From positions 12,399,133 to 12,463,132 of the forward strand of contig OZ037771.1 in NCBI GenBank assembly GCA_964035545.1: 64,000 nucleotides of DNA, in the 5' to 3' direction. The translations under genes and the position numbers were made by a program. Each line of letters starts with the position of its first letter. Within the stretch, counting starts at the first letter, position 1. The notes below the pieces were generated by a model that did no database searches, was not told the origin of the DNA, and was given only the letters and a program-made list of their open reading frames with translations. This DNA comes from Bugula neritina (lineage: Eukaryota; Animalia; Bryozoa). This document shows, one piece after another, positions 1 through 64,000 of the stretch.

Positions 1-101
1 GACTTCTGTCTTGTAGAACTGCTGACATCCAATGTGCACAGCTGCTTTGACGATTAGCAACTTGTAGCCAGATATAAAGTCACTGCAAACCCTCGACTCC
101 A

Positions 102-3100
102 ATGTATAAGGTACCAGCTTTCATATTGATTTTCATATATATTGAAACTTTGATTTTTCAATCTTATGGTCAATTTTAGTCCAGAATTATTTGTTGTTCT
201 TTTGTATATCATTTAAATTGTATCCTTTTATTGTCTTTGAATCACAATATTGTAATATAGTATAATAATTAGCCTGACCAAGTATAATTTGATGCTAACA
301 TAATATGTTATATACGGAGAAATCATATATTTATGTGGAAAAGCTAAGCCTATGCAATAACTATCCACTTTTTCTATTTACTAGAGGCTTGTCTTCCTAT
401 CATGTATCACCCAATTCCAAACATTTATCCTATGTGTGACGTGTTTCTCTCTTTTTGTGCAGCTAATAGCTGTCATAGGTCAATTTCTATTTCTGCACGC
501 GTGGCCGATGTTCAAGTGGATACTACACAAGGTAAAGGGACAATGTGAGCTTCTTAGAATACAGTACGAAGAGCAGCCCGGTTACAGTCGTACACAGCGA
601 ACAGGTCAGTTAGTAGCGGGCATAATTTCTCCCCCCCCCCCCCGTCTCTCTTTCTCTTTAGATTGTTCTGCTGCTATGATAGCATGACACATGTTAGCCA
701 CTTTGGTTCTTAAATATTTATGTGATCGCACTCAAATTTACAGGTTGTATTGGTGGACATATGCAGGGCTGTAGTATGTGTCTGCGTGATTATTGATTTC
801 TATGCATTTGTGGTTAGCTACGTTCTATTTACTTTTTAATGATTAATTTTCAAACAGAAGTTTTATCAATTGGGATAATGCTATTGTGTAATTATTTGAA
901 CTACCTGATGAGAAATAGTGCTAAGTCATAAACATTTATTGACCAATTCTATCAATATCTAGAATAAACTTGGGTTGTGTCAACAACTGAAGTTGAAGTT
1001 TTACATATGTATTAATATTGATCCTTTCATTTTATATTTTTTTTCGGTTTCTAGAAAGTTCTCTGAAAAATTCGAAGTTCACAGAGTGCCATGATGTTAT
1101 AGCCAAGGTTTCTGAACACTCTCTGTCTGACAGAGTGTCTGACGTCTCTCTGATTAAAGGCGTTGTCCATGACAAACACCCGGTGTACGTTCCCAGTATA
1201 ATACACTCTGTATATGTACCTAGTAGCTACTTACCCTGTGGGCGGTTGGTGATATGTACATAGTATCAAGTAGTTTACCATTCCTATCACTGCTTTTCCA
1301 TGCCTTCCATTATGTAATGAATGCTAGTGCAAATGAATTTGTAATTGCAGTTTCATTCAATGCAACTGTTTTCAAACATCAAAGCTTAAAAACGCAGTGT
1401 ATATCAGCCATACTTTGTCATGTCTATTGACAGTTCATGTTGGAAATTGGTTAGCTTACAAGAAACCGTTTATGAGAAATTCTGAGCTCTGCCTTGTTTT
1501 GCATAGGCTTAGATTAACAGTTCTTATAGTGAACAGATGTTGAGAATGTTGTCTGCTGATGCAGAATTGTTTTTGTGTAGATTCAGACGGAGGTTCACAG
1601 AGTGTGTAGAGAGGATCCTGGGCTACACGCGTCTCGTTGATGAGCTGGAGAGGTTGAGGACAGAGAAGTATGAGGAGGGAAAACATCAGCAACAACTTCT
1701 GAATGTATATGTTATGTTTGTCTACACCCCTGTACCGTTACACCCCTATCTACCTCCCCTGAATGTATATGTTATGCTTGTCTACACCCCTGTACCGTTA
1801 CACCCCTATCTACCTCCCCTGTTACACCCATACTATAATTTACTCTACTTATGAATGGGAATAAATGAATATACTTGTGTCTTTACGTGTTGTTTTAATG
1901 TATAATAATTGCCTTCCTATGAACCTATTTAGTTGCATTGTAATATCTTCACTCTGATTCTGAGTACACCTGAAATAGAGATAAATAGTAAACAATCCTT
2001 AGTAATTCATATATTTTGTATATTCAATAGTATAATAATGAAAAGCTAGCCCCTCCCACTCTACTAGGTGACTGTAGCCCCTCCCACTCTACTAGATAGC
2101 AGTAGCCCCTCCCACTCTATTAGGTGGCAGTAGCCCCTCCCACTCTACTAGGTGGCTGTAGTCCCTCCCACTCTACTAGATAGCAGTAGCCCCCCCCCCC
2201 ACTCTACTAGGTGGCAGTCTGATAGTAATTGCTGGCTCGAGACCATATATAGTCTCCCCTTTTTATACTTTCAGCTATGGAAGACACTCAAGCCCGATGA
2301 ACCTCTCTCTGAAAGGTTTACTCGTCAGTGGGGGGATATCGGATTTCAGGGTACAGACCCCGCCAGTGATTTTCGTGGGATGGGATTATTGGGTCTGCTG
2401 AATCTTATGTAAGTGTTTTGCCTACCTGCTAGCAGACTAGTATATTGGTTCAATATTAGTCTGAAAGTGGTTCAATATCAGTCTGAAAGTGGTTCAATAT
2501 CAGTCTGAAAGTGGTTCAATATCAGTTTGAAAGTGATTCAATATTAGTCTGAAAGTGGTTTAATCAGTCTGAAAGTGGTTCAATATCAGTCTGAAAGTGG
2601 TTCAATTTCAGTCTGAAAGTGGTCCAGTATCAGTCTGGTATAGTATGAGTCTGGGATATATTTACAATCATATGACTCCTGTGTCAATCCCCTAATATTT
2701 TCCAATCTATTTTCAAACTAAACATTTATGGCTGTGATGCCCATCAACTACACTCACTGTCATTGCTATGTTGTAGATATTTCAGTGAGGAACACTGTGA
2801 CCTGGCTAGACAGACGCTGATGCACTCCAATCACCCTAAATATGGGTATGTACTCATTATGCTCAACTTTATACTCTGTAGTACTCGGTATACCCACCTT
2901 TATACTCTGTAGTACTCAGTATACCCACCTTTATACTCTGTAGTACTCAGTATACCCACCTTTATACTCTGTAGTACTCATTATGCTCAACTTTATACTC
3001 TGTAGTACTCAGTATACCCACCTTTATACTCTGTAGTACTCATTATGCTCAACTTTATACTCTGTAGTACTCATTATGCTCAACTTTATACTCTGTAGTA

Positions 3101-4595
3101 CTCAGTATACTCAACGTTATACTCTGTAGTACTCAGTATACTCACCTTTATACTCTGTAGTACTCAGTATACCCACCTTTATACTCTGTAGTACTCAGTA
3201 TACCCACCTTTATACTCTGTAGTACTCATTATGCTCAACTTTATACTCTGTAGTACTCAGTATACCCACCTTTATACTCTGTAGTACTCAGTATACCCAC
3301 CTTTATACTCTGTAGTACTCAGTATACTCAACGTTATACTCTGTAGTACTCAGTATACTCACCTTTATACTCTGTAGTACTCAGTATACCCACCTTTATT
3401 TGTATTTATATTAGATAGCATTGGTGTCCAGCTGGAAGAGCCCTATGCCACCACATCAACCTTTAAACTATGAACTTTAGTCTTTAACAAAGTTTTAGAC
3501 ACAAATGTATTGTTCTGGTTACTTTAGTGTGCATAGTCTTTATACCAACTCAAACACATGTATGTACTAAAATGGTGAATTATTGCTGTGGGTTAAAACT
3601 AACATCTATACACATCATGTAGTGTCTCTGCATTTGTTGTTCGCTATTCACAAGAGTTATCTTCCTTTTTACTACCATGCTATTTATTTCTCGTAATGTT
3701 TTAGCTACTCGTTTGCTATAGTTGGTATTAACCTAACAGAGATGTGTATTCGTTACATAAGGAGCGGTCTGTTTAAGAGACACTTTTATAACCTTGAAAA
3801 TGCCAATCCAACAGTACAAGACTTCAATGAACTCTATTGTAAGTATTTTATATCAGTGTTGGAGTTATCCTCTTTCCTGGTAATTGTCTTGTATTATCTT
3901 TGTAGTTATGCTCTCTCTATTTGCACTAACATTGTTGTCTATAACATTGCATTTCACTCTCTTATGATAATTGTAAAGCGTGAAGCCATATTGGTTCAAT
4001 CCTACCTTTTCCAGGTAAACTACCTAGGTATTTCACTAGCTATTCTGCGATAACCAATACTGTTGTATTTTGTTATAGGCTGTAAATATTATTTTGACAC
4101 CAAGTGTTGTCTCTCTCAAATTGCCCATCAAGAATAGTGGTGGATATTTTTATATGATTATGGCAATAATCCTAGTTATGCTTCTTAGCATCTGTTGAAT
4201 ACTAATGTCACTTCTAAGTTATAAAACTTGTGATGTTGGTCATGTGATGTTAGTCACGTGATGTTAGTCATGTGATGTTAGTCATGTGATGTTAGTCATG
4301 TGGTGTTAGTCATGTAGTGTTAGTCACGTGGTGTTAGTCATGTGGTGTTAGTCATGTGGTGTTAGTCATGTGGTGTTGGTCACGTGATTTTACTGTCTTC
4401 TCTACTTCACCAGGTTACGTGTTTGTGGAGTTTGACAAGCTGTGGATGAAAGAAAAGCCAAACATTATGCAGTTCAACGCCATGCGTGATAAATATGAAG
4501 GTCAGCTGGACAAGCTGCTGACTCAGAATAACAGACCGCTGCCTCTACTTAGTAAAACTGATGCCGAGTTCAATTTAGTAGCTCAAGAATGCTGA
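102..4595 (+). CDS. ELMOD2: ELMO domain-containing protein (ELMOD1/2-like Arf/Arl GAP); coding exons 102-110, 463-604, 1055-1184, 1581-1704, 2275-2408, 2777-2845, 3705-3838, 4414-4595
   Basis: GT-AG exons join in phase: KWILHKVKGQCELLRI...QWGDIGFQGTDPASDFRGMGLLGLLNL...SNHPKYGYSFAIVGINLT...VEFDKLW...IMQFN, matching recalled ELMOD motifs. The 9-nt first coding exon (MYK) is the least certain; ELMOD1 vs ELMOD2 not resolvable. Confidence 0.92.
1699..1821 (+). repeat. 60-bp tandem duplication spanning an ELMOD splice donor
   Basis: ctgaatgtatatgttatg...ctacctccc at 1699 and 1759. Confidence 0.9.
2047..2216. repeat. 28-bp minisatellite, ~6 copies, intronic
   Basis: unit gtagcccctcccactctactaggtggca. 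Confidence 0.9.
2447..2636. repeat. 22-bp minisatellite, ~8 copies, intronic
   Basis: unit ggttcaatatcagtctgaaagt. Confidence 0.9.
2849..3398. repeat. 31-bp minisatellite, ~17 copies with interspersed variants, intronic
   Basis: unit actcagtatacccacctttatactctgtagt; variant actcattatgctcaactttatactctgtagt. Confidence 0.92.
4230..4388. repeat. 14-bp minisatellite, ~11 copies, intronic
   Basis: unit gtgatgttagtcat. Confidence 0.9.
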
Positions 4596-5511
4596 CACTG
4601 ACTGGTGACAGCGTAGTGTTCTCTATATTACTATGGTACTATACCTGCTACAGCCTCCTCGCTATGATACTATACCTGCTACAGCATCCTTGCTAGATCT
4701 CTGATTCTATGCAATGTTACTCTCTCCAGCAATTTGTGCAAACTTTGTTGTTTTTTTCATACTGTCTTAAGTTTATGATCTTTGCAAGTGACATATCTAT
4801 TTTTTAATTTTGTTTGATTATTCTTTGCTGAGTTTTTGTATATAAAATGTAATTTTATGACAATAATCCTATTGGGATCAATAAATTACTTATAAACATC
4901 GGGCTGTGTTGGATTCGCAGGCTTTCTCAGTGTTAAATGCTTCAACACTCACTTTGATTCTTCAAGCTGTATTTATTCTATCAGGTTGTATATGTTTACA
5001 TATTTACATCATGTTTCTTCATCACTTCACGCTTTTGTTCCATTAGTTTCAAAAAAGAAAAAATGCATCTGCAATCTAATTTTTTATGGTTTCTATGGAT
5101 ACTCTTTGTGGGCATTTCCTAGATCTAGATTCTAAATACTTGACTAATGTAATGATTATTTCCCTTCTTCTAGCACTGAAACATCTCTTCCAAGAATAAC
5201 CTCAACTACACAATAAGTGTTTTAGAGAGTAAATACATACAATAGAATATTGTTTACATATGTGCTTGTTTTATAATATGCAGCCTGGTTTTCAGGTCCA
5301 GGCTAATTGCTGTACATTAATTATTCACCATTCATATTGCCTTGGTACTTATAATTGGGATAAATGTCTAGTGTCATAGTGGAAGTAACGAAGCAATTAT
5401 TAAGTGTTTACCTTGTCTCTCTGGCATCAGTTTGAGACCAGGTAATTCTCCAGCAGAGATAACAAGAGCTTTCCTTGGTATCTTACCCTGGAGTATAGTC
5501 GCTTCATCAAC

Positions 5512-8500
5512 ATGAGCAAGGTAGGACAAGCTTAGTCGTAGCAATATTTCTTATATGATATTTTACCAGTTTTCTTCTCAATAAGAAAGTTTTTTATTAT
5601 AAGATTTACAATAATATTTATTTAAATAAATATTGGTAACTGATAATGTATAGTTTTATGTAGCTGAAATAGCATGTTAAATTCATTTTTTTAATATTAC
5701 AATATATACTGACTATGCTGAAAGTAGCTGATAAATGCATATTTAAAAATCAGCGAATGCTAAAATAACATCTTTTTGTAAGGTGCAAGTATTATATTGG
5801 CCATTTAATTCGAATAATTGTTTTTGCTCAATGGTATTGTTAGGTTTGGCAGATAAAATTGCAAATGCTAGATTTGTAATAATAGACTAGAAAAACATAC
5901 TTTAACATGTACAAATAACTGCTACATTACATCTGATCAATAAAGAACCAAATGCCTCTGTTTGGGAATTTTAGTAACAAATTTCCCTAAAAATTCTAAT
6001 GTATAAATTATCCTTTAAGCTGGAATATTGATATATGCAGTTACTCATAAAATTCAGTATTATTGATTAGCATTTCTTTCTACTTTCTCAATACTGCAAC
6101 TAAATATTATCCATTTGTTTTACGTGTTCTTACCGCACTGACATTTCTTCAACATAAAAATATTATGTTGTGGTAAAAAAATATACCACTAATGATTGAA
6201 CAATTTTAATTGTTTGCAAAAAATAAATTGAATAAATATATTGTGATATAGAAAAATACATGAAAAATGAAAATGCAAAATTTGTTTTACTAATCGAAAT
6301 GTTTTTCACTTTTCAGATTAAACCAGTTAACCAAAGTTTACGGTCAACTACGAACAGCCAGTCTGTGCACTCGATAGTTGAAAAGGTAACTTCAAAGTCA
6401 TCAGTGATCATAAACATATCTGGACAGAGATTTGTTACTTCTATTACGACATTGTTGAAATATCCTGACACCAGACTTGGTAAATTGGTTCAACAGCCAC
6501 TCAACACCACTGCCCTTACATTCGAAGGTGATGCCGAAATATTTAAGGAGGTTCTAAAGTTCTACACAACTGGAGACTTACATTGTCCAAAGAATGTTTG
6601 TATGTCGGATTTTAAAAATCATTTGGAGTTTTGGGGAATTGATGACAATTACATTTCAGAATGTTGCAGTGGTGAGCTAGCGGAGGAAAGAGAACTGGAA
6701 AAACAGTTCAAGATGTTTGAGAGACGCATCCAGGTGACTGGCCCATTGCATGGGTACAGGAGAGTTCGTTACAATATTTGGTGTTTCCTCACTGACCCCT
6801 TTGGACCCGACACCAAATGGAAAACAGTGTCTAAAATATGGGCAATTATTTACATACTTATTTCACTGTTATGCAGCATTTACATTGCTCTGTTTGGCAT
6901 AGAGTCCCTGTTTCAACCAGAAAACAAAGAAAGCGCTTTAAATTCATCTAATAGCGTTACGCACGAGAATACGACAGACAACTTAGATGTATCCTGCAAA
7001 AGATACGCTTTCCTGCACTACACAGAAACTGCTAAAAACTTGATCTTTCTCAACTTTGGAATTACCATGTTCTTCATTCTGGAAATAGGTATACGGTTTG
7101 TGTGCTGCATAGACAAAAGGTATTTTTTCAAATCTCTCAACTGTGTAGATCTGGTCGTTTCGATTCTCGAGATTGGATGCTTTATGTTTGGACAAGTGTT
7201 GACCTACATATTGATAGATGAGACGAATATAGGTGAGAGTCCACCCGGGAACTGTCGACTCGGTCTCGCTTTCAACGTGCTTTCCTTGCTGGTTAAGCAA
7301 GTTAGGTGCATAAGGTTTCTTAGCTATGCATCTATATACAGGTATGCTGATTTGAATCTATTCTCACTATTTAAATGATTAAAAGTTAGGCTTTTATATT
7401 TACCCTAGAAAAGCACAGGCTAATGAAACTGAAATCGGCTTTGATTTCAATTGATAATCTCAATCAACATTTTTACAACTATAACCAGCCCAGCAAGTAG
7501 CCTGATATTAGGAAAAGTCCTTATAAATTGCACTACCTTTTTGGTTGAATAGTCAAGAAATAATGTGACTTTTTCAATTAAAAATCATACTTTGAGCCCA
7601 GTTATACATATTATATTTTTAAAAAAACTTTATACTACAGAAATTCCAGAGATGCATTTGGTAATTAAAAAGCAACTTAGAAGTATGTTAACATCATTAG
7701 TACCTTTGTGAGTCTGAGATACATAAGTTGAGATTGGGTCTTTTTAAAAGTTTCAGAATCAAAGTTGATATTTATAACACTTAGTGTGAAGAATAAAATT
7801 TAAGCATTAGAAATAAACTAAAATTTAAAACTCAGGCTAAACATATAAAAAAAAACTCCAGCTCTACATTTGCTTTACTCAATGCTGCATCAACAACTTT
7901 TTCTAGCGGGTTGAAAGTGTTGCTGCTGACTCTATACCGAAGCTGGAGAGAGATAATACTCCTACTGGTTCTACTGATGATTGCTGTACTTATCTTTGGT
8001 CCCTTTGTCTACTACATGGATAGAAACTTACAGACTTATGGAGAGCACAAGATCTTGGATGTGCCAACAGGTAACGCATATAGCATGGTATATAAACTGA
8101 CGACTTAACATTGTGGTGTCGACCTGCAAAGCTAAATAGCTTAGGTAATACCTTTAGTGTTACCTTTAGTGTTGCCTGGTGACATAGTATAGTGTTTCTA
8201 GCTAGCACTATAGGCTATTATAGTTTTGCTACGCAACAAAATGATATAGTGTTACTAGGCAACATAGTTTACTGCAATGGTTCGAAGGTCTTGAGTTTGG
8301 AGTTGGAGGTTTGAAGTTCGAACAAGGATGTACCTATATACGATTAATATACGTCTATGTGTATATGTGTATTCAAATAATGTTCCAAGTCACCCCAGCT
8401 TGGTTCTGCTTCTGGTGATTTCGACATGTGTATATTATACTGTATATTCAGTCTACTAAAAGCTAGCATACTATAATAATATATAGTGTATATTATAGTG

Positions 8501-10083
8501 ACACAATGTTACAAAATGAAGCTAACAATACAGCTTTGAAATTATATATATTTCAAAAATTCAATCAGTCTACACTTAGAAATCAGAGCTGTATTATATG
8601 TCCTCAAATTGAGACTTGACATATTTAAAAAAGCCATGAAATAATATATGTTTAAGTATTAGATATCACACATGTTTCATGTTGAAGTGTTAGGAAGCAC
8701 CTGTGATCTAGTGGATAAAGTGCTATGGTCATTGGTTCAAACCCCAGTATAGGCCATGCCTGGAAAGACATCTGTATAATATATACTTGTTGTTTTGTTA
8801 CAAGAAGAATACCTCAAAACCATGGCAAAAAATTCCTTACCATCACTTGAGGAATTTGCAAATGGTTGGAAACTTAAAACAATTGTGTGAGATTATATTA
8901 TTTGTAAAGATTATGGGCCATATTTTATTTTATTATGCGTCAGCAAGTTCCAATCAAAACCTAAAGTTTGCTCAAAGTGCGTAGAAGTTGCTGTATGAAA
9001 AAATTTTATATGATGAGTTTAATTATGCACAGCAAACAAAAGCTGGTAGAGAATCCTGCTACATTAAACCGCAATGTCATCGACATATGTGCTAAATAGA
9101 GATGTGCGAAGCATAATTCCTTTTTCATCACGGTCCGCACAACCCAATTTACTAAAAAAGAGGAAAAAACATAAAAAGTTGAGTTATTTAGTTGTCTAAT
9201 TTGTTAATGTGTTTAGGTTAAACCCTACTATATAAAATAGCAGCTAAATTGTAAAAAATAGCTAAAAACCAGAGATATGGAGTGTGTACTAAATTAAGTA
9301 AAATAACCCATACGGTATACATTTAGTGGCTGCTGAAATTTAGAATAGAGAAGTAAGACGGATCAGTAACATAATATGTTAATAAATAAGCTTAATTGGC
9401 TTGAATATATATGTATTTTCAGTATAGTAATATAAAATGATATTTGCTGATGCATTGTGTTACAGATACACTAATCAATATTACTTAATTTTTAATTAGC
9501 AAGAATTTGCAATTAACAATCAACATAGCTTTAGGTAAATCACAATTAAGAAATCAACAACAAAAAACAATAAAAACTTGTTACGGCCAGATAATTACGC
9601 TTATAGTTGGAAATGTTTGTTATGTCATTTACACTCACTATATATAACACAATATAGTACGTTAGTAAAAATGGTTGATTTCAAAGAAATTTATTTGGAG
9701 ACTTTTTTGCTATATATTGTGAGTGATGTGCTATGCAGCAAGTGATACTTGCAGCTTATTGGCTATGGTTTGCAATATTTGCAGCTTATTGGCTGGTGAT
9801 GGTTACCATGACTACAGTTGGTTATGGAGATGTATACCCTACAACTATTGGTGGTTATATAATCCTGATAGTAGTCATGGTGGTTGGTCTCATGGTAACA
9901 GCTTTACCTGTGGCTATCATTGGAGGAAACTTCACTCTGGTCTACGAATACAATGATAAGAGGAACAAGAGACTTCGAGCACTTGAAGAAAGAGCGGACA
10001 ACTCCTCTACTGATAACAGCGTGTCCACCTCACTCACTGATGTGGATAACGACCTTGATGAGGTCATAGTTCTAAAGTATTGA
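5512..10083 (+). CDS. Voltage-gated K+ channel alpha subunit, paralog A (T1 + S1-S6, non-Shaker type); exons 5512-5520, 6317-7341, 7907-8070, 9785-10083 (alternative acceptor 9755)
   Basis: T1 domain INISGQRF...YPDTRLG...LHCPKNVC...LEFWGID...ECC with the HX5CX20CC Zn motif of Shab/Shaw/Shal; S4 KQVRCIR; pore TMTTVGYGD; S6 LPVAII; exons join in phase. Confidence 0.92.
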
Positions 10084-11610
10084 ACAGTCATATATACGGT
10101 TGTAATAATTTGCCTAATATATTTTGCAGTAGCTAATATGTAACCCGTTATTTTGTTTTTGTACATATAACACGATCATGCGCACACACTCTCTCACACA
10201 CAGACACACATGTACACAGTACACACACGCACTATAAGCACTTTTTATTGGGTAAATTTGGTCATTTAATTGATCAATTAATATACATATTTTGTGAATG
10301 ATATTTCTTAATGCAGAGAGTGTATTATGCATTAAGCAACTGTTGGATGTACAATTTATATTTTTTGTTAAAAAAAGTGTATAAATAGAAACTAATAAAT
10401 ATGTTATAAAAGTGTAAGTTCATGTAAAAGAAATATATAATGAAACTTTACAAATTGTCACACCAAAACAAGCATGTAATCCTCAAGCACCAACTGGACA
10501 TTGAAGAGCTACGTTGCATCATGGTTTTCATTATCACTCAGTTTTAACTTTTTGAATAATAAAATATATTCTTGAACAGGTCATAGTTTTGGTATAAATA
10601 GGCGCATGGAATTATATAATTTTTGACGAGTATATTTGAAGAAATAATTAGGCATTATGTTACAAAGAAAGTGCTACAACCTTTCTTAGGGTAACAAATT
10701 AGGCAACTCAATCTGCTCCTCTAAGCTAAAAAAGATGCTCCATGGTTCACAGTACCAGAAAATAATATTATTGAGATATAATTGCTTATGCAATCCTATT
10801 TCATACCAAGTTACTTAGAATTTTTTTGCATTTTAAATATACATACATGCTAAGATTACTATATTCTTAGAAAAAGTCGAAATTGTAAAAGAATTCACAA
10901 AGAATTTCGCTCATACTATGTACGCTCAAGTTGTACAAAGACAGTATTACTGTATTCAAATTAATAGAAGTGTAGCTCATCAAACTGATTCAGTTTAGGT
11001 GAAAATGTCAATTTAGAAAACATATAAACACATTGCAAGTATTACATGCTGCGTTCACATGCAAAATAGAATCAAATTAAAAGATCTTTAACACAATTTT
11101 TGATATGAAATGAAATTATACACATAGATCCAAAAAGAATCACAACATTGTTTGCTTATATATAGCTTATTTGAAACATTACAAGTTGCATTTCATGTAA
11201 ATAAACAGCAGATTGAAGTAAAATAATATGTAGAGTTATGTACTGCGAATAGCAGCTTGTAACATGGCGCTAACGCATGAGTTATGTTTATAAAAGTTGT
11301 ATGATATGCAGCTGCTCGGGTGAGAACATGCAGATAAATTGCTTTCGTGAAGGAGACTAGAGATCATTGCAAATTTCTTTGAGGGAGAGCGGAGAGGTCA
11401 TTGTGAGATTGTGTTTAGTATTTCCTTGAAGAAGAGTTCAATGAGATATTATATAGCCAGTTTGAGTACTCCATGGAAGTAAGGGATAAATAAATGAGCA
11501 TGTTTTTGATATACAAGTTAAGGTAAAGTACTGAACAAATCTGTTATGTCATAATAATCATAATATGTAACTAAACAGGTGCTGCCAAAACCAAGCGTAA
11601 AGCAGCTGAC

Positions 11611-11963
11611 ACTAAGCCTAGGGCCACACTGTGCGTATTTTCGCATGCGAAAATTAAAATCACGAGTAGCAAAGGTGTCCACTGTAGCGTCAGTGATGCG
11701 TGATAAATAAAGCTTTCATTTTTAAATCGCACTCGCTTTCAATAAAACGCAATTTACTGGAATATAGCACTAAATAAAGAAATTGGGCTCGCTGAATAGC
11801 TACCAGCCAATTAGGTGACGACGACAGAGACGATTCGCACTTGCGTTGAAAATGCAGAGCGACAAGTGCGAAGGTTTTCTCAACGCGCACAGTAGACACC
11901 TTTGCTACTTGTGATTTCAATTTTCGCATGCGAAAATACGCACCGTGTGGCCCTAGGCTTAGT
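11611..11963. mobile_element. MITE-like element with ~75-bp terminal inverted repeats
   Basis: actaagcctagggccacactgtgcgtattttcgcatgcgaaaatt... mirrored by ...aattttcgcatgcgaaaatacgcaccgtgtggccctaggcttagt; possible TA target duplication; non-coding interior. Confidence 0.85.
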
Positions 11964-12012
11964 TGGTGCAGGTGCTCTTTGAAGACATGCTTATTCAATT
12001 CTTCTATGCTTG

Positions 12013-14970
12013 TCAATTAATAACTATGACCTCATCAAGGTCGTTATCCACATCAGTGAGTGAGGTGGACACGCTGTTATCAGCAGAGGAGTTGTCTGCT
12101 CTTTCTTCAAGTGCTCGAAGTCTCTTGTTCCTCTTATCATTGTATTCGTAGACCAGAGTGAAGTTTCCTCCAATGATAGCCACAGGTAAAGCTGTTACCA
12201 TGAGACCAACCACCATGACTACTATCAGGACTATATAACCACCAATAGTTTTAGGGTATACATCTCCATAACCAACTGTAGTCATGGTAACCATCACCAG
12301 CCAATAAGCTGCAAGTAAGGCAAATATTCACCAATTAGCTGGAAGCATCATCATATATCACTAATCATGAAATGCAGCAAATTACAAACTTTACCTGTAA
12401 TGTTTTGTTGAACAGGTATTATTTCAAATTGGCATTCTTAATTTAAATTGAAGAAAAATAGAAATTAAAAATTATTCTTTTTTATGAAAACTATGAAAAA
12501 AATTATATTTGTCATATATCTAAAAAATCAATTTTACTATTAAAGAGTTAAAATAATTTATAATTGACTTATTTATAGTTTGTTAAACACAGTTTTAAAT
12601 ATTGACCTAAAAATATAAAACACTTTTGTTTTTGGTCCTGTTTGTGTGTGCAGTTAAGCCTTCCAAATAAACTTATCTGTTTTTCATTTAGTATTTTATT
12701 AATTATTAAACAATATTGAGTGGTTTAAGTAACAAAATATCATTCAATAGAAACTATATTTGTTGTCTTGGAGTATCTTTACAAATTTATCAATACAGTA
12801 AATAATGAAGATCAATAAAAACATGGCAAACTGCTGTCAGAAAACATAAATAACTCTCGTGCAGTTATTTAGCGTAACCACAATTCAAATGTTAAAGCAA
12901 TTTAAAATATAAAGTTAGTTAAATGCAATTTCTCAAAGTTTAGCCTCCGTCTTAGTCTTGCAGCTTTGCATGAGCAAATTTATTGAGGCTGATCAATAGT
13001 TTTTACAGTTGAGATGACGAAGACAATGGTCAAATTACCGCCTTAGTTTTGCCATATTTCATTAGTTTTTTGTTCAAACTTTTTGATTAAACTATACATC
13101 CATTGATTGCAACTTGGAGTTTATTTTTACGGAGTAACCTTTTCTAATTTTTCGAAATTTAGCAGCTGAATTGAAATTGAGGGAAGGGAGGAGGCTACAA
13201 GTAGGACAAAACCACACAGGACATCGGTGAAGATATCACACTCTGTCCGTTGCAAAGGACACAAGTAGATATACCGCACTCTGCCTACCAAGAGGGACAC
13301 AAATGGATACACTGCAACTTCTTTACCATGAGGGACGCTGGTAATCAAACTTGAGCGTTGATTTTGAAGAGTGTTGTCAGAGTAGTAGACGAAAGGTCCA
13401 AATACCAACATAGCAATGACTGACAAAGTGACTAATAGCAAAATCTCCCTCCAGCTTCTGTACAAAGCCAACAACAGAACCTTCAGTCCACTACAAGTCA
13501 AAGTATATGCAATTATTGTTTAATTGGATTACTTAGTGTAAGAAACTCTGTGCATATTGTTATCTAATAATGGTTATATAGTTAAATATTATTTGGTTTG
13601 AATTCAAAAATGATTAAGTGCTGTTCATGGTTGTTTCAACTGCCATACAAGAACTGGACAACTGTAAAAATAATTTTTTGTTTCATATCAAGGGTAAATG
13701 ATAGAACCTTTAAAAAACATTTAAACCATTAGAGATGCAATAATGTGATTAGCTAGACGAATTGTAGAATTATCTTAAAGCACATGACGCTACACACAAT
13801 GTATCCAGATGTACTAAAAACATAGGTCTTACCTGTAGATCGTAGCATAGCTAAGAAACCTGAGGCATCGCACTTGTTTCACCATCAGCGTCACCTGAAT
13901 CAATTGCAATCCAACCTTACAGACTACAGGGTTTATCTCATCCAGAGGGTTCCGCCCTATTGCCTGATAATCCAGCACCGACTGATACACAAAACTGAAC
14001 ACTTCCAGAATAGATATGAAAAAGTCAAGGCTGTTAGTCGACTTGAAGAAGAACTTCTTATCCAAGCAGCTAATGAACCGAATAAATATCTCCGTGGCGA
14101 AAAAAAGAGTGATAGCAAAGTTGAGGGTAGACATAATTAACCCAGTCATAGAAAATTGTCTGTTTGTGTACCAAATGCAAAACTCTGTATCATTCAACGT
14201 GGAAACGTCGAGTGAATCATTTTTCTGTTGGCCATTTTGCCACAAGTCGTTTATACTATAAAGTACGATATAAACACTGGTCGACACCATTACTAGAAAG
14301 TAAAAGATAGCCCATATTTTAGACACTGTTTTCCATTTGGTGTCGGGCCCAAAGGGGTCAGTGAGGAAACACCAAATATTGTAACGAACTCTCCTGTACC
14401 CATGCAATGGGCCAGTTACCTGGATGCGTCTCTCAAACATCTTGAACTGTTTTTCCAGTTCTCTTTCCTCCGCTAGCTCACCACTGCAACATTCTGAAAT
14501 GTAATTGTCATCAATTCCCCAAAACTCCAAATGATTTTTAAAATCCGACATACAAACATTCTTTGGACAATGTAAGTCTCCAGTTGTGTAGAACTTTAGA
14601 ACCTCCTTAAATATTTCGGCATCACCTTCGAATGTAAGTGCAGTGGTGTTGAGTGGCTGTTGAACCAATTTACCAAGTCTGGTGTCGGGATATTTCAACA
14701 ATGTCGTAATAGAAGTAACAAATCTCTGTCCAGATATGTTTATGATCACTGATGACGGATTCTCTTTGTTCTTGGGGATTACCCTCCTGGTGACTGTAGC
14801 CCACTGATCAATATCCTTTGCCATCGGTTTCACCTGGTAACATATTCACACATGATTAATAAGCAAAAATACAAATTAAGTTTTTGCAGATTTGCTTCTG
14901 ATCTTTCTAAGACTTGATTATTTCATCTGAATTATATTTTATTTCTTACAATGAGCCTTACCTTGTGCAT
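12013..14970 (-). CDS. Voltage-gated K+ channel alpha subunit, paralog B; exons 14970-14962, 14833-13833, 13490-13327, 12308-12013
   Basis: Same exon structure and phases as paralog A (MHK|VKP vs MSK|IKP; 164-bp S5 exon in both); T1 protein-identical; TVGYGD pore. Confidence 0.92.
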
Positions 14971-16027
14971 TGTGGAGGATATATCAAATTATAGCGATAG
15001 GTACTTATATTGTGTGTCATTTCACACCCGCGACTTCCATCAACTGGGCACACAAATCTATATTGAGCACAATTATAGTAAATACAGCATTGATACCTTA
15101 AGATTATATTACAGACTTGCTATGTTTATTTTCTGCATATGATAAACTTGAGAGTGAATTCTTAATAAAAACAATATTTGCATAAATATTACCAACTGCA
15201 ATATTTAAACTTTTTCCAATAAGTTGTTGTTTCTTAAAGTGGCATAAAATGTGAAGCCTAAATGGGAGATTATATTGTTTTAAAAGATATTTGAAACTAA
15301 AAGAAAATAAAACATTAGCTTTAATTTGTTTTATTACTTGTTGAACATCAGTTAAATATTTAATAAAACCAATGTGCTTTTGTAATATAATACAATGCTA
15401 AATGCCCTTTTTTCCAATTCTTCTAAATGCTATCACTCCATATTTCATCATATATTATTAGATTAAAATATTTACCTGGCCTAAAATTACGCCCCTGATT
15501 GAGGCCTCAGTAATTCTAAAATTCCGTCAAGACATTGAGCCTCAGCTAACAGAAATATAAACAATTTCCTTGTCTAAGTTTGTTCTATCATTTTATTCAA
15601 TCATGTTGAAGATACATAACATCTTTTAGAAGAAACTCAAAATTATTCTGTACAACTATACTAAATTGTAGCATTAAAAATATTTCTACCCTTGTATATA
15701 CACCATTGCGCAGTAAAATTGAGGACTCTTTTAGGGTTGTCTACTCATGTTTATGCACAAATATTATATTGAGATCTGGCAATATATTTTACATATTTAT
15801 GTTGCAGGTATAGTTAGTGTAACTAGTGCTACCACTGTGATGGTGAGTCATCAATGTGATAGTGGATGAGTCACTGTGATGATAATGAGCCGATGTCACA
15901 TTAATAAAACACTATCTAAATTATTAACTTTCTCGACAGCCAGCTCCCTGACTGAAGAGACAGGCTTAAGGTTTCTAACTGGCCATTGTTGAGGCCTGTA
16001 ACCATAGCGACAAAGTTTAGGAAGTGT

Positions 16028-19000
16028 TCAGTCATCCAGCACTGAATCTAGCCAATCCTCAAGTTCTGCTTCCTTCAGCTCCAACTCTGCGTGAACATCT
16101 ACGACATGCAGTGTAAAATAGCCTAGACTTGTTATGGTTTCTATGAGCTGAACTCTAAACTGAACTAGCTGCATACATCACAAGATAGCACCTCCCAACA
16201 CACCTACTGGTATATGCTGAGAGCACAATTCAGAGCATATATAAAATAAATCTACCAAGTAAGATTATTTTAGTTGTTATTGTATTAGGTAAAAACAGGA
16301 ACTATGAAAATTTAAAAAGTGTAATTTTCAGACCACAAAAAGTGAAAATCGAAAAAGAAAACACGATTATGTTGTACATCATAAAATACAATTTTAAATA
16401 AATAATAAAAAATTATTTTCTTATGCATTAAAGCAATATACACAATATACCATCAAATACACTACACAAGCTGGTATCTCTGAAAACTCACCATTAGATT
16501 CGGCATCAGTCAGCGTGATGTCATCATCTTTTGCATGAGCTGCTACAGGATTCCCAGCATGACACCTGGACAATTAATGTGGGTATATGTTTATTTATAT
16601 AAAAGTTATACGCATGCTGAGGGGGACAAACCCTGAAAGATAATATACCTCAATTCGTGGATAGTGGCTGTTTCAGGGTTTGTCCCCCTCAGCATGAATG
16701 CAACTTTTTAACATTATTTGAGCATTTAATCAATACCTAAAATATTGTAACATAACATAAAGTTGTATTTCTATCATATATTAGCTCATTCAACCATAGA
16801 GTTGTCTTTTCATTATAAAATTACAATCTCAATTCACACAGATTATAATAATATATTATTCACAATCACATTCAGGAATTGTCTTTTCTTTACTCATGAT
16901 AAAAGGCTAAGCTGTCAGAACGCATATCTGCTCAGCAAATAGAAATGAAATTTGTTGAATACAAACAATGATGGTTGATTTTAATAATAACTTGCACATA
17001 TCGGTAGGTAAAAGAGAGCTTTTCTAAACTATAATCATTTTGTAACAACCATTTCTACGCATGCAAACATTTCCAATAAATTACCCATCTAACTCTTTCT
17101 CTAAATGCTGTCCGGTGTTTTGATAGAAGATACTGCTGGTGGAAGCGGCAGCACCGCTGACATTGTGATCTACTGTGTATGCCGGGTCCATGCTATTCAT
17201 GACGTACTCATCTAAGTTAGCTGCAGCTAATGAACTGATCTCTATTGATTTCTGTAATGAATATGAGATACAAGGAGCTGTAACTCGGTCAGTGTACCTA
17301 TTAGCTTCTCATAATAACAACAATATTACCGCGAGAGAGCGTGTCATATCCTAAACATTGTGTAACCAACTTATTATCCACTGCTGCCAGTATTAAAGGC
17401 AGCAGTGCTCCTCTTAGAGCAGCAATAATTAACAACACCCTGGATGGGTAATTATGTTACATAGCTGTCAGGCTAGCTGTTGCATTGTAACAACTAATTG
17501 CTAATTAGAGAAGTAAATTGGTTAGCATCATGTGTTTACAAAGCTGAACATCAAAGGTCGCAATTCAGGCCACCAGAAAAATAGTATTTGCACAATTAAT
17601 GTTCAAATGTAGCAGACTATCAGCATAGAGAAGATTGTGTTAACAATTTTAGTTTAAATAATTAGATTACTTAAATTATTGAAATTATTGTAACAGATTT
17701 TACTTTGTATAGAAGAGAGTAAACATAAAGAATGTGAAATATAGTTCTTAAGAAAACTATAGAATATATGAAATCTATATATAATTTTGAGAAATGCTGA
17801 AAGCTACCTTAATATTGATGCTGCATAACTACTCTAGCAAAGTAGGTTTAGCAACTGAAGTCACTAATTTTCAAGAGCTAAATAAACTTTCCTCTATCAT
17901 AGTGCTTTTAGAAATAGTATGAAACATGAAAATAATTATTAATAAAATAATTGGATTATGATTGGTTCAGGAAAAAACAACTAGTTTAACATTTTGACTG
18001 ACTTCAATAAAATTCTTAAAATCCAGCTTTGATTTTAGAAAACCTTTTAGGGATAACCCAAATTTCTCAGTTATACAACTGCAGCCTTGCATGAGCAGTG
18101 ATAGCCCAAATGCAATGAATCCATAAATATAAGAAAAGGTAGAGTTTAAAGACCCAATGAAAGAGGAAAAGCACTGACAAAATGGAGGAATAAATCCTAC
18201 ACTTTCCATGTTAGAAGATATAATTACTGAGCTATGGTTGGAGATCACATCTCAAAGTAGGCGAGATAGATATTAGTTCTGTATTCCTAATACAGCATAG
18301 CTGAAGACTATTTTATTGGCAACTAAAACTCCCAACTGGAGAATCCCAAACTAATGCAATCAGTCACCACCAACCCAGAGCTGCTTATAGACTGATTCAT
18401 TTTATTGTACTTAATAACTGGGTATTGTTTGTATATACATTGTCATGGTAAATCAGTGCACACATTATGTAACCATTTTGATGCAGCAAAAGTACTTTTA
18501 TCTATGCAGTTTGTTTTATATTTCATTGTTGAATGCAATAAAGAAACAGGTGTGTTAGCAAGCGTGACAAGTTATTTCTCTAGAGTACACTCAAAAAGTT
18601 TTAGAAAAAAAGAAACGTGAGGAAGAATGTACAAAGTTGGAGGTCTTTGGAGACAAAGAAGAGATCAATGACCCAGTTTACCAATATATCCAAGGAGTAG
18701 AGGGAGCCTACAACCTCTAAACATGAAGGCCAGACAAACAAAGCAATGCTAAAAGCCACCAGAATTCAGTTGAATAAGCAAAAGAAAAATACAATGATCA
18801 AAAATCAATAGACCATAAAAAGCATTAAAATGTTAATCATGAATTTCCTGAGAGCTGTCAACAAACAGAAAGTTAGGAAGACATCAGATTTCTTTAAACA
18901 AATAGTGTAGCAAGGTCTCCTAGAAGCAAGCACCTGTACATCCTCAGTAAGTTTGAATCTGCTTAGAATGCAGATATGTGTATGAAACAAGTAAAATATA

Positions 19001-22000
19001 TGATATGGGGGAATTGGCTCAGAAAGTAAAAAACACCTTCAAATAGAAATGGCTTGGTCTTCCTATTGTAACAGTATATTCCTACAGGATTGTATAAAGT
19101 GTTGAAACTAAAGCTAAAATAATCATATTTTTCTTTAATAAATGCAGTAAACAAATGAGAATAATATCGTATAGCAACAAGTAAGAATAATATCCTTATG
19201 AAGAAGGAAGGGAGCATGTGTGGTGCAGTAAAAAGAGAGGTTTGCTAAGCAAGTCATACAAACTGAGCGGAATTGAATTAGGCTGTGTCAAGATAAGTTG
19301 TATTGGTTCATTTAGGTATGCTGTTTACTTGCAGATGCCAAGTAGGTATACACTCTACATGTATTGATTTAGTTACCCTTAGCTGCATATTTAGCATGTC
19401 ATTCAATAATGCCATTTATTAAACATAATCCATATATGTAATTTTTCCATCCATAGCAAAAGTAATTATTGTATGTAGAATTTATGCCATGGTATAAATT
19501 CTACATACAATAATTACTTTGAATATTGAAATCGGAAAACATGAAGATATTCACAACATAATCTAGGTTGCATCCTTTGAAGAAAAAACCTTAAAGAAAA
19601 AAATTAAAAAAAATTATAGAGATAAAAATGAAAGTCACAATTGAGTATTTTTATTCAAGTAATTTTATGGCAATTCTTGTAGTCAAATGGTTGCTGTCGT
19701 AAACCCAGCACTATAGACTCATGAAAACACGGCAGTCACTTAATAGTCATAATTTATTCCAAAAATTTTGCACTCTACCCAGAGGAAGGAAAATGTGACT
19801 TTTCAATAGCAGCCCGAGTAAAGTGATATTAAAGCTGGGCGCATTTGTTTAAATATAAGCATAGGTTTATTTGAGAGTAATTACAAGATAAAACTACTGA
19901 AGTTGTATTGCAAAAACATACTTTATAGTTTTAAGATATGCTAGGGTAAGATGTTGATCATCAAGTGTGTCTTGACTTAAAAGTTGATGATGAAGTAAGA
20001 CTCCAATCAATATTTAATTAGGTAGAATAGTCCAGTGTAGATCAATATAAAAGATACATACATGTGATTAGATGTCATTTACAAGCAAGACATTGCAGTG
20101 CCAAAGGGATGAATTAGAAATCCATTGGTCCCAAAGGTTACCAGATAAACAAGGTATGTGCTCACTTAATTATAATTATACTGTTGGCAAGCTATTTAAA
20201 CCGCTTTATATACTCTACAGTCTACATTATCTAGAAAATGTAGCAGGTGTGTTATTTTCTTATTTCTTGCCACCCATGCAACATATTTACTACTAAATTA
20301 TCAAATTAAAAAATACTAATTTATTTAATACTAAATTGTTCAACACTAAATTAATAAATACTAAATTGTCAAACACTAAATTACCAAACTATAAAATTAG
20401 TAAACTATTAGAAAATAAACTACTGAATTCCTAAAAATTAAATTAATAAACTTCTAAATGACTAAATGCTGAATTACTATACTCAATTAAACAGCAATGT
20501 CATTTTTATCAGTCATAGACATAAGGTAATAGCAACAAACCTCAACTAAAGGGTGAGAAGACAAATCTATTATTTGAGATAAACTAAAGCACTTCATGGC
20601 TTGCTCTATGGAATCCATGCTGAGACTGAGAAAAGTTGGGGCTGTTTCATCATCCTTCCCCAACTCAATCGACTGCACTGAGGCTAAACAATATAAATAG
20701 AAATTTTGAACAAATCAGAATCATGGTTTTCTTTCAATATTTGCAGCAATTAATCAATGAAATGTAGATTTCAGAACAATAATGAGCTTAGGTACTACAA
20801 TCAACATAGTTTTCTGCTTTGTAGCTTCAAATGACCCAGGGAACCTTAAAAAAGCCCTAATTTGGAAATAATATTGCATTTGGCGACGCAAATATATTAA
20901 TTAGTTGATTAGTAAATATCCCTTGACCTGCTTCAACTGCAATAATTATCCTTTTCTGGGACCTTGTGTTACATATTTTTGAAATTTAGATATTAAAATC
21001 TTTTCCCAGACCTGTTCTAAAATATTCTGTTATACTACTGCATTTATTGGTTGATTGCACAGTAATAGCTACACACCCAGACTAGCTGAAGACGCTAAGA
21101 TTTCTCTCATGTCTTTCCCACTTGAAGTGTATTCATCTGTATCTAACTCACCATATCTGTCACTGTTGGATGACAGCTGTGACGCCGCTTTCTGCAATTG
21201 AGAAAAAAAAGTTGTTAAAAAAGACCAACTTTAAATAGAATATGTTGAAAATTTTATACTGAAAGAGATGCTCATATTTTTAGCATTAAACTAAAAAGAC
21301 TTTTGCAGCAGAAATAAGAAAGATATAAAACTCATAAGTGCAACATACAAGTATCGGTATAAGCATGTTTAGGTCCAATTTCTTGCAAACTACTTGAAGA
21401 ATATAAATAAGTAATATTATTCAAGTTTGCCATAAATTAGCACTACAATTTTAATTTGAAATATATTTGATTTCTAAATCATTAGTAATACTAGTAGTAA
21501 TACTAATAGTATTACTATTATTACTTACTTTATTACTTGTTAGTTGATATACTATCAGCAATCTAATCTATTTTAACCCATCAGTATCACTATCAGTATG
21601 AGCATGACTATCACTATGAGTCTAACTTCATACAAATGAATGCGACTAGCACTAACAGTATGAGTATGACTATCACCATCACTATGACTATCAGTTGTTG
21701 TTACTGTTAGTGTAACTGTAATTGCTACACTTTGACTTACAGTACCGGTAAGAGTATTATATTGAGTATGAGCATGACTATGCAGTATGTGTATTATCAT
21801 TAGTCTTACTATTACTATTAGTGTGAGTATTAGCATGACTGTGGCACTTACGCTTACTGACAGTGACTTAGCATCGCGCCATGATGATGATTGAGCAGAA
21901 GCAAATTTTGACTTTGGTTTTCCATGGCCTTGCTCATTTTGATTTCGGGTTATATGCTTTGCCCCAGACTGATTTTCAACTTTATCAGTTTTTTCATGCT

Positions 22001-22058
22001 GATTCTGCTTAGTTTTATACGCCTGATTCTTCTTTTTCTTATGATTATCTGGACGCAT
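16028..22058 (-). CDS. AVEN: Cell death regulator Aven-like protein; exons 22058-21858, 21191-21077, 20683-20541, 17251-17085, 16565-16492, 16098-16028
   Basis: Six GT-AG exons join in phase: MRPDNHKKKKN...LSSNSDRY...GKDMREILASS...LSMDSIEQAMKCFSL...ELEDWLDSVLDD*, matching recalled Aven motifs (SNWDRY, C-terminal LEDWLDS). Confidence 0.8.
16601..16708. repeat. Inverted pair of degenerate hammerhead/Penelope terminal fragments in an Aven intron
   Basis: catgctgagggggacaaaccctgaaa and its reverse complement; minus copy continues ...gaaacagccactatccacgaattgaggtatat, similar to the 52.3/52.7 kb units. Confidence 0.7.
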
Positions 22059-22189
22059 TACAAACAATGATACGGTTTTCGCTTTCGGAATCTATTAAAA
22101 ATTAAATTAATTGTGTATACTTGTAACAAATGTTAAAGTTTTATTCGCTCTACTGAAGTTTCTAGCGAGAGCACAACTCCGAGGTTAAA

Positions 22190-22222
22190 CTGTGTGTTTG
22201 TATGTTTGTATGTTTGTGTGTT

Positions 22223-22270
<48 letters not shown>

Positions 22271-22336
22271 GTGTGTGTGTGTGCGTGCGCATGTGCGTGT
22301 GTATAATACACACACACACACGCACGCACGCACGCA

Positions 22337-22370
<34 letters not shown>
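22190..22370. repeat. Compound (TG)n/(CA)n/(CACG)n/(TA)n microsatellite between the Aven and globin start codons
   Basis: direct inspection. Confidence 0.95.
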
Positions 22371-22373
<3 letters not shown>

Positions 22374-22447
22374 TTACATAAAACATATCTGGTTTACAGC
22401 CTACAGGATACTGAGTGCAGCACATGCAGATCAGCTGCTGTTGAAGG

Positions 22448-24797
22448 ATGGGTACGGCTTCAAGTCAGCATAGGGTGTGCTCGTCATCATCACCCATAGG
22501 CCCACATAGAAACAAATGCGAGAACTCTAATTTGTTACCGTAGGTGAAACATATGTTACAGTGAATAACTTTGATAAGTGCTTGACAGTATAATTAGCAA
22601 AACCAATCCCTAATAAATACCTGTTAGACAAAATCAATTGCATTTGACAATTGCATTTTTTATTCTAACTTTTACAGTCCAGTGCTTTAGATTGTGCATA
22701 CATCTGATAGCAATAGTATTATTACAGTACAATTTATCTATAAGAGGTGTATGTATGAGTTTCCATATAATATTGACATAATATTTTATCTCTGTACCAT
22801 TTTTATCCAATAATCCCACATTCTATGTTTTAATAGACCAAGGGGTAATAAAAACAAGGTTCACAACTCCTCTATGGCAATCACCGATGTGAGTGATACG
22901 GAGATTGCAGAGTCTATCACTGTGCCTTCCCAAAGTCCTCCACCAACGCTGAGCGAAGGCGAGAAGAAGTTGCTGACAACAACGTGGGCGCAAGTTGAGA
23001 ACGATGCTGACAGAATAGGTGCTGTCACGTTTGTCAAGTATGTTGTGTGACTAGCATTACACCAGTAAAGGACATAGCAGGTGCTTTTAGTTGCTTATCA
23101 ACATGGCATATGAGCAAATGCTATTGCTTGGTGATTCAATTACAGGCATAATTTACGTTTCACGTTGCGCATTGAAAATTGCATGAAGGTTTAGTATAAT
23201 TACTACAAAAATTATATTATAGGCACATGCAATGCAGTAAGATCATCTTGAAAAATTGGGACGGTTGTTTTGTGAAAAGAAAACTTGCTCTGTTGAAATT
23301 GAATAAAATAGTTTTTTTTACGCTACAAACCTTTTTATAATTTCTTGAATCTCCAGAGAACAGGTGATTATTAAAAGAATGCTTTGAGTTCATCAGATAT
23401 CCAAAAGCACCCTTAATGGTGAATAAATCAATAGACAAATCCTGTTCTAACATGATGATAATGAAATAATGTAAATTAGTTATTAGGCTCACATGCACAT
23501 GAACAAGAGTGAGATTCAAAACTTTTTGGAGTCTATGGCACACACCTCCTTATTATGTGGTGCTGCTTTTTTTACAAAATTATAAAAAGACCGAAATTAC
23601 TAGATTTATAATTATTCTCGACAACGTTATTAAATTTTAAGAATACTCAATAAAATACTTAAAATTACCGTAAAATAATGATCTATTATGTAATTGTTTC
23701 TGTAACTCTGATAGTCAGCTGAAAGCTAGACTCAATCACTAGCAATTAAAGTACAGCTATAGGCCTAAGTGATATGGGGATATTTTGATTTAGAAAAATT
23801 TATCTTCCAGTTTATACATGATGGTTACACAAATAATAATGTATAGCTAAGCACATATGCAAATTCTACAATATGCAGTAAAGTTATTTATTAGCTTAAA
23901 GTGCTGACTGTTTTTTATATCTTAGCTTGTTTGAAAAGCATCCAGGAGTCAAGGACAAGTTTATCCCCTTCAAGTCTATAGACGTCAACAACGAACGTTA
24001 CAACCGAATACTGCGTAACCATGGGTTACGGGTATTGAAAACTGTAGGTAAAATGATACACAGACTGAATGAAGAAGAACATAAAATGATAAACATTGTG
24101 AGAGACACTGGGACTAGACACAAAGCCTACCATGCGGAGGCAATGTTAATAAAGGTGGGTTTTCACTGGCTTTATTAGGTCATGTCATTTGTTTGCGGTA
24201 AGGTTTGAGGTGTAGTCTATAACCCCTCTAATAGACTTACTATCTGGGCCTATACACAGACCTAGGTCTTACTCTAACTTTGAAACTTGCCATACATATT
24301 TATATTCTATATTATATCCTTTCAAAGTTTATAAACTTCCAGTTTGATTTTCAAATAGAAACATTAAAACTATTTATAAATTTGCACCAACCTCAGTCTT
24401 ATAATTATCAATTAAACTAACAGCTATATAATGGTATGTGATATACAAACAGATAATCACTGCGTTTCCATTATCGCATTATGCGAATGGATTTTTTCAT
24501 TCGGCTAATGGAAACAGTTACAACGAATGAAACCGCAACTATAAGTTAATGCAAACCACAGACCACAAATAATCCGTACGGGCATTCATTCGCATTATGC
24601 GCAGTCATGGAAACGCAGTGAATATGTAACATGTGCTGCCTATTTTGTAGACTATGTGCCCTCATTTCATCAAAGCAATTGAAGGAACACTGGGTGAGAA
24701 ATGTACGGTGGATGTGAAAACAGCATACGAACATCTCTTTGCCATTCTGTCATTTCACATGACTGAATCCTTACTCATAGCTCAAAAGACAAAATAG
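22448..24797 (+). CDS. Globin with N-terminal extension (globin X/neuroglobin-like); exons 22448-22539, 22837-23037, 23926-24154, 24651-24797
   Basis: A-helix LSEGEKKLLTTTW, LFEKHP, CD1 Phe, distal His (RNHGLRV), proximal His (GTRHKAY); introns at positions consistent with B12.2 and G7.0; first exon less certain. Confidence 0.9.
24457..24621. mobile_element. Small MITE-like element in last globin intron
   Basis: TIRs tcactgcgtttccat / atggaaacgcagtga with subterminal cgcattatgcg palindromes. Confidence 0.7.
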
Positions 24798-25614
24798 AAG
24801 AAAGTCAAGTAAATCTCAGATAGCCACTTTTGTGTTATGAGCTTCATGGCTATGCAGTCAACATGAAATCATAATTATTTTATTTGTATTTATATTCTAC
24901 AGAGTGACTTTGTAAACACTTTTCATTTTATTTTCATTTTCTTTCAAACTTGATATGTGTGTGGATATATCTATACAAATAAAAAAATTACACCTAAAAG
25001 GAAAGAGTTCATAATTCAAACCAATTTTGGAAAATATTATGATCTACAACTTGGATAAACCAAACAATAAAACATATGCATGCATGGTCCCTCTCCTCAC
25101 TGATGCAATAAAACTTACTTTTTGATGCGCATCTGCATTTCTACGCTGGCAGATTAAGAAGTTTTGAAGTTTATAATAAAATAAAAAGTTCAACGTGCAT
25201 GGTCGAAGATTATTAGCAAAGATAATGGAGCAGTTAATAGTGTAACAAAGCAATTGGAGACAATATATTATTTTGCTATCTATAAAATAACTACTGCAGC
25301 CAGTTTGTTAATTGTCTTCTCTTTGTATGCAATTCAAGCAATTAAGTTTATACTCACTATACCTGTGAGTAGATATAAGGGCGGTAACGGAGAAGTTGAA
25401 AAAAAGCCTGTGTTATGGATTAGAAAGGTAGCAAAATAAGTTATGTTCTCGCTAAAATTTCTATACCAGTACGTACCCAAACCAAAATTTTATAAAAAAT
25501 CAAACTAGCTCAGTTTCCCCACTACTATATACTCCTACAAATGCCTGTGAGAAACCCTGATAGGAAGGGTTTTTAAAGCCTGCCAAGGATTAATTTGTTT
25601 ATATGTAGGAAAGG

Positions 25615-27388
25615 ATCTGGCATTGAGAGTGTCGAATAGACGTCGACTCAGTAGATTTGTGGTGCACCCAGTATCCAACAGGAATGTGACAGCTTTGCCA
25701 GCAAGTTTGCCAGGGAGGAAATAGCTGCTTCCATATGGCTGAGCCCTCACTGAGCAGTTTGTCTCTTGAGGTGACACCTCATGTGCATGGAGTTGGGGAT
25801 GCACCTGTGCTTTTCGGTTGTGAAGGGGTTGTCGACGTCACGTGGGCAAGCAGGTTACATCTCGGTCTTGCTCACACCTGGGCGGCCGAGTGAATTCTCG
25901 AACTGGTCCTCGTGTGGGCAACCGAGGAAAATCCCTGTTGTGCTCCCATTCGTCGTTCACTCCCTCATCAAGCAAACCTTCAAAGCGGTTTTTGAGTGCC
26001 CAAGCCGGAGGTATTGGTGGGCCTTGCGGCCGACTCACTCTCCTTGGGGCTTGCCACTCTGGCGAAGGCGGCCTCCTCACCCGGTGGGGTGGGGGCCGTA
26101 GCCTCTGCCTTGGGGGGTTAAACTGGGGCCCACGGTAGGCGGAGGTTACCGTGGGCCATCGCTGTTTAACCGCCTCCCACTGCCGCGGGGGCAACTTCGT
26201 AGGAAGTGCCCACCACTACCACAGCCCCAGCATACGGGGCCGCGCCTGTCGTCGACAGCTACCGACGACTTCTTGGGTCTCTCGGCTGTCGCCTGCTGGC
26301 GCAGTTGCCTGATCTCGGCTAGCAGTTCTCGAATCAAGCTCGTGGTTAAGCTAGTAGATTCGTCTGCTGCTGCCGCTGCGACCGGTACAGCTGTCTTCGC
26401 TGGCGACGTCGACACGTCGTCTGCCCCGACCTGCTGTACTGTCGCACCAGGTCGACTTGCACTGTCGGCTTGGAAATAGGCATTCCCAAGCCTTAGAGCT
26501 CTCTCCATAGTCTCAACTTCGGCCACCAGCAGATGCTGTTTCAGACCGAGGTTGTTAATAGACTGGAGGAATGCATCCAGTGCTAGGCTCTGTCGACTGT
26601 CGGCAGGCAAGTTGCTGTAAGCAACTTGTGCCAGTCGTTCGACTACGGTAGCATGCTCTCGCAGATTGGTCTTAGGATTTCTCCTAAGACTCTGCAGTTG
26701 CACGCGAGCATCTCGAGCGGTTAATCCAAACCTAGCTCGTAGTGCTTCAAATATGTCACCGACATTCTGGCTTATCCCATAGGGTTTAGCCGGCCCTGTC
26801 AGACACAACCGCAGCTGGATCAGAGTAACCCTGTTCGGCCATCCGCAGATGTCCGCCACATCACTAAACTCAGTGATGAATTGCTCCACATCTTCTTCCC
26901 CTGAGAAGATGGGAGCCCGCAAGTGGTACCTGTCCATAGGCAGCGCTGGGCCGCCTATGTGATCCTCCTTTATTGCTGCTGGCTCCTGTGGGGGCGCGTC
27001 GACGACTTCGTCGGCCATCTTACTCCCTGGCTAGGGGCATTTGTATTAAGTGGAATCCCACCGCTGCCACCAGTGTAGTGAATTTTGCCAGTTCACTATT
27101 ATTATGTGTGGGTCAACTTAATCAAAGCCACTGTACCAGGTTGTTTACGATAAGATACTTTATTATTTACACAAATACAAGAAGGTTATTTACTGCTAGC
27201 ATGAATAGAAAACGATTACATAATTAGTGAGCTTTAACACACAACTACTCTAAATGAAGTCCCAAGCTGCTCTGCCGGCTAGCTACTCTGCGCACTGCAA
27301 CTACGAGTAGCTAGCTCCACCTGCTATCAATTAGTGTGACTGTCCTGATTGGTGGTTACTAGTGGTGCCACTGCTGTCCATAGCTACA
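25615..27388 (-). mobile_element. 3'-truncated Ty3/Gypsy retrotransposon: 5' LTR (27388-27074), tRNA-Leu PBS, gag, protease
   Basis: TG...CA LTR; PBS tggtggcagcggtgggatt complementary to tRNA-Leu 3' end; gag with CCHC; protease FLLDTGC; homology lost abruptly near 25615. Confidence 0.88.
26146..27018 (-). CDS. gag: Retrotransposon Gag (290 aa, intact)
   Basis: FSGEEDVEQF...W capsid-like region; CWGCGSGGHFLRSC zinc knuckle. Confidence 0.88.
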   Translation of the reverse strand: MADEVVDAPPQEPAAIKEDHIGGPALPMDRYHLRAPIFSGEEDVEQFITEFSDVADICGWPNRVTLIQLRLCLTGPAKPYGISQNVGDIFEALRARFGLTARDARVQLQSLRRNPKTNLREHATVVERLAQVAYSNLPADSRQSLALDAFLQSINNLGLKQHLLVAEVETMERALRLGNAYFQADSASRPGATVQQVGADDVSTSPAKTAVPVAAAAADESTSLTTSLIRELLAEIRQLRQQATAERPKKSSVAVDDRRGPVCWGCGSGGHFLRSCPRGSGRRLNSDGPR

Positions 27389-27565
27389 ATCCGACAGTGT
27401 CGAACTTACAATATAATAAACACTATAAAGTGAACCTTTTCGATTAATACAATAATAATTGCACCACTAAAATCTATCACAATATAGTAGTTGGCCAGTT
27501 AACTTTTGTTTATACATGTCAGTTATGCTTTGAAACTTAGAAAAATACATGTGCATTTATTGTAG

Positions 27566-29219
27566 CATTTGCTATGACCATGAAGTTAGATATCCTCTTG
27601 TTTACCAATCACCTGATGACTGCAAAGAGCTTCTGGTTGTTGGTAAGGGTGCAACTATCAATGTTCAGGATGTTCTTCGGAAAGCAGTCTGTCAGAGTCA
27701 TTTTAACTCTTTTACAGTATTTACTAAAAACATTGACGGATTGTTGCACAGTAATGAGCTTATCGGGGGCTCACTGCATAAGTTCAACACTAAAAAGTGT
27801 ATCCAACTGATGGATGGTTTATACTTGACTATCAGCACTGCTGTTTGTGAGTTAGTGATGAAAGGAAAAGTGTTAGATCCACTCAATCCATATACTGGCT
27901 ATTTTGCAGTAGTACCAGCACACTTTCTTTTAGAGAAACATGAATGTGAAGAATTGTTAGCAGAAAGTGTAACACCTGAAATATTAAAACGCATGAAAGA
28001 CAAAATTGAAAAATCGACACTTCGCATGAAGATGTTCAACTTCATTAAAAAACTTGAGTTAAAGTTTACTTCTTTCTTGGCTTATCGTCATTACAGGGTA
28101 GAAGAAGCTCCTCCTGATCACTACAAGTCATATCTTAATAATCTTGTATTATTAAAACTTGATCCACATCAACTTCTCCTCGACTCAAAAACTTTAATTC
28201 CTCGTTCAAACATTGAAAATGCAATGACAGACATTTTCACTCCAACGGGATTGAAATGCTCAATGGGTGAAATCCTGCCAATCCAGGACCCAAGAGATTT
28301 AGCAACCATGGCAATGGCAGAGGTTCGTGTTAGAGTCGGGCATACAAATGGCTATATGGTTCTTGGTGGATCATGGAAGCCTTCAAAGAAACAACGAAAG
28401 AAGGGTGCTGACATTGAAAGACAGTTTCTTCATAACATACAGTTTGTAGTAGAAGACTGCGACTGGTAGGAAAAACTAGTAGCTTTATGAATTTTCAGCA
28501 TAAAAACATAGTGATATGTTTTAAGACTGTAAATTTATAAATTGGTTTACTGTTTTGTTTTTGTTTATTTTAGGCCTTTAAAAAATGGGGATAGTGGTAC
28601 TGTTGTCTATGTCATTGATGCTCACAATCAATGCCATTATCGCCTTGGAATGCTGGTGGGGCATTTGCACAGAACCCATCGTAATGGTAAAGCAGTTTTT
28701 CAAGCAGTTGTGTTAAGCCAAGCTCTTATGGAGATCGAAAGTAAAAACAACGATTGTATTCAAAGTTTACAACTCTTGAATCAATGCAAAATTGAACCTC
28801 ATTTCACTGATAACCGAAGCTTTTTATGCCATAAAGATAACGCTACATTAAGGCTTAACCAAGGTCATAATCGTAGTAGCTTTCGTTCAAACAGCCACTT
28901 GAAAAGACCACACAGTGAACCATATGGTGTAAATGCTCAATCAACCACGAGTAGACAGCAAGATGGCCTTCACAATACTATCCAGAGTCATAACAACATG
29001 TATCGAAGTGTTTGTGATCCTGAAGATGCATCAATTGAAGAAGAACAAGGTGAATCCCTTCAAAACGTTTTCCCACCAGACCCCAATGGTGCAGCGGCAA
29101 GTGGGTGGCATAATCCTTATACAACTTCTCACAGAAAACCATCCTTCACTTCAGCTCAACAGTGTCAAGCTTCAGATGAAAGTCTTTTTGGTAGCCAATT
29201 CCTTTTTGACAAAAAGTAG
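27566..29219 (+). CDS. Uncharacterised divergent trypsin-like protease, paralog 1 (triad His/Asn/Ser); exons 27566-28465, 28574-29219; upstream exon(s) unresolved
   Basis: GYFAVVPAH, YLNNLVLLKL, LKNGDSGTVVYVID, LGMLVG; colinear with paralog 2 and identical phase-2 introns. Confidence 0.75.
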
Positions 29220-29333
29220 CTTGTAACGCCTATGAATGTACAAGAGTAGATATATCTCCTCACTGGCTAGATATATCTCCTCACTGGCTAGTTCCTGGCA
29301 AAACCAATTTTAATTATATAAATTTATAATACT

Positions 29334-32300
29334 TGAAACATTAAGTATAGTGAGTATATAATTACCTGAGAGTTACTCGAAGTATGTAGGCATGACATTG
29401 AAGCATCGAAAGAACAATAAACTTAAAGTGGGGTCTGGCCGGCCAGGGGAAATACAAGGACCAAAAGTATAGTACTGATTTATAATTATTTTATCACAAA
29501 GTCTATCGGCGTGTTTATCTACTGTAGGCTGACATCTTTCATCTCTTAGTCTCTCGTTCGTCCTTGACCCAATATGTATTTTAATAAACAAATGCACATG
29601 ACATTATAACGTAGCATCTCGCTAGTCCGTAATTAGTGATAATATAACATCTCCCTTCTTAAGCAGGTGACTTCCTTCTATAACATTGTGATTAAGGTTG
29701 CTGAGATTAATAATATGATACGAGTATACATGATTAATATATGGATTGGGGATTAACAATGAAACTAAATAACTATGTACAGGGTGGGAAACGGCTAATA
29801 GCTTATCCCATGTGGAAGTCCTTGTATTTAGCGGGGAGGACTCCACGGTTGCTTCTGGGTTGACGCTCTGGTGGTGGTGCCGCGTTCCTGAGAGGTGTTG
29901 CAGGCAGGGCAGGCATGTGGGGGGATTCATTAGGAGCATCTCCAACATCAGTATCAGCAGCATCAGCGACACCAAGGGTCTGTGTGTTATCTGGTTTGAG
30001 GTGAACACGATTCCTACGCACTATAGACTGACCGTTGTCAACCAAGTAGGATCTGGGGGAGTCATGCTGTTCGACAATCATTCCTGGCGACCATTCTTTG
30101 TCAGTGCTTGACCTGATTAGTGCAGGAGTCCCAGGTTCCAGATCAGCCAACGGCCGTGCATGGCGGTCGTGGTACTTCTTCTGCAAGTTTTGGTTGGCTA
30201 TTAGTTGTTGGCTAGCCTCAATAACAACTGGTTTAAGCGACTCGGCAGTGATTGGCAAATCACTTCTTAGGGCTCTGTTGAACAGAAGCTCAGCTGGACT
30301 GAAAGCACAGCCAGTGATAGGAGATTGCCTGTATCTGAGTAGTGACCTGTATATATCCTCTCTTTCATCCTCACATTTTTTTAGAAAGGCTTTCATCGTT
30401 TGCACATAACGCTCAGCCATTCCATTGGACTTAGGGTAGTGCGGACTAGATGTTACAATGGTGAAGCACCAGCTTGATGCAAAAGTCTGCATGATTCTAC
30501 TGCTGAAAGGCATGTTGTCCGCCAGAATGGACACTGGCACCCCGTGTACAGCAAATATGGATTTCAATGCCAAAACCACGTCTTCAGCAGTCTTTCTCCT
30601 GAGTAATCTCAGCTCGGGAAAGTGAGAGTAACAGTCCACAACTACCAAGTAATCATTATTCTTATAGGACAGTATATCCATAGCCACTTTATTCCATGGT
30701 AGACTTGGCAGCTCATGAGACATTAACGGCTCTTTCTGTTGACGGTTGGAAAACTTAGCGCAGGTGAGGCAACTTGACACTTCATTCCGTATATCAGCAG
30801 ATAGCCCAGGCCAATAGAATGATTTCCTCGCAAGCTCTCTGCATTTCTCAACGCCCAGGTGGCCCATGTGTAGCGACTTTAGAATGTGCTTCCTCTGTGA
30901 CTTCGGAACTATAAGCCGCTCTTCAACGTAAAGAAATCCATCCACATCATAGATGTCAGATCTAACATTCCAGTAGGGTTGGATTTCTGTGGGGGCCTGA
31001 CTCCGTCTACTCCATGACCAACCATCTTGCAGTGCTTTTTTCAGACTGTCCATTGTCGGGTCTTCAGCATATGACTGTCTCATCTCATTCATGGTGCTAT
31101 CATCGGTTTCTAAGGCATGAACCATCACAACTTCACCTTCGAGATCACACTGATCATTTGTAACGCGCTGAAGGTAGGCTTGGGATAGTGTGTCAGCAAT
31201 ATATAAATACTTGCCCGGAACATATGTGAACTCAGCTATCCGGTATCTTTGCAGTCGCAGAAGTAGTCTTTGCAGCCTTGGGGATGCCTTGTGCAACGAC
31301 TTGTTCATTATCGGGACGAGAGGTTTATGATCCGTCTGTATGTGAACAGCACGTCCATAGAGTTAGCTGTGAAAGCGCTCACAGCCGAACACAACTGCTA
31401 GCAGCTCCTTATCTATTTGGGGATAGTTGCACTCAGTCTCAGTTAAGCTGCGTGAAGCGTATGCAACAGGTTTACCTTCCTGTAGTAACACTGCACCAAG
31501 TCCCGACTTTGAAGCGTCAACTTGTAAATGCGCATCCTTGGTAACATCAAAATACTGCAAGACAGGTTCAGATGTAAGCAAGCGTTTAATTACCTGGAAG
31601 CTTTCCATTTGTTCTTTGGACCACACCCACTGACTATCACTCTTCAGTAGCACTCTCAAGGGCTCAGTACAGGCTGACATGTTGGGTATGTAGGCTCTTA
31701 GAAAATTGAGAGTACCAATCAGTCTTTATACTCCCTCTCGGTCTGTTGGGTCAGGCATGGCCTCAATAGCAGCTATCTTGTCTGGGTCAGGACGCAGACC
31801 ATCTTTCGATACTATATGGCCTAAATAGCGTACCTCCGTCTGATTCAACTGAATCTTCTTGCGATTAAACTTCACATTAGCCTCTTTGGCCTTTACCAAT
31901 AGCTTTCTCAGATTGGCATCATGTTCCTGTTGTGTCTTTCCAGCTACAATGATGTCATCAAAATACACTGAGACACCAGGCAAGTCTCCAACTATTTGCT
32001 CCACCTTCTTCTCAAAGACTTCAGCACTTGAGTGAAGACCAAATGGAAGTCTATCAAAACAGTAGCGACCATATGGGGTGTTGAACGTTGTGAGCAGACT
32101 ACTCTCTTTGGTCAAGGCTACATGCCAGTATCCATGTTTCATGTCCATGATGGTGTAGTATTGCATACCATTGAATCTGAAGGCAATGTCTTCTAATGTG
32201 GGTATCTTGTGATGTTCTCGTCTCACTGCTCTGTTCAGGTCCTTGGGGTCTAGGCATATACGAACCGACCCATCTTTCTTTTCAACGCATACCATACTAC

Positions 32301-34158
32301 TCACCCAGTTGGTTGGTACGTCAACCTTAGATATGATTCCAGATGCCTCCATATCATCCAGTTCCTTTTTCACTTTGTCTAACATACTGAGTGGGACACG
32401 TCTTGGATGATGAACCACAGGCTTCACATTCTCGTCAACACATATCTCGTGCTCTCCATCAAGTCTGCCAACTCCTTCAAACACCTCAGGAAACTCCTGA
32501 AGTATCGAGGTTGACAACTGATTAACTCTGCGGATCAGACCAAAAGATTCAGCAGCCTCGAGGCCAAGTATGGGAGGAAGGTCCTCATCAACCACCTCGA
32601 AGTGGACACTCTGGCTAGGCTCCTTGTGGTTCACGGTGAGTTGAACTGCACCCACATTCTTGATCTTGGCCTTATTATAGCCGTAAAGGCATACAGAAGT
32701 GGGCTTTAGAGTAGCACCAAGTGACTGAACGGTTCTTAGGTTGATGCAATTTGTTTCAGCTCCAGTATCAATCTTAAACTGAATATCATTGGCCTTTCCT
32801 TTGTCACTGACCTTCATCGGAAGAATCCAAGATTTCAATTTAGATTCATTAGAAAGAGCACCAACAGCACCTATGAACAAGCTATTCATTTGTTTCGCTG
32901 CAAGAGCTTTGCCTTTGCAGACTTTCTCAAAGTGATTTTTCTTCCCGCAGTTATGACATGTCTCGCCATAAGCAGGACATCTACCTTTGGCATGTGTATA
33001 TCCACAAAATTTGCAATCTATGTTGTCCTTACGTGTGTTACTTCTGGTTTTATTTTGCGTAGCGCCAGGCTGACTCTGCACAGTGCTGACTGCAGCATCA
33101 TTTATCTCATTGACTGTCTTCATAGTAGTATCACCGGCAGCCATCCTTGACATCTGATGTTTGGTAATCTCAGCAGCACGGATGTCATCTAAGGCACTCT
33201 CAAGTTTAACGTTTTTGTCACGGAGTAGCCGTTCCTTCAGCTTTCCATCAGTGAGTCCAAACACAATTCTGCAGAGAAGCATTCGGTCTCGCAATTCGCC
33301 AAAATCACATTTTGTAGCTTGAGTTTTTAGACGTTTCACAAAGGTGTCAATGGGCTCTCCATCACTCTGACTGAGAGACCAAAAAACAAACCATTCATAC
33401 AACACGTTACGCCGGGGATTGCAATAGGCTTCAAACTGCTCCAAAACATCAGCCATAACATCCTTGCTTTTACCTGCGGGAAAGTCAAATTGACCATAAA
33501 TCTCAGTAGCTTCCTCACCAGCCTGGTTCAGAAGTATAGCAACCTGACGTCTATTAATACCCGCATTCTCAGGAGGAGGCTCTTGGCCACTCTCTTGAGG
33601 CTTCAAAACCAAATCACTTGCAAGCAAATAATTTTCCAAGGCCCTTCTCCACTTCCTCCAATTGTCTGACACATTACCTTCAAATGATAATTCTCCAGGG
33701 GCCTTCAAACCTTCCATGACAGCTCCAAGGCAGACCAACACAGTCCACAACAACAAACAACTAAAAGCCAAACAATCACCACTCCAGTGGCAAAGTAGGG
33801 TGCGAGTACGATCTAGCTGCCACCATGAAACATTAAGTATAGTGAGTATATAATTACCTGAGAGTTACTCGAAGTATGTAGGCATGACATTGAAGCATCG
33901 AAAGAACAATAAACTTAAAGTGGGGTCTGGCCGGCCAGGGGAATACAAGGACCAAAAGTATAGTACTGATTTATAATTATTTTATCACAAAGTCTATCGG
34001 CGTGTTTATCTACTGTAGGCTGACATCTTTCATCTCTTAGTCTCTCGTTCGTCCTTGACCCAATATGTATTTTAATAAACAAATGCACATGACATTATAA
34101 CGTAGCATCTCGCTAGTCCGTAATTAGTGATAAACAAAAGACACATAATAATATAACA
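29334..34158 (-). mobile_element. Full-length Ty3/Gypsy LTR retrotransposon (Mag-like), ~4.8 kb; LTRs 34158-33826 and 29649-29334; TSD ATACT
   Basis: Near-identical TG...CA LTRs, ATACT on both flanks, PBS tggtggcagc, PPT aagaagggaga; one frame with two zinc knuckles, PR (IDTGA), RT (YFDD), RNase H, integrase. Confidence 0.96.
29803..33717 (-). pseudogene. gag-pol polyprotein broken by two in-frame TAA codons (31728-31726, 31365-31363)
   Basis: ORFs 31726-33771, 31363-31680 and 29803-31308 share one frame; intervening codons read as pol (RLIGTLNFLRAYIPN; LYGRAVHIQTDHKPL). Confidence 0.9.
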
Positions 34159-35240
34159 ATACTGAAACTGTGATTAATTTAAGATTCTACTTACAAGCGT
34201 TGTTTTTCCATATTTTTACCAGGCACTGCCAAAACATTCAACTGCTGGAGGTGTGCGCAACTCACCATTTTAGCACAGCTTAAGCTTGAGATACAAACCT
34301 TGATAAAGATAGCTGGCCAAGCAGCTACTATTTAAACTTAATGTATTCTTTCAACGGCAAGCCAACTTTGGTGCATAGCTGAAATAATGCTGTATAGTGA
34401 TGAATGCCAACATTTATTTTTTACAAACATGTTCTAATTCAAAAACTACTTTGCCTTCTGTTTTAAATTGTTAGACGACTACAATATTTTTATTCATATT
34501 CTATTTTATATATGGCTATATGCATGCTTTATTAGTACTTAAAATTTTAGCATTCCAATACGTATAATATAATAACATTTCACATATACCCTGGATTTCC
34601 ATTGCTTTGCATTATATAAAAATATTTTTCATTTGATGTTTGGGAACAAAAATCTATCCACAGGATTTACGTATTCATATGAAGAAATAATAAAAAAAAT
34701 TAGTGTAGTAAAAAATATTATTAGAGCCATCGAGCAGTACACGTTGCGTCAAGTTGACGGCCCTGAATAACAATATTGTGAATATAGAGACTAGGTCAAG
34801 GTAATTTTTATCGGACTTGCAAGTTAAATCATTCTGGCAATATAATTTAACTAACTCAAAGCTAGGTCAATTAATTTTGATATATTGTGATTGGTTGATA
34901 CAAGTTGTAATGCTAATTTTATATTAAATTTGTTGAGTTTTATAAAAATTTTGTATGTAAATAATTGGTTGTACCCCAAGACGTCCGTTTTGTGCTCCAA
35001 GACGTCCGTAATATGGATATAAATAGAGTTGTAATTTTTAGTAGCAGTCAGTCGACTGTTGCCTGTTGTAATGTTTATAATTGACTCTTATAAATATAAT
35101 AAATTTTATTCTTTGCGAAATACTTTGCTCTTTGATTAGGTTGCTATTGAGTTGGCAATAGTGGTGGTTAGTTTCTATAGGTTTGTCAATGGTGATTACT
35201 TGCGCTGCAATTCCTGTTGAATCTTGGTGATTCAAATCCC

Positions 35241-35527
35241 AGGAATCTGATTTCTGTCACTGTCTCTGACTACAGCTGCTGTGATATAAATCGGCGAACC
35301 ATAGCCGTGTCCCTGTCATGCTCCAGCACTGTTACCGAACACCAGAAATCATTTTTCCACTGTAGTGACTCTCTTGCGTTGCGGAATTCCTGTCGAGTCT
35401 CTGCGATTCAAACATCAGGAATCAGATTTCTGTCACTGTCTCTGACTACAGTTGCTGTGATATAAATCGGCAAACCATAGCCGTGTCCCTATCACACTTC
35501 AGCACTGTTACCGAACACCAGAAATCA
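35241..35527. repeat. ~110-bp direct repeat, two copies ~176 bp apart
   Basis: aggaatc(t/a)gatttctgtcactgtctctgactacag...gttaccgaacaccagaaatca twice. Confidence 0.85.
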
Positions 35528-36439
35528 ATAGTCACTGGAAAATATTAAAATCGCATTAGCAAATAATTTGGCAACAAACAGTATTAGATAGTTTAATTAG
35601 TTTTCCGCACAAGGGAATTCTATTCCGACCCTCATTGTTAAGTGAGATTACTTACCGTCAATAGTGACACCTGGTGTCAGACACAAATTTACTTCATTAG
35701 TAACTACATTGTTGATGTTTTTCTTTAACTTTCCCATTAAATAAATAATTTCATAGCATCAGCACTATGGCACCAACATTTTATGTATAAGCAACTAATA
35801 TTTTGACATAATTTATTGCATTTTTTTCTAAAATGTTGACAGTAGGTAGCTGTAATAGTATTGCATGTATGTAAAGTTCAATGATATATCTTTATTTAGA
35901 AAACACAACTAATCACACCAAACACATCTTCAAGACTGATGATATATAAAATAGCTTTATAAAGAATCAATTAGTATGACCATACTGGTTGTTTCCAAAG
36001 CCACAAAAAAACTATTTATGGCGTACAGAAAAACAGCACAATTACAGTATTCACAAAACAGCTTACAATAATCGCGTGATGCAATATCATGCACATTACA
36101 GTTGCTAATATGTTGTGTATCAAAGCATTCACCAGCATTCACACTTAATTATAATTCATGATATACTACAATATTTTTTCTTTTATAAAAATATAAAACA
36201 TTTAATTTCCTAGAGCAATATATATGTACTTTTTGCAAAAACTAAAATAAGTTTGCAATAGAAGAGCAATATTCAATTATTCAATCTTATGGCTTGCTTC
36301 AAAATCTTCAGCTATATAGATGTGTTCCCCATTGTCAACTTTTGTAGGATTTATAAATAGCTATGCTTTTAATTGATTATTAAAGATGTAAAAAGTGCTA
36401 TTATAAAATACATATACATAATTAGGTGTCTGCGGCAAC

Positions 36440-39400
36440 AACTGGTAGCCGAGCGGCTTGTTTGGCCGCCGTCAGGTACTGCTGGCAGTTGCCCCCCAGC
36501 CTGTTGGGAAGTGTGGAAATAAAGGACACTTCCACGGGAACTGTTTACACACTGAGAGGATATGGTTAAGCCTCAATGTCCCAAGGTAAAATCCGTCAAC
36601 CATGGGCTTTGAATAACACTTCCAGGATCAAGGCCAAAGCCCAAACCCAGTAGGGTGAGGAGGACGCCTTTTTCAGAGTGCAGCGCTGCACCATTTCCGA
36701 ATACTCTGGGGTTACAGTTTTTTTGTCAAAGTAGCAAGCACCCAAGAAAGTTAGCAGACCTTTAGGTTTGACAAAACCTCCGGCTTTGCCATTTAAAAAT
36801 TGCATTGAAAGATTGCAGGAGAAAACAATGTACGAGAAGTGGGAGCAATATCGAGATTTCCCTTGACTGCCCACAAGTCCTCGAAAACCCTTCGCAATCG
36901 GAAAGCATGGGTGCATCCCAAACTCTATGCAAACTTGTCAGCAAAGCTGCAACATTACTGTTGGACACAGGGTATACAACCAATCTTTTGAGCAGGCATC
37001 TCTTTGACACACTAAGTACACAAGACAGAGCTAACCTGGAGCCATACAAAGGAGAGCACAGCAAATTTGTGAAAAAGTCGTGCATTCCATTTCATGGCAT
37101 GATTGAGCTGACGGGATAAGTCCGTGAGCAGGTAATCAGCGAGACTTTCATCGTCAGTCAGCTGAAGGAGGATGCCGTATTAGAGATGTCATCACCAAAA
37201 AGACACAAGTGCCACATTGACTTTAACAAGTCGTCTGTGATGTGGGCTGGGCTTGAGCTCGCTTGTGTTTATAAGTTTGGCAGGCCCTTGGTAGGGGAGT
37301 GCAGGTGGTGCGGCCCTGCAACATTCAGGGATGCTCTCGAATTACAGTTTGCTGCAGAATGAACTGTAAAAAATACTTTGACTTAAGAATGGTCGAAGGA
37401 ACACTTGGTGCGTCTAGCTCCCAAACAGTCTGAATTGACTGCTCGAATGTAGAGAGTTCCTGACACAGTGCAATAACCCTTTCACGGAGTGAGAGGAGTT
37501 GCCGGCTGGCTTGTTAGTGAGGAAGCTTTACTCTGTGCAGGAAGAGGATATAGGGCTCAACATAGAGAATGCAGAGAAAACCCGTGGAGTACTCCCTACG
37601 AACGACAGAGGACCGGTACCAAAACACTTGGTATATTTGTATGGGAATGCATGTGATGGCTGTGAGAATAACAGGAAAATCCAGATAGTTGTGCAATAAC
37701 TCTCTGTGTAAAAAGATGTGTTCAGTCACAATTACCATGATATGGTGGTAGGACGGGGCCGATTTTCTAGCCGAACCGCCAGCTAGATCCTGGAAAAAAA
37801 ACAGAAGTGAGCTGTTAGGTGCAAGATCTTCTGAGCTGAGACCTGATTTAGCCAACCTATAGTACTTAGAGCTCTCAATCTGGAGGTTTTGCATAAATTA
37901 TTGCAAACTGAACAACGTGATCATTTAGCACGCTTACTTTCTTTTAAGAATCAATAAGTAGCTTGGATGTCTTAGCTGGTAGCAAGTTATTCAGTACGTC
38001 AATATTTGCTGAGCGGGTACCGGCAGGTGCCTTTGAGTCTTAATGCACAAGACAAGGTAGCGTTTATAATGTAGGATGGGCTCTGGAAATGGAAGATGTT
38101 ACCGTTTAGATTTACATCCACTGCGGCCACGTTTCAGCGACTCATGGAGCAGGTCTTCAGAGGGTTACACTGGAAGACACTGCTCATCTACCTCCATGAT
38201 GTCATTGTCATTTCCCCTGACTTTGACACACATTTTAATTCACTCAGGGAGGTGTTTGAGAGATTTGAAACTGCTGGTCTAAAGATCAAGTCCTCTAAGT
38301 GTGAGTTGTTGCACCCAGAAGTAAGGTACCTAGACAATGTAGTTAACCGGGACTGAGTAGCTACCGACCCCGAGAAGACATGAGCTGTAAGAGAGTGTGT
38401 GGTTCCTCTGAACCTCCTTGAATTGCAGACATTTCTTGGGTTGGTAAGGCACTGCAGGCAGTACATACTCAATTTCGCAGAGATTGCACAGCCATTAAAG
38501 CGGCTGACAGCAAAAAGGGCTTGTTGGCAGTGAGCAAATCAGTAGGCATTTGAGCACCTCAAGGATTGCCTGATGCAGGTACCTATCTTGGTCTACCTCG
38601 ATCTGGTGAAGAAGTACATTCTGGACACTGATGCTAGTAACCACAATGTAGGAGCTATGCTGTCTCAGATTCAGGATGGTCGTGAGATGGTAGTGGCCTA
38701 CTACAGTAAAACTATCTCGACTCCTAAAAAGAACTACTGTACTACCAGGCAAGAACTCCTGGCCGCATTTAGGTCAGTGAAGTGCTTCAGGCCAAATCTG
38801 TATAAGCTGATGTTCAGGCTGCAAATGAATCATACTTCCTTGCTATGGTTGTGCAAGCGAGCTAAATTTTCAAGCCAGGTTGCTCGTCGGCTTGAGATTT
38901 TGCCTGAATGTTCATACCGGATCGAGTACCGATCCAAAAGAAAACACGGTAATGCCAATGAATTGAGCCGGCGGCCTGGAGAGTAGTGTAAGCAATGTCT
39001 TAATAATGAGTCCAGGAATGGTAGACCCCCCTCGCTCAAATGTAAAAAACAGATGGAAAAAGCGAGTGCGTATAGCTGAGAAGAAGGCAAACTCCGATCC
39101 AATTCCTCCAGCGCTGTCAACAACCTTAATGTAAACCTTACACTCTTTTGAAACGTCAAAGAACTTTGCAAATTTCAAGCTACGCTACCGGGGATGGTAG
39201 CCAACTTAATCCGGGCCAAGAAAAAAGGACGGCGACCTAGTGAGGCTGAACAAAGGGTAAAGTGTGCAGAGCTCAAGTATTTCTGTGACCATTGGGACTT
39301 TATCATGTTCAATAATGATAGGTTGTTAACAATAGCGTTAGCAACCATTGTGGATGACCAGGAACATGAGAGGGTAGTCTGTCCGTTTGCCCTTCCTTAG

Positions 39401-40424
39401 GAGCTAATCTGGGACATTCATAAGCAAGCTCATGCTGGAGCTGGGCGAGGGGCTACGTGCCTTCAGCTTTGGTGGTAGTTGCCCGGGATGACCCGGATGC
39501 CCGACTGCGAGTGCGAAAGTGTGAGGTATGCCAAGCTAGCAAGCATGGCCACTCCACTGAGACCGCGGTAAGGCACTGCCTTCATGCCGGTTGTCTGTGG
39601 CAAATAATTGCCGTAGATTTGGTGGGCCCCATGCCCACGCCTGAGAGAGGTTATAACTGGATACTAGTGTAAACTGACCACTTTACGTGGTGGGCTGGTG
39701 CTCTGGTTACTCCTGTCGCGTCAGCCTTTAGGTCGGCCAAGACCCTTGATCAGAACGTGTTATTTTGGCTTGCTGGAACAAATGCACACTGATCAGGGTG
39801 CCCAGTTTTAGTCGCAGCTGGTGAACAATCTCTGTAAGGCATGGGAGGTCAACCAGAGCCGGACTACCCCATACCATCTGCAAGGGAATGGTGTTGTTGA
39901 GCAGAACAATCCTATGTTAAGCAACTCTCTAAGAAATCTGCTACTGGGTAAAAGTAGGGCTTGGTATTGCAGCAAATCATGTGAGCATTCCGTAAGTACG
40001 CTTCCTCCAGCACACTGGAGATCCTGAACTTTCTTATGGATACATAGATGAGCTCATCACGCGTATGAAGACAGCTCACGATATTCTATGTGAACAGAAT
40101 TGGCAGTTGAAGGGTGAAGGCGCTACGTAACTCTAAAGCTACACATTACTACGCTACAGTAGTCACATGGAAAATCAGAATGATACGCTACACTACTTTT
40201 CATTGTATTGGCTAATGATCACCTAATCACGCTTTGTGTTACAACAGCTGCGAGCATATAAACAGGCAATCATACGCCAGCCCCACGCTTCCTTGGAGTA
40301 AAGCTGTCTTAGTTTAGTTGCTTGAGTTAAAGCTTAATAAATTATTTAGTTTCTTTCCATCTTGTGCCGGTTTTCTCACTCTTATATTATTCGCATGCAA
40401 TAAATGTTATCTATACTCGCTACA
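36440..40424 (+). mobile_element. Decayed Ty3/Gypsy element (end of gag, PR, RT, RNase H, integrase, probable 3' LTR); related to 25615-27388
   Basis: LLDTGYTTNLLSRHLFDTL (cf. LLDTGCTTNLLSRRLFDTL), ATFQRLME...IYLHDVIV, YILDTDAS, AVDLVGP, TTPYHLQGNG; many stops and frameshifts; ends approximate. Confidence 0.88.
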
Positions 40425-41484
40425 CTTGGACCATTGATTTGAATAGTTCACATCAGCACCTGCATCGCACATAGCCTCAATAACCCACATACTGTGAAAC
40501 AACAATATCATCCAAAAAATCTATAGAAAAACTGTACATTATTATTATTTATTTGGAATTTTGTAGTAAGCTGTAGCAAAAATAACGATTCAGCAACAAT
40601 AATGGGTGCTTTCTATTGATTGTAATAAATAAAGTGTGTGGCATTCCTCTCACACCAGAGGGCACAGACAGCAGTCTAACAAAACGAGTTAATGCATAAA
40701 AAGTAAATGAATATTGAACTATAGACTCTGAAACTTTTAATTCTTATGAAATACCAATTAGTATGCATAACATAACTAATTGAAAGCTAACAATATTCAA
40801 AATAAAAAAATCATACCACTTTTTGGCTGTTTGACCTTCTGAAGCCCTACTGCTTTATGTATGTGGTAAAATAAACAATAGGGTTGAATTGCTGTTGCAA
40901 GTGTCAGGCAGACCTTAAAAGTTTCAACTTTATATTTTAAAAGGTTTGAAGAGTAAGTTCGAGGCCTGGCTGTGGTTTCCTAGACCTTATAGAATTTAGT
41001 GATGCCAATCACAAAATATGCAATTTAGAACATGTATTCTACTTTTCAACTAGTTAAGTAGAATGATAGCTTAATAGCTATAATAAAAACTTTTTCTATA
41101 TTTAATTGACTAAAAGAAAACAACAATCACTGCGTATATAAACACTATACTTCTTAGCTATATTTAAGCAGCTCATTATTTGCATTAGACTAAGGATATA
41201 TCAAATACATTGTTTTTTGCCCTCCACAGTTTTATGTTTGTCTAGGTGTGGAAGATTATATACAGTTGAAAGGTTTCTGACAACAAACAAATATAAGCTA
41301 CTTTCATTTACTTCCCTGATGGCATTTTGCCTAAATCACTGTACATATTGCATGAATCAATCGAAGCAACTTTTTAAGAAGCTAGGGTGTGCCTACATAA
41401 TGATCACAAGCACCTAAAACTTACAGCTAACTAAAAATATATACTTTTATAAAAACAATTTTTTTTACTGTTCTAATTGTTGCC

Positions 41485-44400
41485 ATGGATAAGACTAAGA
41501 ATGTTACAATTCTAAATAAAAAAGCCTACGGGAAAGCTGATGATTGCGCTGGAGGTGTAAAGTTTAGTGATACTGATAAGGCAAGTGATGATAGGATGAA
41601 CAATGGCATTTGCGTTTGCGATCTGAACACTAAAGCAAATCATATATATATGTTTAAACTTCTGTTTTGTAGCATTTCGACACTACGATGGGATGTATTT
41701 CAAAAAGAAAGTAAACAGAGCGACTTATTTGTTGAAGTCAGCCATTTCTGCAACTGAAAACATCGAAACGGTACCAAGTGAATTGGTAACCCTAATAGAA
41801 ACGTAAGTATAGTTTCAACTTTGCTTGTCTAACAGCTTAAATTGAACATAAATTCTTTGATTATTGTATTATTGAAAGTATTTTAAACTTTGAAGTGACA
41901 CTTATACATGGTGTCAAAAATGTATGGCTTCTATATAACCTATTATTAAGATTCACTTTTATAAAAAAAACGTTAAGCCTTTTTCACAAACAAAAGGTTT
42001 CTTAGCAAACTTTGTATATGTAATGCATAAGTCATGGTCCTTAAAATCGTAACATGCAAATCTTTGCATATTAAAGCTTAACTTTAGTACAAATGCTATT
42101 TTCAAACACAATGGCGTCATTGCAACAAATTACAGAAAAATTATGTAAAACATGTGTAAAGAAAAAGTAATTTCTAAAGTTTAAATAGTTTAAATTGACA
42201 AGAATTACTAAGAAACTTTTAGCTGCTCAAGCATAGTATGATTCAACTAACAAATATTGTAGTAACTTGTGAGTTTTTGAATGCAGTCAGGTACAGAACA
42301 TAACTCCTTGCGTGTGAGTAGTGAAAGATGAGAGGGTTTTTTGCAGTGTGCGTAAAATAGATTTAGTAATAATGAAGTAGTTCCTTCTAGTATAAGCTCC
42401 TGTCTTCAACTGACTTACAAGCTTACAATTTACATCCTTTTATACTGGTACAAAAGAGTGTTCGAGAAGCTTACCAGACTAATTGTCGGCCAAAGTTCGG
42501 AATGTCGGAGTTTCAAGTGATCGACATTTGCATGGTCAATTAGTCAGCCGACAAGCCGAACTTTGGTCGCCAACTATTTACATGAATCAAACAAAAAATA
42601 AAAATGAAATGAAAGGCGAGTAATCGCAATTTAATAATATGTAATGAGGAGATAACTCTACAGAATACCACAATATATGCCAATCTCAAATTGTATCAAA
42701 AATCTTTTAAAAATATTTAAGATGCTATACTTTAAGATAAATTCAACTCAATAATCATTATAGTATATAATTTATTAAACAAAAAAATAAAAAATTTTGA
42801 ATCAAAAAAATATTTTGTCATAAAATCAAATGACCATTGCCCAAGTGAAATCATATGAAACCAGTTTCAAAATTTATCTGCAAATATAATTTTTGTTTGC
42901 ATGATTTTTAATCTTTAGTTATTTAGAGACACTTATGATTCAAGACTCAGCAAAAAGCAGCATTATTTATACTATAAATATTGACAATCAAATTGAAAAA
43001 GTAATTGCCCTCACTGGACCCAAGACTTCTGGCTTGCAAGCAATTTTGCTAACCGTTACACCACGAGGACGACTGAGTAAACTCAACACTACATCCCACC
43101 CAGTTCTCTGAACCCCACTGGCTTATCTACTACTCCTTCAGTTTTCAGGCTCCCCTAGTCACTCAACTCTTTTGGAGTACTACTACACTTCACTAAAGGC
43201 TGAAGTAGCTTGAAAAAAAACTGCCCCCACTGGGAATCGAACCCGAGACCTTTAGCTTGCAAACAAGTGTGCTACCATTACACCACAAGACCACTGAGTA
43301 CACTCAACACTACAAAATCAAATATTATAGCATACCTTGTGTCACATATGACTATAAAATTAGTTTTTAAATATTTCAGCAAATGCCTTGAAAATAGTGT
43401 GACATCATTGGAGCTTTACGCATCACCCGATGATCATAAAGAATTGCTCGTAGTTGGGGAGGGAATATCTGATACTCTACAAGATCTGCTTCGATCAATC
43501 CTCAAAAGCAATCAAAATTACCACGAGTTTAAAATAATAACACAGCGCCTTGAAGGGTCCTCACACATCAAACATCTGTCAAATCCAGGAACAAATGTCG
43601 AAGTTATTAAAAAACTTTTTAGAGGGTCAACGTTAGAGACAACAAGATTTGCAACTTGTGAGTTGGTGCTAACAGGAGATGTTAAAGATACAAAGTCTCC
43701 ATATGTGGGGCACTTTGCACTGGCTCCTGCCCACTTGGTGCTTGAGGAACGTCAGTGTGAGGAGTTGTTGAAAGCAGATGCGCCATCTGGTGCTTTGGAA
43801 CACATGAGAGACGTTGTCGCTAGAATCAGTCGCAAAATGCGATATGCTGTTGAAACAAAACAGACAAGTAAAAGCATAGATCTACTCATGGACTCATCGC
43901 TGCTGATTTATCGTCATTACAAACATGAAAAAACATCTGAAAATGATTGTAAGAGTTTTTTAAATGATATTGTTTTGTTCCCAATACAATACCGCCACTT
44001 GATTGATCCTGAAAACTTGAAGCTGTTTGCACAAATGAATACAGCTTGTGACGGATCAACGAAGCCTGGTTTAAAAGCAAGCATGATCTTTCCTTGCTCT
44101 GCTGAAGATTTGAAGCAGATGAGTAGACGCAGAGTCTGTGTTAAGGTCAAAGGTGCTGATGGTCACATGGTACAAGGTGATTTGAGGAGGGAAAACATGA
44201 CTTTTGATCAAGGAAAGAGAATGGTTCTGCACCACATACAGTTTGTTTTAGAACATGGCGTGTGAGTGTTACACATATTTATTCTAGTCCCAGCATATCA
44301 CATTTATTAGATCATTTATATTTATATAACATTCCTGTTAAAAAGATTAAATAAGATTGGAATAGATTAAAAAAATTTTCTATAAAATTAAAATTTTTTA

Positions 44401-44900
44401 TCAAGAATGTTGCAATAAAAATTAAACGACACTAAAAAGTGATGAGGATTAAGCACTGTAAAGTTCGTCAACATCACTATAGAAACAAAAAAATTAAAAC
44501 TTTGATCAGTTTGTTTGCTGTCAACATAATATTTCTAATTATATACTTTGCAAACACGCTTAAATTTGTGTATAGTAATAAATTTATATGATGATTGCAT
44601 CATTGTAGCAAACTGATAAAAGGTGATAGCGGCAGCATTGTATGTGTCATTGATGTCAAAACAGATCGTCTCTATCCAATTGGGATGCTGATAGAAGAAA
44701 GCATTAGAAAGCATACCAATGAGCAGTCAATATACCAGGCAATAGTCTTGCAGCAAGCTCTTCAGGAGATTGAGCTGAACAACGCCGGCTTTGTCAGAGA
44801 TCTGAAACCCTTCGCCTATGAAGAACTGACTCCTGGTGCTCAGGTGGACCTCAGAGATGCAGTCAGAGACTCTGGTGTTGGTGAAGAAACTAAACTTTAA
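41485..44900 (+). CDS. Uncharacterised divergent trypsin-like protease, paralog 2 (His/Asp/Ser intact); exons (41485-41554 tentative), 41673-41803, 43380-44261, 44609-44900
   Basis: GHFALAPAH, FLNDIVLFPI, LIKGDSGSIVCVID, IGMLI; last three exons join in phase; start exon tentative. Confidence 0.75.
42484..42574. repeat. Short inverted-repeat element (MITE-like), intronic
   Basis: tgtcggccaaagttcgg ... ccgaactttggtcgcca. Confidence 0.55.
43222..43292 (-). pseudogene. tRNA-like sequence (tRNA pseudogene or SINE head); second decayed copy ~43006-43070
   Basis: A box tggtgtaatgg, B box ggttcgattcc, tttgcaa loop, followed by T8; acceptor and anticodon stems pair poorly. Confidence 0.65.
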
Positions 44901-46036
44901 TCAGCCTGTGAACAACTAAACCCACTCCAGGCACTAATTTTCAAACTACAATAAATATATGTTTCTAATACCTTTTATTATTACAATCTCTAATGTAATG
45001 TTCCATTGTTGTCAGAATGATCATATTAAAGAGCAGCCATGATGTAGGCCTAGCGGTTATAGAGTGCTGCAGCCTAATAATACACAAAGTCTGGGGTTTT
45101 AGTTTAAAAACTGATGACAATGTTAAGAAGAGCACCCAGTTATAATTGCTCCTGTTCCACATGAAAAAAGTCCTTAGCCGGTTAAAAAAGCTCTCCCATC
45201 AGGGGTTCTCACATTAAGGATAGCGACTATAATTCAACTTATTACAATCTATAATATGTTATTTACAAACATTTTGATTTTTTGATTGTTTTATTGTTTA
45301 TAAAAATGGTTTTTTAACCGCTGGCACTTTTTCTTCTTCTACCAACTGCATGCACTGTTTTCCCCTAAGTTCTCCGAGATGTGATGATCACAGAGATTAG
45401 TATATAACCTACTATAAAATCATGCTATATCTCTGTCATATATTAGTACATGCAGTATAATATTTAATATGTCTTCATTTTATATAAATTTAAATAATCC
45501 TTATCTAATATTTTGCCATTTATAAAAAATACAATAATCTTGTTTGTCCCTTTCTTATCTAAAGAATAACTAAATCGTTCAATGAAAATCTTTAAAAGTG
45601 TAAAATCATGTATCATAATTCTGATATATCACATGACCAAATCAATTAAATTAGACCAGTATATATCACTTATTGCTTTATGTCCCACCCAAATGCAAAT
45701 GTATTTTAACTTGTCTATTGCTGAAAAAAATCTTGCTATTGTTTTGTCTTAATTTATTTAACATTGCTTCTTATTTTCTCTTTGTCTAGTGGCTATGCTG
45801 CATGCACATCTTCAATGCAGATATTTAACAAAATCTAAATTCAAAATAAACCGTTATTATACATCTACGTAATAAATAGTGGACTTTAATGATCAGTTAG
45901 AGTATGACTATTTTCAACTAAAGAGCTGCTGTGTTTTCCCATCAAGCCTTAAACTTTTATTTACACTATATTAATATAATGCCTGCTCAAAAATATAAGT
46001 GCATGATAAATTTATAAAAAAAATTTCGATAATTAC

Positions 46037-46149
46037 AAATTTACAGCCAAATTTAACTTTGACATATTTACTCTTATATAAATTGGGTTGAATTCAACCC
46101 AATTTATATGAGATTAAAGATGCCAAAGTTAAATTTGGTGGTAAATTTA
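46037..46149. repeat. Spacerless AT-rich palindrome
   Basis: perfect core atataaattgggttgaattcaacccaatttatat with imperfect arms. Confidence 0.85.
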
Positions 46150-47458
46150 TTAGTTCTAATGATTCAAAAGCATTCACACAGTTAAAATTGTTTCTAAGAT
46201 CTCAGTCTTACTGCATGTTATGTATATGAAAGATTTTCATAAAAACAAACATGTTTTTAAATTTTTTTCATCTAGAAAAAACCTGAAATGTGGTGCACTA
46301 TATTAACTCTTTAGCTTATTTCTATAACTTATATTTGGTTTACATGTACAAAGATTAGAAGGAATTTGCGAATAAGCTTGTTAACTAATATTATAAAGCA
46401 TATATAATTGCTTGTACAACAGATAAATTATTGCATGTAAGCATGAATAGCCTATTGAGAGTTGTGTGCACAACATGCTATTTGGTAGTTGTCACACCTT
46501 AGGCTACTTTTATAGCTGCACATTGCGGCAAGTGAATAGCAGATAGCTATATAAAAGATTAGTAAAATCAACTATAATGCAGGTATGTGATCGGTTAAAG
46601 TCAAATTAAAAGTCTATGTATTCTAAAGACTTTCCAAAGAAAATTATATGTTGAATATGGAATAACAAAAGAGTACCGTGAATTTGATGCTGATAGAAAC
46701 AGTGCAGATAAAGTGAGACAGCTTTAGCAGTAGTTTTTCGTACTACTAATTTGGGTGTTATTGTGTGCTGGTAATTACTGCATATCCACTGTGAGGTTAT
46801 GTGAAGAACCGAACTAGTTGAACAGTTAACAAGCGAACTGTATTGTTAATCAATTACGAATGATCAAAAATCATTATAAGTATAAAAGAGAAAGAATACA
46901 ATAGCTGAAACAGTTACATAAAGTCAACCAAGTTATATCTACTACTACTGTCCGAGACTGCTGTGGGCGCCGGAAGGCATTACTAATATATACAGAGTGG
47001 ATCACGATTGGATGACAAAAGATTCTGGCTGTGTCATCCGTAGTTACTATAATAGGGCACCGCATAGACATGCGGCAAGGGTTTGCGGAGTTGTCGTTCT
47101 TGATGTTAGTTTTACCATAATCTATAGAGTCATGTTTAGCAGGGGGTGCTGGAGGGTACACTTCCCCTATCCATTACACCACCCCCTCCAGCAGGAAGTC
47201 CACTTTCTGATAATTAATACCAAAAAAAGGTGGGGAAGTATCAGCAACCAGTAAAACCATAAAAACAGTATTATATAAATAATATAAGTACATAATCATA
47301 AAACTATAACAAAAAAAATTTCCTGAAAGAAGTTGATTGAGATAATTGTGGCACAGCTACAAACCACATTGTCGTCAACGGAGTGGAGTCTGAGACGAGA
47401 GCAGTAAGCAACTGCTACCGAAAAGACAGAAAAGAACGAGATGAGATGAGATGAGATG

Positions 47459-48590
<1,132 letters not shown>

Positions 48591-49769
48591 CTAGTAAAAT
48601 CCAATAAAAATGTCTACAAATGTAGAAATGAAGTTTTCTAACTGAGCATTCTTAAGATTCTACTTTGGAAAAATAACATCTTTTGAAAAGTTGAAAGCTA
48701 TAACTACTACTGTCTAATATAACACATAGTTGCTTTGTTAATGCGCATTTAAAAATGCTCTTTGAAACAAAGCCCAGCTAGTGCAATTTGAAGCTACACA
48801 AAACTAAACCTAACCTTTCTTAAATTCTATTGAATGATGTATAAATTTGCAGCATAATTTAAGTCATTTTTTGTAATTACTTTTATGTTAATTGCACAAG
48901 TTTGGTTTATGCTTTGGAAACCTAATGGTGAACTTCCATGTATACAGGGATGGCGACTATAAACTTGGGTGAGTTTTTTAGTGTTATATGCATGAGAGCA
49001 TCAAGGTGGTGTCTATTTATAGCCATAGTAATTCTATACATATTATATGACAGTCTCAACTCTCACGTAAAACTACTTAAGATATTGAAATCACCTTTAA
49101 ATGGCTATAGAGTGAAACTGCTTTTAGATAATTTTGAATGATAAAATTAGTACAGCTTGCTGTGAGAGCAAATAGTAGTACTCAGATAAGATGGCACATT
49201 GACAAAGTACGAAGTATATTAGAAAATTAGTTTCCCCTACGATAATTGAAAACATTTCCAGGAAATTTGATATGACAACAAAAATTCCATTATCAGGTGT
49301 AGCTGTATGCTAAAAGACGTTGCAGACTGAGGGTTGGAAAATACTCTAGACAATCTTGGAACTTTCCTAAACATTTATGACTAACTTTTATCACTTGAGG
49401 TTTGAACTTTGAGACTCAGAAATATTGGATAAAAAGGTAATATATTAAGAACATCATGATATACCTGGTGTACCAGTAGGAAAAATATAATAAATATGTT
49501 ACGGTGCAATGCTTTAATAATTACATTGATACAATTTCCTAAAACTGCATTTCTAAAACTAAAGACTACAAATAGAGGCTATATAGAGCAGGCAATCACA
49601 GCTTTTTGTAAAAAGCTTCTACATTTGTAATAAGGTTTGGTAATAGTTATATCTAAAGAACTATATAGTACTATAGAATCTAGAATATCAAATCATAAAC
49701 TTGCTTATATCTGCCTTATGGAAAAGCTGTCTTGCTGCCTCAACTAATTGAACACATAATATAGCAAAT

Positions 49770-50981
<1,212 letters not shown>

Positions 50982-51699
50982 TTTCTCTCTCTTTCTCAAA
51001 AGGTGTCATTCAGCAAGGCTAGAAAGACCTGTTTCTATTATCAGACACAATTTATGCCCTCCTTTACATCAAAATGAGTAATAAATCAATTTCATTAACA
51101 GAGTTGATGTCGAGCTAGAATAGACCATGTAAGACACAGCCAACTAGCAGTGTGTACAGTGCAGTACTCACTATTCTAATACCTTAACAAAATCCTGCAA
51201 GTTCAAATGCAAAATGCATGCTTCTAAAAATATTTGTACAAGTTTTGCTATAAACAGTGTAACAGTTTATTTCATAAATCAATTCCATAAGCATTGGGTT
51301 CACTTTCTAAAAATTGTACTTCTGAAAATATACCTTAGACAAACCTTCCCACTACTCAAGGCGTTGCTTGGATGACATACAATACAAATTGCATTGTTTA
51401 TATATAATGATATCAAACTGCATAACAAAACATCAGATTCTTATATTCTGTGCACCACCTGTCTTTATAAAACTGTGTAATGAAAGGTATTGTATTGTTA
51501 TGATAGCAAATAGCAATACAAACATGAACTGGCAAATACATATTCAAATCAACAGGATAACATAAAACCTACGAAATAGCAGCAAATAAAGTTTTTACAT
51601 ATTCTAAGAGCAAACTTTTTTGGAAAACTTGATCTGAGTCAAAGATCCTGTTGGAGGAGCAAGAAACTAAATTTAGAATCGAACGAGGTCGTGCGTCAA

Positions 51700-51857
51700 T
51701 GTTGATTGGCTGAAGTGAGATAAGAGTTAAGTATAAAAGAGTTCAAATTTTGAATCACAAGCCACTACAACTGGCTGTGCAGAGGCAATCACATAGTCCT
51801 GAGACAGGTAGAAGCTTTCTAAAATATACACATTTTCAGCTCCATACAGAGGTGAGT
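51700..51857 (+). promoter_or_regulatory. Candidate Pol II promoter and non-coding first exon
   Basis: attgg (reverse CCAAT) ~51705, tataaaag 51732, ag|gtgagt donor at 51852; target gene unproven. Confidence 0.35.
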
Positions 51858-52184
51858 CTATACGTTACTTAATTATTCATTAATTTATAATAAAGTGTTG
51901 AAGCTGCTAAGGTGTCTTCATGTTTCCATAGTAAACAACAAATTACTAACAAAGTTAAACATGCAGTCTTTAAATTGTAAAATTTTAAAAGTCAGATTTA
52001 ATTATATAATGGGGTTTTATTAATATATAATTTTTTTGAAGAGTGCTTAAAATAATTACAAATTGATGTAAACTTAGATAAATTACATGTGTTTATTTAA
52101 TGACTAATTTCGTATCAATTTTTCTACAACTTTTTGTTTCAACTGTGCAGTTATAAATGCTGTACTTTTAAATAAAGCATTATA

Positions 52185-52289
<105 letters not shown>

Positions 52290-52291
52290 AA

Positions 52292-52338
52292 TCTGTGGAC
52301 AGCAGCTGTTTCGGGATTTGTCCCCTCATCAGCACAGA
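52292..52338 (-). ncRNA. Type I hammerhead ribozyme motif in a ~94-bp (TA)n-flanked unit (52287-52380)
   Basis: UCUGUG CUGAUGA GGGG-acaaa-UCCC GAAA CAG-cug-CUG UC^ CACAGA. Confidence 0.9.
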
Positions 52339-52383
52339 ACAGAGTACCATGGCCCACACCTTCGCAATAGTAAAACTTATAGT

Positions 52384-52479
<96 letters not shown>

Positions 52480-52730
52480 AGTTATTATAGTAAATAGTAA
52501 AATGGGAGTTTGTAAAACGTTACAAGAGTGCTCTATAGAAATAAATCAGTGATTGAGCTCTCTCACCATGGTCACAAACTCAAGCTGCTAGCATTTTGCA
52601 AGGGTCGTGACTCCTAGGTGACCCCTAGAGTCACTTGAGCTTTCTGGCTTGAGTTTACACACCTTTTAAATAAGCTTTAGTAAAAACATAAGTTTCTACT
52701 ATTGCGAAGGTGTGGGCCATGATACTCTGT

Positions 52731-52777
52731 TCTGTGCTGATGAGGAGACAAACCCCGAAACAGCTGCTGTACACAAA
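52731..52777 (+). ncRNA. Type I hammerhead ribozyme motif, inverted sister copy (unit 52688-52782, then (TA)n)
   Basis: UGUG CUGAUGA GGAG-acaaa-CCCC GAAA CAG-cug-CUG UA^ CACA; one stem II mismatch. Confidence 0.8.
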
Positions 52778-52779
52778 TT

Positions 52780-52885
<106 letters not shown>

Positions 52886-54235
52886 TATAGATATATATAG
52901 ATATAGATATATATAGATATAGATATATATATATAGATATATATATATAGATATATATATACATACATATATACATACATATATACATACATATATGTAG
53001 TTTCTATAATTAACAATGAATCAAAAGAACTCAATATTTCACTATGTACAACAATATTGTAGTCGATAATATGAAGATCTAAATTTATTTTTATATTCAA
53101 AATTGTACCAATACCAAATATATATACATATATATGTGTGAGTGCGTGCGTGTGTGTGTGTGTGTTGTTTGTGCTGTCTAGAAAGTTTATATTTATTTTA
53201 ATAAAATTATATTTTCAATTATTTTAAAACTTGTCGTAATTTTGATTTCTAAAGCATTTTATTCAAACAAGTTTTTAACTAAAAGCAATAAATGTGTACT
53301 AAACTAAAGTATAGTTAGCTTTCATTTATTAACACAAAACTAGCAATAACACAATATTTTTATAGCAATGAGCTAAAGATTTTATGTGCTAACTATCCCA
53401 TGATTTGAAGGTGATATAATTGTGTTACACTATGAGAAAAATGTAATAATCTCTATTATTACCTGTAATACAATTTTGAAATAAGTACCTGATTGCACTT
53501 GAGATTTATAAAAAGCTGATTATAGCATATATTTTGAACTCTGTTCTTCATAAATGACCCTTAAGGTTCCTGAGAAATAAATCAAAAGAGATATGATAAG
53601 AAATAGGGGTGGTTGAGATTCTCGTTTTCTATGGTTATTATTCTGTTGCGTCAATTATACCACTGCCAATGGTGTGTATAAATGAGTTACACCAACATAT
53701 ACTAGTATAAATACACACAACACAACAACACAAGTTATAAAGTCATACAAATGGATACATACACCACCCATGAATACAAACACAAACATTATAAACTTGA
53801 ACAAACAGACATATACATACACAATACAAACACCAAATGCTGCATTAAGTGAAAATGGAAAAATCTCTTTGTGTCATGTGTTTTGAATGGGTTTAGGGTT
53901 GTTATACCTTTAAAAGGGTAAAGAAATTGTGTTCTCATACTAAATAAGATAATTGATCAAAAGCAATAAATTTTAAAATTCAAATGCTATCGATTGTTGA
54001 ACAGGTCAGATGGTAATATAAACTAATTTTTCATATTGCATTATTGTTCTTGTGGTATATGATGTAATATTTCCATTTATATAATTGTGCATTACTGTCG
54101 CAGTTTATCTATATATAAGTATTTAAATACTTATGAATAGTATGTGTATATATGTATATATAAGTATATATATATTATATATATACATATATGTATATAT
54201 AAGTATATATATTATATATATACATACATATATAT

Positions 54236-55826
<1,591 letters not shown>

Positions 55827-56395
55827 AGGAAAAGAGCAATTTAATTATATAGATGTTGTTTTATTGTACTACTAATAGTTTCATGCCTCTTCGGCATATA
55901 CATATATATATATATATATCCAAGAGAATGTCTTGCTTCAGCTCTCTGGTGGGCGGTACCTGTGTAGTTATACTAACCAATAGAATGTCAGCATAAAAGG
56001 AGGCAAGTACTATAGCCGTCTATCATATGATATTAAATGTTATGTTTTGTCTCATGGTTACTCATTCTGCATCAGAGCAAAGTATCTGCAATGTGAACAG
56101 TACAATTCCTGAATTTACTTCTACAACTCAAGTAAGAAAAAAGCCTTTAACTTATACTTTACACTTGAGAAACTAAATTTTCAGCCTTATAGTTTACTTT
56201 TTATATATAATATAATTAGTATTATTTAAAATTTTGGTCTTAACACTTTGTGCATTTAAGCTTTTATTTTCTGTCTACTCTATATAATTTCAAAATGATT
56301 TGTATAGTTCAAAATGTGCAGGATTTGAACATATAGTTTTATCCTGAAATTTCTTTTTTATTTCAGGTAACATTTTGGCAATTAAAAAGAATACG

Positions 56396-58084
56396 ATGGA
56401 GCCTAATAACAAACTAGAACAACTTCCATCTTTTTTAAATGAACAGAGGTATCCTGAAATAGTTAGGCCACTGTTGGAAGGAAACTTGACAAAGTTTGAA
56501 GAAAAATTAAGTAGAATACCCTCAATAGACATTTTTTCTGTTTTGACAAAACCAAGTAATAAACAAGGTAACACGCCACTTCACATAATAACAAGACTTG
56601 GTAATTCTCTTGCACTTGCAATGGCTGTAGCTCTTTTGACAAATAGAGAACAACGCCTTGAAGCGTTGAAGAAACGTAACTCTGAAGGTTTGTCTTCCAT
56701 CCATATAGCTGCAGAAAGAGGAGATGTACACACTTTAAGAGCTGTGGTAGACGATGTGCCTGACAGGGGCATGATGTTTGAGCTCTTGAAACAGAAAACA
56801 GAAAATTCTAACAAATCCACAGCTCTTCATTTGGCATCAGCTAACGGTTGTCATGCCCTCATTGAGTACATCCTCACATCTCAAGACCTCACTTTCCAAC
56901 AGCTGGATGAGCTATTACGTCTTCCTGATAATGGAAACAAGAATCCTAAAAGCCTTGCTACAAATGAGGATGTTAAAAAACTGTTTAAAGATTGCAACAA
57001 ATTCATCAGAGGTAATTGCATGGCAATAAATTTGAACATAATTTACTCCTAAATTTTTTTGAAAACTAAAATATCTGTAAATATATACCTTAATTTCTAT
57101 AAGAAAAACTGCAAAACATGTTTTCAACAATGATGGCTACAAAGCAACTAAAGTTTTAAAGAAATTTGGCTTACTTGTTTTGTAGAGGCTTCACCAAATG
57201 TAACTCCTTATGAATACCAAAAAACGCAAGAAGAAAAAGCAATTAAAAAAAGAGTTCGTGTAGAGCTACAGGACGAGCATGAAGCTGAGAAAAGACAATT
57301 GGTTGAAGAGATTGAGAAGCTTGAAGAGCAACATGCAGTTCTGAGAATGGAAATGGCAGAACTCTGGTCAACGATCAATAATATGGGAAACAGAAGCACT
57401 AGTCAACCAGCAGATGGTCAATTGCTTAGATTTTTTTCTTTACTTCAGTAGGCTATATTTTGTTGCTGGCTGCAGTCTACATAAATGTAGAAGTTGCCTA
57501 ATATATATTATATATAGAGCAATTGTTCTGCTACAGTTGTCTATACTTCTATCTCTTGTATATGCTCTGTTGCACAAACCTGTTTCACCCATTTGCGTAC
57601 TGACAAATATTTTTGTTGGGTATTGCTATGAGTAGTACAACTAAGGTTTCGTTGTATTTGAGTTTATGATGAGTCTCAAACTGCTGTCAGCTATATGTAC
57701 AAAATTTTTACAATCTCTAGTCATTTAGTATTTGCTAAGAGTTGTACAATTTGAACTTGATATAGAGTATATTCTATATAAAGTTAAAATTATACATATA
57801 GAGCTATACAGTTTTTTGCCTTCCTCTCGATCAATGATTGTTTAACTTTGTTATTAAAAACGAACTGTTTTATAATTTTATTCTAACTTTATAATCCTTT
57901 TATTAAATTAAACACTTGAATTACTAGCTCAGATAAGAGATTTTTTTCACAACTATGTTTTTAGATAACATTTACAAATTCCATTCATGTTTTAGACCGG
58001 ACACCAGAGCAAGAGAGTGTTCCTCAGGCAAATATTGTGAAAAACAACTTATATCTAATGAGCGGCCACAACAATATCTTTTAA
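56396..58084 (+). CDS. Ankyrin-repeat + coiled-coil protein; exons 56396-57011, 57186-57416, 57996-58084
   Basis: GNTPLH, GLSSIHIAA, STALHLAS repeats; in-phase E/K-rich coiled-coil exon; final exon ...NNLYLMSGHNNIF*. Confidence 0.8.
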
Positions 58085-60692
58085 TGCTCAGCCTCATTGC
58101 CTTCAGAAGAGCACTAAAGAAATCACTCACTTGATGGAGAAACTTCACTAATTAACATAAAAGAATTAAAACATTTGAGCAGTAACAGGCTATACAATAT
58201 TCACTTTAAAAAATCACGAATGTGAGTGAAAAATTAACTTACAAACAAATCAATTTTTTAACATTGCTGTAGAAGTGACTGGTTTTTAATACTTTTGTTC
58301 CAAAAGCCTTTGTGTGAACTTTTTGTTTATGACTAATTATTAGTATTGAAGTTGCCTTATCTTTGCCTTAAACATACTTTCTTATCTTATATTTTGAAAC
58401 CAGATATATGCTACAAAATGTTGTATAAACAATAACAAAATTATGTGAAGTTATTTTCTTTCTGACAATTTATGAAATAATGAAACTTTAATAGCAATAA
58501 CATCATATAATATTACGTTATTTTCAGCAATAAATATATGTATGATGTAATTATTATAGAAGCCATCAGTTATCACCAGCATGTAATATTACCTATAGCA
58601 AACCCATGCAGCGGGTAAATCACATTGTTAATAACAAAAAGTAACTTGGGCTTATCCTAATAACATACAAGTTAATCAGCCCTGCTTTAATAACTCTATT
58701 TGGTCTCATATTGCGCAATGCCTGCTATTATTTTTATTACCTACTAGGAATAGCTGCATGCTGCAAGAGAATCTCTTGGAATCTCTTGGAATGTTTCCCT
58801 GTTAAAACACATCTGGCTATACTTTATTTTCAATTTATATTAATACAATGATACAAGGTATAAGCTATAAGGAATGGTTTATATGTTTTTACATTATAGA
58901 TATGGCATATAATGTAGCATGCACTATGCCATACGAACATCCTTTTTTGACATGCAGCTTTATGCCTTTCAAGCTTGAAGTCACAATTTATGACTTGCAT
59001 GGAAGTAATAAACCTGAACTGCAGTAGGCGGTGCTTGTATTACTCAGCAACTATTCTATAGCCAATCAAATACAACATGAGTTCATGAATAGGATGATTC
59101 GCCTACCTTGCCAGTTGCTAAGTTATTGAAAATTGTCAGGAGTTGTCCTAAAAATGAGGGGGATAAACTATCACTGTTATTTGTGGTTATGTTATTAATA
59201 TATTATGTGCTATTTATAGTTAGCATCATGTGTCTATTTACTTTAGCATAAATTATTATCCAACTTTAAAGTCATCTTAACATAATTATGCTTGAATATT
59301 GCAATCTATACAGGGTGTAGTGTAAGAAAACTCCAAAATCAAATACTTTACATAGACATAGTATTATCAGAACTGAGAAATAATCAAGCAAATCACACAT
59401 GTTCTATAAATAATCCACTGAACAAAGTTTTACTTGTTTTTCTCATATATTTTTTATACTCATGCAATGAGTTTTTAAAAATATTATGTAATAATAAAGC
59501 TTTTTTATACATATTATATGTGGATTTTCTTAATTGCCGAAAAATAAATAATTACTAGTCATGTGTTGTGGTATGGTATTGTTAGTATACTATATCTATA
59601 TTTAGAACATAATAACAGCTGGTGGATATGAAGAACAGTTAATATAGCTCTGGATTAACTTCAAATTTACAGAAGACAGAAATAGTAGTTGATGAATATA
59701 TTTTACTACATAAAATAAATAATATAACAATACTGCATAATATAATATATAATATACTAAAAAGTATATATAACATATTACTATGTAATATATAATTATA
59801 ATATATATCATAATATACTGTTATAATATGCATCATCTTTATATATTACTTAATAATATGTTATATATAACATATTATTATGCATTATATAATTATAATA
59901 TATAAGATATATACCAGTATGTAATAATATAGAAAATATATAATATATAATTATAATATATATAATTGCTGATGATGAAATACTTGAAAATAATGTAGAT
60001 AATATTTATATAATTTATTATATTCTTTGCAAGGTGGTTATTGCCAGAAGAAACGTTGAAGGTGATACTGTCCATCTGGTACTCTCTCTAACCTGCACTG
60101 ATGAGACTCAGTCACATGATTTCCTGACATGCAGGCACCTGCACTTGACTTGCCAACTCTTGGCATACAGAAATTGCCTGTAGACTATATTATAGTTCAT
60201 CTACATGGGAGATAACTCTTCTCCTTTTATCATGATCATTGTCAAATATGTATTACAGTAAATAGAAATAATAATGAGCCAAATTTTATTATAGGTAATT
60301 TTTTTTATAATCACCTATAAGTTATAACTATAATAAACAAAATTAGCTTCTATAATTAATAGCTTCTATTACAATTGTAACTAAATGCTTTACTTTGAAT
60401 CTAACCAAAGTATTTTTAGCCACAGTAGCATGTGGTTGCATTCATAGCATATATTAATAATAGTTATACTTTGTAATTTTTTTATAATTTCAGCCACCTA
60501 TTCTACAACAATAATATTGTAATTTAAAACCTTGCAGGCGACTTTCCTGAATATCTGGGCGGGGGAGGACCTTTGGACAATTAACCAATTATAATGAGCC
60601 TGCTCCGCTCTATTTACGCAAGTAATTGGGTTATACATCCTGGCCTTTTATGGATAAAATCAATAATAAACATAAGCACGTGGGCTGTTAAC

Positions 60693-60719
60693 AAGATGGC
60701 GCATGCTGCGACAGGTTAA
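60693..60719 (+). promoter_or_regulatory. YY1-like motif (caagatggcg) followed by splice donor; probable 5' end of a gene running out of the window
   Basis: caagatggcg...cag|gttaat with upstream CCAAT boxes; possible next exon ~61666-61752. Confidence 0.35.
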
Positions 60720-60898
60720 TGTTAGATTTGTTGCTATAATTTTAATCACTAGTGTTTTTATTTTTTAAATATTATCAAGACTTGCTTTTGCTGCTGTTCT
60801 ATATAGTGACTTTTATGTTTGCAAGAACTACTAACTCTAAGACTCTTAGTCTTAGTAGTTACTCTAAATTAGTACTTCGAGTTAGTAGCCCTTGCAAA

Positions 60899-61022
60899 CA
60901 CTCACTCTCAGACTCAGCCAAACTCAAAGTCAATGTGAATGTCATTTACACTTAATCTTAGCCAGCGTAAGTGTAAATGACATTCACATTGAGTTTGACT
61001 TAGTCTGAGTCTGACTGTGAGT
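60899..61022. repeat. Inverted repeat with perfect 24-bp inner arms
   Basis: caatgtgaatgtcatttacactta / taagtgtaaatgacattcacattg. Confidence 0.85.
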
Positions 61023-61805
61023 ACTACTAGTACTACTACTAGTACTATAACTACTAGAGCCCGAACTAATAGTCACTTATTTACAATTACTAATACATTT
61101 ATCACTAAATTAAAATTTATGTGATTGTTTTATTGTTTATCTTTATGTTATATGTTATACTTTTTAGTAGTATTTTTTTATGTGATACCTAGTATATTAT
61201 ACGTACCATGTTTTATTGTAGGCTCTTATATTATACTTAGTAAGTCTTATTGTAGCTTTACATGACATTACTAACATTAGGTTTTAATTTATTTATACAA
61301 ATGATCTAGAGAGATGAATAGTTTTAGGAGCAAACTAATTTTTGTCAATTTATTGATTTGGTTGCGTTTTGACTAAGTCTGCAGAAAGGGTGTGCCTATA
61401 TTTTACTACAGTTTTGTGACATAACATAATTACTATTACAGCACACATAGTAGTTAAACTGCAGCTGAATTTTTAGTAACTTGTAAAATATATATTGATT
61501 GGTTGGCTCTGTACATCAACAGCACCAAAGCTATCGCATTGATAATTCATTGACTTCCATGATTACATAGTAGCAAGTATCTTAGTCGGTGATACTCAGT
61601 TTGAGGGTTCAGCTATTTTATGTTGGCACTGAAGCAATAATATTTTAATCATTTTTAATTTGTAGTAAACTTTCTGCTAACCTTTTGCAATTCTGTGGGT
61701 TTACACTGAGACTATGGTGAGCAACTCTGATACTAACACTGGAGGTGAAGGAGTGAGTCACTCTGACTCTACGGGTAGCACTGCCTGTTAGTATATCACA
61801 AAATT

Positions 61806-61962
61806 CTACTACTAGTACTGCTGCTACCACTACTACTACTACTACTACTAGTACTGCTGCTGCTACTACTACTACCACTACCACCACTACCACCTCCACT
61901 ACCACCACCAGCTCCACCACCTCCACCACCACCACCTCTACTACTGCTGTTGCTGCTGCTGT

Positions 61963-62023
<61 letters not shown>

Positions 62024-62099
62024 GTTACTACTACTGTTACTACTACTGTTACTACTACTACTGCTACTACTACTGTTACTACTACTACTACTACTACTG

Positions 62100-62140
<41 letters not shown>

Positions 62141-62166
62141 GTTACTACTACTACTGCTGCTGCTGT

Positions 62167-62203
<37 letters not shown>

Positions 62204-62324
62204 GCTACTACTGCTACTACTGCTACTACTACTACTGTTACTACTACTGTTACTACTACTGTTACTACTACTACTGCTACTACTACTGCTACTACTACTA
62301 CTACTACTACTGCTACTACTACTG

Positions 62325-62365
<41 letters not shown>

Positions 62366-62394
62366 GTTACTACTACTACTGCTGCTGCTGCTGT

Positions 62395-62437
<43 letters not shown>

Positions 62438-62483
62438 GCTACTACTACTACTACTGCTACTACTGCTACTACTGCTACTACTG

Positions 62484-62521
<38 letters not shown>

Positions 62522-62597
62522 GTTACTACTACTGTTACTACTACTGTTACTACTACTACTGCTACTACTACTGTTACTACTACTACTACTACTACTG

Positions 62598-62650
<53 letters not shown>

Positions 62651-62676
62651 GTTACTACTACTACTGCTGCTGCTGT

Positions 62677-62725
<49 letters not shown>

Positions 62726-62774
62726 GCTACTACTACTGCTACTGCTACTACTGCTACTACTACTGCTACTACTG

Positions 62775-62815
<41 letters not shown>

Positions 62816-62912
62816 GCTACTACTGCTACTACTGCTACTACTACTGCTACTACTACTACTACTACTGTTACTACTACTACTGCTGCTGCTGTTACTACTA
62901 CTACTACTACTG

Positions 62913-62947
<35 letters not shown>

Positions 62948-62996
62948 GTTACTACTACTACTGCTGCTGCTGTTACTACTACTACTGCTACTACTG

Positions 62997-63034
<38 letters not shown>

Positions 63035-63062
63035 GCTACTACTGCTACTACTGCTACTACTG

Positions 63063-63094
<32 letters not shown>

Positions 63095-63170
63095 GTTACT
63101 ACTACTGTTACTACTACTACTGCTACTACTACTGCTACTACTACTACTACTACTACTGCTACTACTACTG

Positions 63171-63217
<47 letters not shown>

Positions 63218-63246
63218 GTTACTACTACTACTGCTGCTGCTGCTGT

Positions 63247-63280
<34 letters not shown>

Positions 63281-63335
63281 GCTACTACTACTACTACTGC
63301 TACTACTGCTACTACTGCTACTACTGCTACTACTG

Positions 63336-63367
<32 letters not shown>

Positions 63368-63404
63368 GCTACTACTGCTACTACTGCTACTACTGCTACT
63401 ACTG

Positions 63405-63470
<66 letters not shown>
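61806..63470. repeat. ~1.66-kb (ACT)n array with patterned GCT/GTT interruptions
   Basis: direct inspection; recurring interruption blocks. Confidence 0.97.
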
Positions 63471-64000
63471 TTAGTTCTACTACCACTTTATCTGCTACCT
63501 ACTATGTTTTCTACCGCTCAGGTTAGTCTTACTGGAAGATACTTGTGTTATAGATTTATGAGTTCAAACTTAATGAAGGGGCCTACTTATCATCATGCTG
63601 CATTAAAACCTGACTTGAAAGCATCTCTTGAAATTGTTTTAGGAAAACTGTGTTATATATTTATATTCACTTTCTGTATCCTTAGGGCTGGAAGTGTATG
63701 AATTCCCAGCAGATTGTCTAGCTACGGAGTTGTCATATCATTTCTCATGTCCTCCATTTTTTGCAAAATGTCAAACTCCACTCAACAAAATGTGGAATCC
63801 AACGTCTTCCACATTTGTCTTAGAATTTTCTTCTTCAGGTTCGTAGATTTTATTCATTAAGCTATATGGTTATCAGAATCTTTTCCGCACCATATATATG
63901 CTTTGTATCCTCATAATGCAGTGAATTGTGATCAAATATTTCAATGTCATTGCTAAAGTACAAATATTATCTCAATGAATTTTGATGCCCTCTCCTGAAC

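Follow-up and report, generated by a model that had tools for sequence, protein, structure and literature searches.

Rice NARROW LEAF 1 (NAL1; PDB 7y77, 8pmg, and 8hau) is an intracellular hexameric serine protease. It is described in the literature as plant-specific, and its residues 89-172 form an ATP-binding domain that precedes a double-barrel protease domain (PMC12012508). FAM111A and FAM111B are intracellular PA-clan proteases with an N-terminal accessory domain, and antiviral and replication roles are associated with vertebrate FAM111. The vertebrate proteins carry Pfam Trypsin_2 and two N-terminal UBL domains, and FAM111-like proteins have been reported from marine invertebrates (PMC9798293). 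Two other comparisons are the HtrA, DegP, and DegS proteases (S1C) and the 3C and 3C-like proteases of the Picornavirales. The latter adopt the PA fold, their triad is His/Asp(Glu)/Cys, and they carry the motif G-x-C-G.

The window, which is the whole stretch of 64,000 nucleotides that was analysed, contains two genes, P1 and P2, that belong to a large and undescribed protease family of moss animals. An earlier note on this DNA had described the two as paralogues with shared intron positions. Both genes were confirmed on the plus strand, with introns at identical codon position and phase. The following features make up the pair:

27566 to 28465, plus strand: P1 main exon, placed by ORF and splice sites; N-terminal small domain and most of the protease domain.
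28574 to 29219, plus strand: P1 last exon; GDSG, the end of the second barrel, the C-terminal helix, and a low-complexity tail of roughly 150 amino acids; stop codon at 29217-29219.
41485 to 41757, plus strand: ORF of 90 codons that starts M-D-K-T-K-N and matches a gene call of 84 amino acids that precedes the orthologue in B. neritina.
41673 to 41802, plus strand: P2 upstream exon, ending in the conserved helix motif V-P-x-x-L-x-x-L-I, then a GTAAGT donor.
43380 to 44261, plus strand: P2 main exon, 88% identical to Bugula neritina EB796_017213.
44609 to 44900, plus strand: P2 last exon; GDSG, the C-terminal strands and helix; stop codon at 44898-44900.

The likeness of the predicted P1 and P2 products is far above chance level. 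The main exons share 34% identity over 306 amino acids (E 5e-44) and the last exons share 43% over 65 amino acids (E 1e-15). All of the shared motif blocks that the note had quoted are present in both genes, and its six catalytic codons lie where it had placed them. These are His CAC 27921, Asn AAT 28140, and Ser AGT 28593 in P1, and His CAC 43732, Asp GAT 43966, and Ser AGC 44628 in P2. In both genes, the acceptor ahead of the main exon leaves one codon base. The donor after it leaves two, with the third supplied by the last exon. Both introns are in phase 2. This layout of a main and a last exon was found at all 25 loci with a recovered last exon. The long low-complexity tail of P1 is real. 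L003 and L004, the paralogues nearest to P1, share it, and a Watersipora homologue has a similar disordered tail.

P2 is the conservative copy, with a conserved upstream exon. Its candidate start, ATG 41693, is kept in its paralogue L002 and in Bugula neritina. The M-D-K-T-K-N ORF is out of frame with the exon that follows (41673 to 41802), and it may be a 5' exon of P2 or a uORF. Ahead of the main exon of P2 is a tRNA-like stretch, in which ARAGORN called no tRNA gene. P2 is a complete gene that evolves conservatively, and its product is predicted to be active. The substitutions of P2 and L002 were also polarised against B. neritina as the outgroup, but their number was too small to be interpreted.

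Copy number and taxonomic range, which the note had proposed as checks, were both obtained. The family has 26 loci on seven chromosome-scale contigs of this genome, and public data contain 189 clusters. The named homologues all come from bryozoans, and as far as named sequences show, the family appears to be confined to bryozoans, as had been suggested. The active site is well conserved. His is kept at 26 of 26 loci and Asp at 25 of 26; in the alignment, the corresponding counts are 94 of 96 sequences and 92 of 94. The nucleophile is Ser at 11 loci, always with AGY codons, and Cys (TGY) at 14 loci, and the codons of the two types are one base apart. The motif order P-A-H, N-D-I-x-L, and G-D-S-G fits the PA-clan order of His, Asp, and Ser or Cys with G-x-S/C-G. 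P1 departs from it at the second residue, being the only locus of the 26 to have Asn in place of Asp. Fusions to a GBP GTPase, LRR, or ankyrin module occur among the homologues.

The note had proposed an intracellular family in which one enzyme is active and its partner is weakened or a decoy. The intracellular family was supported. The partnership was not supported as it had been put, since P1 is truncated, mosaic, fast-evolving, and the sole locus without Asp. Three features around P1 bear on this:

26146 to 27018, minus strand: gag-like ORF with a CCHC zinc knuckle (read from the sequence), a retroelement fragment at the expected site of the P1 upstream exon.
27481 to 27565, plus strand: final 85 nt of the P1 intron; 27481 is the first position with homology to the parental locus L003 (94.8% identity) and marks the 5' truncation point.
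29334 to 34133, minus strand: young LTR retrotransposon with RT and integrase ORFs; its LTRs (29334-29642 and 33826-34133) are 99-100% identical.

The gag-like ORF had no Pfam match. The LTR retrotransposon was inserted about 115 nt past the P1 stop codon, and homology to the 3' flank of L003 picks up again at 34158. P1 itself is homologous to L003 and L004 between 27481 and 29338 only, and it starts at a segmental-duplication breakpoint 86 nt inside an intron. In L003 and L004 the upstream exon lies 289-310 nt ahead of the main exon. No such exon was found for P1 by a motif scan of 10.5 kb upstream or by tblastn of the whole window. Because the upstream exon is absent and homology starts inside the intron, P1 is 5'-truncated. 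Each copy of the duplicated block carries a tandem pair, with a P1-like gene first and a P2-like gene behind it. Flanking homology between the blocks is 93-96%, and the block duplication is therefore recent.

The identity profile of P1 is a mosaic. Its Asn codon lies within a tract that is 95-99% identical to the Asp-bearing L004, and the change from Asp to Asn is therefore very recent. The estimated rate of evolution of P1 is about double that of its sister (branch length 0.12 vs 0.054), and it is 74% identical to the B. neritina orthologue vs 85% for L004. In the dN/dS check proposed in the note, pairwise values for P1 are 0.40-0.49, no higher than among the intact sisters. Counts polarised by lineage point to faster evolution of P1, with 45 nonsynonymous to 17 synonymous changes on the P1 lineage vs 22 to 20 in the sisters, a difference that is marginal (p 0.04) and that gene conversion can distort. 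Its two reading frames (299 and 214 codons) remain uninterrupted, with indels in frame, and an in-frame ATG at 27549 is a possible start of a shortened protein.

Since these frames are open, P1 may still have a pseudo-protease role. It could be maintained as an attenuated or decoy subunit alongside an active P2, serving as a regulator in mixed oligomers or as a substrate trap. The tandem order in both blocks and the pairwise dN/dS agree with such a role, and a second Asn-bearing member of the family exists (P0058). Mixed assemblies are also conceivable, as NAL1, HtrA, and FAM111A are all oligomer-dependent. However, Asp is retained in L003 and L004, which are intact P1-like genes, as well as in the orthologue from Watersipora, so that Asn is not a trait of the P1-like clade. 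The lost upstream exon, the recent date of the Asn codon, and the faster evolution of P1 also count against a maintained decoy, and we regard it as unlikely. From its sequence, P1 is most likely a degenerating fragment, a young truncated duplicate rather than a dedicated decoy. Under this history, a block with a P1-like and a P2-like gene would have been duplicated with a breakpoint inside the intron ahead of the main exon. P1 would thereby have lost its 5' exons and would later have been patched by gene conversion from L004. The change of Asp (GAY) to Asn (AAT) would be a very recent step. If P1 is expressed from a new promoter, its product would be strongly attenuated and N-terminally truncated.

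The family had been called unrecognised, and the sequence searches agreed. Pfam gave no match to a protease module in the four exon products, ten long homologues, or all 107 alignment members. Searches of PDB sequences (one single-sequence and two profile searches) returned chance matches only, with E above 0.1. A word-based profile search with alignment A3 returned eight proteins and added nothing. When the 107 members were compared with Pfam Nal1_C (PF25819), the best E was 0.12, in one of the 107, and none was significant. A six-frame genome search with Nal1_C also gave no match; control genomes were equally silent, so that this search is uninformative.

The fold was predicted on a homologue, P0015 (Watersipora XP_067946649), rather than on P1 or P2 themselves. 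P0015 is P1-like and about 30% identical to P1, and its model has a pLDDT of 82 and a pTM of 0.78. Two six-stranded beta-barrels are seen in it, so the PA-clan double-barrel fold that had been proposed was found, as a prediction, on a family member. In the Foldseek ranking against PDB, NAL1 came first (E 7e-8), followed by HAV 3C, thrombin, and uPA. The model also matches HtrA1, FAM111A, DegS, and alpha-lytic protease. Its structure matches in the Atlas are S1 peptidases, and Nal1_C, Peptidase_S64, or Trypsin is assigned to the closest clusters there. Two other predictions were not used as evidence. The main exon of P2 modelled alone (alignment of 13 sequences) had a pLDDT of 62, and Foldseek found only ribosomal noise (TM 0.15). 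This model was uninformative because an intron cuts the domain, and it was discarded. A homodimer prediction with residues 1-370 of P0015 scored 0.00 and gave no answer.

The comparison with NAL1, which the note had raised together with FAM111, proved apt. The NAL1 match spans both its small ATP-binding domain and its double-barrel protease domain. The model has the NAL1-type architecture, with a small domain at the ATP-binding position and then a serine protease domain. The order of His, Asp, and Ser is the same. Neither the solved N-terminal domain of NAL1 nor the bryozoan N-termini show a signal peptide, and S1A disulfides and a zymogen activation site are absent. The note had found no signal peptide or S1A hallmark, and this held when the P2 upstream exon and six full-length Watersipora RefSeq models were added, all hydrophilic or disordered at the N-terminus. 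Because signal peptides are absent from the full-length models and upstream exons, the family is probably intracellular. There are also differences. Sequence identity to NAL1 is about 10-12%, Nal1_C has no significant match, and the link is structural only. The insert between His and Asp is 81 residues long in the bryozoan family vs 57 in NAL1. Half of the bryozoan paralogues are of the Cys type. NAL1 is described as plant-specific, whereas the bryozoan family is from an animal and is heavily expanded.

Taken together, we consider it probable that these genes are a bryozoan-expanded family of intracellular PA-clan endopeptidases whose architecture is closest to that of NAL1, with P1 as a degenerating truncated duplicate. 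It is very unlikely that they are divergent orthologues of vertebrate FAM111 instead. Both groups are intracellular and have a small N-terminal beta-alpha domain ahead of the protease, both are fast-evolving with a possible link to defence, and FAM111-like proteins do occur in marine invertebrates. However, FAM111 orthologues carry Trypsin_2 (PMC9798293), which matched none of the 107 members, and no counterpart of the two UBL domains was recognised in the family. NAL1 scores 5 Z units above FAM111A and its match covers the N-terminal domain too. The FAM111A score is tied with those of HtrA, DegS, and alpha-lytic protease. As for HtrA, DegP, and DegS, the bryozoan family differs from them in having no PDZ domain or Pfam match, an N-terminal domain unlike theirs, and a long helical insert.

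Even less credible is the idea that the family arose by capture of a 3C protease from a picorna-like virus, an origin that would explain the G-D-C-G members. HAV 3C is the best Foldseek match in PDB other than NAL1 (E 1.5e-5), Picornavirales polyproteins match in BFVD (E about 1e-6), 3C matches overall have E of 1e-5 to 1e-6, and G-x-C-G is present at 14 of the 26 loci. Against this, the NAL1 match is better and longer. The genes, the Cys paralogues included, are intron-bearing and cellular; the introns are conserved, the loci lie on seven chromosome-scale contigs, and the genes are either stand-alone or fused to the cellular partners GBP, LRR, and ankyrin. No polyprotein or RdRp context was seen at the loci inspected. 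P1 and P2 themselves use Ser, and with Ser and Cys codons one base apart, Cys needs no viral origin. A secreted S1A protease was rejected, as the N-termini inspected have no signal peptide and the genes have no activation site, disulfides, or Pfam Trypsin match (P-A-H stands in place of the S1A A-A-H-C, and alignments A1 and A2 hold no conserved Cys pairs), and so was a transposon-encoded protease, as the neighbouring retroelement ORFs are separate insertions on the opposite strand.

The NAL1-like family would be expected to work as follows, judging by its motifs and the model. A small beta-alpha domain with the S-P-D-D-x-K-E-L-L-V-V-G block would take the place of the NAL1 ATP-binding domain. 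The double-barrel protease domain would come next, and a long helical insert would separate its His from its Asp. The His of P-A-H would be the general base, and the Asp of the L-N-D-I-x-L motif would orient it. The nucleophile would be the Ser of G-D-S-G, or the Cys of G-D-C-G in about half of the paralogues. Classical catalysis and enzymatic activity are predicted. By analogy with NAL1, oligomeric gating or nucleotide binding may also occur. The GBP, LRR, and ankyrin fusions suggest a role in innate immunity or regulation.

To our knowledge, immunity in bryozoans has hardly been studied. Its expansion to 26 loci, its tandem and segmental duplication with gene conversion, and its GBP, LRR, and ankyrin fusions make the family resemble fast-evolving families of innate immunity. 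A more speculative reading, which we hold to be quite improbable at present, is that bryozoans have built an intracellular surveillance or effector system from NAL1-like cage proteases. Ser and Cys subunits would be interchangeable, tandem P1-like and P2-like pairs would co-assemble, the GBP, LRR, and ankyrin fusions would couple pathogen sensing to proteolysis, and weakened copies such as P1 would act as regulators or decoys. For P1 and P2, caution is needed, as the broken triad is better explained by a recent truncated duplicate than by a designed decoy. Brenner is said to have proposed that AGY-Ser and TGY-Cys can interconvert. If the surveillance system were true, the family would be a living example of this interconversion within one protease family. 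Its free switching between Ser (AGY) and Cys (TGY), with His and Asp kept, makes the family a natural system in which to study how nucleophiles are exchanged within the trypsin fold. As an animal family that shares the two-domain architecture of NAL1 and is missed by Pfam, it would extend this type of protease to Metazoa and would serve NAL1 research as an outgroup.

The window (G+C approximately 33%) has numerous retroelements and two forward-strand genes, P1 and P2, for trypsin-fold protease paralogues. Their exons and catalytic codons are as follows.

27566-28465, forward strand: P1 main exon, 900 nt
28574-29219, forward strand: P1 last exon
27921 (CAC), 28140 (AAT) and 28593 (AGT), forward strand: P1 catalytic codons for His, Asn and Ser
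41673-41802, forward strand: P2 upstream exon, with a GTAAGT donor
43380-44261, forward strand: P2 main exon
44609-44900, forward strand: P2 last exon
43732 (CAC), 43966 (GAT) and 44628 (AGC), forward strand: P2 catalytic codons for His, Asp and Ser

Identity between P1 and P2 is 34% across 306 residues of the main exons (E 5e-44) and 43% across 65 residues of the last exons (E 1e-15). The splice sites were read directly. In both genes, the first base of the main exon is codon base 3 and is preceded by a pyrimidine tract and AG, and the 3' end falls two bases into a codon and is followed by GT(G/A)AG. Therefore, both introns share position and phase. The earlier note had described two paralogues with shared intron positions, which the splice sites and exon identities bear out, and its catalytic codon positions were all exact, including the Asn of P1. 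Among public proteins, Bugula neritina EB796_017213 is the nearest to P2 (88% identity). Just 5' of the P2 main exon, 43205-43290 contains a tRNA-like reverse complement with T-arm and acceptor-like sequence. This may be the head of a tRNA-derived SINE; ARAGORN called no tRNA in the stretch.

Six-frame searches of the 216-Mb source genome identified 26 loci of this family (L028-L053) on seven chromosome-scale contigs. At each of the 25 loci with a recovered last exon, this exon follows the main exon in the same layout. A main-exon profile run against 1.84 billion representative proteins matched 189 clusters at E <= 1e-3 and 120 at E <= 1e-10. Thirty clusters were looked up. Thirteen are named, all as "uncharacterized" or "hypothetical" proteins of the cheilostome bryozoans Bugula neritina and Watersipora subatra, and the remainder come from metagenome or read-archive assemblies. 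A distant Ser-type member, P0079, is encoded whole in one unbroken 1134-nt ORF without introns on short metagenome contigs (L020-L022); it represents either an intronless lineage or transcript-derived sequence. Pfam did not match the protease module in the window exons, ten long homologues or any of the 107 aligned members, and PDB sequence and profile searches with the family returned no match. Calling these proteases unrecognised, as had been done from the sequence, was fair.

On its own, the P2 main exon folded poorly (pLDDT 62) and had no meaningful matches, as is to be expected when an intron interrupts the second barrel. The fold was modelled on a full-length homologue, P0015 (Watersipora XP_067946649, P1-like group), rather than on P1 or P2, with the 107-sequence alignment (pLDDT 82, pTM 0.78). 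The predicted structure of this homologue establishes the fold class. Foldseek against the PDB placed the rice protease NARROW LEAF 1 (NAL1) first (E 7e-8, approximately 440 columns), followed by HAV 3C proteinase, thrombin, uPA and factor B. NAL1 itself has a non-canonical ATP-binding domain at residues 89-172 and its serine protease domain at 184-458 (PMC12012508). Taken with the Foldseek match, these limits put the opening block of the main exon, S-P-D-D-x-K-E-L-L-V-V-G, and the sequence after it where NAL1 has its ATP-binding domain. The nearest ESM Atlas clusters carry Nal1_C (the Pfam model of NAL1), Peptidase_S64 or Trypsin when ranked by sequence features and are S1 peptidases when ranked by structure. 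Picornavirales 3C-like domains matched in a viral structure library (E ~1e-6). The motifs P-A-H, (F/Y)-L-N-D-I-x-L and G-D-S-G occur in S1 order, and the second is as found around Asp102 in S1. The family appears to resemble NAL1 in its modelled look and probable working, but it failed the Pfam Nal1_C sequence test and is thus not filed as a NAL1 member. A literature search of limited coverage found no account of NAL1-like proteases in animals. S1A membership and viral 3C protease identity were also rejected, as was FAM111 membership by Pfam criteria.

The order and conservation of His, Asp and Ser or Cys are established across the family. His is kept in 94 of 96 and Asp in 92 of 94 informative rows of the 107-row alignment, where Asn at the Asp position occurs only in P1 and one metagenomic fragment. 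His is present at all 26 source-genome loci and Asp at 25, with P1 the sole exception. Eleven loci have a Ser nucleophile and 14 have Cys. The codon is always AGT or AGC for Ser (11/11) and TGT or TGC for Cys (14/14), so the two states are one base, a single transversion, apart. Ten of the 11 loci with Ser cluster together in the main-exon tree (support 91/95), and thus one or two Ser/Cys switches suffice for the pattern. AGY Ser beside TGY Cys in one protease family recalls Brenner's 'two serines' argument. By PA-clan chemistry, the Ser of G-D-S-G would be the nucleophile, His the general base and Asp the residue that orients His, and the backbone amides of the G-D-S-G turn would form the oxyanion hole. 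An Asp to Asn change in a Ser enzyme would be expected to lower activity by orders of magnitude. If the family behaves like NAL1, HtrA and FAM111A, its activity may be gated by oligomerisation and its N-terminal domain could bind nucleotide.

Every full-length model has the helix motif (I/V)-P-x-x-L-x-x-x-I-x-x-L directly 5' of the main exon, and upstream exons were sought with it. The exon found in P2 is also present in L002, a P2-like gene, and in the B. neritina P2 orthologue, with a conserved Met that is ATG 41693 of P2. If this is the start, P2 would have approximately 427 codons, by arithmetic only on a protein that was not assembled. In the intact P1-like genes L003 and L004, the upstream exon lies 289-310 nt 5' of the main exon. 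The P1-like upstream exons (L026 and L027, those of L003 and L004, and residues ~40-120 of P0152) contain a conserved PPxY motif in an acidic disordered region, P-P-D-Y in Bugula and P-P-A-Y in Watersipora. This could be a docking site for a WW domain or a NEDD4-type ligase. Another reading frame lies near the P2 upstream exon.

41485-41757: ORF beginning M-D-K-T-K-N, with a conserved counterpart in B. neritina, a separate gene call of 84 aa (L023 4391-4645)

That gene call lies upstream of the P2 orthologue. In B. neritina, ~1.9 kb stand between it and the next exon; the source genome has no such stretch, which puts the window ORF in a different frame from the P2 exon that follows.

Unlike P1, P2 retains both an upstream exon and a complete triad. 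Its identity to the B. neritina orthologue is 87.7%, compared with 83.5% for L002, and P2 is the slower-evolving member of this pair. On B. neritina contig VXIV02002571.1 (L023, ~9929-9931), a stop closes the main-exon frame of the P2 orthologue upstream of G-S-S-H-I-K, and the annotated orthologue (213 aa) spans just the part 3' of it. The stop is either an assembly error or the mark of a broken orthologue.

The histories of the genes can be read from their flanks. At the DNA level, P1 is homologous to its closest paralogues only across 27481-29338, and no part of the 64-kb window matches the 66-residue peptides encoded by the upstream exons of L003 and L004. P1 is without this upstream exon. 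Identity is 94.8% between 27481-27596 and the L003 intron-exon junction, 95.8% between 34158-34704 and the L003 3' flank, and 93.4% between 38767-41609 and the region upstream of L002. These identities indicate recent duplication of a block reaching from a P1-like to a P2-like gene. The block matches L003-L002 at 11.98-11.99 Mb of the same contig, inverted, and its breakpoint falls within an intron of the P1-like gene, 86 nt in. P1 lies at the edge of the block. As an inverted segmental duplication, 27481-43000 pairs with G000:C7:11977627-11991700 (L002, L003, L025 and L026), ~450 kb away; its intergenic identity of 93-96% is far above that of the gene bodies of P1 and L003 (82%). Retroelements lie beside P1.

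26146-27018, reverse strand: gag-like fragment in the place of the missing 5' part of P1
29334-34133, reverse strand: young 4.8-kb LTR retrotransposon with RT and integrase ORFs and a pair of 309-nt LTRs (99-100% identity)

The gag-like ORF encodes 290 aa with a CCHC zinc knuckle and has no Pfam match; related fragments also occur near L004. The LTR element inserted ~115 nt 3' of the P1 stop codon, later than the block duplication.

P1 is also a gene-conversion mosaic. The centre of its main exon (27860-28250) is 95-99% identical to L004, its tail exon (28990-29190) is 90-94% identical to L003 and just 66-70% to L004, and its intron (28448-28509) is unlike both. The Asn codon falls within the stretch that resembles L004, which itself encodes Asp at this position; therefore, the Asp-to-Asn change is very recent. 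P1 evolves faster than its sisters. Its lineage-specific codon changes are 45 nonsynonymous to 17 synonymous, compared with 22:20 in the sisters (Fisher p 0.04), counts that gene conversion may distort. Its main-exon branch is 0.12, compared with 0.054 for the sister, and its identity to the B. neritina P1-like protein is 74%, compared with 85% for L004. P1 is thus probably a degenerating truncated duplicate. Some observations argue against reading it simply as a pseudogene. Both reading frames are open, pairwise dN/dS (0.40-0.49) is like that of the sisters, the in-frame ATG 27549 could start a truncated protein, and the lineage counts carry the possible distortion. A maintained pseudo-protease is an unlikely reading of P1, and other outcomes, such as an assembly error, are about as unlikely. 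The earlier note had proposed an active enzyme with a weakened or decoy partner. The truncation, mosaic structure, recent Asn and faster evolution of P1 weaken this idea.

Among full-length bryozoan models, some have the protease module standing alone with disordered N- and C-terminal extensions. Fusions also occur. P0054 has a GBP-type GTPase domain and then the protease module, P0125 and P0144 have the module and then LRRs, and P0153 has ~550 residues in which ankyrin-like repeats were identified by eye, and then the module. These four proteins are from Watersipora and Bugula. None of the full-length models, fusions included, begins with a signal peptide, as had been claimed for the window genes. 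Such GBP, LRR and ankyrin-like architectures are typical of innate-immunity proteins. The fusions, the expansion in copy number and the gene conversion suggest the hypothesis that this family may have a defence or regulatory role.
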